Below are positions 1 to 64,000 of a stretch of DNA of 64,000 bases, piece after piece; position 1 is the first letter of the stretch; each line of letters opens with the position of its first letter. The translations under genes were made by a program, and so were the position numbers. This DNA is from a virus. The stretch lies in IMG/VR virus record IMGVR_UViG_3300036546_000248; one strand, 5' to 3'. Under the pieces are notes generated by a model. It ran no database searches. It had not been told where the DNA came from and saw only the letters and a list, made by a program, of their open reading frames with translations.

Positions 1-762
1 CGCCGTGATCCTGTCACCGGCAGTTACGTCATTCGCATGGTAGATGGTCAACCGGATTTCGAGATCCTCCACAATATCGGAGACCCGGTGTTGGTCAATG
101 GCGAGCCTCAGTACGCACACCGTAAAGGTGATTTGGTGTTGGACAGCAATGGGCAACCCATTGTAGCCAGTCCGCGTAAAGTGGTACGTCAGGTGGATCT
201 GTTCCTGGTGGATGGTCTTTACTACTTTGCCGACGATGAAACCACGTTGACCTATACCCGCTCCATTCCGAATACGGTGGTTGGGTGGTTGGAAAACGAT
301 ATCACCATGGCATCGAAGAAGATGCTGGAACTGACCGACCTGTACTTCTATCCACAACGAACCACAGGTTATGTGGATGCGCTGGTCTTGGAAGGCTTTG
401 AGATTCGCTTGGAGGTTGAGCAGGCGCTTCACATTGAGCTGTACATGACCAAGAGTGGGTATGAAGATCTTCCGTTGCGAGCCTCTATCGAAACCAGTAT
501 CTTGGAGATTCTGGCCGATGAGTTCAAACGGGATACGGTTCGTTGCATCGACATCGAAAACCGAATCATTGCGTCTGCTAAAGACCAAGTGATTACGGCG
601 ATGGTGTCAGGGTTGGGTGGCTCCAGTAACTACCGAGTGGTAACGCTGGTCGATCAGTCTGCACGCTTTGGCATTCGCAAAAAGCTGCAGGCCTTGGCCG
701 ACGGTACCTACTCGGTGGTGGACGATGTCACCATCAGCTTCCTGCGACACACCAACGCATAA
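1..762 (+). CDS. C-terminal part of a large putative virion structural protein (5' partial)
   Basis: Frame 1 is open from base 1 (RRDPVTGSYVIRMVDG...) to TAA at 760-762, followed by a terminator. It lies in the virion-gene block. Confidence 0.6.
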   Translation, partial: RRDPVTGSYVIRMVDGQPDFEILHNIGDPVLVNGEPQYAHRKGDLVLDSNGQPIVASPRKVVRQVDLFLVDGLYYFADDETTLTYTRSIPNTVVGWLENDITMASKKMLELTDLYFYPQRTTGYVDALVLEGFEIRLEVEQALHIELYMTKSGYEDLPLRASIETSILEILADEFKRDTVRCIDIENRIIASAKDQVITAMVSGLGGSSNYRVVTLVDQSARFGIRKKLQALADGTYSVVDDVTISFLRHTNA

Positions 763-764
763 AA

Positions 765-809
765 GGCGGCATACAGGGAGGCCGAAGCCTCCCTGTACTT
801 TTATGCCGC
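765..809. terminator. Bidirectional hairpin terminator flanked by CGGCATA / TTTATGCCG
   Basis: TACAGGGAGGC-CGAA-GCCTCCCTGTA between convergent genes. Confidence 0.85.
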
Positions 810-813
810 GTGA

Positions 814-1986
814 TTACAGCTTGATCTTGGAGGCATGTTCCAGCGCTTTCTTCACTTCTGCGTCGTCGTCTTGGACTGCCAAGGCGGCTACCCGCTTAAG
901 TTTAGTAGCAGCGTACTTTTCCATACTCATCCAGAACTGGCGCGAACCAGACGAAGCCATACTGCACATCCGGGTGAAAGTCATCAATTGTTGCAGACCA
1001 CTACGCAACGAATAAGACACTTTGTTGATCGCTGCACGGTGATCAGCATCAAGGTCTTTGTTCTTTGAGACTTTCTGCTCGATCTTCTCGACCCGTTTTT
1101 CAAGAGTCGCTGTTTCATGGAAACCGCGTCCGTAGACTTTCGAGTCGCTACCGGTGTGGCCTTTATTACGTTGGAACACTTCTTCCAAATCGTGACGGAA
1201 CTCGACCTTGATGTCGCGCATCGAGGTGAGACCTTCCATGATTTCAGACATGGCACTACTGGCTGTTTCCGAGGAGAACTTGGTGATGTGACTCAATGCT
1301 TGAGGCAAGCTCAGGTCCTTGGGGTCAACCAGTTGGCTCTGTTCCACCGAAACATCTTTGGCATCCACCAACTTTTCCAGTAGGTCGACCGAGGACTTGA
1401 CTTTCTCGAAGAGACCACTGGCCACCTTGTGAGCATCGGCGATGACGTGAGCCACTTTACCGTTGGTGATGATCTCTTTGAGGAAGGGGTTGAAGTAACC
1501 ACTGATCTGCTGCTGATACTGTTCGTTCAGCTGCTTAGTGATTTCATCAACCTTGGCCTTGGCCTCACTGTTCATGTTAGCCACGATCCGGTCACAGACC
1601 TTGAGGCAGCGTTCGGTGGATTCGACATGACCATCGAGTTTCTTGATGGTGAATTCGATCTTCTCACGCGACTTCTTGATGTATTGGAAGATCTTGAGGG
1701 CCAATACAGCCACAGCGGCCACAGCACCTGCAATCACAAGGGCGGTCTTGAGATCAATAGATTCCAACGTCACCTTAAGGTTAGTCTGGGTGGGAGTTTG
1801 GCTGTAGTAAGCGTAGTTGGTCTCTTCCGGCAGCAGGTGAGAAGCTTTCTCGGCCATCGCACGCGATACACCGCCAGCTTCCTGAACCCCGTTCAAAAAG
1901 CCATCGATGTCCAAGGTGATGGCTTCAAGGGCGGCGAGCTGTTCTTCTTCAGTCCCGAGATCTGGAATTTCCAGTTCTTCATTCAT
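814..1986 (-). CDS. Putative internal head protein, probably proteolytically matured
   Basis: 390 aa with an acidic N-terminal propeptide carrying ALE/TLE sites like phiKZ prohead-protease sites, then a hydrophobic segment and coiled coil. Confidence 0.6.
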   Translation of the reverse strand: MNEELEIPDLGTEEEQLAALEAITLDIDGFLNGVQEAGGVSRAMAEKASHLLPEETNYAYYSQTPTQTNLKVTLESIDLKTALVIAGAVAAVAVLALKIFQYIKKSREKIEFTIKKLDGHVESTERCLKVCDRIVANMNSEAKAKVDEITKQLNEQYQQQISGYFNPFLKEIITNGKVAHVIADAHKVASGLFEKVKSSVDLLEKLVDAKDVSVEQSQLVDPKDLSLPQALSHITKFSSETASSAMSEIMEGLTSMRDIKVEFRHDLEEVFQRNKGHTGSDSKVYGRGFHETATLEKRVEKIEQKVSKNKDLDADHRAAINKVSYSLRSGLQQLMTFTRMCSMASSGSRQFWMSMEKYAATKLKRVAALAVQDDDAEVKKALEHASKIKL

Positions 1987-1992
1987 GACCGA

Positions 1993-2427
1993 TTACTCCG
2001 CTGCGACGATGAAATGTGCACCGTCAAGCAAAGCCGGACAGGCCTTGAGGAACTCCACCGTCTTGTTGTCGACTTCGCTGATACCACCACAGATGGCGAG
2101 GCTCAGAAGCTTCTGACCCAGCGGGTGAGTCGGTTCATGAACCAGCAGGTAGCGGGTGTACCAGACCCGGAAGATCAGGTCTTCTGCCGTGTCGATGTCC
2201 AGCGGCAGCGCTTCGTTCAGTTCGTTGAGCTTGTCGTACACAGCCGTCTTGACGGAGGTGCGGTAGTAGCTGCGAGCGTTGTCAACACGAGCCGACGGCA
2301 GAACCAGATCACGACCGACTACGCTGGCGGCGAGAATGGCGGTAGCACGCGGACGATCATACAGACCGACGTTGCAGCTGTTCAGGTGGTTGGTGATTTC
2401 TTGGGTGAGTTGGCGCAGGTTATCCAT
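1993..2427 (-). CDS. Hypothetical protein (virion block)
   Basis: 144-aa ORF tightly packed between two virion genes on the same strand. Confidence 0.7.
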   Translation of the reverse strand: MDNLRQLTQEITNHLNSCNVGLYDRPRATAILAASVVGRDLVLPSARVDNARSYYRTSVKTAVYDKLNELNEALPLDIDTAEDLIFRVWYTRYLLVHEPTHPLGQKLLSLAICGGISEVDNKTVEFLKACPALLDGAHFIVAAE

Positions 2428-2441
2428 GGGGGAGTCTCGCT

Positions 2442-3704
2442 TTAAGAAAGTTGTTTGAGGCGCTCGTGGGCTAGGAACAGATCGTTATTGACCAGTTTCT
2501 CCAACTCCACTTGGAACTTGAGCTGTTGGTACTGTTGACGACCCGATGGCAGAACCGAGGTGTAGAACATCTCGATCAATCCACGTTTGTCATCCACTTG
2601 TTTGAGCAGTTGATCCACCGCTTTGATGTCCAGCAGTGTTTCAGCCTTACGCTCAGCCGACATCTTTTCCGATTTGATGGCTGTCATCATCTCATTACGG
2701 ATGCGGCGCAGACGCGCCTCAGGCGGATCGTAGGTTTTCTCAGCCGGGTTGATGAACAGGATCAGGAGGAACAGGCCGAAGGTCAACGCCGAGAAGAAAA
2801 AGAACAGTGCCACGTTGAACACCGTCGCAATCACGTGTCCGGCGGTGGTGCGATACGAACTACCGCCACCATAGGAGCGCATGATCTTGTCCAAACCGGT
2901 TGCCAGAGCCCGTCCTGCGCCCATACGGACAGCAAACTGATCAGCCAAGGCCTCGGTAGCGGTGAGGTCATAAATCGGCGTGCCGAGCGAGCTGCGCGTA
3001 TTCAGGATCTTCTTACGGACGAACACTGTCTGGAAGACCTCTTTGTCCGTACATTCCACCAACGACTCAACGTCATCGATTTCCACGTCCAGTGCTTTAC
3101 AGGTTTCGTGGACCAGACGCACTTTACGAACCTTGTCGTCAGCCTTGAAGAACTGTTGGGTGGCGGCGTGCAGTACGATGTTCGTGGTCAGCACGTGACC
3201 CAGGAACTCGTAGTAGGTGAAAAGGTGACCCAGTTCGTGCAACATCACCGCTGCGATTTCTTCGCAACTTACGAGCTTGCTTTCAAACATCCCACGCAGC
3301 ACAACAGCTTTGTGTTGTACTTGGGAGAATGCACCGCCTAAGCGACCATGAGCCAGGTCAACCCAACCGACCACCTGATCCAGCTTCTTATTCTTGATCA
3401 GACCATCGAAATCGTCTGTGCCCAAGTATGGCTTGAAGTAGTTGTACACCAGTGGATTGTTTTTATCCACAGTTGGGATATGAACGTAGGCATTGAGATC
3501 CGATGAGTCTTCAACTTCGAAGCTCACCTTCACTCCGGTGCGATTGAAGATGATGGCAGGGATGTCAATGGCTTTGAGGGCCTTGCCTTTGTAGGCCTTC
3601 TCTTCGCGGATGCGTTGGAAAGCCAGTGTCAGCTCTTTAAAGAGCAGATCGGATTGGACCTGGATGGCCTCCAGTCCGAGATTGAGTTTTCGTGGGGTAA
3701 GCAT
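2442..3704 (-). CDS. Virion head protein with HExxH zinc-metalloprotease-like motif (phiKZ gp84-like)
   Basis: Start reassigned to ATG 3704 (GGAG RBS; MLTPRKLNLGLEAIQ with a GLE site). Contains MLHELGH, EALADQFA and a C-terminal hydrophobic hairpin. 420 aa. Confidence 0.7.
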   Translation of the reverse strand: MLTPRKLNLGLEAIQVQSDLLFKELTLAFQRIREEKAYKGKALKAIDIPAIIFNRTGVKVSFEVEDSSDLNAYVHIPTVDKNNPLVYNYFKPYLGTDDFDGLIKNKKLDQVVGWVDLAHGRLGGAFSQVQHKAVVLRGMFESKLVSCEEIAAVMLHELGHLFTYYEFLGHVLTTNIVLHAATQQFFKADDKVRKVRLVHETCKALDVEIDDVESLVECTDKEVFQTVFVRKKILNTRSSLGTPIYDLTATEALADQFAVRMGAGRALATGLDKIMRSYGGGSSYRTTAGHVIATVFNVALFFFFSALTFGLFLLILFINPAEKTYDPPEARLRRIRNEMMTAIKSEKMSAERKAETLLDIKAVDQLLKQVDDKRGLIEMFYTSVLPSGRQQYQQLKFQVELEKLVNNDLFLAHERLKQLS

Positions 3705-3765
3705 GTCAGCTCCGAAACCAGAAGAGGGCCTAAAGAAAAGATCACTCATACTGATAACGGAGAGG

Positions 3766-3808
3766 GGGGGCATAAGAACCCAACCCCAGCCCCTAAGGGC
3801 CGGAGTGG
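3766..3808 (-). terminator. Minus-strand terminator hairpin followed by TTCTTATGCC
   Basis: CCCACTCCGGCCC-TTAG-GGGCTGGGGTTGGG pairs using G.U wobbles only on the minus strand. Confidence 0.6.
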
Positions 3809-4028
3809 GCAGGAGGAAACGGGAAAGCCATCCGACAACCAATCCCCTGAGAGCCATAGGCTGGGGGAGTCCGTAGGTGCCAAGGGATTGCTGGATCAAC
3901 TTCCCCAGAGCGATGTTGGGCCAAACACCTCTCATACTAAGGTTAGAAAAGTAGTTAATTACTGACCCTGTTAAAAAACACCACCTGTCCTGATAATATG
4001 TCTTAAGGGCCTGATTGGAGTACCAACG

Positions 4029-5492
4029 ATGTCGCTGCCCGTACCTAGCGAGAATATTAAAGGCATTGAATGTAAACACGCGGTTTACACACTGCCGAAT
4101 GACGATGGTGATGGGGATGCCCTGATCGTCAAAGAAGTCATTCACACCAAAGACGGTCAATTGATCCCGAACCTCAAGATCATCGAAAACTACAAGCGCG
4201 ATTTTTTCTATGCGCGTGAAGGTCAACGTAACTATACAGAAAAGAAGACTCAAGAAAAAATTAATAACCTGCAACGTTACACCTGCACCCAACGTAACCT
4301 GCTCAGACAGATTGCGCGGGCTAAAGGGGTGGGTACTTTGCGTGGGGGTTTGCGTCAGATTGCACGCGACCCTTATTTGTACGGGTGTGACATCACCACA
4401 CCCACGCTCCTTAAACGTGAATACCAACTGCGTTCTCCAGATTGCTTGTCCCCCAATGGCGTAGCGGTATTCGACATCGAGACGGATGTTGTCCACGGTA
4501 CTGAACAACCCATCCTGATGGCCTTGACGTTTAAGGACAAAGTCTACCTGGCTGCGACCAAGTTCTTTGTAGGTCAAGACGTTCGCTTCTTGGAAAAGCT
4601 TAACAAAGCCATTGAAAAGTACTTGGAGAAGTACACTAAAGAGCGCAACATTACCTACGAACTGGAGATCGTTGAGACACCCGGTGAAGGCATTCGGCGT
4701 TGCTTTGCCAAAGCCCACGAATGGAAACCTGAATTCGTCACCATCTGGAACATCGACTTCGATATCCCCAAATGCGTCAAGCAATTGGAAGCTGAAGGAA
4801 TTGATCCAGCTCAAGTTTTCAGCGATCCATCGGTTCCCGAGCGCTATAAGTTCTTCCGCTACAAGCAGGGCAACGCTACTAAGAAAACCGCTTCGGGTCG
4901 AATCGATTCGATTCACCCAGCCGAACGGTGGCACGTAGCCGAATGTCCAGCGACGTTCTTTCTGATCGACAGCATGTGTGTGTACAAGCGTATTCGAATG
5001 GCTAAGCAAAACCTGCCTTCGTACAGCTTGGACTACGTAATGAAGGAGGAGTTGTCGGGGCTTGGTAAGCTTAAGTTCGAAGAGGCCGACGAATATGCAG
5101 GGTTGGCATGGCACGTGTTCATGCAGACCTATTACAAAGTCGAATATGCGGTCTACAACATCTTCGACTGTATCGGTGTAGAACTGTTGGATGAGAAGAC
5201 CAAAGACTTGCAGCTGGTTATCAGTACCCAGTCGCGGGCTTCGGAATACACCATCTACAATTCGCAACCTCGTCGTTTGGTGGATGACTTCTATTTCTTC
5301 TGTCGTGACCGAGGCTATATCCTAGGTTCGTGTAGCAACGAAATGGTCCATGAATTGGACGCTTACGTTGTTGGCATGAATGGACACATCGTGACCTTAC
5401 CCTCTCACCAGACAGTGGATAACGGCGTCCGCGCTATTAAAGAACTGCCTGATGTAAGGACCTACATTCGTCGTCACGTAGCCGACTTGGAT
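4029..5492 (+). CDS. Split family-B DNA polymerase, N-terminal subunit (exonuclease + motif A), exon 1 (phiKZ gp82-like)
   Basis: ExoI FDIETD, ExoII WNIDFDI and ExoIII YNIFD are present. The ORF stops at ...VADLD, the first half of PolB motif A. Confidence 0.85.
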
Positions 5493-5849
5493 TAATTAAA
5501 AGTCCCTTCAGACTGGAAGGTCTGAATGTAAACTCTTCTAATTGCTGGAAACCCCTGAGAGCTGTTCCACCACTGCGAGGCGAAAGCCAAAGCCACGGTT
5601 TGAAAACGGAACGGATTGGGCAACCGTGGGTCCTAAGGACCCCTTTAGCAGCCAAGCTCCTCTATGCGAAAGCAGTGGAGAAGGTTCAACGACTATCCCG
5701 CAAGGGAGTAGGGACAAGCGTCCCGAAACGGAGAGCACCCGACCCACCGTATGGTGAAGGGTGATGATATAGTCTCGGCATGTGGGGAAAGCCCACAGCA
5801 GTGCTTGATCGCACGGGGTAAAGTGTTGCGACTTAACCCGAAGATACCG
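5493..5849 (+). mobile_element. Group I intron (IA2-like), no internal endonuclease ORF, 357 nt
   Basis: P1 GGAU/GUCC with a U.G wobble at the 5' splice site, AATTGCTGGAAA (5540-5551), CAGCCAAG, GTTCAACGACTA (P7 5691-5695), P7.1/P7.2 hairpins, GATATAGTC (P7' 5770-5774) and terminal G 5849. Splicing restores DLD-IVSTYPN in frame. Confidence 0.9.
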
Positions 5850-6080
5850 ATTGTCAGCACGTACCCGAACGTTCAGGTGATCCTGAATATCTCGCGTGAG
5901 ACCACGCTTTACGAACTGTACAAGATCAAAGGGTGTAATGAATACCAAATGAGAATGGCTGGGTATAACCTGACAGGCGGTCACGTGAATGCGGTAGAAA
6001 TTGCAGTCGACATCATGAAAGCCCCGAGCTTTGATCGGATGCTGGCAGAGTTCCTTATGGACCATCCAGACGCAGCATAA
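5850..6080 (+). CDS. DNA polymerase N-terminal subunit, exon 2
   Basis: IVSTYPNVQVILNISRET completes PolB motif A (DxxSxYP). The spliced product is 564 aa. Confidence 0.85.
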   Translation: MVSTYPNVQVILNISRETTLYELYKIKGCNEYQMRMAGYNLTGGHVNAVEIAVDIMKAPSFDRMLAEFLMDHPDAA

Positions 6081-6127
6081 AAGGGTTGTACGCTAGGCTC
6101 CCTAGGGAGCCTAGTGCTTTTATGCCG
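6075..6127. terminator. Bidirectional terminator with GCATAAAA / TTTTATGCCG
   Basis: CTAGGCTCCC-TA-GGGAGCCTAG between convergent genes. Confidence 0.8.
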
Positions 6128-6583
6128 CTACTTCCCACACCAGTCGTACTTGGTACCGCCGTCATAGGCGACAGCATGTCCACGTTCAACCATGGCGGTT
6201 CCTACATTGATGTCGTCTATGTAGACATCAGCCAAAAGACGGAAATACTTATCTCGGGCAAGGTTATGGAGTTCGATCTTCTGACCGCCTCTCAGTGCCC
6301 CTAATAGAAAATCTTTAGCCAAACCTGCTTTGTGACGCTCCGCTGCTCGCAGGACGTCGGTACTGCAACTGCTGCGAATCTCCGGGGTGTCTATCCCGTT
6401 GATCCTGACAGGTAACTCATGACCAAAGACATCCAACATCCCAGGCAGTTGTACCTTAAAGGTATCGCCATCATAGACTTCGACTACATTAGCCGAAGGC
6501 ATGCGGATCATGTCAGTGGCCCACAGTGGACTCGGGAGCAATAGCGCACACAAGAAAACTACCCGGATTAAAAGAGAACGCAT
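6128..6583 (-). CDS. Thermonuclease (staphylococcal nuclease family) with signal peptide
   Basis: VVEVYDGDT, VRINGIDTPE, DKYFRLLA and MVERGHA motifs. ATG 6583 has a GAGG RBS and starts a hydrophobic N-terminus ending LWA. Confidence 0.85.
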   Translation of the reverse strand: MRSLLIRVVFLCALLLPSPLWATDMIRMPSANVVEVYDGDTFKVQLPGMLDVFGHELPVRINGIDTPEIRSSCSTDVLRAAERHKAGLAKDFLLGALRGGQKIELHNLARDKYFRLLADVYIDDINVGTAMVERGHAVAYDGGTKYDWCGK

Positions 6584-6742
6584 ACCCCACCTCACCAAAA
6601 AAAAAAAGAAACAGTTAAGCCTTCGACACCCAGCCACAGAAGTGACTGGGCGCCTTGGGTCATACCATTTCTGGGGGGGGGGGAGGTTAAGTCCTTCTAA
6701 AACAGCATAAAAAAAGAAATGGGGTCCGAAGACCCCTTTAAT

Positions 6743-7060
6743 TCAAACGGCGACCGCTGGGGTGCGTGGGTGGTAACTGGCCATGACCTTGAGGCCTCGC
6801 TCTTCTAAGTACGAAGAGTAGTCCGCCTCAGACCCTTGCTCTTTACACAACCCAATAAAGTTAAGGAGTTTATAGGTCCCGGTCGAATCGTCCACCGTAT
6901 AAAACCCAACTTCACCTTGCAGGTCTTCCATGGGGTCTACCACCACCACGTGGTATTCACCATCCACTGAACGTACAATGTAAGCGCTGATCACACTCAC
7001 TTCTTCAAGCCTTGCAGACGTAACGTCCTGCAAGGTATGCAAGGCCTTGGTGCCATTCAT
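6743..7060 (-). CDS. Hypothetical protein
   Basis: 105 aa, GGAG RBS, followed by a hairpin terminator at about 6720-6736. Confidence 0.7.
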   Translation of the reverse strand: MNGTKALHTLQDVTSARLEEVSVISAYIVRSVDGEYHVVVVDPMEDLQGEVGFYTVDDSTGTYKLLNFIGLCKEQGSEADYSSYLEERGLKVMASYHPRTPAVAV

Positions 7061-7096
7061 TTACGTGTTCTCCCTAGAACTTGAATGAGCAGTCGT

Positions 7097-7354
7097 TCAG
7101 TAGATCCGACACAGAGGACGTGTGGAGCTAGCGTCGACACCCACAGTGATGCACTTGGGTTCTTCGATAGCCGCTACATCTACATCAAAGTACGATTCAG
7201 TGGCCCAGGTAAACAAGAAGCCTACCACAAACAGGATCGACAGGTAGATAATCCATCGACCTTGGCGACGCAGTTGGATCTGTTCACTGGGTGTGAGTGG
7301 TCGATGATGTACGTTCGAGGTGGCGAGAATCGTACTGGAAATGTTTTTGTGCAT
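7097..7354 (-). CDS. Small single-pass membrane protein
   Basis: WIIYLSILFVVGFLFTWA hydrophobic segment, GGAG RBS. Confidence 0.6.
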   Translation of the reverse strand: MHKNISSTILATSNVHHRPLTPSEQIQLRRQGRWIIYLSILFVVGFLFTWATESYFDVDVAAIEEPKCITVGVDASSTRPLCRIY

Positions 7355-7676
7355 CTTCTTCTCCGAGTCCTAATTCCTGAAAGGCGTGCTTGATTTTCCG
7401 TCTAACCCAATAGGCAGAAGGAACCTTACCTCCATTCAACCGCTTGTGCGTATACTGCAAGTTACGCGCCATGAACAGGTAGTGGTACGGAATGTACCAG
7501 TACACAGGTCCGCTACCCCGACGAACGTGGATACTCTGAAACAACTTCTCGTTTTCGGGGGTGATGTTCCCAAGGTGGTATTGACGGATCTGCTCACGCT
7601 CTTCTTCATTCAGCGGTTCGTTGTTATGAAACAAGTAGCTGGTAGGTTCTTCGTGCTGGGGTTTGTGAGCGTTCAT
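7284..7676 (-). CDS. Hypothetical protein, paralogue of 8936-9364
   Basis: 130 aa. ATG overlaps the upstream stop and the protein shares a WVRRKxKxA motif. Confidence 0.65.
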   Translation of the reverse strand: MNAHKPQHEEPTSYLFHNNEPLNEEEREQIRQYHLGNITPENEKLFQSIHVRRGSGPVYWYIPYHYLFMARNLQYTHKRLNGGKVPSAYWVRRKIKHAFQELGLGEEDAQKHFQYDSRHLERTSSTTHTQ

Positions 7677-7879
7677 ACGCGACCTCTTACGGGGTACACC
7701 CGTTGATTGTGCAGGGTGTAGGTGTGGTGCAGTTCATCAATCGCTTTACGCGTGCGATGCAGGTTAAGTTCCACGAAGCGGCGTTGAGCGCTGTCGCTGG
7801 CTATCTTGAGATCTTCTTCCAGATGCCGCTCATTGGCAACGAGGCATGACAATCGAATCAAATACTGTTTACGACACAT
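7673..7879 (-). CDS. Small hypothetical protein
   Basis: 68 aa, AGGAGG RBS, ATGA coupling to the next gene. Confidence 0.6.
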   Translation of the reverse strand: MCRKQYLIRLSCLVANERHLEEDLKIASDSAQRRFVELNLHRTRKAIDELHHTYTLHNQRVYPVRGRV

Positions 7880-7933
7880 TTACGTATCCTCCTAAGGATA
7901 ACAGGATGCCCCTCCGAAGAGGGGCGTTATTAC

Positions 7934-8392
7934 TCAGTCGTCGTAGGAAGCGAGTTCCTCTGCAATCTGTTCTGCCTGTCGAGCACGACAGCTACCACAG
8001 ACTTCATAGACCGGACCGTTTGAACCTTCATCGATGTCACGCGTGTAACGAAGGTCTTTCTGGGTGGTGACTTTCTTACACCACTCACATTGAGCTTCGT
8101 CTTCGGCATGCCTCTCGGTGAAGTACTGCTGAAGCTCCTGCTCGAGCGTATAACACTCTTCGCAGTAATGGTAATACTCAGCGCCGAACGAATCGGTTTC
8201 GCCTTGTACACGCACCGTAGCGTCGTTCTCACACTGCCACTCTTCACCCTTGGCGTACTGAAGCTTCAGAGCATCAGATGCTTTATTAGCATCGATGATC
8301 TCCTTCATGGTTTCGAAGTAGCCGGATTGTTCGAACTCACATACTGTGGATTCACGAACAGTGGTGACACGACCTGGAAGATTACTGAACAT
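7934..8392 (-). CDS. Hypothetical zinc-binding protein
   Basis: CxxC pairs (CEEC, CEWC, CGSC), AAGGAG RBS and an upstream early promoter. Confidence 0.7.
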   Translation of the reverse strand: MFSNLPGRVTTVRESTVCEFEQSGYFETMKEIIDANKASDALKLQYAKGEEWQCENDATVRVQGETDSFGAEYYHYCEECYTLEQELQQYFTERHAEDEAQCEWCKKVTTQKDLRYTRDIDEGSNGPVYEVCGSCRARQAEQIAEELASYDD

Positions 8393-8448
8393 AGTGTTCT
8401 CCTTAGAACGAGGGGGGAATAAGTGGTTTGGTTAATCCACTCACCTAG

Positions 8449-8456
8449 GTAATATA
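8449..8456 (-). promoter_or_regulatory. phiKZ-type early promoter (TATATTAC)
   Basis: Exact TATATTAC with an AT-rich upstream tract, 57 nt before ATG 8392. Confidence 0.75.
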
Positions 8457-8470
8457 GATCTGAGATTTTT

Positions 8471-8926
8471 TTATTTCGGTAGGCTCAAATCGAAGCATTC
8501 TGCGAACTCCAAGACGAACTCATCCATCCAATCTTGTACGTACATCACGTTCCAGTAAGGGGTGGCTTGAAGTCGTTTAAAGTCCAGTCGGGAAACTCGT
8601 TGTAACTGACCCAAGATCCTCTCGATTCTCCGCATGAGGAAAGGAACCTCCTCCACTTGGGTTTGTACAGTTTCACGATAGACCACCAAATACGGATGGT
8701 CTTGGTGCACACTAAGCTCACTGACAACCACCTCGGCTAAATACAACCGAGCCCCTATGTCCACTTGGGCCTCAATCGGGAGGATGTGGCCATAGTAGTT
8801 GTAGAGGGAATCGGAAGTCAGGTTGAGGTGTGGGGTGCGCGGTACAATCTGGGTAACAAACCGATCAAAGTCGGTAATCTCACGATTATCAACTTCAAGA
8901 ACCAAATACCTGATTACACTCGCCAT
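8471..8926 (-). CDS. Hypothetical protein
   Basis: 151 aa, AGGAG RBS. Confidence 0.7.
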   Translation of the reverse strand: MASVIRYLVLEVDNREITDFDRFVTQIVPRTPHLNLTSDSLYNYYGHILPIEAQVDIGARLYLAEVVVSELSVHQDHPYLVVYRETVQTQVEEVPFLMRRIERILGQLQRVSRLDFKRLQATPYWNVMYVQDWMDEFVLEFAECFDLSLPK

Positions 8927-8935
8927 GGAGCACTC

Positions 8936-9364
8936 CTACGTTTTTGGTTTTGCACAACTGTCGATCTGTTCTAAGAGAGCCACTTGGGCACGCGCTTTAA
9001 GGTACCGACAGGCCTGTTTGCGTTTGCGCCTAACCCAATGTGCGTCTGGCGGAAGTTGGTTATGCTTATTAGCCGAGACCTCTTGGGTGGACGTGTTGGA
9101 GAACAGTAACCACAACGGATAATGTCTCAGTCTACCCCCTACCGCTCGCAACACTATCGCTTGGCGAAAGGTCCGACGAGCCGCAGGAGATGCATCTTTC
9201 GGATTCTCAAGGTAGGTGCGAATCAAATGGGCGTTACTACCTTCGGGTTTGACACGACGCACGCGAGAATCTTTCGTACAACCCGCCCGCATAAAGACCA
9301 CTGGCTGTTCAGGTTTGGGTTCAGTGAAACCTAATGCCGACAACAAAGAAGCGGGAAACTCCAT
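8936..9364 (-). CDS. Basic hypothetical protein, paralogue of 7284-7676
   Basis: 142 aa, AAGGA RBS, WVRRKRKQA. Confidence 0.65.
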   Translation of the reverse strand: MEFPASLLSALGFTEPKPEQPVVFMRAGCTKDSRVRRVKPEGSNAHLIRTYLENPKDASPAARRTFRQAIVLRAVGGRLRHYPLWLLFSNTSTQEVSANKHNQLPPDAHWVRRKRKQACRYLKARAQVALLEQIDSCAKPKT

Positions 9365-9420
9365 GTGACATCCTTAGTTTAAGTTTATTCAAGGTATAGT
9401 TCAAAAAAGTACGATATTAC

Positions 9421-9595
9421 TATGACTACAGGCAATGAACATTCATTGCTCACGAGGAGGTGATCCACTGAGGGGTCTGGTCCTGCCGAGACGGCACCAT
9501 CCAGCCCAGTACCAGCGCCTGTATAGTGACTGCTGAGAAGCAGCCATGACTTCAGCCTCTAAAGCCCTCACCCGAAGGTGAGGGCTTTATGCTGC
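9421..9595 (+). ncRNA. Candidate structured small RNA / minigene with a perfect anti-16S tail match
   Basis: TATG start motif, nested hairpins, AGGAGGTGATCCA at 9455-9467, 13-codon mini-ORF 9422-9463 and a terminator at 9561-9590. Confidence 0.5.
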
Positions 9596-10063
9596 TTAGG
9601 GCTTTTGGTGACAGAACGAATCGGGCCAATAGTGCAGGACTGCATCCATGGTGGTGGACTTGGCTTTGACTAACGAGATCCCTTCGAAATGCGGGAAGAA
9701 GAGTTTCTCGTAACGGGGGGTACTGACCTCCACTGTAATCGGTCGACAGTCTTCGCTGGCGACGAAGAAGACGATGTCCTGACTGAGCAACGGACTCTCC
9801 AACCACTGCTGAGGGGGCTTTAAACCCCAGCCCACGTAGCGAGTCATCATTGCCTGATACATCTCAGGTGTGATGCCAGAGGTGGCGATTGGGTGAACAA
9901 AATAGTCGGGTGAATTGAAGCCTTCGGGAACTTCGCACATAAACTCAATGTTACCCAACTGAGAACGAGCCAACGCATAAGGGAATGGGGGTGGGGCGTT
10001 CAGTAAAACGGGTTCTGGTGCGGGTTGTAGAAAGTCTACTTTACAACGTACTAACACGTACAT
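9596..10063 (-). CDS. Hypothetical protein
   Basis: 155 aa between an early promoter and a terminator. Confidence 0.65.
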   Translation of the reverse strand: MYVLVRCKVDFLQPAPEPVLLNAPPPFPYALARSQLGNIEFMCEVPEGFNSPDYFVHPIATSGITPEMYQAMMTRYVGWGLKPPQQWLESPLLSQDIVFFVASEDCRPITVEVSTPRYEKLFFPHFEGISLVKAKSTTMDAVLHYWPDSFCHQKP

Positions 10064-10112
10064 GGATGCTTAATCCTCGTTGCGTTTAAACAAGTATGTC
10101 ACTTGCCTATGG

Positions 10113-10120
10113 GTAATATA
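10113..10120 (-). promoter_or_regulatory. phiKZ-type early promoter (TATATTAC)
   Basis: TTTGAAACC-TATATTAC upstream of 10063. Confidence 0.75.
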
Positions 10121-10184
10121 GGTTTCAAATACTTTTTACTGGAAGGGGCATAAAAAACATCAGGTGAGTTACCCCACCTGAGTC

Positions 10185-10643
10185 TTAAAGGATGCGGTTG
10201 TACAGGTAGATGTGGACGGGAAGGTCAATGTCCGTCAATTTCTCATGGAGGAGGGGGCGAAGGAACTTAATGTAATCAAGCCCCCCATAACCACAACCCA
10301 AAGGCGGAAGCCCCAGTTCTGTGATCCCCATCTCTTTATAGTTCGCCACAAGGTAATCCAGCCCCTCGATGACGTACTCTGGTTTAGACGGATTTTTCCA
10401 GTGTGCTTTGGTGGGAAACAATAGGACCTGATGACGTGACTTTGGGATCTTATACAGTTGGGGTTGCCCCACCTTCAATTCACCCTTGTCACACAGATCT
10501 TTGTAGAAGTCGAAGAGCCCCCTCACCCGTTGTTTCATGGCCAATGCCAACCCATTCCCCATCACCCCTACCGTATTAACCGGGGCTGTGATAGTTTGCA
10601 ACCGGGTATCAAACAAGGACCCTTCGCCTTCATACACGATCAT
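10185..10643 (-). CDS. Macro-domain protein (ADP-ribose processing, DarG/TARG1-like)
   Basis: GSLFD, PVNTVGVMGNGLA, LFPTKAHWK and LPPLGCGYGGL motifs. Confidence 0.85.
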   Translation of the reverse strand: MIVYEGEGSLFDTRLQTITAPVNTVGVMGNGLALAMKQRVRGLFDFYKDLCDKGELKVGQPQLYKIPKSRHQVLLFPTKAHWKNPSKPEYVIEGLDYLVANYKEMGITELGLPPLGCGYGGLDYIKFLRPLLHEKLTDIDLPVHIYLYNRIL

Positions 10644-11080
10644 CGCTTCGCGCCTCCTAAACCCACACCAGCGGCGGCCTGTGCCTGCTGGGCTGCCCGA
10701 ATTTGCTTTTGAGTTTCAGCCGTCATGCGAGCCGCTTTCTCAGAAGAGATTCGTAACATCAAAGCACAGTACTCGCGGGGCATGTTGAGGAAGTCCACAA
10801 TAGACACCCCCCACTCTTTATGAACCTCGTACAGATGGTACTGATAAAAGGTTCGGTAAAGCGTCCCGTATTCTGACACATCTTCTTTTGGCTGATACTC
10901 AACCAACGCCAAGGGGTTAGCAGATGGGCTGCCGTGATCACAAATCCCGTACTGGGTTTCGTAGGCATCGCGCATCACCACCTGCGCCGCTATATTGTCC
11001 AACTGCTTTCCTTGTTCAAGGATTTTATCCAGCAAGGTCGGCTTGTTATAAAACCGTGCCCCGAAGCCCGGTAACAACAC
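10640..11080 (-). CDS. Conserved hypothetical protein
   Basis: 146 aa, co-oriented and coupled to the macro-domain gene. The start is uncertain. Confidence 0.6.
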   Translation of the reverse strand: MLLPGFGARFYNKPTLLDKILEQGKQLDNIAAQVVMRDAYETQYGICDHGSPSANPLALVEYQPKEDVSEYGTLYRTFYQYHLYEVHKEWGVSIVDFLNMPREYCALMLRISSEKAARMTAETQKQIRAAQQAQAAAGVGLGGAKR

Positions 11081-11109
11081 GTGGCTGTCTTGGTCTTCGG
11101 GGTTAACGG

Positions 11110-12627
11110 TTAAAGGGAGGACTTTATGAGTACCTTGTAGATGCGTTGGTTGAGCAGGGTAAAAAAAACTTGCGCCACATCAATCGGTACGACGTACGGA
11201 CTGAACTGGGCCTCGTCTTCCTTAACCTGGTTGGCCTTACACACCGGGCACTCGTGCTTGGGCAGACCGATTACCGAAACAGTCACCGAGTTGATGTACT
11301 CACTCACCGCTGCCAAGGTGGTGGTGCGGGTCTCTTCATCGGCAGTCAATACACCCATGAGGTTTTCGATCGTGTCACGGTCAGTGCCGATTTCCGCCTC
11401 TTCGATATGCACTTCCTTCACCCAGTGACCGTACTGACGCAGGTTGGTCAAACGCCCCTGGTTGGTGATGTAGGCATCGCGCTCATCGCCACGGATGTTC
11501 TCACCGAATGCACCTTCCATCACCTTGATGATGTTGGCAATCCAGGCGTTGCCCGAATTGTAGTACTGTTCGATGGTTGGGACCGCCAGAGTGATGGCGA
11601 TTTGGTCGGTGATGGACACCCGACGTTCTTGGTTGTACTTGTGCTCTTCGGCGTAGCGCTTGAGGTCTTCGTCGGACATCCGCGCCTTGCGCTGAGACAT
11701 GCGCTTGGTCTGCCATTCCGACAGCGCCGCACGGTTGGTCCACATCAGCTTGCTGAGATTCAGCAGGGCTTCGAACACATGGTTGCACACCTTCTCGGTG
11801 TTGATACAGCCACGCGAATACGGGTAACCGTTCGGGTAGATGGCCGATGCCAGACCCCAAAGGATCAACGGGATATCGGTCACCAACACAATGCTTTCCA
11901 AGTACTTGGGCGACATTTCTTTAGCGTTGGTGTCGTAGACGTGCTGGAGTGCAAAATCCAGCAGATCGTTGATCAGGTGAACCGCGGTGTTCGAAAACAC
12001 CAGACCGTTGGTCATACGACCCAGCGTCACTTTTGCCGAACCGACACGACGCTCCAGTTCGAGGATCGACGCTTCAGACGGCGCTTTGAAACTGACCCAG
12101 ATACCAGTATGCCACAGCGGTACTTGGTGGATGGTACCCAAACCCAGCGCAGCCGTCATGCGCATGACAGCACGCTCGCCAGTCAGGACAGTACCGGACT
12201 CTGCAAAGCGCGGACGGGAGATGCCCATGGGTTGGCCAGCCGACTCAACGGTCTGTTGCCAGTCACCGCCTTCTTGGTCCAGCGCTGCTTGGAAGGGTTC
12301 GTTGCGCAGCAGGTTGGCAGAACCACGTTCGAGCGATTCAACCCAACGGCGAGTACCAGCATCACCTTCGACCTCGATGTTCGGGTGGTTATCACCGGTC
12401 TCTTTGAGATCGCCCAGTGTCCCGTTGATGAACGTCAGGTGTAGGTTGGGATCGGCGAAGATCGCTTTGGCATCGGCACCGGAGTACGGTTTGTCGATGG
12501 GGTACTGAAGACGAACATTGAGGTTAACCGCTTTCGGGGCGTAGCTACTGGTCGACTTCGAGTTCAGGGTGTTCTCGACACCTTCTTCGGGTGCGTTCTC
12601 GGGTGTTGGCAGTTCGTTCTCAGACAT
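11110..12627 (-). CDS. Putative virion/baseplate assembly protein
   Basis: Start reassigned to ATG 12627 (MSENELP). 505 aa with a C-terminal CPVC and phage-like codon use. The function is inferred only. Confidence 0.55.
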   Translation of the reverse strand: MSENELPTPENAPEEGVENTLNSKSTSSYAPKAVNLNVRLQYPIDKPYSGADAKAIFADPNLHLTFINGTLGDLKETGDNHPNIEVEGDAGTRRWVESLERGSANLLRNEPFQAALDQEGGDWQQTVESAGQPMGISRPRFAESGTVLTGERAVMRMTAALGLGTIHQVPLWHTGIWVSFKAPSEASILELERRVGSAKVTLGRMTNGLVFSNTAVHLINDLLDFALQHVYDTNAKEMSPKYLESIVLVTDIPLILWGLASAIYPNGYPYSRGCINTEKVCNHVFEALLNLSKLMWTNRAALSEWQTKRMSQRKARMSDEDLKRYAEEHKYNQERRVSITDQIAITLAVPTIEQYYNSGNAWIANIIKVMEGAFGENIRGDERDAYITNQGRLTNLRQYGHWVKEVHIEEAEIGTDRDTIENLMGVLTADEETRTTTLAAVSEYINSVTVSVIGLPKHECPVCKANQVKEDEAQFSPYVVPIDVAQVFFTLLNQRIYKVLIKSSL

Positions 12628-12629
12628 TG

Positions 12630-13079
12630 TTACACCTGCGGGTTCTGATTGAGTTGGTTGAAAAGGTCGGTGATCTGCATAGCAGTCGGCACCACGACCA
12701 ATTGATATGACGTGATCCACTGATCATAGGCCTGTGCCACATCCATCAGGAGGGCCAGTTTAGGCAGGTCGACTACGCCACCACGGTGTTGATCGACTGC
12801 AGCGTTCAGTTGATTCAGTCGTGTACTGAAATCCTGAACGTCGCGATTCAGTGTATTGGCCAGTTGCATCAGCGAAGCTTTATCCGCAACGCGTGCCACC
12901 AGTTCCTGATTGCGCAGAAGAGCAACCACCTGTGTGGGCGACTGGTTCAGCTGGAAGCACTGAGCTTGCAAATGGCTCAGATCATTCCAGATGTTTTCGA
13001 AGTCTTTGCGCTCCTGAATCAGCTCTTTAAGACTGTTCGGCCCACGCTTGACGTAGGAAGGGTTGTGCTTACGGGACAT
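12630..13079 (-). CDS. Helical hypothetical protein
   Basis: 149 aa from ATG 13079, coiled-coil-like. Confidence 0.65.
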   Translation of the reverse strand: MSRKHNPSYVKRGPNSLKELIQERKDFENIWNDLSHLQAQCFQLNQSPTQVVALLRNQELVARVADKASLMQLANTLNRDVQDFSTRLNQLNAAVDQHRGGVVDLPKLALLMDVAQAYDQWITSYQLVVVPTAMQITDLFNQLNQNPQV

Positions 13080-13183
13080 AACGTATTCCGCCTTTTGTAA
13101 ATTGATTCGTGGGCTCGGGAACAATTTTCGAGCATGGTCTCGTATAATTTGGGAAGGTCGTATTATTTAACCGGAGGTTCATT

Positions 13184-14038
13184 GTGGTAGAAGAAATTGA
13201 AGAATTCCTGGGTACGGTGATCACACCTGAATTGACTGCAGTGTATGTGGATGCCGTCCAGGTTATTCTGGACTCCGGGATCAGTATGCACATTGTTCAA
13301 CTCGAAGGTCTGATCAGTCAAGAAGGCGAAATTGGTCGCGACCAAGTGGTCAATGAGATCGACACCTACCTTAAAAACTTGTTGGAATCGACCCTCAACC
13401 AATTTGGTGTGTTCTTAAATGAGACCTTTGGTCTTAAACAAGCCACCGCTATTATCCGCAGTATCAACACCTTGGACGACTTTGATGACGTTGAGACCAT
13501 CGAAGCCATCTGCCTGTCCGAAGAATCGCCCGAGGAGCGGCTCGCAGCGCTCGTGGAGCTGACTTCTGAGTTCACCGTGGAAGATCTACTGCTTCATCTC
13601 GATAACGTCAACCCGGCGCTCCTGAAGCGTTTGCTGACCACCGTTCATAAGGTAGACGATGGGTTTGATACCCCCACCGTTCAACGCACTGGAAAAGTGG
13701 TACGTATTAAAAGTTGTACCAGTCAGTTGAAAGACCCGTGGCTGTTGGCCTATGTGGATGCTGGGGGTAAGATCAATCTACCGGTTGCCAGCATGGCCGA
13801 AGCGTTTCGGACGTACTACGAAGAAAAACGTGTCGCCGATCCGATGTTGGATCGCAACGTCTCCGAACTGGCTTTGCAGCTCATGGCCTTTATCTTGGCT
13901 TCTGATGTGGCCGATGCCGACCTACTTCGTGTCAGTGAAGAAGTGGTTGAAGACACCTTCCTTAAGTTGCCCCTGATCATTCGAGTAATGGAACAGGTGC
14001 GCGAAATCCTCTCGGCGGTAACTCATGAACAAGCTTGA
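13184..14038 (+). CDS. Conserved acidic hypothetical protein
   Basis: 284 aa, GGAGG RBS with GTG start, overlaps the start of the vRNAP gene. Confidence 0.7.
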   Translation: MVEEIEEFLGTVITPELTAVYVDAVQVILDSGISMHIVQLEGLISQEGEIGRDQVVNEIDTYLKNLLESTLNQFGVFLNETFGLKQATAIIRSINTLDDFDDVETIEAICLSEESPEERLAALVELTSEFTVEDLLLHLDNVNPALLKRLLTTVHKVDDGFDTPTVQRTGKVVRIKSCTSQLKDPWLLAYVDAGGKINLPVASMAEAFRTYYEEKRVADPMLDRNVSELALQLMAFILASDVADADLLRVSEEVVEDTFLKLPLIIRVMEQVREILSAVTHEQA

Positions 14039-15320
14039 TTACCTTTTTGCAGCGCTTAACGCAGGCGCATATCGCAAGAAATCGTGGGCTCTGTCTGTCT
14101 TCAGTGTGACGCAGGGTCCGGAAGAACGTTACCCCTATGCTCTTCTGCGTACGGAAAAGAACACCGTCTTTGTTGATCCGGAGAACCCTGAGAACCTGAT
14201 CACTATTGATGATGCCCAACCCCAAGAACCCTTATTCCGGTTCACGGATCGAGTGGACATCACTCCCGCCTTGGTACCCAATTGCAAAAAGGCAATGAAC
14301 GTACCGGTTGGAAACGTCTTCTTCAACTTCTATGTCCTGGTCTACGCCTTGGGTGATCGGATCGAGTTCATGACAGGTAAGCTCACGCCTGGCGCTGTAC
14401 AGAACAAGATTCGTCCTTTGATGGCCGACTATCCGGAAAATGGAGAGCGTGATCCTAAACTGATTTATCCAGACGATTACCGCAAGTTCAACAAGGCCAT
14501 CTTTGGTATTTCAGGGTTCACTCAACTGTGTGTGCCTTCGGCCACCAAGCGCATGTTGACCACTCACCCAGATGCTCGTAAGTTGCGAGCAGAACTTCTC
14601 GAGAAGAACAAAGACCGTCTCTGGGACCCGGCCGTCATTGCTAAGATGGAAGCTGAACTCATTGCACTGGATAAAGAATGGATGAAATCTGATCCCGACG
14701 GGGGTGATGGGTTCTTCGTGAAGGAGAATAAATCCTACGGTGTGGTTCGTAAACGCATGCACCTGATGCACGGCGCCGAGATGGGCTTCCAAGACGGCAC
14801 CAAGGCCACGCTGGTGGTCAACAGCCTGAATGAAGGTTGGGATATCGACAAGATGCCTGACATGATCAACTCGCTCCGGGAGGGTTCTTACAACCGCGGT
14901 CGTGATACCGCCTTGGGCGGCGAGGCAGTGAAGTTCTTGGGTCGCGTGTTCCAGAACACCACCATCACTGAACAGGACTGTGGTAGTAAGTTGGGTTGGG
15001 AGAAAGAATTCACCGAACACAACTTCAAAAAGTTCGTAGGCTTTTACCGGGTTACCCCACAAGGCTCTGAAGAAATCACTGAAGACTACGCCAAATCTCA
15101 GATTGGTAAAAAAGTCACAGTGCGCTCACCAATGTTGTGCAAGACGCCTAAGACGGGTTTCTGCCAGCGTTGCATGGGCAATCCCAATGCGATCAACCCG
15201 ACGGCTTTGGGTTTGCTGGCGGCTGACCTAGGGTCGCAGATGATGTATATCTTCATGGGAGCAATGCACGGTAAGGTCCTTTCTGTTGCATCATATGACT
15301 TTAAGAAGAGTATTACTTAA
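14025..15320 (+). CDS. Virion RNA polymerase beta' subunit, middle/C-terminal piece (phiKZ gp80-like)
   Basis: Bridge-helix-like GSYNRGRDTALGG, EQDCGS and RSPMLC...FCQRC zinc site. Confidence 0.85.
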   Translation: MNKLDYLFAALNAGAYRKKSWALSVFSVTQGPEERYPYALLRTEKNTVFVDPENPENLITIDDAQPQEPLFRFTDRVDITPALVPNCKKAMNVPVGNVFFNFYVLVYALGDRIEFMTGKLTPGAVQNKIRPLMADYPENGERDPKLIYPDDYRKFNKAIFGISGFTQLCVPSATKRMLTTHPDARKLRAELLEKNKDRLWDPAVIAKMEAELIALDKEWMKSDPDGGDGFFVKENKSYGVVRKRMHLMHGAEMGFQDGTKATLVVNSLNEGWDIDKMPDMINSLREGSYNRGRDTALGGEAVKFLGRVFQNTTITEQDCGSKLGWEKEFTEHNFKKFVGFYRVTPQGSEEITEDYAKSQIGKKVTVRSPMLCKTPKTGFCQRCMGNPNAINPTALGLLAADLGSQMMYIFMGAMHGKVLSVASYDFKKSIT

Positions 15321-15379
15321 AGCATCTCCCAGTAATAATTGACTTTCTACCGTCATATATATGATTTAACACTCTGTGT

Positions 15380-16207
15380 ATGGTGGTAGAAATGTCAGTA
15401 CGTGAAAAGATCCCTGGTGTGTATATCCAGACGCATCGCGCGTCTGGTGCCTTTTATATCGGCGCAAGTGTAGATGTATATCGAAGTGCAACTGAAGACC
15501 TTCGGCGCTTGCGTAAAGGATTCCACTCATCCAAAGAACTACAAAAGCTCTTTGATGAGAATCCATACATCGATTCTCGGATCATGGGGTGTGGGAGTAT
15601 AGAAGAAGCAGACAACCTTAAGCGAGAGTTGATCGCTAAGGATTTTTCCAATCCCCTCATGCTCAATCAAAATAACCGGCTGAATGTCAGTGCGGTCTAC
15701 AGACTGACACACATACCCACCGGTTACTTCTATATAGGGAGTGCCAATAACTTTACTGAAAGAAGAATAGTACATGAGTACACTTTGAAAAAAGGTGAGC
15801 ACATGTCTCAAAAGTTACAGGAACTCTACAATGAGAATCCAGACCCCAGCGTTCTTAAATGGGACATCATTCTTGCACATCCTCGTTCCCACGCACATGA
15901 GTTGGAGCAAAAGCTGATCAATGATTCTCTTAACGATCCGCTCTTGCTAAATAAATCGACGAACGTAAAGGGTAACAATGTTGCTGCTTCGTTAGAGTTG
16001 CGAGAAAAGCGTAGAGCCGTAGCCAAACAACTCTGGGCTGAAGGACGGATGCGCGACCCTAGTGTCTCAGGAGCAAGTAAAAAGGTGTCAATAGATGGCA
16101 ACATCTATGACAGCGTGGTAGCTGCTTCTAAGCAACTGAATCTCGCTACACATCACATCTATCGTCGGGTTAAGTCTGACGATTGGCCAAGTTATCAATA
16201 CCTTTAA
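15380..16207 (+). CDS. Freestanding homing endonuclease with tandem GIY-YIG domains and a NUMOD1-like tail
   Basis: GVY...FYIGAS and AVY...FYIGSA repeats, each followed by H.S.(E/K)LQ.L(F/Y).ENP. C-terminal KKVSIDGNIYDSVVAASKQL. More AT-rich than its neighbours. Confidence 0.85.
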   Translation: MVVEMSVREKIPGVYIQTHRASGAFYIGASVDVYRSATEDLRRLRKGFHSSKELQKLFDENPYIDSRIMGCGSIEEADNLKRELIAKDFSNPLMLNQNNRLNVSAVYRLTHIPTGYFYIGSANNFTERRIVHEYTLKKGEHMSQKLQELYNENPDPSVLKWDIILAHPRSHAHELEQKLINDSLNDPLLLNKSTNVKGNNVAASLELREKRRAVAKQLWAEGRMRDPSVSGASKKVSIDGNIYDSVVAASKQLNLATHHIYRRVKSDDWPSYQYL

Positions 16208-16220
16208 TTAGGAGCGTTAC

Positions 16221-17084
16221 ATGACCAGTATCAACAAACCGGCTGCCCAGTGGACCGACGAAGAACTGCTGGCGTGGGCTCGTGGTGAAGCCAGCCCCAG
16301 CGGTCAAGCCAGCAATCGTACCGTATCCCGCGAATGCATCGCGCGCTTTGGTTTCGAAAACACCGACGACATCGACAGCGTTAAGGCTTTCGTGATTGCC
16401 AAGTTCGTGGTCGAGGGTGACGAAACGACTGACGAAGAGCCGTCCTTGGAACCGCAGCCCAACGAAGGTGGTGAAGGTAGCGACGAAGCCGGTGACGCCA
16501 CCGAAACTACAGAGACCACAACTCCTGTGGTTGAAGCTGCTCCAACTCCTGTTGCTCCGGCGACTGTAGCACCTGAAGCGCCCGCCGCCGATGAAGAAAG
16601 CGGTGAGCCCGAAATGCCAGAAGAAAACGTTCTGGTCAAACCCACCCCTGTCACTTTCAATCAGGCCAACATGTCTCGCGAAATCATCGAAAACAACCTG
16701 GCGGACTACGCCAAAACCATGGCTCCGAACGTTCCGACTTCGGCCGAAACCGCAGCCACCAAACAACTGATGCTCTACCGCACCATTCAGATCGTGCTGC
16801 GCAGCACCGGTGGCGACTTCACGCAGAACCTGAACCTGCTGCTGGACTTCATCGCCGCGCATCGTCAGACCCTGTTCGCTGAGATTCGTGCGTTCCGCAG
16901 CATGGACATCGTGCGTCTGCCGGCCAACGAGCGCAAGAACTTCGAGCGACTGCTCAACCTGTTTATCGGCACCGCCGTACGTGAAACCCGTGCGCTGGCG
17001 CTGAAGCAGGTTGACCTGACTCGCACCGTCGAAGGTCTGGATGCTGGTGCTCAACAGCGCGTGATCGAGTTCTACTCGATTTAA
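16221..17084 (+). CDS. Conserved phage protein with an acidic/Pro-rich linker
   Basis: 287 aa, AGGAG RBS, strong codon bias, SLE site in the linker. Confidence 0.7.
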   Translation: MTSINKPAAQWTDEELLAWARGEASPSGQASNRTVSRECIARFGFENTDDIDSVKAFVIAKFVVEGDETTDEEPSLEPQPNEGGEGSDEAGDATETTETTTPVVEAAPTPVAPATVAPEAPAADEESGEPEMPEENVLVKPTPVTFNQANMSREIIENNLADYAKTMAPNVPTSAETAATKQLMLYRTIQIVLRSTGGDFTQNLNLLLDFIAAHRQTLFAEIRAFRSMDIVRLPANERKNFERLLNLFIGTAVRETRALALKQVDLTRTVEGLDAGAQQRVIEFYSI

Positions 17085-17142
17085 GCGGCAAAAAAAAAAG
17101 GTACTCTAGGACTCCCTTAGGAGTCCTAGAGCCTTTATGCCG
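17085..17142. terminator. Bidirectional terminator
   Basis: A-run, CTCTAGGACTCC-CTTA-GGAGTCCTAGAG, then TTTATGCCG. Confidence 0.85.
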
Positions 17143-17685
17143 TCAGTGAACCGTCGCTTGTTGAGCTTCGGCGTTAAACGGATACACCACCAGAGTTTCT
17201 TTTACCAAACTGTTCCGATACTGTTGGGTCAGAACAGCCTTGGCATGGGGGTGTAGGTTCGTTCGAGCAATCAAGTCTTCGCACACCGCTTGCGAATAAC
17301 CCACCGAAGCTAATGTGTTGATCATCGTACTGTACTGTCGCTGTTCGTAGTGGGGATCAACCAACTTGGACTTTTGCAATTGCTTACAATACGCCCAGCA
17401 ACACAACGAGGAAAAGAGGAAGATCTCAGGATGTTCTTCCAAAAACATCTTGGCATCCAAAGACCCCATCAATTCCACAGCCAACCCCATAGCCCCGCAG
17501 AGCCACTCCATATCACACTCTTTGATTACCGGATACAGGATTCGGGCATCGTGGAAGGCGAGGGGGTACTTGAGTAACAGTTCTGAGACGTCAAGGACAC
17601 CGGCCATTCGAAGACGTACGGCTTGTCCTTGTTGATTGGGAACGAGGTATTGCGTGACCCGTTGAGGGATTGGTTGTGGTTCCAT
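17143..17685 (-). CDS. Hypothetical protein
   Basis: 180 aa. Its 5' end overlaps the helicase 3' end by 160 nt. Confidence 0.6.
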   Translation of the reverse strand: MEPQPIPQRVTQYLVPNQQGQAVRLRMAGVLDVSELLLKYPLAFHDARILYPVIKECDMEWLCGAMGLAVELMGSLDAKMFLEEHPEIFLFSSLCCWAYCKQLQKSKLVDPHYEQRQYSTMINTLASVGYSQAVCEDLIARTNLHPHAKAVLTQQYRNSLVKETLVVYPFNAEAQQATVH

Positions 17686-19340
17686 AGTTCAAAATCGTGA
17701 AGCTCCTCGCTACACGGTTCTCCCATTTCGATAGAAGGTATAGAAAGCTCCCACTCGAGGTAATCGCCCCAATCGGCGATGGTGACGCCGGTGGGTACGT
17801 ATTTGTGACTAAGGACGCGGCCGGTGAAGGCCTCCTTTTTGCGATGGTGGTATTCGATGTGTTTATCGATGTCCGCACACACGAGGTAGTAGAACTTCGG
17901 CACCGACCCTTCCCACTGCAACAACTCCCGCAGGCGCCCGAAGGCTTGCAGGTTAGCAGTCGACGAACCCAACGCATCGGTCATGATGACGGTGAGCAGG
18001 TCCGGGATGTCTTGTGCAGTGCCTAACGACTTCAGGGTTGAGACAATGATTTCACCTTTGTAGGTGTCTTCAATACTCGTCCCTTGAACGTGCAGCACCA
18101 CCTTGTGTTCGGGGAACATCTGTTCGAAGTGGCGATGAAGCTTAGTGCACATCTCGACAGTGGCGGCGTACACCAAACATTTCTGACCACGTTTGAACTC
18201 TTGTAGGTAAGTCTCGGTGATGACCATCCCTACCATGTCCATGTAGGCTTTCAGGATATCCTTCTGCTTCATAATGGACTGTTCAAACAACACATGCGAA
18301 TAGGACTTACGACTGTGGTTTAGCCAACGCAAGCGATGGCCCACACGCAATCGATACTCCAACCCCACCGCTTCGGCGTAAACCACACGCCCTTTGGGTT
18401 TGATGCGCCAATGGGGCGGGAACATCTCCGCCACACGGGAATTCACAAACGGGTCGTCACCTTCCAAGGTACCCGACAGTGAGATGGTTTTCTCAACGTT
18501 GGTGTACAGGTCTTGGCGGTAGTTCAAGTGGAAGTCTTGATGCACCTCATCGATCAGGCGAATACCAAACCCACAGACGTCATAGAACTCATGGGGTAGA
18601 CAGGCGTAGCCCATCTCCAATATGCCTTCTTTGTGGATTTCGTATTCTTTCAGGTAATTGTAGAACGTCATGTTCGAACAGATAACGAACTTGGCATCCA
18701 GCGTACCGTCGACAGCCATCTGAGTGACTGCCTTAAGGGAGGCTGATCCCTTGATGACAATGATATCGCCCTTTTTGATCTTGAAGGCTTTCTCGATGTC
18801 ACTGATCCATTTCTCCACGTACATCGCTTTGATGCACACAAAGGTTCTTTTCTTAATCTTGCTGATTGCAAGCAACGCGGTGAACGTTTTACCACGACCA
18901 GGGTCAATGGTGGCAACCTTGGTCACCCCTTCGTCGGTGATGTAGTCAACCAACTCGACTTGGTAGTCACGCGGCTCCCGAAGATCAATCAGCTCCAGTT
19001 CAATGTCGTCGCCATAGTTCTTTGGCAATTCGACTACGTTGATTTTACCCTTTCCATAACCGTGGCGTTCCAGAACCACGAAGAGTTCAGGCAACAGGTT
19101 ACGGTGGAAATTAAAAACAGTTCGATCCCGTGTTACACCCACAAACACGCGCAGCATGGTTCGTACGAATCGCCCATTTGGACTTCGGGTGAACCCAAAC
19201 TGCGCGAGCCGGTCGCACATTTCGAACAGGGCCGGACGGACACGAGGTCCGAAGTTCGACACCCGTACGAAATGGCTTCCAAGCTCTAAGGTCAACTCTG
19301 TGCCTACTTTGGGTGGAACCGGGGTAGGTCTAGTAGGCAC
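17526..19340 (-). CDS. SF2 helicase (phiKZ gp75-like)
   Basis: PRDYQ Q-motif, PGRGKT, DEVH, SLSGT and QAFGRLR. Confidence 0.9.
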   Translation of the reverse strand: MPTRPTPVPPKVGTELTLELGSHFVRVSNFGPRVRPALFEMCDRLAQFGFTRSPNGRFVRTMLRVFVGVTRDRTVFNFHRNLLPELFVVLERHGYGKGKINVVELPKNYGDDIELELIDLREPRDYQVELVDYITDEGVTKVATIDPGRGKTFTALLAISKIKKRTFVCIKAMYVEKWISDIEKAFKIKKGDIIVIKGSASLKAVTQMAVDGTLDAKFVICSNMTFYNYLKEYEIHKEGILEMGYACLPHEFYDVCGFGIRLIDEVHQDFHLNYRQDLYTNVEKTISLSGTLEGDDPFVNSRVAEMFPPHWRIKPKGRVVYAEAVGLEYRLRVGHRLRWLNHSRKSYSHVLFEQSIMKQKDILKAYMDMVGMVITETYLQEFKRGQKCLVYAATVEMCTKLHRHFEQMFPEHKVVLHVQGTSIEDTYKGEIIVSTLKSLGTAQDIPDLLTVIMTDALGSSTANLQAFGRLRELLQWEGSVPKFYYLVCADIDKHIEYHHRKKEAFTGRVLSHKYVPTGVTIADWGDYLEWELSIPSIEMGEPCSEELHDFELWNHNQSLNGSRNTSFPINKDKPYVFEWPVSLTSQNCYSSTPSPSTMPESCIR

Positions 19341-19354
19341 AATGTTGCTCCTAG

Positions 19355-21331
19355 TTAACGTACGCCGGATTTGCCCACGACCAGATAGTCGAGGGGATGG
19401 TCAGGACGGTTGTCCAAGATGAAGGTTCGGATATCGCTGAGTACCGCCCCCTGCTTCTCATAGGCCATGGTGGCCGACAAGCTGCGGAACCACATGTTGT
19501 CCTCGTAATACCCCACTACACCATTCAGCCGGTCAACCGGCATACGGTGGTCATGGTTCTCGGGGTCAATTGCCATGGTGGCCAACAAGATCGCTTCCAG
19601 GTGCGCAATGTTCACACTGAGCTTGGAGTTGATCAGGTCGTCAAACGCAAACAGGGCTTCCTCGGTGGTGCTGTAGGAGCCTGAGTTCATGCGCTTGGAG
19701 GACTTATCGCGAGCCTTGTTCGCACTAGGCGAGGCCTTGATGAAGTTCTCAATCATGGTCATGTATTCCACAGTGTTCAGGTGACGCTGCGGCAGTTCAA
19801 AGATATCGTCCTCGAAGTCCCAGTCCGACAGATCGATCAGGAAATCACCACGGGAGGTGGTGGTCCAACCGACTTCCTTGAGGAAGCTCAAGAACAGCTC
19901 ACCGAAGTAAGCACGTCGAGAACCCATCGAGACAGAGACCGTCACAGTATTGATCGCCCCGTCATTAATAATCTCCAGCTGAACTTCAACCAACTCAGCC
20001 AGACGTTCCATCGGCAACTCACGGACATGACGTACCCGATGCAGGTCAGTCAGGCGTGGAGCATACTGATGCGGGACAATCAACCGCACTTCATCGGCAA
20101 TTTTCAATTCTGCCATTAGGCGCAGTTTCGATTCGTCGCTACCCTCCCGTATGTAGTATTGATCGTGTTCCGAGATCTTGAAAGATTCCACGCTAGTACT
20201 GCCATCCAGGTGTTTGGTCGACAATACGCGCTGCGACAGAATCTCACAGAGCGTGGTGGCACTGACGTGACCCAGTACCGTCTTGGCCGGAATGGCGTTG
20301 GCCAGTTCGCCGAAGCAGGTGGCACAAACACCGTATGGATCAAGGTGTTGACACTTAAGGATGCTGCGGGTTTTCAGGGTACGACCGATCAACTTGTTAC
20401 GGTCGCGCTTGATGATGGGTTTGAGTTTTCCATCATCTTCCAGATAGAACTTACCCAACAGGTTCTCGAAGTTGGAGGAGGTGATCTTCCACTCGATGTA
20501 ATGTTGGCTACCGCAGTCGCCTGGATGGATGTGCTTCAGCGTCTCACACACCAGCTGCATCCGACGGTTGAAGTACTCAGAATCAGCCACTGGGTCTTTG
20601 GCAAACCACAGGGCCTTGGACGCCGAGCGAGACTCGATCATCGATTCGTACAGCTTGGTGATCCCGTGGGTGTAACCTTTCAGCACCGGAGTGTGGAAGA
20701 TGCGTGAGTTGATGTCCGTCAGATAGCCTCGTACCGAGACACACTGGAGAATCTGACCCATGCTCACCAGACCTGACTTAGCCACCTTGGCCACAGGGTT
20801 ACCCACCAGTTCGTTCTCGTCGAGCAAAACCCCCCGCACGGCGGTGTAGGTGTGTTCGATAGAGTTCGGGGACGGTTTGGTGTTGTCGTTAATTTCCTTG
20901 ATCTTGGGATGGGTGACGATGTCGATGAAATCAAGAATGCAGATACTGCTCACCGACTGCGGGACGTTCCAGGTGAAATCGTTGTAGATGTCCTGGAAGG
21001 TGTCGTACACCACTTGTCGGGCAGCATCCAGATCCAACAGATGGCCTTCGCCGCGTTCATCGAACCAGTCTTTGGTTTCAAACAGGGAGGTTTCAATCAG
21101 CTCGGCGGTGGTGCGCATACCGAGGCGAGCTTTACCGATGTGATAGCGTTTGTACACAGGGGCTTGCGGGTAGAGTCGGTTGAACACCATGGTGTACCAA
21201 CTGTACTGCGTCAACCGGGTATCAGTTTCAAGGTCCCCATCATCGAACTCCAGAATAAAGGGACGGTCCGGCATGGCCCACAGTTGAGCAGTAGACATAG
21301 CCAGAATCTGGCGCACGGGAATACGTTCCAC
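19355..21331 (-). CDS. Non-virion RNAP beta' subunit, C-terminal part (phiKZ gp74-like)
   Basis: SRSASKAL, GDCGS, C...VCATCFG and trigger-loop-like SQRVLSTKH. Confidence 0.85.
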   Translation of the reverse strand: MERIPVRQILAMSTAQLWAMPDRPFILEFDDGDLETDTRLTQYSWYTMVFNRLYPQAPVYKRYHIGKARLGMRTTAELIETSLFETKDWFDERGEGHLLDLDAARQVVYDTFQDIYNDFTWNVPQSVSSICILDFIDIVTHPKIKEINDNTKPSPNSIEHTYTAVRGVLLDENELVGNPVAKVAKSGLVSMGQILQCVSVRGYLTDINSRIFHTPVLKGYTHGITKLYESMIESRSASKALWFAKDPVADSEYFNRRMQLVCETLKHIHPGDCGSQHYIEWKITSSNFENLLGKFYLEDDGKLKPIIKRDRNKLIGRTLKTRSILKCQHLDPYGVCATCFGELANAIPAKTVLGHVSATTLCEILSQRVLSTKHLDGSTSVESFKISEHDQYYIREGSDESKLRLMAELKIADEVRLIVPHQYAPRLTDLHRVRHVRELPMERLAELVEVQLEIINDGAINTVTVSVSMGSRRAYFGELFLSFLKEVGWTTTSRGDFLIDLSDWDFEDDIFELPQRHLNTVEYMTMIENFIKASPSANKARDKSSKRMNSGSYSTTEEALFAFDDLINSKLSVNIAHLEAILLATMAIDPENHDHRMPVDRLNGVVGYYEDNMWFRSLSATMAYEKQGAVLSDIRTFILDNRPDHPLDYLVVGKSGVR

Positions 21332-21396
21332 TAGGAACCTCCTCGAAGTTAGACGGCTGTGGGGTTACCCCCACAGCGAAGTTTATAAGAACATCC

Positions 21397-23661
21397 TCAG
21401 ATGCTAGGTGGCGTCTGAGGCCTTTCAGGTTTGTACACGAAACGAATGCCCGCACACTCCAGAACGTGGGTGACGAACAGGATGTTGCGACCCTGTCCGA
21501 GCGGAAACTTGTCCCGGTCAATAACCTTGGGGATGTTGGTTGGTTGTGGTGCACGCAGGATGTTAGCCGTGATCTCCTTGTGTACCGTTGGGTTGTTAGA
21601 CTGATCCACCAGATCGGCTGCTACGTAGCCACCGGCTGTACTGGCAAGTAGACGGACTTCACCTTCCCCGGTCAGTCGGATGGGTGAGGCACGACCTGGG
21701 TAGGCGTACTTATCCATCTTGGTGATCTTTGCTGGAATGCCGTGGTGCTGCAACTTGGCAGAAGCAACGCCTGACCACTCACTACCGGTTTTCTCCAGCT
21801 CGATCACGTAAACGCTACCGATCATGATCGGGGCATCCGTCACGACCCGCTTACCGTTTTGGGCAATGAAGCTCACAGGACCATAGCAAGGTGGGTACTT
21901 CGCTTGGACTTGCTGGACCGTCTCGACATAATCGATCGGGTTGTGTGTTGGCATCCACAGGTAGATACCATCACGCATCACCGACAACAGGTGCTCCTCG
22001 ATGGGTTGTTTGTACTCCCCACGAGCAAACATCTGAGCCATCCACGGCGACACGATGTCGTAGTAACCAAAAAGGTATTGCCACGCCTGTGCCACAATGG
22101 CCGGGTCCAACTGAATGTCTTGTCCCGGTACGATGTTGCTTTCTCGACTGCCGAACAGCGCGTTCTGTAGGTTGAAGGTGGGTTTGGGTTTCGGTGGGAC
22201 GTCATCACCCCAAGGACTGAAGCCAAACATTTGACGAATCTTCTTAGTGACGTCGCGCGATGCAGCATTGAAGTACTGCTCGTACAAACGACCCAAGTTC
22301 ATCCGTTTGATGTTGGAGTCGGCATCCATGATGTAGTCAGCTGAATTGCCTTCTGCATCCACCGGCATGTTAGCCCGTGGCCAGATCCCACAGATAACCG
22401 CCTTATCGCCATGGGTCCCGGTGATCTTGTTGCCGATCGTAGGTACCATGTCGTATTGGTAGGTCACCTCAATCCGCCATTCGTCCAGCTCGTTACGACG
22501 GTAGGTTTTATTGACATCCATACTGCCTTGACGACTATCGCGATGACGTTCGTTCAGGTAGGTACGGGCTTCAACCAACAACCGGTTAAACTCATACCCA
22601 AGGGTTGGACGACCTTCCGGACGACGACAGACTTTCTCATACTCCTGCCAGATACGACGGTAGTAGTTAGTGGCGGCTGTGTGGTACTTGCGCAGCTGCC
22701 GATCCATACCTGCCGGGGTATTGCAATTACGCAGCAGGTGATTGTGCTGAACCATGATATCAATCACAGTAGCGCCAGGGGTTGCATAGACCAGTCGGTC
22801 GTAGATGTAGTCAGGTTCCCGCAAAGCGGTCGGCGACATCTCGATCGGAGCCAGCAGCGGATCGTATTTGCGCAGAGCAAACAGAAGACCGTCATCACGG
22901 ATCTTTTCACCAATGTCCGGTACAGGCTTGTATTCATCCGGACGTTCAGGATTACCGTAGAGATTGATCATGTAGTAGTGCTGACCACAGCTCTCTACCC
23001 GCTTCTCAAACCCTTGGGCTGTGAGTTTCGGAAGAACATCATCGGCAAAGATCGCACCGTCCTCAATCACGCCTTCGACGGACATCAGACACATGTTCAA
23101 CTCAAGGCCGTATTTGTAGTCTCCTTCTGGTGTGACGCTTGGAGAATCAGCCACTTTGGTACCCGCTCGGATGCGGGCTTCGGCAGTCATCTGACGGACG
23201 ACGTTCTGGTCCTTCTGATATTCGAATCCGAAGTGCTGGTGGTTACAGTTATACATCGGAAGGATCATTACATCGACGTGACCGGTTTTCGCATCTTCGT
23301 AGATGTACGCCGTTTCGGGGGAGAAAGCAATGCTGTCGATACCGGCAGTTTGGTCGTAGCGATGCACTACGGCCAAAATCACCACATTGTTCTCAAAGCG
23401 CTTGGAGAACGTGTACTTAGCAAACTCTCGTTCGGTACCGGTTTGTTGACGGCGCAGGGTGCTGCCTTTAATCACAAGGCTCGAACCCAATGCCGAGTTT
23501 GCCATCTGGACCCGCGGGGAACTGTCGCCGCGCAGGTGGGAGTTCAGGTTACTGACACCAACCAGTTCGGGGAACAGTTGGCATTCGGCTTCCATCGGGT
23601 CAACCTCATTGTAGTGAGGTACCTGAGTGTGCTTGAAGACCTCTTTGACTTCATCCGACAC
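21397..23661 (-). CDS. Non-virion RNAP beta subunit, C-terminal part (phiKZ gp71-73-like), intronless
   Basis: DSSPRVQM, IEDG, GNKITGTHGDKAVI, KRMNLGRLYE and IRLTGEGEVR. Confidence 0.9.
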   Translation of the reverse strand: MSDEVKEVFKHTQVPHYNEVDPMEAECQLFPELVGVSNLNSHLRGDSSPRVQMANSALGSSLVIKGSTLRRQQTGTEREFAKYTFSKRFENNVVILAVVHRYDQTAGIDSIAFSPETAYIYEDAKTGHVDVMILPMYNCNHQHFGFEYQKDQNVVRQMTAEARIRAGTKVADSPSVTPEGDYKYGLELNMCLMSVEGVIEDGAIFADDVLPKLTAQGFEKRVESCGQHYYMINLYGNPERPDEYKPVPDIGEKIRDDGLLFALRKYDPLLAPIEMSPTALREPDYIYDRLVYATPGATVIDIMVQHNHLLRNCNTPAGMDRQLRKYHTAATNYYRRIWQEYEKVCRRPEGRPTLGYEFNRLLVEARTYLNERHRDSRQGSMDVNKTYRRNELDEWRIEVTYQYDMVPTIGNKITGTHGDKAVICGIWPRANMPVDAEGNSADYIMDADSNIKRMNLGRLYEQYFNAASRDVTKKIRQMFGFSPWGDDVPPKPKPTFNLQNALFGSRESNIVPGQDIQLDPAIVAQAWQYLFGYYDIVSPWMAQMFARGEYKQPIEEHLLSVMRDGIYLWMPTHNPIDYVETVQQVQAKYPPCYGPVSFIAQNGKRVVTDAPIMIGSVYVIELEKTGSEWSGVASAKLQHHGIPAKITKMDKYAYPGRASPIRLTGEGEVRLLASTAGGYVAADLVDQSNNPTVHKEITANILRAPQPTNIPKVIDRDKFPLGQGRNILFVTHVLECAGIRFVYKPERPQTPPSI

Positions 23662-23729
23662 GATAGACTCCTTAGTCTTCTACGAGTTTAAGGGGCAGTG
23701 GTGATCACTCACCAAGGGTATTCACCTTA

Positions 23730-23737
23730 ATAATATA
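23730..23737 (-). promoter_or_regulatory. Early promoter variant (TATATTAT)
   Basis: AAAAAACAAACC-TATATTAT upstream of the nvRNAP beta gene. Confidence 0.65.
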
Positions 23738-23772
23738 GGTTTGTTTTTTCTTTACTGCGGACGGACACAGAC

Positions 23773-24117
23773 ATGACCATGCCTATCCAAGAGTTGATGA
23801 CCAACACGGTGGCTCAAGTTTATTGCGACCAAGCGTTTCGCGATACGGTCGAGTCAGTCTTGAACATCATCAAAGTCAATCCTAACAATCGCACCATCGG
23901 TATCGAGCCCGGCATCGCCTACAAATATGAGTTTGACTTCTACGGGTTGTTGTCACACCTCAAAATTCCTACGAGCATGCACTGGTTAACCCTGCGGGTA
24001 AACGGTTATCGAGACCCACGGGACTACGTACACACCCATGTCGAACTGGTCATCCCAAGCGAAGACGACCTGACGTATGTGCGTCGGATGTACAAGACAC
24101 GAAAGGGCATACTTTGA
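23773..24117 (+). CDS. Conserved small protein
   Basis: 114 aa (YEFDFYGLL...WLTLRVNG) ending in a bidirectional terminator. Confidence 0.7.
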   Translation: MTMPIQELMTNTVAQVYCDQAFRDTVESVLNIIKVNPNNRTIGIEPGIAYKYEFDFYGLLSHLKIPTSMHWLTLRVNGYRDPRDYVHTHVELVIPSEDDLTYVRRMYKTRKGIL

Positions 24118-24163
24118 AAAAAAAAACAGGGGACCGAAGTCCCCTGTTGCTTTTTTATGCCGC
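24118..24163. terminator. Bidirectional terminator
   Basis: A-run, AACAGGGGAC-CGAA-GTCCCCTGTT, then TTTTTTATGCCG. Confidence 0.85.
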
Positions 24164-24164
24164 C

Positions 24165-25523
24165 TTAGATCCCGGTGGGGAACATCGGCTGTTGCATAAA
24201 GGGTTGTTGCATGGGTTGTTGGTATTGACCAGGGAAGCCCATCATGGTCTGCTGCGGTTGTGCGAACTGTTGTGCGAACATCTGCTGCGGAGTCATCATC
24301 GGCTGCTGAACCGGTTGCTGATACTGAGGTTGCATCATCATCGGTTGAGGTTGAGCCGCTACGCCCATACGCTTAGCCAACAGATCACTGAAGGAGACCG
24401 TATCGGATTCCTTCGTAGCCTGATGAGCTTGCGGTTGGTACTGCGGTTGTGGCGGCTGTTGGGTTTGAGTTTCCCACGGCATGACAGCGGGGGTTGTTGG
24501 AGCTGGGGTGTTGGTAGCCTGAGGCTGAAGCGACACTTCTGCGTTCTCGATGCTGGCCAACGCGTGATGCGCGGCGTGTTTCGGGGCGCTGGTGTCGAGC
24601 ACCACCACCTTGTTCGATGCAGCAGGCTTGACTTCGGCACCGGTCTTATCCAGCACCACGCCTTCGTTACCCGACAGGCTCGGGATCAGATCGCGGTACT
24701 TGCCAAGGTCGTTGAGTTCCTTGTCGAAGTCCACGTTGATCAGCAGCTTGTCCGCATCGTCCAAATGTTTCTTGAACTTGCGCACGACGCTATTGAGCTG
24801 TTTGGCCACCTTAGCAAACGACGACATCATCGCATGGAAGTACGGTGCGACGTCGCTGTTGGTACCGAAGCTGTACTTGTCCACGTCCTCGGCTTGCGGC
24901 AGGATGTAGTCGAACAGGGCCTTGATGGCTTTCTTGTTCTTCTGACTTCCCAGCGTAACCGTGAAGACTTCCTTCCCCGGCGTACCGAGTTGTTCGATCA
25001 GCGGGAAGGTGGTAACGGCTACGCGGGAGTAACCTTTACCTTTCCATTGACCGGCACGCTTGAGGTACATGTTGATCAGCTGGTTCTTGTCGATACCCAG
25101 CTGCTCGATGGTTTTGGTCAGGTCCTTGAACGTATTCTCGGTGACCGGACCGACCAACGAGAGGAACTCGTGTTGGTCAGGCGTGAGCTTCTTCTGAGCA
25201 TCCACATTGACGGCAATCGCCATCAGCTGGGTGGCCAGCTCGGTTGTGACACCGAGTATCCGCACCATCAACAGCGCCTTGAGTTTGCGCAGTACTTCGG
25301 ACTCACCACGCAACAGGCTTTCCGACAGCGGATGGAAGGCGATGGTGGTGTTCCAGTTGGGGTTGGCCAACACTTCGGAGGTCGGCATCACCAGACGCTT
25401 GGCAGGTTCCTTACCCACCGTACACGGCGTGTGGATACCGTCCAGGTCCATGCTGATCAGACCTTCCTTGTTGACAACGAGGCCGGCAGCTGCCAGCACG
25501 GACTCATATAGTGGAATGAGCAT
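24165..25523 (-). CDS. Core protein with a Q/P/M-rich tail (phiKZ gp70-like)
   Basis: 452 aa, directly downstream of the PicA-like gene, low-complexity C-terminus. Confidence 0.7.
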   Translation of the reverse strand: MLIPLYESVLAAAGLVVNKEGLISMDLDGIHTPCTVGKEPAKRLVMPTSEVLANPNWNTTIAFHPLSESLLRGESEVLRKLKALLMVRILGVTTELATQLMAIAVNVDAQKKLTPDQHEFLSLVGPVTENTFKDLTKTIEQLGIDKNQLINMYLKRAGQWKGKGYSRVAVTTFPLIEQLGTPGKEVFTVTLGSQKNKKAIKALFDYILPQAEDVDKYSFGTNSDVAPYFHAMMSSFAKVAKQLNSVVRKFKKHLDDADKLLINVDFDKELNDLGKYRDLIPSLSGNEGVVLDKTGAEVKPAASNKVVVLDTSAPKHAAHHALASIENAEVSLQPQATNTPAPTTPAVMPWETQTQQPPQPQYQPQAHQATKESDTVSFSDLLAKRMGVAAQPQPMMMQPQYQQPVQQPMMTPQQMFAQQFAQPQQTMMGFPGQYQQPMQQPFMQQPMFPTGI

Positions 25524-26982
25524 AGTTCATGCCTCCGAGTGGGTTTTGATTGTTTGCGACCTGGGTCACAGTTTTGTTTGCCAAGCTTTCGATGTCGCTG
25601 ACGTACTGCATGGCGTAGTTGACGTTTTGCGAGAGCAGCGGGGTGGTCAGCGAATCTGCAAAGGACGGCGCACAGAAGTACTGCTCAGGACCTCCCATTA
25701 CAGAAGCGAAGATGTGGGTTTCGCCATACATGTCAATCATGACACGGATGTTGAAGTCCACTGCGTTGTTGATCGAAAGACCGGTGAGGATCTCGTGAAT
25801 CAAACGGTTGATGAAACTGTTGGTGGCGAACTTGATCATATCCGGGGTGGGGAGCCAGGACGACGGGGCGCCTTGAAGGTCAACCAAGAACTCACGGGTC
25901 ACCGTACGGTTGGTAGCCGAGAACGCCACCTTGGTCAGGAAGTGGTCCGACATCAACGCGGGAACTTGCGAACTGATCACCTGTGCAATGATGCCTTCGG
26001 TGTTCGACGCATTCCAGTTGGCCGAGGCACCTGCTTGGTGAAGCGGCATTTGGAAGTTCTCGTTAGTGGACGGTTCGATCAAACTGACGCGATCGTCGAG
26101 GTTGCCATGATTCGACCCGATTTCCATAAGACACTTGTAGGTGAATGAACACCCTTCTTGGAAACCACCGTTCTGGATGATCTGGTGCAAGATCCGGTTT
26201 TGGTTAATGCTCATCTCGGCGTAATGACCGATCGCACGATCGAGGGTGTCGCCGTACGGAGTGGCCATGCTATCGGACGCTGAGATGTTGTGGATCGGCA
26301 GCGAGCCCTTGAGCACTCGAGAGAGGTACTGGTTGGGCAGGTCGTTGGCAATCGTGGAGAACTTGGGTGTGTTCCCAGCAAAAGCCGTACGACCATCAAT
26401 CACAGGTTCGGAGTAGTTGCCCGGTCCTGCAATCTGCATGATGCTGAACACGTCCTCTGGACGCAGACCCAGCGTAACCGTTTCACCACCACCCATACCG
26501 AAGGTTGGGTTGTACTCACCCGAGAGGACTCGGTCAGAACCAGCCAGGCGGATGCCACCCTGTGTACCGAGGTTCAAGCTGAGCACGCGGTTGACGACCA
26601 ACTGCATGTCCGGGTCAAAAGTCACTTGGCTCAGATTGCGGTGGTAGCCTTGGTAGTTGGTGTACCCCGACATGTACTGCTTGACCAGGCCGGTTTGATT
26701 CTGGATCTCCACCTCCATCATGAAACGCAGGCGTGGGGTATCCCAACCACTGATGATGTTGCTATCCCAGTAAACGTCGGCCGAAGGACGCAGGATGCTG
26801 CCTGCGTAAGGGGCCAGTGCACCGGGGGTGATATGTTGACCCTCCTGAGTGACCTGACGCAGCGTGTCAACCATGTTGTTGTCCACGTTGTTGGTCAGGT
26901 GATAAGGACGTTGGAACTGCGGGTTGTGAGATCCGGTCGGGGTGAACAGAACTCGAACGATCTTTACATAACTGGGCAACAT
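25504..26982 (-). CDS. picA: Phage nucleus protein-import factor PicA/Imp1 (phiKZ gp69-like)
   Basis: 492 aa, directly after the gp68-like gene in the conserved block. Assigned mainly by synteny. Confidence 0.65.
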   Translation of the reverse strand: MLPSYVKIVRVLFTPTGSHNPQFQRPYHLTNNVDNNMVDTLRQVTQEGQHITPGALAPYAGSILRPSADVYWDSNIISGWDTPRLRFMMEVEIQNQTGLVKQYMSGYTNYQGYHRNLSQVTFDPDMQLVVNRVLSLNLGTQGGIRLAGSDRVLSGEYNPTFGMGGGETVTLGLRPEDVFSIMQIAGPGNYSEPVIDGRTAFAGNTPKFSTIANDLPNQYLSRVLKGSLPIHNISASDSMATPYGDTLDRAIGHYAEMSINQNRILHQIIQNGGFQEGCSFTYKCLMEIGSNHGNLDDRVSLIEPSTNENFQMPLHQAGASANWNASNTEGIIAQVISSQVPALMSDHFLTKVAFSATNRTVTREFLVDLQGAPSSWLPTPDMIKFATNSFINRLIHEILTGLSINNAVDFNIRVMIDMYGETHIFASVMGGPEQYFCAPSFADSLTTPLLSQNVNYAMQYVSDIESLANKTVTQVANNQNPLGGMNYAHSTI

Positions 26983-27010
26983 AGGGGAACGTTCCTTACT
27001 AACAAGGGGT

Positions 27011-28573
27011 TTAGATTATACGAGCAGCCGCCAACTGATGATCGACGGGGGTCAGAATGTAATCCATCAAGAGGCGAACCAATTGACTTTTCACATCGGC
27101 CGGTACTGTGATCACGTTGTCGAACTCAAAGCGAAACTCACTGACTTTCTCGACTGGTACATAGACGGCCCAGTAATTGGTCGACATTTCCAGTGCAAGG
27201 GCGTCAATGGCCCGACAAGCCGCATTGGTCTGTCGGTCTGAAGTCTTACCGCTCTGTCTTGTGCTGTAGGGGTACAGACCCACCAGCTTTTGTACCGCAT
27301 CTGAACTGATGCGGCTACGGCTTTCCACGGTGAACATCGCCGACTCTTCTTCCCAGTTATAAGCCGTTGCAGTCAACAACACCGCCAGCTCTTTGAAGCC
27401 CCAATGGAACATCAAGGCTTGGGTGGCGCCGATGGTGCGAAGAAGAGAAGGTTTGTCCAAGTTGGGGATCGCCCGTGGGGACAGGACTTTCGACATGACC
27501 CACTGAACCAAAGTCATCTGGTGTGGGGCGATCGGGTCCAGCTCCAGCTTCCATGCATTGCGGATGCACATCTCCACCAACTCCGGCGGTACCGTCGGAT
27601 CGATAGCATGCGTCATCTGCATGTAGTTCTCAGTGTAGATCGATTGGGGGATCAGATCACCATCCGAGATTTCTTGCTTGACCTTGTAGGTTTCAGCGAT
27701 CGACATGTTGTCTTCATCGCCACCACGATCGGTCGGGTTGTGCTTGGGGTTCAGCTTGCCGTCACCGGCTGTAAAGCTGCGATCCAAAGACTTGTAGGTA
27801 TTGCGCAGGTAGTGGTACACGTTGCTGATGATGCTACTGTTGACATCCACCACCGTCACTTCCGACAACGCCACTTTCTTGACGATGGCGCGACAGTACA
27901 GGTGGTCTGGCAATTCAGTAGAACTCAGACCAAAGCACACCGAAGCCACCGAAATCGCTTCTCGTGCAATGTTGGCTTCCACATAAGCCCGCAGACGTTG
28001 AGCACCTGGTGTGGTTTCGATCCAAGTGTCTCCAAGAAGACCGTAGGCGTATTGCTCCTTATGGTTGTTACCCACGTTCTTGTTGATGAAGATGAACTGG
28101 TAGAACACCGGAACCATCAGCTCCAACGACACTGCCAAGACGGCCAGCTCTTTATAGTCGTTGATCAGGTATGTCCGGTCCTCGGGATTACCGTCATACT
28201 GGTCGTAGATGTTCTCCGGGATATAGATGCTTCCGTACCCCAAGACCCAATAACGCAGTTGGTCGTAGGTAAAGAGATCGTACATCCGCTTTACAACTTT
28301 CTTCAACTTACCGAACAGCAGTCGAAGCTCCCCCTGTGTCCGCATCAGCTCGTAAGCTTCAACGTAACACTCCCATAAAGCTTGTTGCTTATCCGCAGGC
28401 CATGAGGCGATGAACCCATTGATCGGGTTAAACAGATTGTCGAGATTCTTGAAGCTGGTGCGATTGAGCATCGACCCACTCCACTCCAACTCCTGTCCCT
28501 GATGGCTCGTCAGAAAAGAACCGATCATCTGGGCCGATTGGTTCTCTTTCGAACGAATGCCGGCAATCTTCAT
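27011..28573 (-). CDS. Non-virion RNAP promoter-specificity subunit (phiKZ gp68-like)
   Basis: 520 aa, synteny, SSIISNVYHY...DNMSIAETYKVKQ region. Confidence 0.7.
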   Translation of the reverse strand: MKIAGIRSKENQSAQMIGSFLTSHQGQELEWSGSMLNRTSFKNLDNLFNPINGFIASWPADKQQALWECYVEAYELMRTQGELRLLFGKLKKVVKRMYDLFTYDQLRYWVLGYGSIYIPENIYDQYDGNPEDRTYLINDYKELAVLAVSLELMVPVFYQFIFINKNVGNNHKEQYAYGLLGDTWIETTPGAQRLRAYVEANIAREAISVASVCFGLSSTELPDHLYCRAIVKKVALSEVTVVDVNSSIISNVYHYLRNTYKSLDRSFTAGDGKLNPKHNPTDRGGDEDNMSIAETYKVKQEISDGDLIPQSIYTENYMQMTHAIDPTVPPELVEMCIRNAWKLELDPIAPHQMTLVQWVMSKVLSPRAIPNLDKPSLLRTIGATQALMFHWGFKELAVLLTATAYNWEEESAMFTVESRSRISSDAVQKLVGLYPYSTRQSGKTSDRQTNAACRAIDALALEMSTNYWAVYVPVEKVSEFRFEFDNVITVPADVKSQLVRLLMDYILTPVDHQLAAARII

Positions 28574-28707
28574 AAACAGGTACTCCTTAGTACTGGTTGC
28601 CAGAGGATATTATACACTTATAAAAGCTTTCAATCCCGTGGTCGCATGGAGGGACGTGGGTTGGTGTGCCTGCTGCCGGACAGGCCGACAGCAGGACTCG
28701 TGGGGTG

Positions 28708-29469
28708 TTACATGTTGTAATCGTCGTCGCTGCCCCAGTCGTTACCACTACTTGCCGGTGCGCCGCCGTTACCGCCGTTGCGATTACCACCGCCGTTGTA
28801 GCCACCGCCGTTGCCGCCACCATTACGGTTGCCGCCACCGTTGTAGCCACCACCAGAACCACCGTCTTTGTTCTTCGGTTCCGGAGCCACGTACTCAGCA
28901 ACAGCCACACCGCCGGTCAGGTTGTTGATGGTACGACGCCAGCCACGAGCGAAGAAGTTCGACGCTTCAGCTTTCGAGAGCGGTTGACCATCCGGACCCA
29001 TGATCGCATGGTAGTTGGTGCCCAGGAAATCGAACTTCAGGTACGGACGATCCTTGGCGACCAGCGCAATGAACATCACGCCTTCTTTGTCGCGACCCAG
29101 AATGGTGGTGGACACCACACGAGGTTCTTCAGAACGCTTGCCTTCGAAGAAGGTATGGTTCTTGTTGACGATCTTGTAAGCCGTGTCGGGACCCGACTTC
29201 AGGACCGCATCGAACAGTTCGAGGAATGCCCCGAAAGTCAGATGATCCATGGCAGCACGGATGTTGCCATTGTTCTTGTCGTTCGGAACGTTGGTGTAGA
29301 CGTCCAGGTGGATTTGGTTTTTGACCACGCTAACAGCCAGCGCGCCGGGGAACTTCGCACCTTGGTCGGTCAGGGTTGGACCCGAAAGGCGAAGTTTGTA
29401 CTCGTCCAGGGCGTTTTTCTTACGCGGTGCCGGACGGAAATTGTTGTTGCCAGCCATGATTTTTGTCAC
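28708..29469 (-). CDS. chmC: Nucleus-associated nucleic-acid-binding protein ChmC (phiKZ gp67-like)
   Basis: Folded N-domain plus a G/N-rich repeat tail (GGGYNGGGNRNGG twice) and an acidic end. Lies upstream of the gp68-like gene. Confidence 0.65.
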   Translation of the reverse strand: MTKIMAGNNNFRPAPRKKNALDEYKLRLSGPTLTDQGAKFPGALAVSVVKNQIHLDVYTNVPNDKNNGNIRAAMDHLTFGAFLELFDAVLKSGPDTAYKIVNKNHTFFEGKRSEEPRVVSTTILGRDKEGVMFIALVAKDRPYLKFDFLGTNYHAIMGPDGQPLSKAEASNFFARGWRRTINNLTGGVAVAEYVAPEPKNKDGGSGGGYNGGGNRNGGGNGGGYNGGGNRNGGNGGAPASSGNDWGSDDDYNM

Positions 29470-29521
29470 TCCTCGGTTTTACACATTATGGGGCAAAAAG
29501 GTAGTTTTTTACCTTTTTGCG

Positions 29522-30376
29522 TTAGAACATCTTCAACAAAATCATTTTGAATTCAGGGTGAAACGGGTAGCTGTTGATACACTGTTTCATCCGACCCAAT
29601 GTGGTGGTTGGTGTCCAAAGGTACTTAGACGCCATGTCCACAAACTGACGCTTCTCTTTAATAGGGAAGGTTTGAAAGTGAACACCATCACCGAAGAGTT
29701 GAAGGGTTACGTGGTTAAAAGGCATCCGGGTCAAATCCAACCCAGCACCCCCTGTGAGTTTTGACGACCACTGGGTGTGTGGTTTGATCTTACCGGTGTG
29801 AGACTCCAATAGATCCAGTCTTTGGAATTCGTAGCGAGACAGTAGATCGATTGGCATATGCGTCACAATCAAACTGTCTTGAGGACAACCCTTAAGGGTC
29901 AAGTCGCTGTGTTGTAAATCGATCACGCCACTTTTGGTCAATGCCCCTAGGACAAAATCCTCTTGCGACACCATTGCTTTCTGCAAATCCGTTTTGGGGG
30001 TCTTGAGAAAACAATGTTGGTATTTCTTCTCCAACCCTGCGTAGGACTGAATGTAGAAATACGGGGTACACAAACCTCGCGTGACGGAATCTAGCGACCC
30101 CATGATGACCTGAATCTCAGCGGTTAACGCATCAAACAAGTCGTCGTCCTTTATTGCATCCTTTCGATCGCGCGCTACCGCGCCGATCAGGTTCCGTAGC
30201 AGGGTGCGTACGTTGAACCAGATGGCACGATAGTTGTTGATCGGTGGTTTTGCCTTGTGTTCCGGGTGATCCTCCGACACCCCGAACGCACTCTCCAGTG
30301 CTAACGCTGTGGCAATGGAGATCGGGGCGTAATTACCCAGTTCACGTTCGGCCAGAGGAGAATATCTTCTGGTCAT
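29522..30376 (-). CDS. Conserved core protein (phiKZ gp66-like)
   Basis: 284 aa with NVRTLLRN, THMPIDLL and LLESHTG, in syntenic position. Confidence 0.7.
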   Translation of the reverse strand: MTRRYSPLAERELGNYAPISIATALALESAFGVSEDHPEHKAKPPINNYRAIWFNVRTLLRNLIGAVARDRKDAIKDDDLFDALTAEIQVIMGSLDSVTRGLCTPYFYIQSYAGLEKKYQHCFLKTPKTDLQKAMVSQEDFVLGALTKSGVIDLQHSDLTLKGCPQDSLIVTHMPIDLLSRYEFQRLDLLESHTGKIKPHTQWSSKLTGGAGLDLTRMPFNHVTLQLFGDGVHFQTFPIKEKRQFVDMASKYLWTPTTTLGRMKQCINSYPFHPEFKMILLKMF

Positions 30377-31481
30377 TTAACAGATTCTCCGCAAGTTGGT
30401 GGTAGAGAGGATCGTGAACTTCTTCCTTGAAGCGCGCCATTATCAAACCGAAGATGTTGTCGGGGGTAATGGCAGCAGGGGTAAAGGGTGTGATGATGCG
30501 GTTAACCGCCTCACGTTTACCTTTCTCTTGGTCCATGACCTTGGTGGTTAGGAAGTGCTCGGTGTACTTCGTCTTCAGTTCATTCAAACTGAGGATGATG
30601 GGGTCCGTCTTATTTGCTAAGATGCGTACATGTGAGCCTGGCGGTAGCGCCAATACTTGCTGCTCTACCTTATCGGTGGCCAAATCCAGGCTATCGCCAC
30701 TACAGTCTACCGAGACATACATCTTAGCGTTACGGTTTTCTATAAAGCGAATTTCATGCCGACCATCGGCTTTGGTTTTAACCCAGAGATGTCCTTTGGC
30801 TTCTTCCTCACCGTGACAGAGTCGATCAAAAGAACCTGCTGCCAGAATGTTGCCGTTCTGCGAGCGTTTGTGGATGTGTCCCCCGAATACAAAGTACCGG
30901 GTGATGTTCTGATAACGGTCACATTGGTGCTTTGGGGCTGGGACGTGTTCGGGCAGCTGGTGCTCAAAAGCCCCGTGGAGGACAGTGAAGTCCACTTTTT
31001 CCAAGCCGTGTTCAGCCAACGCTTTTTGAACATCCAACCACACATCGTTGGGATCGTGTTTCCACTCATCCGGAACGTACAGGACGTGAATCCCCAATTC
31101 GGCAATGTACTCAATCGACAGGGTGTCAACGTATTTAAAGTTGGCCCCTATCGTGTTGTTGGCGTACACCATGTTCGCACTTTGTTGCCAATCATGCGAA
31201 GGTGTTCCGTACAGACACCGAACAATGACATTGCGTCGTTTACACTGAGCGAGGAAGTCGTTCATCCAACGGTCGATCAACTCCAGATTAGGATCGGAGT
31301 AATCCAACAGTCGATCAAACAGGTCCCCTGCAATGATGAACAGATCCAGTTCACCAAAGGCATCAGTGTCCGGAAACTCCCGACGAAGGTTCTCGATGAT
31401 GTGGGCTGTTTCGGTGTTGTGGTGACCTAAGTGCACATCACCTATTTCGGCGATCGTTAGCTCACGCAAGCTCGTAGTCAT
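30342..31481 (-). CDS. SbcD/Mre11-like metallophosphoesterase nuclease
   Basis: DVHLG, AGDLFD, GTPSHD, LHG, GHIH and GSFDR. Start reassigned to ATG 31481. Confidence 0.85.
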   Translation of the reverse strand: MTTSLRELTIAEIGDVHLGHHNTETAHIIENLRREFPDTDAFGELDLFIIAGDLFDRLLDYSDPNLELIDRWMNDFLAQCKRRNVIVRCLYGTPSHDWQQSANMVYANNTIGANFKYVDTLSIEYIAELGIHVLYVPDEWKHDPNDVWLDVQKALAEHGLEKVDFTVLHGAFEHQLPEHVPAPKHQCDRYQNITRYFVFGGHIHKRSQNGNILAAGSFDRLCHGEEEAKGHLWVKTKADGRHEIRFIENRNAKMYVSVDCSGDSLDLATDKVEQQVLALPPGSHVRILANKTDPIILSLNELKTKYTEHFLTTKVMDQEKGKREAVNRIITPFTPAAITPDNIFGLIMARFKEEVHDPLYHQLAENLLNDQKIFSSGRT

Positions 31482-32010
31482 CGATGAAGTCCCCATCACT
31501 GGATGGTGAGGCAGTGGTTTGTGGTTCGGCAACTTTGGTTGCGTTAGGGTCTTTGATCACCCCAAAATGTCGCAACACAACACGCCATTCCTCTTTCTCC
31601 GCTTCAGACAGGGCCACTACTTGGGTCTTGGCCTTCACCGCATTACCGATGTAGCGTTGACCAAGGGTGGGCACCACGTCGTCTTTTTGTAGGGACTTGG
31701 CTACGTGTTCGAACATCGTGTCGCCCCGATGGCGAGCCGGCTTGAAGGTAAACCGACGAGAGATCGGAGGGCAACGGAAAAGCAGTTCGCTACCACGATA
31801 GACATCCAACGGCCGTTTGACGTTGTCCGACACTTGAAGCCAAGGCTGAAGGCTCGGGCGTTCTTCAGTGCTCAGCAACATGGGTAGGATGGCTTCGCGA
31901 AAGTACTCTTCGCTGCAACGCGGCACATCACTTTGGAACAATTGGTTAAGGTCTGAGATGGCTTCTTTAACGCGTTCGGTGTTTTTTACAATCGGTTCTT
32001 TCTTCGTCAT
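31462..32010 (-). CDS. Conserved hypothetical protein
   Basis: 182 aa from ATG 32010 (GAGG RBS), overlapping the next gene. Confidence 0.7.
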   Translation of the reverse strand: MTKKEPIVKNTERVKEAISDLNQLFQSDVPRCSEEYFREAILPMLLSTEERPSLQPWLQVSDNVKRPLDVYRGSELLFRCPPISRRFTFKPARHRGDTMFEHVAKSLQKDDVVPTLGQRYIGNAVKAKTQVVALSEAEKEEWRVVLRHFGVIKDPNATKVAEPQTTASPSSDGDFIDDYELA

Positions 32011-32081
32011 GGTCTGGTCCTCAACACAAACGACTAGGGTCATACCCTAGTCGTTGTGTATAAAGAGTTACTTAGTGCGCT

Positions 32082-32804
32082 TTACGATTGTGTTTTAACC
32101 GGCACCTGGACAGAAGTTTCATCCAGGGGCTTGTCAGTGATCAGGTTAACAGTGATGTAAACCAGCTGACCTGGTTTGTACTGTTTGGAGCGGTGTTCTT
32201 CGAGCACGGCGGTTCCGAGTTGAGTTGCGTCGGATTCGGCGTCGAAGGGTTTGTACTGGGGTAGGCCATTCTCATCACGAGTGATATCGTAGAGAAACAA
32301 CCCGCCGTCACGCAGTACACACATAACCAGAGCATGGTCCGTACATTCCAGTGAGGAGTCGATAGTAGCCCGACCCTCCTCCACCAGTTGTTGGATCGTT
32401 TTAGGTTCCGGGGTGTGGGCGTGGTGGTCGTGACTGTGTTGGGTTTGTGTCAAGCGTTGACGCAGCTCAACGATCAGGTCATCAAACTTGGTACCGATTT
32501 CTTCCACCATTTTGCGACTGGCCTTGTCTGCGCAAATTTCTGCCAGACGGATGATCTTGACATTTTGTTCGGTCACCACTTCATCCAGTACCGAGATCAA
32601 CTGATTCAGTCGGATGAAAACTTGGTCCACTTTCGGACCTTGTTGTGGGAATGTGGACTGTCTCATACGAGCAGCAACACCGTTCCCCTCCACCGTTACT
32701 GGAGCAGCGGTTGTGGTTTCTTGGGAAGTAGGGGTAGTCGTCAAAGAATAATCGGGAGTGGTCACAGGGGGTTTCCTTTTTTTAACCGTTGTTGATTTCA
32801 GCAA
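32082..32804 (-). CDS. Hypothetical protein
   Basis: 240-aa ORF in operon context. The start is uncertain. Confidence 0.6.
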   Translation of the reverse strand: MLKSTTVKKRKPPVTTPDYSLTTTPTSQETTTAAPVTVEGNGVAARMRQSTFPQQGPKVDQVFIRLNQLISVLDEVVTEQNVKIIRLAEICADKASRKMVEEIGTKFDDLIVELRQRLTQTQHSHDHHAHTPEPKTIQQLVEEGRATIDSSLECTDHALVMCVLRDGGLFLYDITRDENGLPQYKPFDAESDATQLGTAVLEEHRSKQYKPGQLVYITVNLITDKPLDETSVQVPVKTQS

Positions 32805-33183
32805 TTTTCGCCACTTTGGAGTTGATCAAGGACAACTCACGACCGGCGTAATACTGTTGACCATTTACCAGCACTCGGATATCCAGCGAAAGGTCGATCA
32901 GGTCGGGTCTGTCAGGGTCAGGGGTGGTAGCTTCAGCATCCACCTCAGCACCGTCAAAGTACCGGGAGAGCAACGTCACCAACGTACTGCGAGTTTCGTC
33001 GGCCAAACGCATGGGTTGTTCGGTGTTGTTCTGGATAATGGCGGGGAAGGATGCCACTGATCCGTCGAAGATGAAGGATTGAGATTTCTCGCTCACCAAG
33101 AAATACCCCAACAACTTATCGAGCTTCTCGGGAACATCACCAACCCAACCAGAGGCACTGAGGGAGGGGATCTCAACATTCAT
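32782..33183 (-). CDS. Conserved hypothetical protein
   Basis: 133 aa from ATG 33183 (GAGG RBS), IPSLSASGWV...SEKSQS. Confidence 0.7.
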   Translation of the reverse strand: MNVEIPSLSASGWVGDVPEKLDKLLGYFLVSEKSQSFIFDGSVASFPAIIQNNTEQPMRLADETRSTLVTLLSRYFDGAEVDAEATTPDPDRPDLIDLSLDIRVLVNGQQYYAGRELSLINSKVAKIAEINNG

Positions 33184-33261
33184 ATACACCTCAACGAGAC
33201 AGGGCAAAAAATAAGGCTTCATATAAAGGGGATGAGTGAGGGGACAAAGTCCCCTCACCAA

Positions 33262-33885
33262 TCACCAAAGTGAGGAATTGAATTTACTGGTCGGATCGTC
33301 CCGACCAGTACGGTAGCGCATCAGCAGTTCACTCCAAGTACAGAGCACGTCAACCTTCTGATCGAAGTTCAGTTGGTCTTCCGATTTCTCATGTTCCAAG
33401 AAGTAGGTGACTGCACGCCATTCCTCGCCTTCTTCAGTGTCCTCTACAATCCCGGACATGACGCACTGGTAGTGATAATGTTCCTCACCCACTGCATCGC
33501 CATGTTCGTTCACATAGGTTTCACTATAACCGTCGATCTTCTGGTCCAGATACGCTTGGCGTATCTCGGGCTGGGCCATCAGGAACGGCTGCATCACCAC
33601 CGGGGCATGTTGCAAGGCTGCAATACCCACCAGTTGACGAATGCTGTCATCATCCCACAGACTGACAACCCGTCGCGCGCCGGCTCGGGCCAGGCGGGCT
33701 GCGTCCTCACCGAAGAACCGACTCCACTCGTTCCGGGTATTCTGAACGAAGTTAAGTCCTTCTTGAGTTAGCATGGGGGTAATCTGCTGATGCAGGGTGT
33801 TGACAAACTGCTGCACTTCGGGGTGGGGTGCACCATACAACAATTGGTCAAACGTATTGGTACCGCCAATTACCATTTGGGCCAT
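33262..33885 (-). CDS. Conserved core hypothetical protein
   Basis: 207 aa, AAGGAG RBS, IDGYSETY and DDPTS. Confidence 0.75.
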   Translation of the reverse strand: MAQMVIGGTNTFDQLLYGAPHPEVQQFVNTLHQQITPMLTQEGLNFVQNTRNEWSRFFGEDAARLARAGARRVVSLWDDDSIRQLVGIAALQHAPVVMQPFLMAQPEIRQAYLDQKIDGYSETYVNEHGDAVGEEHYHYQCVMSGIVEDTEEGEEWRAVTYFLEHEKSEDQLNFDQKVDVLCTWSELLMRYRTGRDDPTSKFNSSLW

Positions 33886-33925
33886 GAATTACTCCTTCTA
33901 CATAAAGTAGTGGCTAATGGTAATT

Positions 33926-34237
33926 TTAGATCGCGTAGATGCCACGCTCCGCGAACCACTTCTCGGTACCGCGCTTTGCCACCAGGTAGAGGCCTTGTGG
34001 GTTGGTGAGGTAGAGCGAGTAGGTGGTGGCGGGTGCAGGGACACTACCCCCGTTGGCCACTTTCTTCGTTTCGGTTTGTTCATCAGGAACCAGCGAGAAG
34101 GTATAGCCGTGCTTGGCCAGCTCCTCACGCATCTCCTTGAACTCCTGTGGGGTGGACTTAACCACCAGCAGGTAGGTCCGCGACGTATTCAGTTGGTTGT
34201 TCTGCGCCAGTTGGAGCAGCTCTTGTGCCTTGTTCAT
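33926..34237 (-). CDS. Hypothetical protein
   Basis: 103 aa, GAGG RBS. Confidence 0.65.
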   Translation of the reverse strand: MNKAQELLQLAQNNQLNTSRTYLLVVKSTPQEFKEMREELAKHGYTFSLVPDEQTETKKVANGGSVPAPATTYSLYLTNPQGLYLVAKRGTEKWFAERGIYAI

Positions 34238-34284
34238 TCGAGGTGTCCTCGGTGAGAGGGGACTGAAAGCCCCCTCAAGTTTAT

Positions 34285-34458
34285 TTAGCGACCCCGGTGG
34301 ATGTAGTTCGAGATCGTAGTCACCACAGGCGCAGGGATTGCGATGTGGCTAGAGATACTGCGGGGTTTGCGGGTGTCGTAAACACCGTTGCGGGGTGCCA
34401 GTTCATCCAGAGCCTCCAACATCTGGTGGTCCAGAATAATGATGCCATTGAGAGCATC
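34285..34458 (-). CDS. nvRNAP beta' N-terminal subunit, exon 2
   Basis: Begins GAT GCT CTC (DALNG...), supplying the last Asp of NADFDGD. 57 aa. Confidence 0.85.
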   Translation of the reverse strand, partial: DALNGIIILDHQMLEALDELAPRNGVYDTRKPRSISSHIAIPAPVVTTISNYIHRGR

Positions 34459-35848
34459 CTTTGATGTTTCTGCTATGTGAACCAACTTACACAACTGGAC
34501 TTGTTGTAAACTGATTTAATCTACCTAAAGCCCATGGGGTGTTATAAACGAATGCCCACGGACCTACTTGTCGAATGACATCCTTCTTAAGGGTTGTCGT
34601 TACAGCTTTCTTACTCAGACCTTGAGTGGTGTGGAACAGACTGGCGCTCTTAAACACCGAGACTTCGCCCGTCACCACATTCTTGGCCAACACTTCTTTA
34701 GGACCTCTACCCAAAGCTCGATCCAAAGACTCTTGGTCGATTTCGGGCAAACCTTCTTCCTTATACGCACAGACATAACGTTTGTTAACCAAACGCAAGA
34801 CATCGCCTCTGGACATACATTGGAAGATGTGGCTGGGAAGTGCATCGATAGCACGCCCTAAAAGACCCATCGAAGGGTATTCCTGAACTTCGTTGGTCTG
34901 GATATCTAAACACAACACTGGTCGTGAAGGCTGTTGACCCAGACTATCCCTTTCACGGATACGAGCTTTGTGAAGCTGTTCGGGGATTCTATCCTTTGTT
35001 CCATGGTGGGTGAGTACCCACCCATCGATAGGGATTCCTTCCTTAATGTGCTTCCAAATCACCTCAGGTTGATACCCGAAGTGCTCTCCCGCATGGAACA
35101 GGTCTCGGAGGAACATACACACACCGTCCTTATCAGCCAAAATCCGCGGACGTGATTCTGACTTAAAGAGTGCAGCGTGTATATTGTTAACCTTAACCGT
35201 TGCCCATTCGAGGTTTTCTACGTCGTTATTGGTACAGTCTCCATCGATGTGGTTCACTGTTAACTGACTAACGTCCCTATCCCACGGTAAGTGTGCCAAG
35301 GCCACCATCCGATGAACGCCGAACGTTGGCATACTGCCATCCAACATTCTAACGTTAACCGTGATGTAGCCGTCAAGGTTGACGTAGTAATTCTTCTCAA
35401 CGCCTTCGGAGTCAAAGATCCTACCGCACCGAGAAGCCATATACCCGTCAGTGCCCGGTATGATCTTCAAATCCATAACGTATCCTTTTCTTTATTTACA
35501 CATAGCAGAAACGCACGAGTCGTTAATTCGTGGTTACCTGTGGTCCAGACAGATAACTTCCTCACTTTCATGAGGCGGTAGACTATATCTTCTTCCAGTT
35601 TCCCAGAAGCTCCCTGTTTCGAATGTCACTTGACACCCTACTCTACTCGGTTCGTCTCTCGACGCCTTTCGATAGTCGTTGAACCTTGTCCGTAACTTGT
35701 CTCCCGACAATTTGTAGGACCTTGGCTGCTGATTGTCCAATCTCGATTCTTTTCAAACCATGACGTTTATCGTTTCCGATTCCGCTTTGGTGAACCAAGC
35801 TCTAAGGAGTTTCCAGCAATTTAAGGAGTTTAATGACGGCAATACTCT
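34459..35848 (-). mobile_element. Group I intron (IA2-like) carrying an HNH endonuclease, 1390 nt
   Basis: P1 GACGGU/GCCGUC with U.G, P10 AGAGUAUU/GAUGCUCU, AATTGCTGGAAA, AATCAGCAGCCAAG, GTTCAACGACTA, AAGATATAGTC and terminal G 34459. Confidence 0.92.
34487..35476 (-). CDS. Intron-encoded HNH homing endonuclease (I-HmuI-like)
   Basis: YMASRCGRI, VHRMVALAH and VNHIDGDCTNNDVENLEW, then repeated C-terminal DNA-binding-like modules. AAGGA RBS. Confidence 0.9.
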   Translation of the reverse strand: MDLKIIPGTDGYMASRCGRIFDSEGVEKNYYVNLDGYITVNVRMLDGSMPTFGVHRMVALAHLPWDRDVSQLTVNHIDGDCTNNDVENLEWATVKVNNIHAALFKSESRPRILADKDGVCMFLRDLFHAGEHFGYQPEVIWKHIKEGIPIDGWVLTHHGTKDRIPEQLHKARIRERDSLGQQPSRPVLCLDIQTNEVQEYPSMGLLGRAIDALPSHIFQCMSRGDVLRLVNKRYVCAYKEEGLPEIDQESLDRALGRGPKEVLAKNVVTGEVSVFKSASLFHTTQGLSKKAVTTTLKKDVIRQVGPWAFVYNTPWALGRLNQFTTSPVV

Positions 35849-37105
35849 ACCGTCAAAATCAGCATTCATACCCCCTAGTACTAGGACTGATAAGCTCACT
35901 GTATTGACGTTGATGTCTTCACTCTTGATGCGGGTGACGTACAGGCGTTGCGCCGACAAACGGGTCAACGTAGGGTTACGTTGGAAGATTACCGGGATGC
36001 CCTTACGAGGCGATTCGGCGATCATTTCCTTGAAGATCTCATCGATCAGAGGATGGTACCGCAAGGTGTGTTCGAACAACAGCTTGTTGATTTGCTTGGG
36101 CGAATACCCACGATGGAGCAGTTTGGCCGTCAGGTGAGTTTTGAACACCATGATGGACAGGGACCACGGGAGTTCCAGTTCCTCATGATGGTGTTGGTCT
36201 GAACGCGAGGTGATTACAGCCCGGAAGCTGAAATGGTCACGAGAACCAAACACGTGTTTACGCCACCAACCTGTTTTACTACCCAACTGCGCACCGATGA
36301 ACGGGGCATAGTACTCAGATAGCATCACGATGGCCGTGACGGTACGTTTCTCGATTTCCTCTTGGCTCAGTTTGGTTTGACTGTGCACAATGCCGCTGAT
36401 GGTGTAAATCGCATCAATGGCAGGGCGCATGGTCAGGTCACCGTACAGGCCTGTAGCTGCCTTCTCGATGATGAACGCCGCTTTCGACGGGATGGGCACC
36501 TTATGGCTGAAGATCAGATCGCGGTACAAAGCAATGAAAGTGCGTAGGTATTCCACCTTACGCTTCTTCTTATTGTCGTACAGCGGCCCTTCCTCCGAGC
36601 ACATCAGTTGCATGATACTGTCGAAGTTGTGGTAGAAAGAATTCAACCCCCGCTTATACCCTTGTGCCGAAAGGCTTTGGGTGAAGAACTCCATCTTCTT
36701 ATTCGGTGGGCGATATCCCGGATTGATCAACCAGTCCAGTAGACTGACGCTCTTGATCGTCATCTCGGACTTCAAGATCACGTAGACCCAGGGGTTGATC
36801 AGACGTTCTACCCCTTGAGGGGCAGCAATCCACAACAACGCCTCCAGCGGCCGTTCCGTAGAAGGCAGGCAGAAGTGGTTACAGATTGGACAACGTACGC
36901 CAACGTTGTACTGATACTTCAGGTAGCCGCAATCGCATGAAGGTACGATATCAAGCGACTCACCAGTGTACTTGGTGATTGCGAGGTTGTGGAGAGCGTC
37001 TCGGTCCTCTTTGCTGTCGATTTGATAATCGTTAATGATGAGCGGTACGCTGGTCAGTGAATCAAATAGCTGATCGTGGTTCACGATCTCTGCACAGACA
37101 CCCAT
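35849..37105 (-). CDS. Non-virion RNAP beta' subunit, N-terminal part, exon 1 (phiKZ gp55-like)
   Basis: SCDCG...CPIC zinc site, RKHVFGSR.HFSFRAVI, QRNPTL and NADFDG. The spliced product is 476 aa. Confidence 0.9.
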
Positions 37106-37125
37106 CTGTCGAGACTCCCATAGCT

Positions 37126-37165
37126 GACATAAAAAATAAAAAGGGGAGGCAATGCCTCCCCTTTT
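37126..37165 (-). terminator. Terminator after chimallin
   Basis: AAAAGGGGAGGC-ATT-GCCTCCCCTTTTT followed by TTTTTTATGTC. Confidence 0.8.
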
Positions 37166-37180
37166 CGCTAGGCCGCTAAA

Positions 37181-39178
37181 TTAGCGACCCCAAACACCGC
37201 TGAACGCCTGGTTCCCGAAACGGGTACCGTAGTTCGGCTGGATCGCGCCCGAGGACATCCAGTTACCCAGGTTCGGGTTGACCAGCTGGCCTTGGAAGGT
37301 GTAGCCACCGCGAGTTGCACCCTGATTGAACGAATCAACCATGTTGCCCGGACGTACGGACAGACCGGCTTCTTCGATCGAATCGCTCAGAGCCTTGATG
37401 AACTGCTCGGAGAAGGTCACGCGACGCGCGAAGCCCTTGACCACGACGCTGCCGGAGAGCAGGCGATCGATGATGGTCTTGCGCTCGTGCAGACGCACAG
37501 CCAGCGGGATGTTGCGATCGAGGTGAGTACGCTCCCACTTCTCCACCAGAGTCGGATCGTCCTTGCCAGCCAGGTTCAGGATGGCGAGGTAGTCCAGCTC
37601 ACGCAGATCACGCAGGTGACCGTCGCTGTTGGTGTAGTAGCCCAGGTGGATGCGGTCAGCATCGTCGAAGCACACCGGCGCATCGAACGGGAAGTGCTTC
37701 TCGAAGCGACCCAGGGTCAGGCGGTTGGCCGCCATCAGGATGCTCTTACGCGCGTCTTCGTTCTTGTTCGCCGCAGCGATGAAGGTCTGCTGCAGCCAGC
37801 TCAGTTCACCAGCTTCTTCGATGTCCAGCGTGTACAGTAGCTGCTGGTTGAAGAACATGCTCATCATCTGAGCAAACTGCTGGTCACCGAAGTTGGTGGC
37901 CGAAGTGTCGATCTTGTTGCCCGGTTGACCAGGGTTGGCCGGGTCCTTGATCTCGTAGCCGATGGCGCCGATATCGCGGAGGTTGATGCCCTTGCGAGCG
38001 TTGGCACCTTCCGAGTACGCCTTGAGCGGACGACGGAAAGCGTTCCACCAGTTGCCACCACGACCCAGCTGTACTGCAGTCGACAGCGCCAGGAGTTGGA
38101 GTTCCATGGACACGACATCGGTCAGTGATTCGACGGAGGTCAGTACGAGGCGAGGCTGGTACATCACACCCGGCATCATCTGCTGCGGCTGCATCATCGG
38201 GAACATGCCGAATTGCTGCTGAGCAGGTTGTTGCGGGTTGTACATCAGATCGACGTAGCCGGTCACACGGGTCAGTTCACGCGGAGGACGCATGTCCAGA
38301 CCTTGGGTGTCGGCGTTGTTGCTGGCGCTGACGGTCAGCTCGATGTCTTCGCGAACCGGCAGGCCCACGATGTTGGTACCATGAACCGAACCGTACTCGG
38401 AGCGAGCGGTCAGGATGTCCTTCTCGCCGAACTCGGCCAGGGTGAAGGGCGGAGCCTCGGCACCCAGCTTCAGATCCAGCACAGCCCAGACGGCCTGAAC
38501 GCTGTTGTGCAGCCAGTCTTGGAAACGCTCGACCGGAATTTCCTTGTCGATCTCGGTCGGGATCACGGTGCAACCGGCATCATGCACTTGGGCATTCACG
38601 CCGAAGGTGTCGATCACGAACTTCTTCACGGTGTCCCAGTGGGACTTGTGGTTGTAGATGTCGCTCGGTGCGAAGATCGTTTCGATGGTGTGGCCATCGA
38701 TGGTGGTGATGTTCGGCTGCAGCGGACGGCCAGAACCTTCGATCATCAGGTCGTAGACGCCGATGTGGGTTTGACCCTGATGAACTTCCTTCATGCACAC
38801 GAGGATGCTGGAGTAGTTCACTTGCAGCTGGTTGCTGTCCAGCACCAGGAAGCGGAAGGCTTCGAGGGTCTTGGTGTCCATGACACGCTTGGCGCGTTCC
38901 AGGAGACCGTCGTGGATCTTCTGAACGGTTTCACCGCTCATGTTACGGCTGACGAGGCCGCGGTGCTGGCTGTTCACGTTCATGATCGAACGGCCGGCCT
39001 GGCCCACACGGGCGGAGGTATTGGTGTTCATGGTGGTCCCTCCCGATTCCGGGATCTGCTGCTGTTGGGGTTGGGGAGCAGGTTGAGCCTGCTGGGTTTC
39101 GTTAGCGCCCAGGCCAGCTTGACGCATGGCATCGGCCAGGCTGCCGTTGGATTTCCCGCTATCGCGATTGACACTCAT
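37181..39178 (-). CDS. chmA: Chimallin, major phage nuclear shell protein
   Basis: Start reassigned to ATG 39178 (GAAGGA RBS), 665 aa. GYVDL, LRDIGAIGYE and HLGYY...LRDLRELDYL motifs, very strong codon bias, early promoter, and position upstream of the gp55-like gene. Confidence 0.85.
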   Translation of the reverse strand: MSVNRDSGKSNGSLADAMRQAGLGANETQQAQPAPQPQQQQIPESGGTTMNTNTSARVGQAGRSIMNVNSQHRGLVSRNMSGETVQKIHDGLLERAKRVMDTKTLEAFRFLVLDSNQLQVNYSSILVCMKEVHQGQTHIGVYDLMIEGSGRPLQPNITTIDGHTIETIFAPSDIYNHKSHWDTVKKFVIDTFGVNAQVHDAGCTVIPTEIDKEIPVERFQDWLHNSVQAVWAVLDLKLGAEAPPFTLAEFGEKDILTARSEYGSVHGTNIVGLPVREDIELTVSASNNADTQGLDMRPPRELTRVTGYVDLMYNPQQPAQQQFGMFPMMQPQQMMPGVMYQPRLVLTSVESLTDVVSMELQLLALSTAVQLGRGGNWWNAFRRPLKAYSEGANARKGINLRDIGAIGYEIKDPANPGQPGNKIDTSATNFGDQQFAQMMSMFFNQQLLYTLDIEEAGELSWLQQTFIAAANKNEDARKSILMAANRLTLGRFEKHFPFDAPVCFDDADRIHLGYYTNSDGHLRDLRELDYLAILNLAGKDDPTLVEKWERTHLDRNIPLAVRLHERKTIIDRLLSGSVVVKGFARRVTFSEQFIKALSDSIEEAGLSVRPGNMVDSFNQGATRGGYTFQGQLVNPNLGNWMSSGAIQPNYGTRFGNQAFSGVWGR

Positions 39179-39240
39179 CAGTTTATTTCCTTCAGGTTTG
39201 TTTGCGCAAACAACCCACACATCGGTGAGTATTCCAATGG

Positions 39241-39248
39241 GTAATATA
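39241..39248 (-). promoter_or_regulatory. phiKZ-type early promoter for chmA (TATATTAC)
   Basis: Exact motif 63 nt upstream of ATG 39178. Confidence 0.8.
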
Positions 39249-39387
39249 TACCCGATTTCTTTTCGAATACGATTCAGGTGACCGATAGCGATCATGCATC
39301 CTAAATCCCTTGGCGGAAAACCCACCAAGTTGTATTCGTCTATACCATAGGTGAGAATGTAATTAAATATCTAATCCACATTCTTCC

Positions 39388-39693
39388 TCAAAGCTCAACA
39401 CGACGATTCTCAGCCGTAACCCAATGACAGTAGCCCTCTTTGCGGGCTGCTTTCTTAGCTTCACATTCGGCACCCAGTTCAGAGATCTCTTTACTGTAGT
39501 ACTCGAAGTCAAACGGGTTACCATAGGGAACGCCTCCACTATCTAGGTGGCGAACCTTGAGTCGTACATACTGCCGCTCTTTCACATACCCTTTGCTATG
39601 GGTGTTTTTATTTACCAGGCCGGTAGGGTTACCAAAGCGCTTAACAGCAAGGGACAGAGCACGTTCCAGATCCTGCATCGCTTGAGATGTCAT
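39388..39693 (-). CDS. Hypothetical protein
   Basis: 101 aa, AAGGA RBS, CATACTAT promoter-like motif at 39738-39745. Confidence 0.65.
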   Translation of the reverse strand: MTSQAMQDLERALSLAVKRFGNPTGLVNKNTHSKGYVKERQYVRLKVRHLDSGGVPYGNPFDFEYYSKEISELGAECEAKKAARKEGYCHWVTAENRRVEL

Positions 39694-39785
39694 GATTCTT
39701 CCTTATAGAGAAGTGTTAGCGGTACCAATTCACGTGGATAGTATGTAGGCCAAATTCTTTTAAATCGCATTTTTCTGGGGGCTTT

Positions 39786-40877
39786 ATGTATTCCCTATTC
39801 AGCAAGGGGGAGTGGGGTAACCGGGGTGGTGCTCCTACCTACCTCAACTATCGCTACTCCTTAAAGGGTTTGCGGAGCAACCTGGAGCGCGTGGTTCACT
39901 ATAACCGAATCTACCCACGGGCTGTCAAACCTAATCATTTCCTCGTACGTCTCATTCACTCCTTAAATGTACCCATGACCATGGACCCCCAACGCATGGT
40001 GGACGTGGTCTCTGAACGGACAGAAGGTGTGGGGATGGCGATGAACATCACCTCACCATTGAACAAAGGGCGGATCTTCCACCCAGGGGTTCTTTACGGC
40101 GAAGGGTCTCAGGAAATCCTGATTGCCGACTCTGCGTACTTTGATGTCAGGGAACACCAAGATTCGTGGGAAGAACTGCGGCCCCTTGAGTTCCTGTACC
40201 ACCCCAAAACAGATTTGGGTATGGATCTGCCTTGGGGTCTTCAGAACAACGAAGAGTCAGGGCTATCGGTGATTCGCATCAACGTACCCATGTTGGCGTT
40301 TCAATACCAGCAATGGCGTCAACGGGAATGGTCGTTCAATCCTGAGAATCAACGCACCGTGATGCAGTTCATTGCCTCCTACCCACTGAACAATCTACTG
40401 TACTCCCAAGTGGATTGGGCGATCCTGAACCGCATCATACACACCTATCGGGGTTTGCCTTGCGCAGACAGTCAGGTGCGTAAACCATTTCAGTTAACCG
40501 ATTACACCGATCGACTACAGGTAGCCATCGATCAGATGGTCCATGACTATCGGACTCGTGCCTTTACCATGGAGCAGTTGTTGGACAGTATCCAGCTGCT
40601 GGGCGCCCCGACTGCGTTGGAACGCGTGGCGCTACCTAAACTGTTGGCTACCCGGCAAGTGAAATGGGCGCTGATGATGGCTCGAGAACCCTTGGTGCGT
40701 TTTCTGGTGGATTGGAACAATGAAACCGGCAACAAGAAAAATCGAGCACAACTGATCAAGGTTCGACAAGAACTGATCAGGTTTCACAACGACAATGTCC
40801 TTCGAGGTTCTGTACCTAAAAAGGCAGTGCCCTATTGGGAACAACGTTTCAAAGAACTGATCGACTTGACGTCATAG
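39786..40877 (+). CDS. Conserved core protein (phiKZ gp52-like)
   Basis: 363 aa on the opposite strand between chmA and the polymerase, as in phiKZ-like phages. Confidence 0.7.
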   Translation: MYSLFSKGEWGNRGGAPTYLNYRYSLKGLRSNLERVVHYNRIYPRAVKPNHFLVRLIHSLNVPMTMDPQRMVDVVSERTEGVGMAMNITSPLNKGRIFHPGVLYGEGSQEILIADSAYFDVREHQDSWEELRPLEFLYHPKTDLGMDLPWGLQNNEESGLSVIRINVPMLAFQYQQWRQREWSFNPENQRTVMQFIASYPLNNLLYSQVDWAILNRIIHTYRGLPCADSQVRKPFQLTDYTDRLQVAIDQMVHDYRTRAFTMEQLLDSIQLLGAPTALERVALPKLLATRQVKWALMMAREPLVRFLVDWNNETGNKKNRAQLIKVRQELIRFHNDNVLRGSVPKKAVPYWEQRFKELIDLTS

Positions 40878-40879
40878 GT

Positions 40880-40917
40880 GGCTAGGGAGGGGCGACCCTC
40901 CCTAGCTTTTATGTCGC
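40880..40917. terminator. Bidirectional terminator
   Basis: GCTAGGGAGGG-GCGA-CCCTCCCTAGC then TTTTATGTCG. Confidence 0.8.
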
Positions 40918-43080
40918 CGTTTCCCACTCTTGAACGAAATCACTCACCAGCTTGGTGTTGTTTCCATTCACCAAGAAGATCCCAAGGGCTTCAAGGATGA
41001 GGTAGAACGGCCGAACGGTTGAGTAGACAAGTTTACGGATGTTCATTGCTTGCACCACTTCTTTAGGCAATCCTCGACGCTCCACATTGTCCTTGGGGAG
41101 GAGTAGTGTAGTCATTCCAGGTTTGTTGGCGAAGTGCTTGGCAATTTTAGCAGCAACCTCCGGGTTTTCAATAGAAGCGATCCATTCCTGAATGGCTGTC
41201 TTGTTGGAAAGATCTAGCGATACCTTAATGGCTGGGTAGGGTAGCTCAGGAGCGTCCCCATAGTGCGGGGCAAAGATATCCTGCCAATACACGTAATGTT
41301 GATACGGGGACTGGCTCGGGTTGGTGTAGGAGTTGGCCGTCTTAACCGATGAACGGGCCAAGTATTCAGACTTACCTTTAACCACAGAGTCGATAATACC
41401 GAGTTCGATATTGGCAATTTTGCGGTAAAGGTCAATCATCGAGATTTGTTGGTCTGCGATGACCGTGTCCATGATCTCCTTGATGGTCTCCGTCACCACC
41501 GCCATAATCTGTGGCGGACAGTTCGAGTCCTTCAGGTAAACCCCTTTGATCTCCTCCTCGAGGTGTTTGAAGACGTTGCCTTCTCGTGCTGCCTTGTAGG
41601 CGAAGTAGTGTTTAGCCATAGAAGTCAGACCGAACACCGAGAATGCAAACTCATTCTTCATGGCCAGAACGTTCAGCTTTTCGGGAATAACACCCAAGAT
41701 GGTCGACAGTTTAGCCAAGACATGGATAATTGACTGAGATGCCAAGTACACCATGGTGTAGTTGATGCTAAAGGCTTCTTCGCTGAAGTCCACCTTGCCC
41801 AAGTACCACTCCACCCAGTTCTCTACCGCAAAGATCGTGGAGTCCGTATCAGAGGTGATTGCCACATGACGCATGGAGTTACGAATCCGTGCGACGGATG
41901 CAGGGACGTTGTCCGTTACCCAAAACGCCTCGATCAACAACGCGTATTGCTCAAGGGTTTCGATAACCTTCTTCGCAAATTCACCCATGACGCAGATGCC
42001 ATGAATGTCGTTAGCATTCCCTTGTTCAGCCGACTCCTGTAGTTTCTTCAGGGTGCGTCCGTCCAACTCTTTGGCACAGATCAAACTGACGTAGGCTTTA
42101 AGGTCATTGTCCATCCCCTTCACATAAACCTTGGCATCTGTGTATGACAGGGTGGTGCCGGTAGGTTTGCTGGACATGATTTGGAGGAAGGTGTGTACGA
42201 AGGTTGGGTTGTACTTTGCCAGATGCCACATGTCGCCTACGTAAACAAAGGCTGCACGTTCTAAGGGTTGGAGACCCTCTACCAACTTACGGACTTCCAA
42301 CTCCTGCTTATTGTTACGCCAGTAATGGCGGGTACTGTAGAGGATGACATCCATAACCTGATCGACACTGGGGATTGTCAACCCGTAGGTCTCTACTGCT
42401 TTGCCCACCAGGTTGTAGTCGACATGACCGATGATGGAGGTGATGTTAGCCAAGACCACATCAGGGGCCCAGTAGTGACGATTACCCGCCAAGAACTTCT
42501 CGTTGTTGGCATTACCGTAACTTGTAGCTACACGGCAGGTAGACGTCAAGCTGGAGTGGGCCGACTTATTGTAGAATATTGTTGAAGCCGAAGCTTGACC
42601 ACCAGAGATCGAGTTGTTGGCGATCTTGTACGTGGACTGTTCGTTCTCCTTAATGTCCGCCACCACCATATTACCCGCCATTTTAGCATCGAAGGCCTCG
42701 TCTTTAACCTTAGCGCGACCCTCAATGTTACCGGTAACGTAGATAGAGAGGAGCGACTCTCGGCGATTGGGGTTCTCGTATACGGTCATGGCAGGCGAGA
42801 ACAACAACCTACGGTCTTTGATGTTGTTAAGGTATTCGGTGTACGTTAGGACCTTTTGTTCACGGTCACCGTTTTTATTACGGGCCAGGTGCAGAACTTC
42901 TGGATCTTTGATCTCCAAACGACCGCCACGTGCCGTCACTTGGTTAACCCAGGCCTGACAAACCTCAAGAGGTTTACCGGTGCGCTTGGACAGATAAAGA
43001 GCCATGTCACTGCGATAGTTTCCCAGCACATCCAAGTCACGGTTGTAATGGCTGGCGGGCTTAATGAATGCATTGTTCAT
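40909..43080 (-). CDS. Split family-B DNA polymerase, C-terminal subunit (phiKZ gp50-like)
   Basis: Motif B QSTYKIANNSISG, motif C SDTDS, AKHY and EIKGV. It lacks the exonuclease and motif A, which are in 4029-6080. Confidence 0.85.
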   Translation of the reverse strand: MNNAFIKPASHYNRDLDVLGNYRSDMALYLSKRTGKPLEVCQAWVNQVTARGGRLEIKDPEVLHLARNKNGDREQKVLTYTEYLNNIKDRRLLFSPAMTVYENPNRRESLLSIYVTGNIEGRAKVKDEAFDAKMAGNMVVADIKENEQSTYKIANNSISGGQASASTIFYNKSAHSSLTSTCRVATSYGNANNEKFLAGNRHYWAPDVVLANITSIIGHVDYNLVGKAVETYGLTIPSVDQVMDVILYSTRHYWRNNKQELEVRKLVEGLQPLERAAFVYVGDMWHLAKYNPTFVHTFLQIMSSKPTGTTLSYTDAKVYVKGMDNDLKAYVSLICAKELDGRTLKKLQESAEQGNANDIHGICVMGEFAKKVIETLEQYALLIEAFWVTDNVPASVARIRNSMRHVAITSDTDSTIFAVENWVEWYLGKVDFSEEAFSINYTMVYLASQSIIHVLAKLSTILGVIPEKLNVLAMKNEFAFSVFGLTSMAKHYFAYKAAREGNVFKHLEEEIKGVYLKDSNCPPQIMAVVTETIKEIMDTVIADQQISMIDLYRKIANIELGIIDSVVKGKSEYLARSSVKTANSYTNPSQSPYQHYVYWQDIFAPHYGDAPELPYPAIKVSLDLSNKTAIQEWIASIENPEVAAKIAKHFANKPGMTTLLLPKDNVERRGLPKEVVQAMNIRKLVYSTVRPFYLILEALGIFLVNGNNTKLVSDFVQEWETAT

Positions 43081-43174
43081 GACAGATACCTGTTTGAGAC
43101 CACTCTTATCAGATAGGTCAAACTAAGATTTATTTACAGCGGGCATACACCCGCCCGAAGGCGGGTACACACCT

Positions 43175-43762
43175 TTAGCGTTTAATCGCCCAAGTTTCAA
43201 ACAACTCGCCCACCTTTTTGTACTCTTCCGGAGTACGTTGAGAGGACTGACTCATGATGGTCTCGACGGTTGGAATCGGCAAGGGTGGAATTTCCATGTC
43301 CTTGTCTTTGAGCAACACCTCAAGATCAATTTTCACCCAGTCGTAGGGTTCGCCGTCAATGTTTTCAAAGACGTCCACCTCATACTGGTAGTCAGAACCT
43401 TCAATGGGGTAGCAGTAACGCTTCTTGCGCAGCGAATGGGGTGCCATCAACAGCATGAGTTCGAACATGTCTTGAGTGACAGGCTTCTCAGCTTCTTTCT
43501 TACCCAACTCGCCGGGGGTCTTGAACTTCAGACACAGTTCGTAGTCGCGGTCATTGACTGCCCGTACCCGAATTTGACCAAAGCCTTTCTCGCCCTTGTC
43601 CACATGGATCTCAGCCTGCTCCTGCTGCTCCTTGAGGAGTTCAGGATTGATCCAGTCAAAGTTCTCTACACGAGCAAAGAACGTGTACTCGATTTCTTGC
43701 TTGGCTTTACCTTCGCTTTCTGCGAGTTCCTCCAAGCTGATCATTAGTCGCCGTAGTCGCAC
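43175..43762 (-). CDS. CYTH/triphosphate-tunnel-like protein with an N-terminal SLE site
   Basis: QEIEY, QIRVR, LCLK, KKRY and YEVDVF...DLEV match the CYTH layout. GTG start with AAGGTGA RBS. Confidence 0.65.
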   Translation of the reverse strand: MRLRRLMISLEELAESEGKAKQEIEYTFFARVENFDWINPELLKEQQEQAEIHVDKGEKGFGQIRVRAVNDRDYELCLKFKTPGELGKKEAEKPVTQDMFELMLLMAPHSLRKKRYCYPIEGSDYQYEVDVFENIDGEPYDWVKIDLEVLLKDKDMEIPPLPIPTVETIMSQSSQRTPEEYKKVGELFETWAIKR

Positions 43763-43849
43763 AGGATCACCTTTTGAAAAAACGGAAAAAATAAAAGGCG
43801 GTGCACCCAAGCCGAAGCTTGAGCGCGACCACCCATCAGTCGAACGTCA

Positions 43850-44269
43850 TTAGATAGCGGACGACTGTTTCACGATTTCTACTTGGTTAAATCCGTTAGC
43901 AGCCAAAGCCTCGAGGATCTTTTCAGCCTCGCCTGGATTGACATTGCCTACACGAACCATGACGTTGGTGTAGTCCAGCACTTGTACAGACGAGGCCTTG
44001 ATCCAAGGCAAACCCAGAATGGATTGTTGTCCGTTACTGTGTTTGACTCGGACGTAGAGGTACTCATCGTACGCATCTACCGAGCCTGGTGGCAGTGTGG
44101 GATAGACGTTGGCATGCATGGCCGGTGCATCCAGACCCAACATACGTGCGGTGTCGGCATCAACGATACCCATCACCTTAACGTTTTTGAAGTTGTTACC
44201 CAGGATCAGACTGGGGTAGACTTCAAAAGAGACTTGCTTTGAGAGTGGGAATTGGTCTTGCGTGGCCAT
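43850..44269 (-). CDS. Conserved hypothetical protein
   Basis: 139 aa, GGAG RBS, HANVYPTLP...LGLPWI. Confidence 0.7.
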   Translation of the reverse strand: MATQDQFPLSKQVSFEVYPSLILGNNFKNVKVMGIVDADTARMLGLDAPAMHANVYPTLPPGSVDAYDEYLYVRVKHSNGQQSILGLPWIKASSVQVLDYTNVMVRVGNVNPGEAEKILEALAANGFNQVEIVKQSSAI

Positions 44270-44627
44270 TGTGTTTGGACTCCAGTTCGAGAAGGATCAA
44301 ACCCTCATCGTTAAGAAAAGTGATGTCGCGAATCTTACCTTGCTTAAGCAAGGGTTTAAGTAGCGGATCTTCGGCCAACTGTTGGACATGGTGAATTACT
44401 TTATCCAACAGTTGACTATCGAATTGTTCGATCTCCCCCGACAGGCTCGGTTCGTCGTAGGGATCAATGGCTTCGTAGATCGATTGGACGATGTAGGCCA
44501 ACAGATGCTTAACCGCCTGACTCAACCCTGGGATGTCATTAAGCGCATCTTGGTTCAGGTGTCGACTCACTAGCTGAAGGGCTTCTTCAATATCCTCAGA
44601 GGTGGTTGAGACGTTTATGAGCTTCAT
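44223..44627 (-). CDS. Acidic hypothetical protein
   Basis: 134 aa in an overlapping operon. Confidence 0.65.
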   Translation of the reverse strand: MKLINVSTTSEDIEEALQLVSRHLNQDALNDIPGLSQAVKHLLAYIVQSIYEAIDPYDEPSLSGEIEQFDSQLLDKVIHHVQQLAEDPLLKPLLKQGKIRDITFLNDEGLILLELESKHNGHARPIPTLKASLF

Positions 44628-45012
44628 AATGCAGATTAACCTCGAGTTTAGAAGTAATCAGCAATTTAGGTTTTAACACCAACAGTTCCCCGACGAAACG
44701 ATCGAGTTGGAAAAGGCTCTCGCCTTGGGGTGTGTAGACCTGCATGGCCGACAGACGATGTTGTAAGGTATTGGCAAGAACGGAGATAGCCGTTGAAAGG
44801 ATCATCCCGTCGTTATTGGGGTGTTGGGTAGAATGTCCATACACCTGATAGGAGAACACGTAACCATTTACCGCCATAGGATCATAGCGGCGTAACATGA
44901 TGTCGGTCAAACTGACTACGATCTCAGCAATGTCGTAGTCCATGTTAGTCATGGCTCGTGTGGCGCCTGTGAAATCCGATACTGCATCGCGCAAGTCAAT
45001 GACTAAATTCAT
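44596..45012 (-). CDS. Hypothetical protein
   Basis: 138 aa from ATG 45012 (GGAG RBS). Confidence 0.65.
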   Translation of the reverse strand: MNLVIDLRDAVSDFTGATRAMTNMDYDIAEIVVSLTDIMLRRYDPMAVNGYVFSYQVYGHSTQHPNNDGMILSTAISVLANTLQHRLSAMQVYTPQGESLFQLDRFVGELLVLKPKLLITSKLEVNLHYEAHKRLNHL

Positions 45013-45050
45013 TCTATAAAATCTCCGGCATACTAGAGGGCCTAAGCCCT

Positions 45051-45506
45051 CTAGGATCTGCGGCAGACTTTGACTAGCATATTCTGACCTCGCCAACCGA
45101 CCACACTGCGATACAGCATCGGGTGGTTTGCGATTTTGTAAACCTCCATGAAGTTCACGAGTTCATAATACACTTCTAAAGCCAACGCAGTAAGTTGATG
45201 GTGGACGACGGCGTCGTTCACGTCTTCATAACAATTCGTTGGATTCACGTGTTGTATTTTTTGCTCGAACTCAGCCAGAATGGTGGTGGATCTCGGGGGA
45301 GTACTGGGGAGGGGGAAGGGACTTGAGAAGTCCAAGTAGTATGCAGGGTGACTGCAGTAACTACGTTGGTCGGCTATCTCAACTTTATCCATGACCGTAA
45401 CCGATGTTTCCATGAAGTCCTTGAGAGACATCTTATTTTGCTCAAGGTGTGGCTCCACGTGTTCGTACATCGCTATCAGGTGACTCAAGGGGATCGATAG
45501 GATCAT
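45051..45506 (-). CDS. Hypothetical protein
   Basis: 151 aa in an overlapping operon. Confidence 0.6.
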   Translation of the reverse strand: MILSIPLSHLIAMYEHVEPHLEQNKMSLKDFMETSVTVMDKVEIADQRSYCSHPAYYLDFSSPFPLPSTPPRSTTILAEFEQKIQHVNPTNCYEDVNDAVVHHQLTALALEVYYELVNFMEVYKIANHPMLYRSVVGWRGQNMLVKVCRRS

Positions 45507-45852
45507 AGTGACATTCCACGACTAGCACAGCTTGGGTTTGTTTACTGACTCGAAGGTCACACTGACTCATGTGCTCTCCTAGGTAGTGGAACAGTACGTG
45601 CTCCAACGCATTCATGTAATCTAGGTACTGTTGGTGTAGGTGGGTCACCGTTTCCGAGTACGCCACCCCTTCATCACCTAAGACCCGATCAAAGAATAAG
45701 TCGGCTAACACTTGACCGTCGCCCCTATTACCTAAGAGTTTCACAGCCAAACAACACAAGCTTTGCGACGACTCATTTAAGTACGTCAAGAGTTTAAGGG
45801 AGGGAGGTGGTAGTTCGGAGTTCGGGATTGCCAACACCACCACCGGACTCAT
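45442..45852 (-). CDS. Hypothetical protein
   Basis: 136 aa, ATGA-coupled. Confidence 0.6.
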   Translation of the reverse strand: MSPVVVLAIPNSELPPPSLKLLTYLNESSQSLCCLAVKLLGNRGDGQVLADLFFDRVLGDEGVAYSETVTHLHQQYLDYMNALEHVLFHYLGEHMSQCDLRVSKQTQAVLVVECHYDPIDPLESPDSDVRTRGATP

Positions 45853-46349
45853 CGCATTGCTTCCAGAGCACGGCGCACGCGTTCGGGTACGTAGTCACCG
45901 TTGTCTTCTGCTTCTTCCAACCACTCCTGTGCTTGTTCCTCAATATTGAAGGTGACAGGCGCAGCTCGCTCACGAAGGATTTCCACTAAGGTATCTCCCC
46001 GTCGAATCAGACGAAAGTTACAGACGTACTCGCTGATGTCGTACTCGAAGCTGAGGTTGAAGATTTGGTTCATCTGGTCACGCACCGCATCGAAGATCTC
46101 TTCGAGTTGGGTCGTCTCCAGTCCGTAATCAGCGATTTGTTTCTTGATGACTTCACAACACGCCATCACATTACCGCTTATACGGTTCTCTACCAGTTGG
46201 TAGAGGATCGACTCCAGGTTCAGGTACTGAGCAGCGGCACCGAAGTGATCGCATAGCGCAGTCTCCATAAACCCCAAGACCCGAGAGGTCTCAACCACCA
46301 CCCGTCTAGGGTTTGATGGTGCTTCGGTATTTGTCCCAGAATAGTGCAC
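45849..46349 (-). CDS. Hypothetical protein
   Basis: 166 aa in an overlapping operon. Confidence 0.6.
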   Translation of the reverse strand: MHYSGTNTEAPSNPRRVVVETSRVLGFMETALCDHFGAAAQYLNLESILYQLVENRISGNVMACCEVIKKQIADYGLETTQLEEIFDAVRDQMNQIFNLSFEYDISEYVCNFRLIRRGDTLVEILRERAAPVTFNIEEQAQEWLEEAEDNGDYVPERVRRALEAMR

Positions 46350-46827
46350 GGTAATCTTCCCCGCGATTCAAAATGTAACTGTTACCCATCTGCTTGAGTG
46401 TGGCGTGATGCCAACTGGGTTCAATTGAGAAGGAGCTGGCAAGGTGGTCTTGGAGGAAACTGTCCAGAGGTTCGATCACCTCAAGCTCAATGATTTCACC
46501 CCATTTGAGCAAAGACGGGTTGGGATTTTTGGTTACGCCGACCACATTGGCAAAACCAGGAAAGATCCGTGCGATCAGACTCTCCATAACCTCGACTTCA
46601 AAGGATACTAACATATCCTTACGGTCCACCAGATTCAGCTCCTGCTCATCTTCATACCACAACATTAGATCACGCAAACGCATGATAAAGAGGTGCCGCA
46701 CCACGTGGGTACACACCGAGTTGCTAAAACGCAATTCTTCTTTCGGGATCATCCCTTCTTCGATGATGTCGTGAAGTCTTGCCTTTAGGAACTCAACCCA
46801 ATCACGGGTGGGGATAACGTATTTCAC
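46306..46827 (-). CDS. Hypothetical protein
   Basis: 173 aa, AAGGA RBS, GTG start, TATAACAT promoter-like motif at 46869-46876. Confidence 0.7.
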   Translation of the reverse strand: MKYVIPTRDWVEFLKARLHDIIEEGMIPKEELRFSNSVCTHVVRHLFIMRLRDLMLWYEDEQELNLVDRKDMLVSFEVEVMESLIARIFPGFANVVGVTKNPNPSLLKWGEIIELEVIEPLDSFLQDHLASSFSIEPSWHHATLKQMGNSYILNRGEDYRALFWDKYRSTIKP

Positions 46828-46998
46828 AGGTTAATCCTTTCTTTAAAGGGGTCGGCCACTTCACTAAGATGTTATAGGTTTGAAACTTCTTAGGATGCGT
46901 TACAAGGGGTTCTCTATAAAATACGTGGTCAGGTATTGTTTAACAGACGAAAACGTTATCTGGCGCTTCCTAGAGGGCTTATAAAGGATTTAAGGAAA

Positions 46999-47031
46999 AG
47001 GCGGCATAAAGGGAGGGGCGAACCCCTCCCT
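46999..47031 (-). terminator. Terminator hairpin followed by TTTATGCCG
   Basis: GGGAGGG-TTCGC-CCCTCCC-TTTATGCCGCC on the minus strand. Confidence 0.75.
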
Positions 47032-47450
47032 CTACACCCCACCTTCTGGGTGGAAAGGAGTAAACTGACCGGCCTGGTAACGTACGAAGACTTCCCCTTA
47101 AGCAGCCCTGTACCTACCAGCGATGTTCTCTGTACGACACAACACCGTTCCCGAGTCGTTGTTGCATCAGAACATACACCAGCCTCGTTCACCCACTGAA
47201 AAACCGCTACCCCGCCCTACGGATTGTAATAACTTTGCTCGCTCCACCGTGCGCAAACAAACAAATGAACGGTGGCAAAGTCCGGGTCACTTCTGTATTC
47301 ATCCACACAGCTTTCACCGAGACCCATAACTCGGTTATCCGTACACACGGAGCAGCGCCATAGACGTTGCCAGCGGAGAACACTCGGTGTTAATCCATTG
47401 TCCGTGAAAGCCAACGGATTTTTTTTTTCAGTACCGATTAGATCGCATAC
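47032..47450. ncRNA. Candidate large structured non-coding RNA
   Basis: At least seven inverted repeats, no credible CDS, bounded on the minus strand by a TATG and a terminator. Confidence 0.35.
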
Positions 47451-47513
47451 TATAGGGCAAAGCCCCGAGAAAAAAAAAAGGAGGCCGAAGCCTCCTGAGG
47501 TTTTTGTGCCACC

Positions 47514-47936
47514 TCAGGGAATCTGAGGCAGTCCAACGAGCTGAGAAACAAGGTTGCGGCGGTACTTATACCATCCATCTGGGTGGGTGTGTAATCCGGC
47601 TTCTTGGCTAGCACGACGGATGCTGTCATCGTCCTCAAAAAGCAGGGGTACCGGAAAATAGCGATAGCAACCAGGTTGACCTGAACGTACCAGTGTGTGT
47701 TTGGAACGTCCCTCCCAATTACCAGTTTCAATACCTCGCTTGATCAGTTCGATCATGGAGGTGCCTTCATTAGACAGGCTCTGAATGTTGGTGTAGTGGG
47801 TGTGAGTCCGCGCAGGGTCATCCAGTTGCGGGGTGATGTTACGGATGAAGACAGTCCCTTCTTCATCATGTTCAATCGTATTGCCGTTATTAAGCCGCAC
47901 GTAAGACTTATCGGCATTAATGGTAATATCTACCAT
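47514..47936 (-). CDS. Hypothetical protein
   Basis: 140 aa from ATG 47936 (GGAG RBS), followed by a terminator at 47470-47496. Confidence 0.65.
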   Translation of the reverse strand: MVDITINADKSYVRLNNGNTIEHDEEGTVFIRNITPQLDDPARTHTHYTNIQSLSNEGTSMIELIKRGIETGNWEGRSKHTLVRSGQPGCYRYFPVPLLFEDDDSIRRASQEAGLHTHPDGWYKYRRNLVSQLVGLPQIP

Positions 47937-48288
47937 GAGTTTTACTCCACGTGTATTTCCGTACGAGTTGATAGGACTGGTATTCGAATGCAAACGACAC
48001 GCACCCGAAGGCCAAAGGTCCCCACCACCCTAGGAAAATGAAAGGGATGATACCGACCACAACAGTCATAAACGTCAAGCTGGCTTGGTCAGTTGCTGAC
48101 TTCAACCAAATCTCAACGGCCTTCCCCCCCAACACTGCTAGGCAGAGTGCTCTAGCGCCCGCATAGAAAGTCCACACCATTGCGATACGATGAGTTAACG
48201 CAAGGCCTGCCCATTTATATATCCCCAGCATCCCTACTGCTATGATGAGGTAGATCACAAAAGGTATTACACCCTTGCTAGTTTTCAT
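47917..48288 (-). CDS. Multi-pass membrane protein
   Basis: 123 aa with 3-4 hydrophobic segments. Confidence 0.6.
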   Translation of the reverse strand: MKTSKGVIPFVIYLIIAVGMLGIYKWAGLALTHRIAMVWTFYAGARALCLAVLGGKAVEIWLKSATDQASLTFMTVVVGIIPFIFLGWWGPLAFGCVSFAFEYQSYQLVRKYTWSKTHGRYYH

Positions 48289-48344
48289 GTTGGCTACTTC
48301 TTATTTCCGTTTTAGTTTTAGTCTCACCGTTAGGAGCACGTCCC

Positions 48345-48956
48345 ATGACGGCTAAACTTACTTCCCTCTTCGACACAAATCTCAGTTTGGTTTATAGTGC
48401 CGAAGGGATCGAGTTGGTTGATGCGGCTAAACGCCGTGACGCACCCTCGATTTACATTCTGTTGACGGACACCAAGACCCAGTTTAGCAAAGTCAGTAAA
48501 CTGATTACGGGTGATCCCTACAACCATGTGTCCTTGATGTTAACCGACAGTTTCGACGATCCTATCTACACCTACGCCTTGAACAACGGCATCAGTTCAC
48601 TTAAGGGCGGTTTCATGGTGGAAGATCGTTCTAACTTGTACGGTTCATTTTATTCGCTTTACGAGTTAAAAGTAACAGGCGCAGCGTACCGTCAGATCAA
48701 GGAACGGGTAGAGTACCTTGCGGCAAATCCCAATCAGACTCGGTATAACCATCTGGGTTTGTTCAACGCCATCTTCCGCAAGAATATCTTTTCCTCTGAG
48801 GACGGGCAGATCTCCATCTGTTCTGAATTCGTGGTTGAGGTCTTACGCTTTGGCGGCATAGAACTCTTAAAGGGTAGACTCGGTAGCACCATCCGGCCTT
48901 ACGACCTGGTGCGCTCCAAGCTACTGAAATTTGTACGCCGAGGCAAAATCAACTAG
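48345..48956 (+). CDS. Permuted papain-like (NlpC/P60, YiiX-type) amidase/peptidase
   Basis: His before Cys (PYNHVSL ... ICSEFV ... IRPYDL), AGGAG RBS. Confidence 0.75.
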   Translation: MTAKLTSLFDTNLSLVYSAEGIELVDAAKRRDAPSIYILLTDTKTQFSKVSKLITGDPYNHVSLMLTDSFDDPIYTYALNNGISSLKGGFMVEDRSNLYGSFYSLYELKVTGAAYRQIKERVEYLAANPNQTRYNHLGLFNAIFRKNIFSSEDGQISICSEFVVEVLRFGGIELLKGRLGSTIRPYDLVRSKLLKFVRRGKIN

Positions 48957-49331
48957 ACGGCATAATTAGGAAACGCCCCCGTCTCGACTCGAGTCAGGTC
49001 TGAGTGTCTTTTGCTTCGCTGCTGCCTCAAAGGGCTGCTGCTAGCTTGGACTACTGCCTGGGCTGCGGCCGAGGGGGGGTGTTCTTTACTGCTTTTGAAG
49101 CTATCAAGCAAACCCTAGGGGGGTGGACAGCTGATAGAGGCCGTTCGTCCTAGGTGTGTTACTATTAACGACTGCTGGGTTGGTAAACCCTTTACTGCCG
49201 AACTTAATCGGTTCATATATATAGCGCATCAATAGACGCTTCTATCTTAAACCATGGCCCTGAACCCTGTGAACTGGCGGGGGGTTTTATGCCGCGCGTT
49301 AAAAGGCCGCGGACTCACCTCAGATATATGT

Positions 49332-49772
49332 TCAAAGATAGACGCTCCGTTGACCGCCAGCACTGACCGAACCACCCAAATGACTTGGCGCCATTGGTAG
49401 CATAAGGTCAGCATGATGAGTAGCAGAAAGAAAAAGATTCCTTGTATGCTCGCATGGACGGTTGATGGGAAATAGGAGACGTCTGCGCCTTACAGGCACC
49501 TTAAGCCTGGGGTGCGAATCTCCCACCAATGTGCGTCGCCTAGGCCAACTCTCATCCACTACAAACCCGTAAGCTGTTTTAACACGGGGAATATCGATTC
49601 CTTCTCGTGTTACTGCCTCGTGTTGAAAGGACCGTAAAGTGTAAGCCTTCTGCGACCAGCCGTTGGAGGTGGTATAGTAGCCGACATCCACACCCTGAAC
49701 TTCAACCCCCGCTGGGATTCCCTGATTCAGCAAGTGCGCCAACGCCAATGCACCCATACCACCGATGATCAA
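49332..49772 (-). CDS. Hypothetical protein
   Basis: 146-aa ORF with weak start signals. Confidence 0.45.
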   Translation of the reverse strand: MIIGGMGALALAHLLNQGIPAGVEVQGVDVGYYTTSNGWSQKAYTLRSFQHEAVTREGIDIPRVKTAYGFVVDESWPRRRTLVGDSHPRLKVPVRRRRLLFPINRPCEHTRNLFLSATHHADLMLPMAPSHLGGSVSAGGQRSVYL

Positions 49773-49862
49773 GACTCTTATACAAAGCCCCTTATTAAAA
49801 ATGGTGGGTTGGTAGAGCGACCAGGAAAAGGTATCGCTCTAGGCTCCAACCCCACCAAAACC

Positions 49863-50024
49863 TTAACAGACCATCTCGGGAACCGGGATGCCCAACTCTT
49901 CGCACCGTTTCTCCAAATCAGCTTGGGCTTGTTGAAACTGCTCAATCCGCTTCAAAGTCTCTTCTCGAGCCTTCGGATTCGGTGTGGGTAGCTTCAAGTC
50001 GCTTAACTTGATTGGACGGAGCAT
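49863..50024 (-). CDS. Small hypothetical protein missing from the ORF track (53 aa, MLRPIKLSDL...PEMVC)
   Basis: Translated by hand. GAGG RBS, overlaps the upstream gene's 3' end. Confidence 0.55.
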   Translation of the reverse strand: MLRPIKLSDLKLPTPNPKAREETLKRIEQFQQAQADLEKRCEELGIPVPEMVC

Positions 50025-50221
50025 GTGGTGTCCTCATATGGATAACGTTCGAGCATCGCGATTCGCTTGCGAGTCAAACCCATACACAGTACAAACTGGA
50101 ACAATCCCAGCCCCACTGCCGCATGCCAGGAAAACAAACTTCCAATGGCTGCACCTATCACTGCACAGAATACGACGAACAAGGTGCGTAAAACCAAATA
50201 CTCTTTTTGCTCTTGCGTCAC
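50003..50221 (-). CDS. Small two-TM membrane protein
   Basis: 72 aa, two hydrophobic helices and a basic tail. Confidence 0.55.
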   Translation of the reverse strand: MTQEQKEYLVLRTLFVVFCAVIGAAIGSLFSWHAAVGLGLFQFVLCMGLTRKRIAMLERYPYEDTTCSVQSS

Positions 50222-50264
50222 GATGATGAAGTCCTATTTCAATGGTGGTGTTTAAGACAATGTA

Positions 50265-50744
50265 TTACCAACCAGCGCTGGGCGGTGGATTGTTATTAAT
50301 CGTAACCTTCTTCGTACGGACCCAACTACGAATGTCTATCCGTGTGGGTGCTTTGGTCATACGAATGGTCTCCTTTGTTTTGTATTCACTCTGGAAGTTA
50401 TTGACCGCATTCCCAACTAACTCCCAGTGGTCTGTCGACTTGGGTTTAAACTCGTGGAGGAATACTGGACACTCCAAAAGTTCCTTAAGTCCCACCTGTC
50501 GATGTTTGGACGATAGTTCAATCACGAGTATGTCACCCTCGATCTTAAAACGATCTAACTCAAAAGACTTCTCGATAGACGACGCCCATCCGAGTCCTAT
50601 GGCCGATTCTTTATCCGTGGTAGCGTAAAGGTACCGGTTGGATTCAGTCTCATCCCATTTAATTTCTTTTCCCGTGTGTTCATAACCTGGCTTTAATACA
50701 AGGTCATTAAAGCCAGTGCCGTGATATAATTTACTGGGAAGCAT
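50265..50744 (-). CDS. Possible ADP-ribosyltransferase-fold protein
   Basis: N-terminal LYHGT, YLYATTD and a late SEY resemble the H-Y-E ART layout. AAGGA RBS. Confidence 0.45.
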   Translation of the reverse strand: MLPSKLYHGTGFNDLVLKPGYEHTGKEIKWDETESNRYLYATTDKESAIGLGWASSIEKSFELDRFKIEGDILVIELSSKHRQVGLKELLECPVFLHEFKPKSTDHWELVGNAVNNFQSEYKTKETIRMTKAPTRIDIRSWVRTKKVTINNNPPPSAGW

Positions 50745-50757
50745 CTGACATCCTTAC

Positions 50758-50958
50758 TTATCCCAAACCGATGCCCGAAGGACGATTAACCACCAGATGT
50801 TTCTCGGGGTCGTACTTTTCTTGCGGGAACTGGTTGTGCCAGGGTTGGCTCATGCAGCAGGTACAGAGCCACTTACCTGACGGCCACGGTTGTGATACCG
50901 GTGACAGCTCATCAAGGTCAACCGTTCCACAATTGTCGCAAACAAACAAGTGGCTCAT
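50758..50958 (-). CDS. Small zinc-finger protein
   Basis: CDNC...CTCC, GAGG RBS, directly downstream of phuZ. Confidence 0.65.
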   Translation of the reverse strand: MSHLFVCDNCGTVDLDELSPVSQPWPSGKWLCTCCMSQPWHNQFPQEKYDPEKHLVVNRPSGIGLG

Positions 50959-50968
50959 ATAGTACCTC

Positions 50969-51949
50969 TTACAGAACCAAACCGTCGTCTTGTGCTTCGT
51001 CCAGATCCACGATCTTGCGGGTCTGTACGCGGCTATCGCGACGAGCGTTGTAGTCGTTACGGGTTTCCTCGAGCTTCTCGTAAGTCGCGCCGAGGTGTTG
51101 GGTCGAGATCACGAAATGGATCTCTTCGATGTCCTGCACCTTGTGCTGGAAGTAACCAGTTGCCGAGTAGTCCGGCACCGGATCGGTAAGATGCGGTTGG
51201 TCACGATCAGCGTAGAGGCTGGCCACCGAGATCGGATCGGTGATGCTCTTGGCCGACTTCTGGTCGATGAAGATGTCCAGCAGCGAGAGCTGCGGCGCCA
51301 CTTCGGTCGAGTGGTTGTAACGCAGCCAGTGACTGACGTCTTTGGTATCCAGCTCGGCATTCTGACGCGAAGCCAGGTACGACAGGCAGGAGGTAGCGAA
51401 CGCCAGCTTTTTGTCCACCGCGCTGCGGGTGTTGTCGCCACCGTTGTGCAGGTAGTAGGTCACGACAGGGGCCGATTCCTTCTTACTGATAGCCGCCAAC
51501 GATTTCAGGGTGTTGACGGTGTTGTTGGCAGTGATGTTCGATTCCGAAGAACCGGCAGTCAGTACCACGACCGGCAACCCGCGCGCCAGCAGTTCGGAGA
51601 CGATCAGCGGACCCAGAACAGAACCCGAGCCACCGGAGGCCGAGAACACGACGATGTTGAACTCACCAGGCTGCTGCGATTGCAGGATGTGCTTGATGGA
51701 GCTGGAGATCTGAGCGTGGTTCTCACGACGCACCTTACCGGAACCGTCGGTGTTGTCGAGGATGTAGATCTTTTCCTCGGGGATTTCCGGAGTCAGGTTG
51801 GAGCGACTGGTGTCGATGAACGCCGGATCGATCGCAGCGAACCCATCACCTCCCTGACTCTTCAGGTAGTTTGCAGCGAAATTGACCCCGAGGCCCCCAC
51901 ACCCAAAAATTCGAACGGTACCGACACCAGAAACGTTTTTATCGCTCAT
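50969..51949 (-). CDS. phuZ: Phage tubulin PhuZ
   Basis: GCGGLG, IDTS, DGSGKVR, SASGGSGS tubulin signature, ELDTKD and a C-terminal DDGLVL knuckle. Confidence 0.95.
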   Translation of the reverse strand: MSDKNVSGVGTVRIFGCGGLGVNFAANYLKSQGGDGFAAIDPAFIDTSRSNLTPEIPEEKIYILDNTDGSGKVRRENHAQISSSIKHILQSQQPGEFNIVVFSASGGSGSVLGPLIVSELLARGLPVVVLTAGSSESNITANNTVNTLKSLAAISKKESAPVVTYYLHNGGDNTRSAVDKKLAFATSCLSYLASRQNAELDTKDVSHWLRYNHSTEVAPQLSLLDIFIDQKSAKSITDPISVASLYADRDQPHLTDPVPDYSATGYFQHKVQDIEEIHFVISTQHLGATYEKLEETRNDYNARRDSRVQTRKIVDLDEAQDDGLVL

Positions 51950-52076
51950 ATGAATTCACCTTGTATTCAGGTTAAGTTTAGTACATAGGGATTACCGTTT
52001 ATAGGTTGGGTAGATCCCTACATGGGTTTATGCTGGCATCTCTTCAAAGAAATACCAAACACATATCTTTTTTTAC

Positions 52077-52682
52077 TTACAACAAATCCACGAGGTCGCG
52101 TTGTTCTTGAAGCTCCTGTTTAAACGCCTGTGTGTACAGGTTTGGATAGCGGGCATAACCTTGACTACCAAACTTCTCTTTAATGTGTGTCAATGCTCCT
52201 TTACGGGCGGCTTCGTGATTATCCCCTCGATGGAGTCGATACTCAATGGCGCGTTGGAGCATGCCTTTAAGATTCTTATCCGGGAACCCCCGATCTGCTG
52301 AGGACATCAATTCAGCAAACTGGTTGGTAAACGGCTGCTGGTTAGACGCCCGGTGTTCACGACAACCTGAGGCCACCAAAGAACGCTCTTCAGGGTCCAA
52401 TTGAGCGATCAGTGGGTAATCAGTAGTCATGATCCACTCACCGGACATCAGGTGGTGGTTGTAACGACTCCACGAAAACAAGTCGTGGAAATAAGCAACC
52501 AACAGAATAAGTTTGGGGTTAAAACCCAAACGTAATTTATTGTTGATGTGGAGTCCTGTCAACTCTACGTTGCGGAAATGGTCTACTCGATGGGCGGCAT
52601 CATTCAACGACCACGCATGAGAGAAGTCACTGATGATGGTGAGCCGCATGTCATCGAGTTCATCTTTGTTCGACATCTTCAT
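52077..52682 (-). CDS. HD-domain phosphohydrolase
   Basis: AHRVDH, AYFHD, HH, EHRAS and SSADRG. Start at ATG 52682 with GGAG RBS. Confidence 0.8.
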   Translation of the reverse strand: MKMSNKDELDDMRLTIISDFSHAWSLNDAAHRVDHFRNVELTGLHINNKLRLGFNPKLILLVAYFHDLFSWSRYNHHLMSGEWIMTTDYPLIAQLDPEERSLVASGCREHRASNQQPFTNQFAELMSSADRGFPDKNLKGMLQRAIEYRLHRGDNHEAARKGALTHIKEKFGSQGYARYPNLYTQAFKQELQEQRDLVDLL

Positions 52683-52707
52683 TCTCCTAAGAATTGCTGG
52701 GTTGGGT

Positions 52708-52920
52708 TTATTTATCGCTGAGGGCAAAAGCCTTGTTAGCGAACTCGAGGGCTTTTTTCATACAGGCATCTTTAACCGGACCTTCACGATGACTGTCAGC
52801 TTCAATAACCATCAGGTCGGCCTGTTGAAAGAACTGCTCCGCCTTACGACGGTTCTCCCAACGTTTGACTGCATGTGCTGCACGCTTTCCCCAATGTACA
52901 GGGTTAATCCATTTGAACAT
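52708..52920 (-). CDS. Small hypothetical protein
   Basis: 70 aa from ATG 52920 (GGAG RBS), TATACTAT promoter-like motif at 52965-52972. Confidence 0.6.
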   Translation of the reverse strand: MFKWINPVHWGKRAAHAVKRWENRRKAEQFFQQADLMVIEADSHREGPVKDACMKKALEFANKAFALSDK

Positions 52921-53049
52921 GATAGTGCTCCAATCGACTGAAGGCTGGACATTACTTCCCACAGATAGTATACACCTGAATTATTTTCCAATAAGAGATT
53001 GACTTACCCGCAATTTTATAGAAGGGGAAACTAACGTAGGACCTTAACT

Positions 53050-53868
53050 ATGAACGCCATTCAAAAAGCTCTAAAGGACATTCGAACCAGTATCCCCAAA
53101 GAGATCCTGGAACGTACGTTCTTAACCCAAAACATGTCTGCCTTCGGTGGACGTCATAACTTCCAACCTTTGTCGTTGGATCAACGCATTCGTGAGGCTG
53201 TGATCGATGGAATTGTTTTGCCGGATTGTCATCTTGTGGGTGGCACTGAAGTCACTGTCCCGCTTGGCTCAGTACGTCCCGAGTACGTCAACTCGTACAA
53301 CCTCGTTTATCGGGTGCCGAAGCACCTCACCCAACAGCGCAGTATCGTCCGTGTTCTCCATATAACCTTCGGTGATGGCGGTATCGCAGGGTCGATGAAC
53401 CTAGGCCTTCAAGGCCGCTCTGCGGTATTGGACAAAGCCCAAGGGGTTTTGCAGTCACGCCTGCCGATTCCGATTGTCTCTACCGCCAACATTGAGTTGA
53501 TCGGTGAAAACACTGTACTGGTGCGAGAGAACATTGCCATGCCAGGCAATCCGTACCTGCGGTGTGTGGTCGAGAACGATGCTGAACTCAATGGCTTCTT
53601 ACCTGCAGCCATTTTGGTGTTTGGTAAGATGTGTGTGTTGGCCTGTAAGGGCTACATCTACAACAACATCAACATCAGTATGGACCAAGCCCAGCTCTCG
53701 GGTGGTATGGCCTTAGGTCGGTTTCGTGAAGTGGTGGACGGGTATTCCGACGCCATGGAACAATACCAAACCATGTTCGATGAACGCTGGCGAAAGGTGG
53801 CGCTCCTCAGTGACCCGAGTCAACATTCAAGACACCTTAAAATGATTACTGGTGGTCGTTGGGGCTAA
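53050..53868 (+). CDS. Conserved core protein, possibly virion-associated
   Basis: 272 aa, AGGA RBS, LACKGYIYN...YSDAMEQY. Confidence 0.7.
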   Translation: MNAIQKALKDIRTSIPKEILERTFLTQNMSAFGGRHNFQPLSLDQRIREAVIDGIVLPDCHLVGGTEVTVPLGSVRPEYVNSYNLVYRVPKHLTQQRSIVRVLHITFGDGGIAGSMNLGLQGRSAVLDKAQGVLQSRLPIPIVSTANIELIGENTVLVRENIAMPGNPYLRCVVENDAELNGFLPAAILVFGKMCVLACKGYIYNNINISMDQAQLSGGMALGRFREVVDGYSDAMEQYQTMFDERWRKVALLSDPSQHSRHLKMITGGRWG

Positions 53869-53913
53869 CACAACCAGAGGAGGGGACGGTCCCCTCCTCG
53901 TAAGGATTTCTTT

Positions 53914-54669
53914 ATGACTCTTAAAAAACCCCCGTATCAAGAAGGTCCCGATAGCACCTTCCGTCATATGGACAAAGATTACCAACTCGACCCCCTACTA
54001 GCCGATGCTGCGAAGTTACCTGTCAAACAAGTCCATACCAACCAATTGGAATGGAACTTACGTTTCGGGGAACCGGACCCCATCCGCTTGAAAGAGGCTG
54101 ATACCCGGTACCCCATCATCATCACTGAAGAGCCTCGGTTTGGTTGGGTGATCCTTGATGGCTTTCACCGCTTCTGTAAGCTGATCGAACAAAAACGCAC
54201 TACCTGTTCGGTACGGATCATTCCCAGAGAGTGGCTCAAACGCTACAGGGTGTCTCTGGAGAGCGATTCACCCATCACGGTAGGTCGAGCTACCTTAGAT
54301 CAAGCTAAAGCCTTCCTGGAGCCTCTGGGGATCATTTACAACCTCCCTCAAATGGGTGCCATCAACTACTCAGACGTCCCGCACCAATACACCTTCGCCT
54401 ACCAGCAAGAACAACCCGTAGGACTTCTGATCACCACCACCTTACACAACGACTTCGTGTCTTTGAACGTCAACCCAGAAGCAGACTACATCCACGTAGG
54501 CGGTACGCTGTTAAATTCTGTAAGGATCAATCAGGTATTGGTCAGGACAGAGGACGAGGCGTTAAACAGCCTACTCAAGTATGCAGGGTATCGCCTGGCT
54601 GAGTCTTTGGTGAAGTATAACCTTTACCGTAAAGTCTTCTCTGCCTCTGAGTTCCTCTCTATTCAGTGA
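53914..54669 (+). CDS. ParB/Srx-like N-domain fused through an SLE site to a GNAT-like domain
   Basis: YPIII...ILDGFHR ParB motif, RVSLESD, and a C-terminal VNPE...VGGTLL...NSLLKYAGY. Confidence 0.55.
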   Translation: MTLKKPPYQEGPDSTFRHMDKDYQLDPLLADAAKLPVKQVHTNQLEWNLRFGEPDPIRLKEADTRYPIIITEEPRFGWVILDGFHRFCKLIEQKRTTCSVRIIPREWLKRYRVSLESDSPITVGRATLDQAKAFLEPLGIIYNLPQMGAINYSDVPHQYTFAYQQEQPVGLLITTTLHNDFVSLNVNPEADYIHVGGTLLNSVRINQVLVRTEDEALNSLLKYAGYRLAESLVKYNLYRKVFSASEFLSIQ

Positions 54670-54679
54670 AAAAAAAAAG

Positions 54680-54723
54680 CAGGGCATAAAAGCTACAGGG
54701 GAGCTAGGCTCCCCTGTATGCCG
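54680..54723. terminator. Bidirectional terminator
   Basis: GGCATAAAA, TACAGGGGAGC-TAG-GCTCCCCTGTA, TGCCG. Confidence 0.8.
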
Positions 54724-55053
54724 TTACCACACGTAGTTACGAGCAGCAGTAGCCGCTTGAGAGAAGTCCAAGTCGAACAAGAACGTTCCCACAGGCGTTA
54801 CCGCCTGATACCGATGTGCACTCGGGGTTGGGTTAGACCGACGAGCAAAGAACTCAGGGTCTTCCAACTGTACCAAGACTTCATGATGACGTCCTACCAC
54901 GTCTACCAGAGCACCCAGTACTTTAGGTTCCAGTCGCCCAGTCAGCTCCAGGTTACGACTAGGGTTTTCGCCGATTTTCTCACGGATGACCCGTAAGGCT
55001 TGAGCGTAGCGTGCACAGACGACTTCGTTATCTTTCCAGACGTTGTTTTTCAT
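54724..55053 (-). CDS. Hypothetical protein
   Basis: 109 aa ending at the terminator. Confidence 0.55.
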   Translation of the reverse strand: MKNNVWKDNEVVCARYAQALRVIREKIGENPSRNLELTGRLEPKVLGALVDVVGRHHEVLVQLEDPEFFARRSNPTPSAHRYQAVTPVGTFLFDLDFSQAATAARNYVW

Positions 55054-55528
55054 GTTAAGTGTTGGCTCGTTGTTGTTGGTTCACTTACACCCCAACTCCA
55101 CTGGAGGTTACGTTGGTTAGGTGCTTGTGTTTAATAGGGTTAGTTAACAGTAGAGACGTAAAAGGTTTTTCAAAAGCATAGGAAGGGAATCTTCGATTCC
55201 CTGCTCTTTAGCCCCCTTTCCCCCGCCAGTTCATGGCCTTTACGCTACGCTCCAAGACCATTCACGCGAGTGAAATGGGATTGGTTTAGCTGTCAGTCAG
55301 TCCTAGTATCTCCGCTTACGCTTCGCTACTACTCCTTCCTTCCGCTTTTATGTCAAAGCCATACCGAAGTAATGTAAAAAAATACTGACACAGGAAAACA
55401 AGACTAGATAACCCTAAGAGATACCCCAGAGGGGATCTAAAAAAGCAAACATTTATCTATGCCCCGCCGCCCCGCGCTGCCCGCCGGCATAACCGGGCGC
55501 AACGGCCGAAGCCGCCCGCCCAGCCTAC

Positions 55529-56017
55529 TTAGCACGCTGTGGCTACGTACAAGGCAGCATCTTCCAGAGAAGTCACTACCGCGATGCCTTTCTGTCGCAA
55601 TGCGTCCACCGCCAGCGCCTCAGGACGCTTGGTGACCACCACCGAGTTCTCAGGGTTGTTCATCGCAGCGTTCAGAAATTCTTCCTGAACAGCCTGACCC
55701 AGATCCTCTTCAGGCAGTACATACACCTGAGTGGCTTCACTCAACAACTCTTCGGTGAGTTCGGCTGCATGCTCTTGAAGCTGGATGGTTTCCAGCGAAG
55801 GGATTTCTACACCCCGCCCAGGTAGATTCCATACCCGGAACTCTTTGTAAGAGTCCTGGAGGATCTGCTCCCATTCACCCGATTGGATGTTGCCATGGAA
55901 GATCACACTGCGTTCAGGCTCGAAGCCCTCGAAGAGAGGATGTTCGACGCTGTCGTCGTCCACCACGCTTTCTTCGTGATTTTCCATACTGAGTTGGAAG
56001 ATGTCACGGACGCTCAT
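55529..56017 (-). CDS. Acidic putative head protein
   Basis: SME and two SLE sites, GAGG RBS. Confidence 0.6.
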   Translation of the reverse strand: MSVRDIFQLSMENHEESVVDDDSVEHPLFEGFEPERSVIFHGNIQSGEWEQILQDSYKEFRVWNLPGRGVEIPSLETIQLQEHAAELTEELLSEATQVYVLPEEDLGQAVQEEFLNAAMNNPENSVVVTKRPEALAVDALRQKGIAVVTSLEDAALYVATAC

Positions 56018-56105
56018 TGTCGGTACCTCAGCTAGTGGCTAAGAATGTGGATAAAAAAAAGAAGAGTCGAGCGCATCCCTTAGGATGCACCCGACTTCAT
56101 AGGTA

Positions 56106-56612
56106 TTACGTTGTGGTGATGAAATTGCGCAGATAGACTTTACGGCTGAAACCAACGTTCTGAGCAAAGAGGATCAGGAGGTGTCCGTCACCACTTTCTT
56201 CTGGACACAAGGCCACATTGATACCCGCAGCTTCCAAGCGAACCAGGTTCTTACGGATTAGGCCTACATCAGACACCAACAGTGCTCGAGCCGAAGTCAT
56301 CATCGCATTGATGTGGCTAGAGAGGTCCAGGCGCAGCTCTGGGGTGTCTTTACCTTGCAGTGCAGACTTCAGGACATCGAAGCGCAGGATCAGGCTTCCT
56401 ACGGCATCGGTCTTGAACGTTGGACGAATGGCGTCGGTTACCACACGCTGTTCTTGTGTCGGTGTCGCCTCATGGTGCGCCATGTCCGCAGCCAAGTCAT
56501 TACCCTTGTGTTGAGACCCTTCACTTTCCATAAAGGTCTGTAGGTTCTGGTTCAATGCATCCATGTCCAGATGGAAGTGGGTATCGGTGTTCAGAGTGTC
56601 GATGGTATTCAT
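56106..56612 (-). CDS. Hypothetical protein
   Basis: 168 aa, AAGGA RBS. Confidence 0.7.
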   Translation of the reverse strand: MNTIDTLNTDTHFHLDMDALNQNLQTFMESEGSQHKGNDLAADMAHHEATPTQEQRVVTDAIRPTFKTDAVGSLILRFDVLKSALQGKDTPELRLDLSSHINAMMTSARALLVSDVGLIRKNLVRLEAAGINVALCPEESGDGHLLILFAQNVGFSRKVYLRNFITTT

Positions 56613-56640
56613 GGTACTTTTCCTTAAAAGTCAGACAAGT

Positions 56641-56901
56641 TTATTCTTCGAAGCGTGCTTGGATATTCTTCAAGGTTTCAGCAGCTGCTTCTTCACCGTA
56701 CTCTTTGCGTACGATATCGAGCATCTCCACAATCTCATCACGCAACATGATGGTGGCGTTATAAGCAACGGTGACGTGTACCGCCTCATCGAAGTAGCGT
56801 TCAGAATCCTCCACCATCGGGAATCGGCGGAAGAGGTCAAACCACATACGGGCAACTGCTACTTCAAACAGATACAGCTGTTCCAACAAACGGACCATCA
56901 C
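56641..56901 (-). CDS. Hypothetical protein
   Basis: 86 aa, AAGGAGG RBS. Confidence 0.65.
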   Translation of the reverse strand: MMVRLLEQLYLFEVAVARMWFDLFRRFPMVEDSERYFDEAVHVTVAYNATIMLRDEIVEMLDIVRKEYGEEAAAETLKNIQARFEE

Positions 56902-56949
56902 ACACCCTCCTTAGGGCTATAGACTGGGGTCCGAAGACCCCGACGGTTT

Positions 56950-57402
56950 TTACTGACCGACGTTCATCTGAGCGTAGGCTTTCTTGTTATAGCGATCGAC
57001 CATGCTCTTCTGCATCTCAACCAAACGCAGACCGAGATTGGGGTTGCCGGGAATGCCGAGAATGGTATTGAACTCGTCGGAGGTGAGTTCGTTAGGATAC
57101 ATCCAACGCAGCTCCCGTGGTAGGTTGGTCACCACGATCACAGCATCGTGTGGTTGAACCTTATCAAGCTTCCGGGCACGGCGCTCGAATATCACCAGAT
57201 TGCCCAGAGGACTGCCGATGATGATCCCATTACGCATCATGTTGTCCACGAAGCGTACCACTTCACCGTCTTCCAACTCAAGGTCATCATGGACCAAGTG
57301 ATCGAAATACCCGGTTCCGTTATTCCACTTGGGATCGAATGGTACGAAGCGTTCGATCTTGGCCAACACATTGTCGATCTGACGGATAGTGGGGTGAGTC
57401 AT
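56950..57402 (-). CDS. Hypothetical early protein
   Basis: 150 aa, AGGAG RBS, WNNGTGYFD motif. Confidence 0.7.
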   Translation of the reverse strand: MTHPTIRQIDNVLAKIERFVPFDPKWNNGTGYFDHLVHDDLELEDGEVVRFVDNMMRNGIIIGSPLGNLVIFERRARKLDKVQPHDAVIVVTNLPRELRWMYPNELTSDEFNTILGIPGNPNLGLRLVEMQKSMVDRYNKKAYAQMNVGQ

Positions 57403-57461
57403 TGTGAATCTCCTGAGATTACGAGGGTTAATGAATAAGAGTTTGTAACTTATTCCCTTGA

Positions 57462-57469
57462 GTAATATG
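57462..57469 (-). promoter_or_regulatory. Early promoter variant (CATATTAC)
   Basis: ATTTTCAAATA-CATATTAC, 60 nt upstream of 57402. Confidence 0.65.
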
Positions 57470-57525
57470 TATTTGAAAATATTTTATTTGGTATCCTGTG
57501 ACTCCCAAGCCTTAGGACATAAACC

Positions 57526-58749
57526 ATGGCCTCCACTATCAAGGACACCTTCAAGAAGGAATTGTCCTACCTTGAGATTGACAGTAAGTTGGTCAAACGG
57601 TTGGCCAATTTCAAACACAGCTTCATTAACCGCAACGACGACCACATCAAGTTCTTTGGGGGAAACCTCCTCGGGGTTGAAGTCGTCCGTTATCTGCAAG
57701 CCGACCGGGACACGTGGTTCGGGGAAGTGTTGGATATTGACGATGACGCCCTGACAGAATCACTCTACTCCTTGGAAGTGATCAACGAAGAATACAAACG
57801 TACCTCGGACGTGGTGAACCTCACCAGTGCGTGGTTGCTCCATGCGCTGTACACCTCCAGTAAGCTGACGGTGCGTGAGAAAGAACAAGCCATGATCGAT
57901 GTGGCGTACATGCTTCAGGTCAAGTTCATCACCAGCATCTTCGCCCACTACTTCAAATACCCAGCCGACAAAGAGTTGGCCCAAGCGGTCTACGAGTCGT
58001 TGAGTAAGAAGTATGCCTTGAAGCAACACGGTAGCTGGCATGCGTTGTTTACCGCCCGTTCACAAGACATCATAGCTCGCAACGGTATTCATCATAAGAC
58101 GATCAAAGACTTTACAGACGATGATGCAATTTTGTACCTAATTACAGACGTGCAGGGTCGTATCCGTGAAGTCGTCAAAAAGATGTATGCGGTAATGATC
58201 GAGCTGAAGGACAATCAGCAACGCATTTCGTCGACCAGCAGTACGGTGGCCATCGATGGGGAGAATATCCTCAAAGACCGCCAGCGCAGCATCAGCAACT
58301 ACAAGCGGTATATCCACACGATCATCGTAGACCGCGACACCTTCATTCGCAATGAGGTTTTGTCGGTGATCAACGATGCCATGCACACCATGCCTCCGAA
58401 GCTTCTAGTCGAGGTGTTGGAATACTGTTCGGCGAACTATGGTAAGGCTCGACATGAGAACATCGGTGAACTCTGTGACGAGACCCTGCTCCATGCGTTT
58501 GAGTTCTTGTCACAAAACCGTGCCTTGATCCGCAACCAATCGAACCTCTCGAGTCTGGTCAGTCGCCTTCGAAACCTGTACATGGCATCGAAGATGAATG
58601 ACCCAACCCTCCTCAAGATGAAGAGATTGGCTGAAGAGATCGTCTCTAAGTCAGCTACCACCAAGTCCAGTTCGGTTCAAGCGAGTCTGCGTACAGGCTT
58701 GCAACTGTATATCGTCTTGCGCACGTTCACCATGGAGTATTACTCATGA
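57526..58749 (+). CDS. Conserved core protein, probably virion structural
   Basis: 407 aa, FFGGNLLGV and RTGLQLYIVLR, AGGA RBS. Confidence 0.7.
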   Translation: MASTIKDTFKKELSYLEIDSKLVKRLANFKHSFINRNDDHIKFFGGNLLGVEVVRYLQADRDTWFGEVLDIDDDALTESLYSLEVINEEYKRTSDVVNLTSAWLLHALYTSSKLTVREKEQAMIDVAYMLQVKFITSIFAHYFKYPADKELAQAVYESLSKKYALKQHGSWHALFTARSQDIIARNGIHHKTIKDFTDDDAILYLITDVQGRIREVVKKMYAVMIELKDNQQRISSTSSTVAIDGENILKDRQRSISNYKRYIHTIIVDRDTFIRNEVLSVINDAMHTMPPKLLVEVLEYCSANYGKARHENIGELCDETLLHAFEFLSQNRALIRNQSNLSSLVSRLRNLYMASKMNDPTLLKMKRLAEEIVSKSATTKSSSVQASLRTGLQLYIVLRTFTMEYYS

Positions 58750-59075
58750 TCAAATTAGGTCGTAGTAGTGACACGGTGTTCGAACATTACGCTGCGTACC
58801 CGAAGTTACCTTTTGGTCGGGCTCGAGAGTTCCTTGAAGTCAAAGATTCTCAAGTGGTGATCAAACGACAAACCACGACTGAGTACGTCCATTGGGGTAT
58901 TTTCTCGTGGCCCAAGCGTAAGAAGGTCAGCTTCATCATCTACGTGACACATTACTTCCGCAACGGCCTAACCGGCGGGGTAGCAATGTACAACGTGGAT
59001 AAAGGCGTCTTGGAAGAACACGTAGAGAAGTGTTACCAGCATCCACCGCGTCCTAACTGGATTGTGTTGACATAA
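58746..59075 (+). CDS. Hypothetical protein
   Basis: 109 aa, ATGA-coupled. Confidence 0.6.
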   Translation: MIKLGRSSDTVFEHYAAYPKLPFGRAREFLEVKDSQVVIKRQTTTEYVHWGIFSWPKRKKVSFIIYVTHYFRNGLTGGVAMYNVDKGVLEEHVEKCYQHPPRPNWIVLT

Positions 59076-59114
59076 AAGGCTAGAGAGGAGGCGTTGCCTC
59101 CTCTCTTATGCCGC
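59069..59114. terminator. Bidirectional terminator
   Basis: GACATAAAA, AGAGAGGAGGC-GTT-GCCTCCTCTCT, TATGCCG. Confidence 0.8.
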
Positions 59115-59828
59115 TTACCAATTGGCGTACAGCTCATCGACCTCTGCTTGCGACAACAACTTGTTGTAAATCACCAAATCAGACACCAACCCCACGTTCT
59201 TCTCCCCCGTCTCCAACTCGTTAATCGAGCCGCACAGGTAATTACCCAGAGGCGGTCTGTAATTGGAAGCCTGAAGCAACGACAAGACACCATTGATGTA
59301 AATGCGATAGTTGCTACCGTCATAGGACAACGTCAACATGTGCCAACCTGTTGCTCCGATGGCATCAGGTGCTCGGTAACTAATGCCGTTGAAATGAATG
59401 TACGGACGCCCAGGGTAGGTCGGACTCAACTTAAAGGTAAAGTTTGCCTGATTACCTGAGTAGGTAAAGAAGTGTTGATAACCGTCAAGACTTCGTGCGT
59501 GATACCACAGGTTTATTGTCCATTGTGCCGGTAGCTGAAGATCAGTCATCTTGATCCAGCCGGCGTTGATAAAGTCAACACAATCGCGACCATTCAACTT
59601 ACGTTCAAACGCATTAAGTCCTAACGTGGTGCTGGGGTCATACAACTGGGCTACGCTCATCCCTGTGGCATAGTGTCGCAACTTATTCTCTTCTAGGTAG
59701 TAATTGACCCCAACCTTCAACCACTTCGCATTGTGCTTCTGCCATGTCGACCGCGGCTTAAGCCAGGCTCCTTGTCGTTTAAAGCGGGTAAGCCCAATTC
59801 CCCACTTACCGTTAGCTTTAACTTTCAT
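59115..59828 (-). CDS. LamG/concanavalin A-like lectin-domain protein (tail-associated candidate)
   Basis: WTINLW, WHMLTLSYDGSNYRIYING and SDLVIYNKLLSQAEVDELY, with N-terminal Trp repeats. Confidence 0.8.
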   Translation of the reverse strand: MKVKANGKWGIGLTRFKRQGAWLKPRSTWQKHNAKWLKVGVNYYLEENKLRHYATGMSVAQLYDPSTTLGLNAFERKLNGRDCVDFINAGWIKMTDLQLPAQWTINLWYHARSLDGYQHFFTYSGNQANFTFKLSPTYPGRPYIHFNGISYRAPDAIGATGWHMLTLSYDGSNYRIYINGVLSLLQASNYRPPLGNYLCGSINELETGEKNVGLVSDLVIYNKLLSQAEVDELYANW

Positions 59829-59940
59829 GTCGGCTCCACCGTTTTAAAGCGGGTTAGGTCTACCCATTCATACGATTTCTGGACCAAGGCGGCAAAAAAA
59901 AACAAGGGAGCCTAAGCCCCCTTGTTAAAACGAACATCGT

Positions 59941-60270
59941 TCATTTGAAGAACTCGACGACCTCATAACGGTCATTGACTTGGGTTTGTTGGATGATGCG
60001 GCCTTGTGAGTCGACAATCAGACCGATACAGAGTTGCGGGAAGAGGTAAAAGCGTCGCGAGGAACGACTGTCGGCGAGAGTGATGCGGTGATACATACGG
60101 TCATCCCACGTACCGATGGTTCTCGACATCGCGTCGGTTTCCAGACTTTGCATAGGTTTGAGCGCAGTATCGACCTTCTCTACGATGTAACCGTTGGACA
60201 CCATTTGGTGACCGTAGCGCAGTTCCATCACAGGAACTAATTGGGAGGTTTTTGCTTCTTTAACTTTCAT
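59941..60270 (-). CDS. Hypothetical protein
   Basis: 109 aa from ATG 60270, 4 nt after the upstream stop. Confidence 0.6.
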   Translation of the reverse strand: MKVKEAKTSQLVPVMELRYGHQMVSNGYIVEKVDTALKPMQSLETDAMSRTIGTWDDRMYHRITLADSRSSRRFYLFPQLCIGLIVDSQGRIIQQTQVNDRYEVVEFFK

Positions 60271-60274
60271 GGCG

Positions 60275-61282
60275 TTATTCCATAGAGTTTGGGGTGTATT
60301 GTGGGTTGAGTACAAAGACATCGTTGTCACGAACTTCGTAGTCCGTACAGTAGGTGCCCCTCCCGACGATGTCAAGTTGACCAATCAGGCGACGGATCAG
60401 GAAGGGGAGGTTTTGCCAATAACCTTGTTTTACCCTTAGAAAGGCGTAGGCTACGTCGTTGGTGGTGTAACACAACCGTTCTTCTTCGTCGCGGTAGAAC
60501 GACAGTTTGAAGGCTAAAGGTTGTTTAATGTTGGGATGTACGGTGAAGTTCTCAATCTCCACCACAACTTCATCACAAGACAGGTACTGACCCACCACGG
60601 TCAGCTCTGCCCAGTCGGGCGTACCTGGGTTGTCGTTCTTCAGCGCTTCGAAAGCACCACCCTCCATTCGGTCACAGAAGTAGAGATACTCCTCCCCTAT
60701 TTGAGCATAGTCAACGTAAGCGACCGGCGTAGTGTTCAACAACACATTCAAGTCGGTGCGCTCAACCTGCTCAAGTTCGTTGGTGTAGTAAACTCGCTCT
60801 ATGGTGAAATCGGGGTAGATGGTCTCAAACTCGCTAAGGGAGTGACCGCTAGGGTTAATCACCTTCAACGGACTGTAGAACCAAGTACTTCCGGAGCCGT
60901 AAGAGAAGAGTTGGTAAGGACGTGCATAGTCAGCCAACTCCCCTGCAATGTATTGTTTGTTGAGTAAGAGGTAGTAGTACCACCCCATCAACCGAACCGG
61001 CTCTGGTAGCGTGGTGTTGCTACGCTCGTTCTTCTTGAAGTGAACCTGCCCGTAATTCTCTGCTGGGTTTTTGTAGATCATGGCGTGGACTTGGCTTTTC
61101 GGACCGCGTCCTGCCACCATTTCCCAAAACAAACGCCGTTGTTCTTCCTGACCCAGTATATCAATCTGGGTGGCCGTAAGTCGCAGGGCTTGTTCGATGC
61201 CAGGGATCATACTGGCCATCCCTGAAGATGAGAGGATTGATTGAGCGATGTCTTTACAAGCCCGACTGTAATCATTGTTCAT
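60275..61282 (-). CDS. Hypothetical protein
   Basis: 335 aa, GAGG RBS. Confidence 0.7.
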   Translation of the reverse strand: MNNDYSRACKDIAQSILSSSGMASMIPGIEQALRLTATQIDILGQEEQRRLFWEMVAGRGPKSQVHAMIYKNPAENYGQVHFKKNERSNTTLPEPVRLMGWYYYLLLNKQYIAGELADYARPYQLFSYGSGSTWFYSPLKVINPSGHSLSEFETIYPDFTIERVYYTNELEQVERTDLNVLLNTTPVAYVDYAQIGEEYLYFCDRMEGGAFEALKNDNPGTPDWAELTVVGQYLSCDEVVVEIENFTVHPNIKQPLAFKLSFYRDEEERLCYTTNDVAYAFLRVKQGYWQNLPFLIRRLIGQLDIVGRGTYCTDYEVRDNDVFVLNPQYTPNSME

Positions 61283-61308
61283 GGAGGATATCCTCGTTGC
61301 GTTTAAGG

Positions 61309-61923
61309 TTAGGCTGAAAGCTCTGCGACACGCAAAGCTTCTTGTGCAATTGGGGTGTTAAGGAACTGACTAGCCCAGACTTGACCTTCAGGGGTGTACA
61401 GATTGATCCGGTGTTTAACCTCGGCCTTTTTGGCAATCTGTAGGGTGGTATTGGTACCACCGCGCACTTTCTCGGTTTTACCCACAGGAATGGCCCAATA
61501 CACCAAGTACTCAACCTTGTCTTGAAGACTAGCCCCATGTATCTGCATGACGTTGCGACTGTGAAGATTGATACCCCAGTCATCCAACCCATGAAAGCTT
61601 CCGCGCGCTTCGAGTGCCATTTGTTTGGCCTTCTCAAAGGTTGGGAACCGTTGAGCATTGTAGAAAAAGTTCTTCGGATCAGCTTTCCTGCCCCGCACCC
61701 ACTCATCACACAAGTAAATACGTGCACCGATCTTACGGTAAAAAGGACTCAACAGAGCACCCTCCCAGAAGGCTCTATCAGCCCCTCTGGCGTCACCTGA
61801 AGATAATCCGTACCCTAGGGCATAAAAGACCACAGCAAGCTTCTGCATGAGCTTACAGACGTCTTCCGGTGTATCCCGACTCCCAACCCCTGCGAACCAA
61901 CCTTTGAACTCGGGTGTGGACAT
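61309..61923 (-). CDS. SLOG-superfamily (DprA/Smf-like) nucleotide-binding protein
   Basis: AGVGSR.TP, SGDARGAD.AF, LHSRN..QI.G and GGT. Confidence 0.75.
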   Translation of the reverse strand: MSTPEFKGWFAGVGSRDTPEDVCKLMQKLAVVFYALGYGLSSGDARGADRAFWEGALLSPFYRKIGARIYLCDEWVRGRKADPKNFFYNAQRFPTFEKAKQMALEARGSFHGLDDWGINLHSRNVMQIHGASLQDKVEYLVYWAIPVGKTEKVRGGTNTTLQIAKKAEVKHRINLYTPEGQVWASQFLNTPIAQEALRVAELSA

Positions 61924-61925
61924 GG

Positions 61926-62369
61926 TCAATCCTTAACAAGCTTGAGTTCTTTACGAGCATTCATTGCTACCTTGCCCAAGTAGTCCTTCTTATCGAAGGG
62001 GATACGGTAAACAATGGCTACGTGGTCTGTTGTGTCGGTGCGATTCATGACGTAGTGTTCAATTGAATCGACATCGCCCACGCGAAGGTGCGTAAACACC
62101 TCGGTCAAACACCCCTGCATCCAATCCGCATACTGCAACATGTCGTTGTTATCAGCATCGTACATGATCACATGAAGGTCGTTACAGGTGTGCTCAACAT
62201 CATTGACGATGAACAAACACCCCTCTCCCCGAGAGAGTTCTATCTCGCGGTATTTAAAACCCATTTCAAAATGCTTACCACTAAACGTTTCGATACACCC
62301 CAAATAGTTCAAAGGGTTGGTGGGTAAGATCTTCTCGTCACGAGCAAAGACAATAAAGACAACAGACAT
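61926..62369 (-). CDS. Hypothetical protein
   Basis: 147 aa, AAGGA RBS. Confidence 0.7.
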   Translation of the reverse strand: MSVVFIVFARDEKILPTNPLNYLGCIETFSGKHFEMGFKYREIELSRGEGCLFIVNDVEHTCNDLHVIMYDADNNDMLQYADWMQGCLTEVFTHLRVGDVDSIEHYVMNRTDTTDHVAIVYRIPFDKKDYLGKVAMNARKELKLVKD

Positions 62370-62449
62370 AATTTATTTTCCTTAAAAGAGGGCATAAGTA
62401 ATCGGGACCGAAGTCCCGATTGCCAAGGTTATTTACAGACAGCTTCCCT

Positions 62450-63274
62450 TTAAACGCGCGGAGTGACGACCCCGGTCTGGAACATATATTTGCCTTCGCG
62501 GTCGGCGTAGGACGTTATGCAGTCTTGGTCGCTCTCGAAGAACAAGAACTGTGCAATACCCTCATTAGCGTAGATCTTCATCGGTAGGTTAGTGGCATTA
62601 GAAATTTCAATGACCACATTACCTTCGAACTCAGCTTCGATCGGCGTCACGTTGACGATAGCACCGGCACGCGCCAGGGTTGATTTACCAACAGCGATAA
62701 CCGTAACGTTACGCGGAATGCGGAAGTATTCCACAGTACGGCCCAAAAGGTACGAGTTCGGAGGTAGGATCACGTACTCGTCGCCGGTTTCATCAGTGTG
62801 GACCACCGCATCTACCAAACACTGGGTGTCAAAGCGCTTAGGGTCGATGATCGCTGAGTTGAGGTTGGTAAAGAGTTTGAACTCGGTAGACAACCGCACA
62901 TCGTAGCCGTAGCTGGAAGTACCGAAAGAAATCAGCCGTTCCCCTTTGCGATAAAGACCACCGTCCTTTTCCACTACCTCGTCTTCCAACAATCCATTAT
63001 AGTGATCGAACTTATCAGACTCAGACAACGGACTGTCTTCACGGTAACGCACTTGGACACCTACGAAGGGTTCGATCATCGGCTTCCAGTCGATCTTGGC
63101 AAGATCCTCAGGACGCAAACGAGTTGCGATGTAACGCTGTTCTTTACTTTCGAGTTCTTTGGGGGTATGGGTGATACCTTCCCACGCCAGTGTAGTGTCA
63201 CGACCATGAACGGTGTGAAGGGCATGGCTGGGAGGAGTAGATTGAGTAGCAATCCATTTGTCGGATTTGATCAT
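62450..63274 (-). CDS. dcd: dCTP deaminase with N-terminal insertions
   Basis: [48 protein letters not shown] and SYADREGKY. Start at ATG 63274. Confidence 0.92.
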
Positions 63275-63388
63275 GGTAGTGTCCTTAAGGTTAAGGTCAG
63301 TTGAAGATTCCTTTATATAGTTTAGGTTTTTAATATTTTTTAATGAGGGGTGGGGTGGCATAAACGGGAGTGTTACCTCCCGTTTAAG

Positions 63389-64000
63389 TCAGTGTCTGAG
63401 TGTGAACTCGAAGTCCCGCATACCACGCAGGGATGAGGGGTAGTAACGATTCTCTGTATACGCCGGATAGGACAGCACATCTAACCCTGTGACATATACA
63501 CCTTCAGGAACCGTGTAGGTGTAGCGTTCGCCGAGTACGTTGCGCGTTACCTTTTCTTCAAAACCTGCATCCCCTTTGTATATTAGTTGTCCTGACGGAC
63601 CATGAGCCCACGCATCGATGGTTCCGATGGTTTGAGTCGTCCCGTTACTCAAGTGAATCCTGATGTAGTTGAGGTGCAAACCTTCCACTGGGTTGTTGTA
63701 ATACCCGGTGAATGTTGCACTAACCTTACGGATTTTTGATAAGGTGTCGACAGAAAACTTGCTAACCATAGGCGGGTAGTTATTTTGAACGGTCGGATAG
63801 ACATCGCGGTACCATCCGCGCACACTGTCGTATACCCACCCAGAAGGGTTTGCGATAACGTCAGAGATTTGAGTGAGACTCAGTAACTCAATTCCGTCAA
63901 TGACTCGCCACTCCCCGCTTTGTTTTAACAAGGTGCTCTGAGGAGTGATCCAACCAAGGTTTGTCAATCGGGCCTTAAGGGAACCTTCCGACCACTTCCC
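63389..64000 (-). CDS. Putative tail-associated beta-rich protein (5' partial)
   Basis: The frame is open to the window edge (GKWSEGSLKARLTNLGW...) and shares the Trp-repeat N-module of 59115-59828. Confidence 0.55.
   Translation of the reverse strand, partial: GKWSEGSLKARLTNLGWITPQSTLLKQSGEWRVIDGIELLSLTQISDVIANPSGWVYDSVRGWYRDVYPTVQNNYPPMVSKFSVDTLSKIRKVSATFTGYYNNPVEGLHLNYIRIHLSNGTTQTIGTIDAWAHGPSGQLIYKGDAGFEEKVTRNVLGERYTYTVPEGVYVTGLDVLSYPAYTENRYYPSSLRGMRDFEFTLRH

Follow-up and report, generated by a model that had tools for sequence, protein, structure and literature searches.

An uncultured nucleus-forming jumbo phage carries, on the plus strand and among genes of the opposite orientation, a unit of about 165 bases that has an exact complement to 13 bases of the 3′ tail of 16S rRNA and a CUG where a start codon would be expected. 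Comparison with relatives supports the view that this is a conserved, structured, stand-alone RNA unit, as far as its sequence allows one to judge. Tentatively, and by analogy with the bacterial rre RNAs, it can be regarded as a conserved RNA gene whose folded product is untranslated and may bind the anti-SD tail of the host 30S subunit through the 13-base complement. The analysis took up an earlier note that had singled out positions 9421–9595 of the window (the whole stretch of DNA analysed, 64 kb in length) as a candidate ribosome-binding small RNA. The coordinates of the features are collected in Table 1.

Genomic context and distribution

The phage encodes the nuclear shell protein chimallin (phrog_4795), and within the window there are also genes for several RNA polymerase beta subunits in split form and for a DNA polymerase of the phiKZ type, the latter with about 44% identity to the nearest cultured phages. 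All ORFs called between 814 and 13124 lie on the minus strand. The RNA unit extends over approximately 9424–9592 of the plus strand and sits in a 231-base gap between the genes 8936–9364 and 9596–10063. The description of a stand-alone plus-strand unit, given in the earlier note, is supported by the comparison with six relatives.

The only Rfam matches that reach the gathering score in the window are two group I introns, both away from the RNA unit. The intron at 5483–5798 (plus strand, 61.1 bits) lies within the stretch of exclusively minus-strand called ORFs, and that at 35559–35858 (minus strand, 79.8 bits) is located at the 3′ end of an RNA polymerase beta-subunit ORF and adjoins an HNH endonuclease ORF (34487–35476). 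A search of the window for tRNA and tmRNA genes with ARAGORN gave none.

Five IMG/VR records (G001–G005) contain a single copy of the element each, and a further copy is present in a metagenome contig (L167), so that with the window seven sequences are available. Two of the IMG/VR records have terminal repeats and a length of about 222 kb, one being rated complete. The RNA unit is 89–90% identical to its counterparts in G003 and G002; for the 142-aa gene next to it, the respective values are 68% and 56% at the level of DNA and 67% and 51% at the level of protein. On the far side of the unit, the relatives have different genes, of 155, 227 or 251 codons, or carry an insert of about 760 bases; a shared TTA marks the end of the conserved block in every one of them.

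The element was also sought more widely. A blastn search with 9300–9700 against 50,697 phage records gave no match, and the flanking proteins and their alignment, used as queries, returned only the same five IMG/VR contigs, as did an 18-mer from outside the motif when searched in IMG/VR. In the metagenome collection, the 18-mer was found at six loci, comprising one new variant, one known sequence and four chance matches. The model R1 gave nothing below E 0.9 in five cultured jumbo phages (including a Phikzvirus), from which the 12-mer was absent as well. Finally, a 19-mer had two matches in 185,579 species genomes, both due to chance and situated in coding DNA, and therefore offering no clue to the host.

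The protein product of the 142-aa gene had no match in Pfam, PHROG, NCBIfam or the Atlas; it has 11 relatives only, the more distant of which (P0007–P0011) are 60–73% identical and come from Logan contigs of up to 62 kb, and its structure model (pLDDT 81) gave no named structural match. The 59-base spacer that separates this gene from the RNA unit (9365–9423) shows an identity of 100% in the four nearest relatives, 93% in G003 and 77% in G002, and may contain promoters for both directions. Two genes from the RNA unit, at 10185–10643 of the minus strand, a macro-domain protein is encoded (Pfam PF01661, E 2e-07; phrog_335).

Table 1. Features of the RNA unit and its surroundings (positions in the window).
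Feature	Position	Strand	Basis and remarks
142-aa gene	8936–9364	−	Constant divergent neighbour of the RNA unit; adjacent in 7/7 sequences
ATATTAC box, promoter-like (resembles the −10 part of phiKZ-type early promoters)	9414–9420	+	Count and placement in the window
Outer stem, 5′ strand UACAGGC	9427–9433	+	Pairs with 9517–9523; MFE and consensus fold; invariant 7/7
5′ hairpin AAUGA-ACAU-UCAUU	9434–9447	+	Extendable by G-C pairs; MFE and consensus fold; invariant
Motif hairpin CUCA...UGAG	9449–9472	+	G9454-C9468 and GGA/UCC inside, loop GGUGA; invariant
AGGAGGUGAUCCA	9455–9467	+	Exact complement to 13 bases of the 16S rRNA 3′ tail; invariant 7/7
CUG in the place of a start codon	9468–9470	+	Spaced 47 nt from the ATATTAC box and 7 nt from AGGAGG, downstream of both
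Helices 4 and 5: GGG/CCC, CUGG/CCAG, UGCC(G)/(C)GGCA	9473–9507	+	Covariation and G.U pairs
Outer stem, 3′ strand GCCUGUA	9517–9523	+	MFE and consensus fold; invariant
GNRA hairpin CUGCU-GAGA-AGCAG (9530–9543) on a GUG/CAU base	9526–9547	+	MFE; covariation
CCUC, internal anti-SD-like bases	9556–9559	+	Pairs with GAGG of the motif in an alternative fold; invariant
Intrinsic terminator hairpin AAAGCCCUCACC-CGAA-GGUGAGGGCUUU	9561–9588	+	MFE; covarying stem pairs
AUGCUGCUUA tail after the terminator	9589–9598	+	Conserved even where the next gene differs

Complementarity to 16S rRNA

The motif AGGAGGTGATCCA (9455–9467) is found exactly only once in the window, and 100 shuffles gave no copy of it at all. 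Its reverse complement is identical to ...TGGATCACCTCCT..., a stretch near the 3′ end of the 16S gene; the reference was a Cryobacterium gene located with Rfam RF00177, which ends ...GGCTGGATCACCTCCTTT and may differ from the 16S of the host. Thus, the perfect 13-nt complementarity proposed earlier was borne out against a real 16S 3′ end, and a G.U pair at G9454 could extend the match to 14 bases. Two further claims made of the motif proved correct. It is far longer than the corresponding matches at the RBSs of genes, which comprise at most seven contiguous motif bases before the called starts of the window, and no start codon follows it at RBS spacing: ATG, GTG and TTG are absent 3–11 nt after AGGAGG, a CTG being found there instead. 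In all seven sequences, the start-codon place reads CUG. According to calculations, the duplex of 9455–9467 with a free complement has an energy of −23.7 kcal/mol and the cost of opening is about 5.8; the net pairing energy with the free 16S tail is about −18 kcal/mol, and the median for the best site in front of called genes is −7.0.

When both strands of the genomes G002, G003 and G005 are considered, each holds one copy of the exact motif, which is also the longest 16S match in each of them. The absence of a second exact copy from these three relatives means that the phage itself offers no equally good target. The motif is invariant in the seven sequences, and so is the whole region 9421–9476, which is why the comparison cannot single the motif out.

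In IMG/VR as a whole, the 13-mer followed by a non-G base is common, with an estimated 390 or so stretches. Among 120 such loci examined, ATG, GTG or TTG stands 3–11 nt downstream of AGGAGG in 61, often together with a long frame; the remaining loci are mostly inside long frames. Therefore, the 13-mer by itself is usually an ordinary strong RBS or a piece of coding sequence; the present copy is set apart by the coincidence of the longest 16S match with a missing start codon and a missing gene. Since a GGA-loop-UCC hairpin over the SD leaves only about 4–5 further bases to match 16S, and since there are about 15 such hairpins per genome, a 13-mer would arise by chance, on a rough estimate, in a few percent of genomes.

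A site of a similar kind was met on an unrelated 32-kb viral contig (L048, IMGVR_UViG_3300025018_000390), with the motif at 251–263 of the locus, minus strand, where AAAGGAGGTGATCCA provides 15 bases complementary to the 16S end, again with no start codon at RBS spacing. A few bases after the motif, there is a terminator-like hairpin with a T run. This may be another orphan ribosome site.

Predicted fold and covariation

The minimum free energy (MFE) fold of 9421–9595 has −73.3 kcal/mol (z −4.53), and none of 200 shuffles is as stable. Most of the stems listed in the earlier note are found in it, namely the terminator, CUGCU-GAGA-AGCAG, UGCCG/CGGCA, UACAGGC/GCCUGUA and CUCA/UGAG, the exception being CUGGU/ACCAG. 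Both the MFE fold and a double change in L015 favour the pairing of CUGG 9477–9480 with CCAG 9501–9504 rather than with ACCAG 9511–9515, although CUGGU/ACCAG can still form by means of U.G pairs. Four of the sequences (L003, L004, L006 and L015) have CCUGGUACCAGC or a near variant at window positions 9505–9516, containing the palindrome CUGGUACCAG; in these, CUGG 9477–9480 could pair with either CCAG, and the observed changes permit both.

The terminator that was expected at the end of the unit belongs to the MFE fold, and its stem pairs covary; it escaped a simple scan because only three U follow the hairpin. It is a two-way terminator, serving both the RNA unit and the opposite-strand gene that ends at 9596.

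In the alignment fitted to R1, standard pairs occupy 99.6% of 273 cells. C9477-G9504 is replaced by U-A in L015 and C9533-G9540 by U-A in three of the seven sequences. In the terminator, two stem pairs are double-changed in three of six sequences (UC/GA to CU/AG), with CGAA or UUCG as the loop. Moreover, G9473-C9507 is G.U in five of the seven, and L006 has an insertion and a deletion 12 nt apart which together keep the helix 4/5 arm. The inner hairpin of helices 4/5 has the loop GAGA or GUGA in two relatives, and the loop of the 9530–9543 hairpin is GAGA in four sequences and GUGA, GGGA and GAAA in the others, thus always GNRA; a single C.A cell occurs in this hairpin in L167, where A9529-U9544 can form instead. 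In formal terms, 2 of 39 core pairs covary, a score that 7 of 500 shuffles reach, with the seven sequences being closely related. The earlier note had proposed to search related phages for the motif within covarying stems: the motif does recur, unchanged, in all seven, and the covariation is confined to the body and the terminator. Three helices, namely the outer stem and the hairpins at the 5′ side and over the motif, are invariant in the seven sequences and are therefore neither supported nor opposed by the comparison.

The statement that the motif is displayed in a loop holds only in part and is not robust. Five of its 13 bases, GGUGA, do lie in a loop, but GGA/UCC is paired, and the predicted ensemble varies with the 3′ end. 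If the RNA ends at 9590–9592, the ensemble prefers the pairing of GAGG with CCUC 9556–9559 together with AGGUG/CGCCU (P 0.5–0.8); if it ends at 9598, GCUG 9592–9595 of the tail can pair with CAGC 9553–9556, and the displayed fold reaches P of about 0.8. The RNA may thus exist in two interchanging forms, one with the motif exposed and one in which its own CCUC conceals it.

Early-gene leader layout

The box in front of the unit is one of seven exact copies of ATATTAC in the window, where 3.0 are expected and none of 100 shuffles reaches seven. Five of the seven copies face a gene in the right orientation, and four of these are situated 50–60 nt before the called start. In the available part of PMC7058600, TATATTAC is given as a predicted promoter of phiKZ/201phi2-1, and the available part of PMC11512511 places an AT-rich early motif of 201phi2-1 about 10 bp before the transcript start. 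For the present unit, we infer from the sequence a plus-strand transcript start at about 9424–9430. The box reads CAATTAC in L015, and the upstream TTTNAAA part, seen at 10113 and 57462, is poor at 9414–9420. A scan for sigma-70 promoters found 0 sites in 8800–10300. On the minus strand, ATATTAC/ATATTAT boxes are present at 8449, 10113, 23730, 39241 and 57462, each before a gene and with an A-rich stretch upstream, often TTTNAAA; the box at 23730 has one mismatch and otherwise looks the same. These five look like early promoters of this phage.

The leaders behind the minus-strand boxes at 8449, 10113, 57462 and 23730 each form two hairpins, the first directly downstream of the box and the second over the SD, and reach an ATG or GTG 49–60 nt after the box. 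The 5′ half of the RNA unit consists of the same parts in the same order and with like spacing, that is, the ATATTAC box, the 5′ hairpin and the SD hairpin, and three real RBSs (before ATG or GTG) share the CGAGGA...UCC design with the motif hairpin. For these reasons, the motif should be seen as an extreme member of a house style and not as an isolated oddity. The unit differs from the leaders in that they end in ATG or GTG and a gene, whereas it has CUG, no conserved frame, and a terminator 90 nt further on; the leaders match 16S over at most 7 contiguous bases and the unit over 13. The likeness at the level of sequence is weak (z 0.9–2.5), as it is among most leaders.

The same layout is the starting point for an alternative, which is considered unlikely, according to which the job of the RNA resides in its body (helices 4–6, perhaps acting with the 142-aa protein), the unit originated from an early-gene cassette, and the 16S match is a leftover RBS lengthened by chance and by the hairpin. 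The early-leader layout of the 5′ half, the GGA...UCC hairpins over the SD at three real genes, the restriction of covariation to the body and terminator, and the constant linkage with the 142-aa gene are all in keeping with it. However, the leader-like half would be dispensable to such an RNA, and it is the most conserved part, with 9421–9476 invariant in 7/7; the lost start codon and the longest 16S match per genome would make an unlikely pair of accidents, and the 142-aa protein bears no sign of RNA binding.

A second alternative, distinctly less credible, is that the RNA is a decoy for a factor recognising the SD hairpins of early messages, either a host protein of the CsrA/RsmA type or a phage regulator, and thereby times early protein synthesis. 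Early leaders fold their SD into small hairpins, and the RNA repeats this layout without a gene. CsrA-type proteins bind GGA in or next to a hairpin loop, and the GGA of the RNA is placed in this way on an RBS-like hairpin, which gives it a likeness to CsrB/RsmY/RsmZ. But these sponge RNAs carry many GGA motifs and there is a single GGA in 9424–9592; the hairpin loop is GGUGA and not NAGG as in the leaders, and a factor of this type would not need the UGAUCCA extension.

Strand and transcripts

The promoter-like box and the covarying terminator would give a transcript of 160–170 nt. Eight RNA-library runs contain the region as contigs without strand or ends, at a depth of 2–12; they extend across the inferred start and into neighbouring genes, the libraries may include DNA, and neither uncovered parts nor contig ends carry evidence. 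Contigs that begin within the 142-aa gene and reach into the element come from X15 (9060–9525), X17 (9271–9506) and X18 (9325–9592). These contigs, the good folding of the minus strand (z −4.14) and the conserved 59-nt spacer could be accommodated if the element worked on the minus strand, as the leader of the 142-aa gene or as a read-through spacer, with the plus-strand RNA pairing with that transcript as an antisense or cis element. Such an arrangement is very unlikely. The contigs are strandless and possibly derived from DNA, with ends that follow the conserved block, and perfect antisense pairing requires neither sequence conservation nor internal covariation. Moreover, all one-sided changes give G.U on the plus strand, and the 13 G.U cells correspond to C.A on the minus strand; together with the compensatory changes and the GNRA loop variants, which like the G.U pairs fit the plus strand only, they favour a plus-strand RNA, if on thin support.

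Reading frames

No conserved reading frame was found on either strand of the seven sequences. The frame from CUG 9468 comprises 22, 13, 22, 22, 36, 7 and 13 codons, with stops that differ in place. A 34-codon frame on the minus strand was rejected, as it has stops in L005 and L167. The 13-codon mini-ORF overlapping the motif, to which the earlier note had drawn attention, does exist (ATG9422 to TGA9463) and is intact in 7/7, but nothing marks it as coding because every base of it is invariant. Its ATG has no SD and follows the ATATTAC box by only 2 nt; judging by phiKZ-type promoters as treated in the available part of PMC11512511, it is probably upstream of the transcript start. The stalling minigene suggested on the basis of this frame is therefore unlikely. 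Least credible of all is a tiny gene, whether a peptide from CUG 9468 on a very strong RBS or a leaderless ATG9422-TGA9463 minigene stalling at AGG-AGG-UGA, for, despite a CUG exactly where early genes start and the weak translation of the rre RNAs from a GUG at the equivalent place (PMC5711450), the CUG frame ranges from 7 to 36 codons while the base changes keep base pairs.

Comparison with known small RNAs

rreB, a small mRNA of Bradyrhizobiaceae 165 nt in length, is complementary to the 16S end over 17 bases; it starts with GUG, has a frame of 14 codons and co-sediments with 30S subunits in Bradyrhizobium (PMC5711450). A 14-nt version was mainly in the soluble fraction and mostly not ribosome-bound, and a GUG-to-UAG mutant was still in the ribosome fraction and was longer-lived (37 vs 10 min) (PMC5711450). 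As to the motif, the 14-nt version comes nearest to the phage RNA. A 20-fold overproduction of 30S-binding rreB did not slow growth (PMC5711450), a result that speaks against a simple sponge. The function of rreB was not found in the study of Hahn et al. (RNA Biol 2016; PMC5711450).

The phage RNA resembles the rre RNAs (rreB of Bradyrhizobium and rreR of Rhodobacterales; PMC5711450) in that it is predicted to form an independent unit of like size (about 165 nt), bounded by a promoter-like box and a terminator, and in the extension of AGGAGG at its 3′ side by UGAUCCA, complementary to the 16S tail and partly in a hairpin. The two differ in several respects. The rre RNAs have 16–17 complementary bases including three 5′ of AGGAGG, which mattered in rreB (PMC5711450), whereas the phage RNA has 13 and lacks those three. 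They start with GUG (rarely AUG), whose G ends the match, and have a conserved frame of 14 or 18 codons; the phage RNA has CUG and no conserved frame. They are encoded on bacterial chromosomes, and the phage-borne RNA has a larger folded body. Since match length, start codon and conserved frame all fail, the phage RNA is not filed as a member of the rre group; among the rreB constructs, the GUG-to-UAG mutant, which has no start codon, comes nearest to it.

In Rfam, the element touches a single family, RF01867 (Caulobacter sRNA CC2171), with 20.6 bits in the window, 23.8 in G002 and 19.4 in G003 against a gathering score of 75; the model also matches weakly in five unrelated control genomes, and its alignment covers only the motif and the terminator of the phage element. 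The family consensus ...AAAGGAGGUGAUCCAGUG... has the same motif followed by GUG, and by its layout CC2171 looks like the rre RNA of Caulobacter; a literature search found no paper that makes this link. The available part of bioRxiv 10.1101/2022.01.24.477521 describes the function of CC2171 as unknown.

In phiKZ-like phages, sRNA005 of 201phi2-1 and ten other small RNAs are on record, with functions that are unknown according to the available part of PMC11512511. As in the present case, they are short promoter-to-terminator units in jumbo phages, some of them intergenic, and complementarity to 16S rRNA is not mentioned in that part of the source. No paper on a phage RNA of the kind described here was found in the literature search, whose coverage left out most subscription journals.

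Possible mode of action

Of the mechanisms considered, binding to 30S subunits is the most probable, though far from assured. If the RNA does bind them, the following course of events can be proposed. The plus strand would be transcribed from about 9424–9430, probably early and by the virion RNA polymerase. A 30S subunit would then pair with the motif, the seed lying, by analogy with rreB, in the GGUGA loop or in unpaired CACGA. As a start codon is absent, the subunit could not initiate efficiently and would hold the RNA, and the RNA so held would be long-lived and would occupy that 30S subunit. Its role might be to divert 30S subunits from host messages, to park subunits for early phage messages, or only to stabilise the RNA itself. 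A general block of the anti-SD tail would also hurt the phage because its own genes use SD sites. This use of SD sites, the result with the 14-nt version of rreB, and the inseparability of the motif from the invariant 5′ half are the weightiest points against 30S binding; that the ensemble often hides the motif also counts against it. A more specific version, which is rather doubtful, supposes that a start-less copy of an early leader plugs the anti-SD tail of free 30S subunits, toggles between its hidden and exposed forms, and in this way chooses messages during the building of the phage nucleus.

Nucleus-building jumbo phages must win host ribosomes for messages exported from the nucleus. 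To our knowledge, only proteins have so far been found to do this for such phages, and an RNA pairing with the mRNA-binding tail of 16S rRNA would be a new route to host ribosomes. It would be cheap to test, since nearly all bacteria share this motif; the 16S tails of E. coli and Pseudomonas, for instance, carry the same 13 bases. Should the more specific version given above hold, the RNA would be the first member of the unexplained rre class to be encoded by a virus, and it would provide this class with a function. In the phage RNA, which lacks a start codon, ribosome binding is separated from the peptide, and this could make the question of rre function testable. If the motif is idle, the unit still shows an early-gene cassette turning into an RNA gene.

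Finally, two of the runs, X3 and X5, are filed under single organisms (A and B) and not as metagenomes, and they contain the stretch at more than 99% identity with a depth of 40 and 12–15, respectively; a culture carrying the phage may therefore exist.
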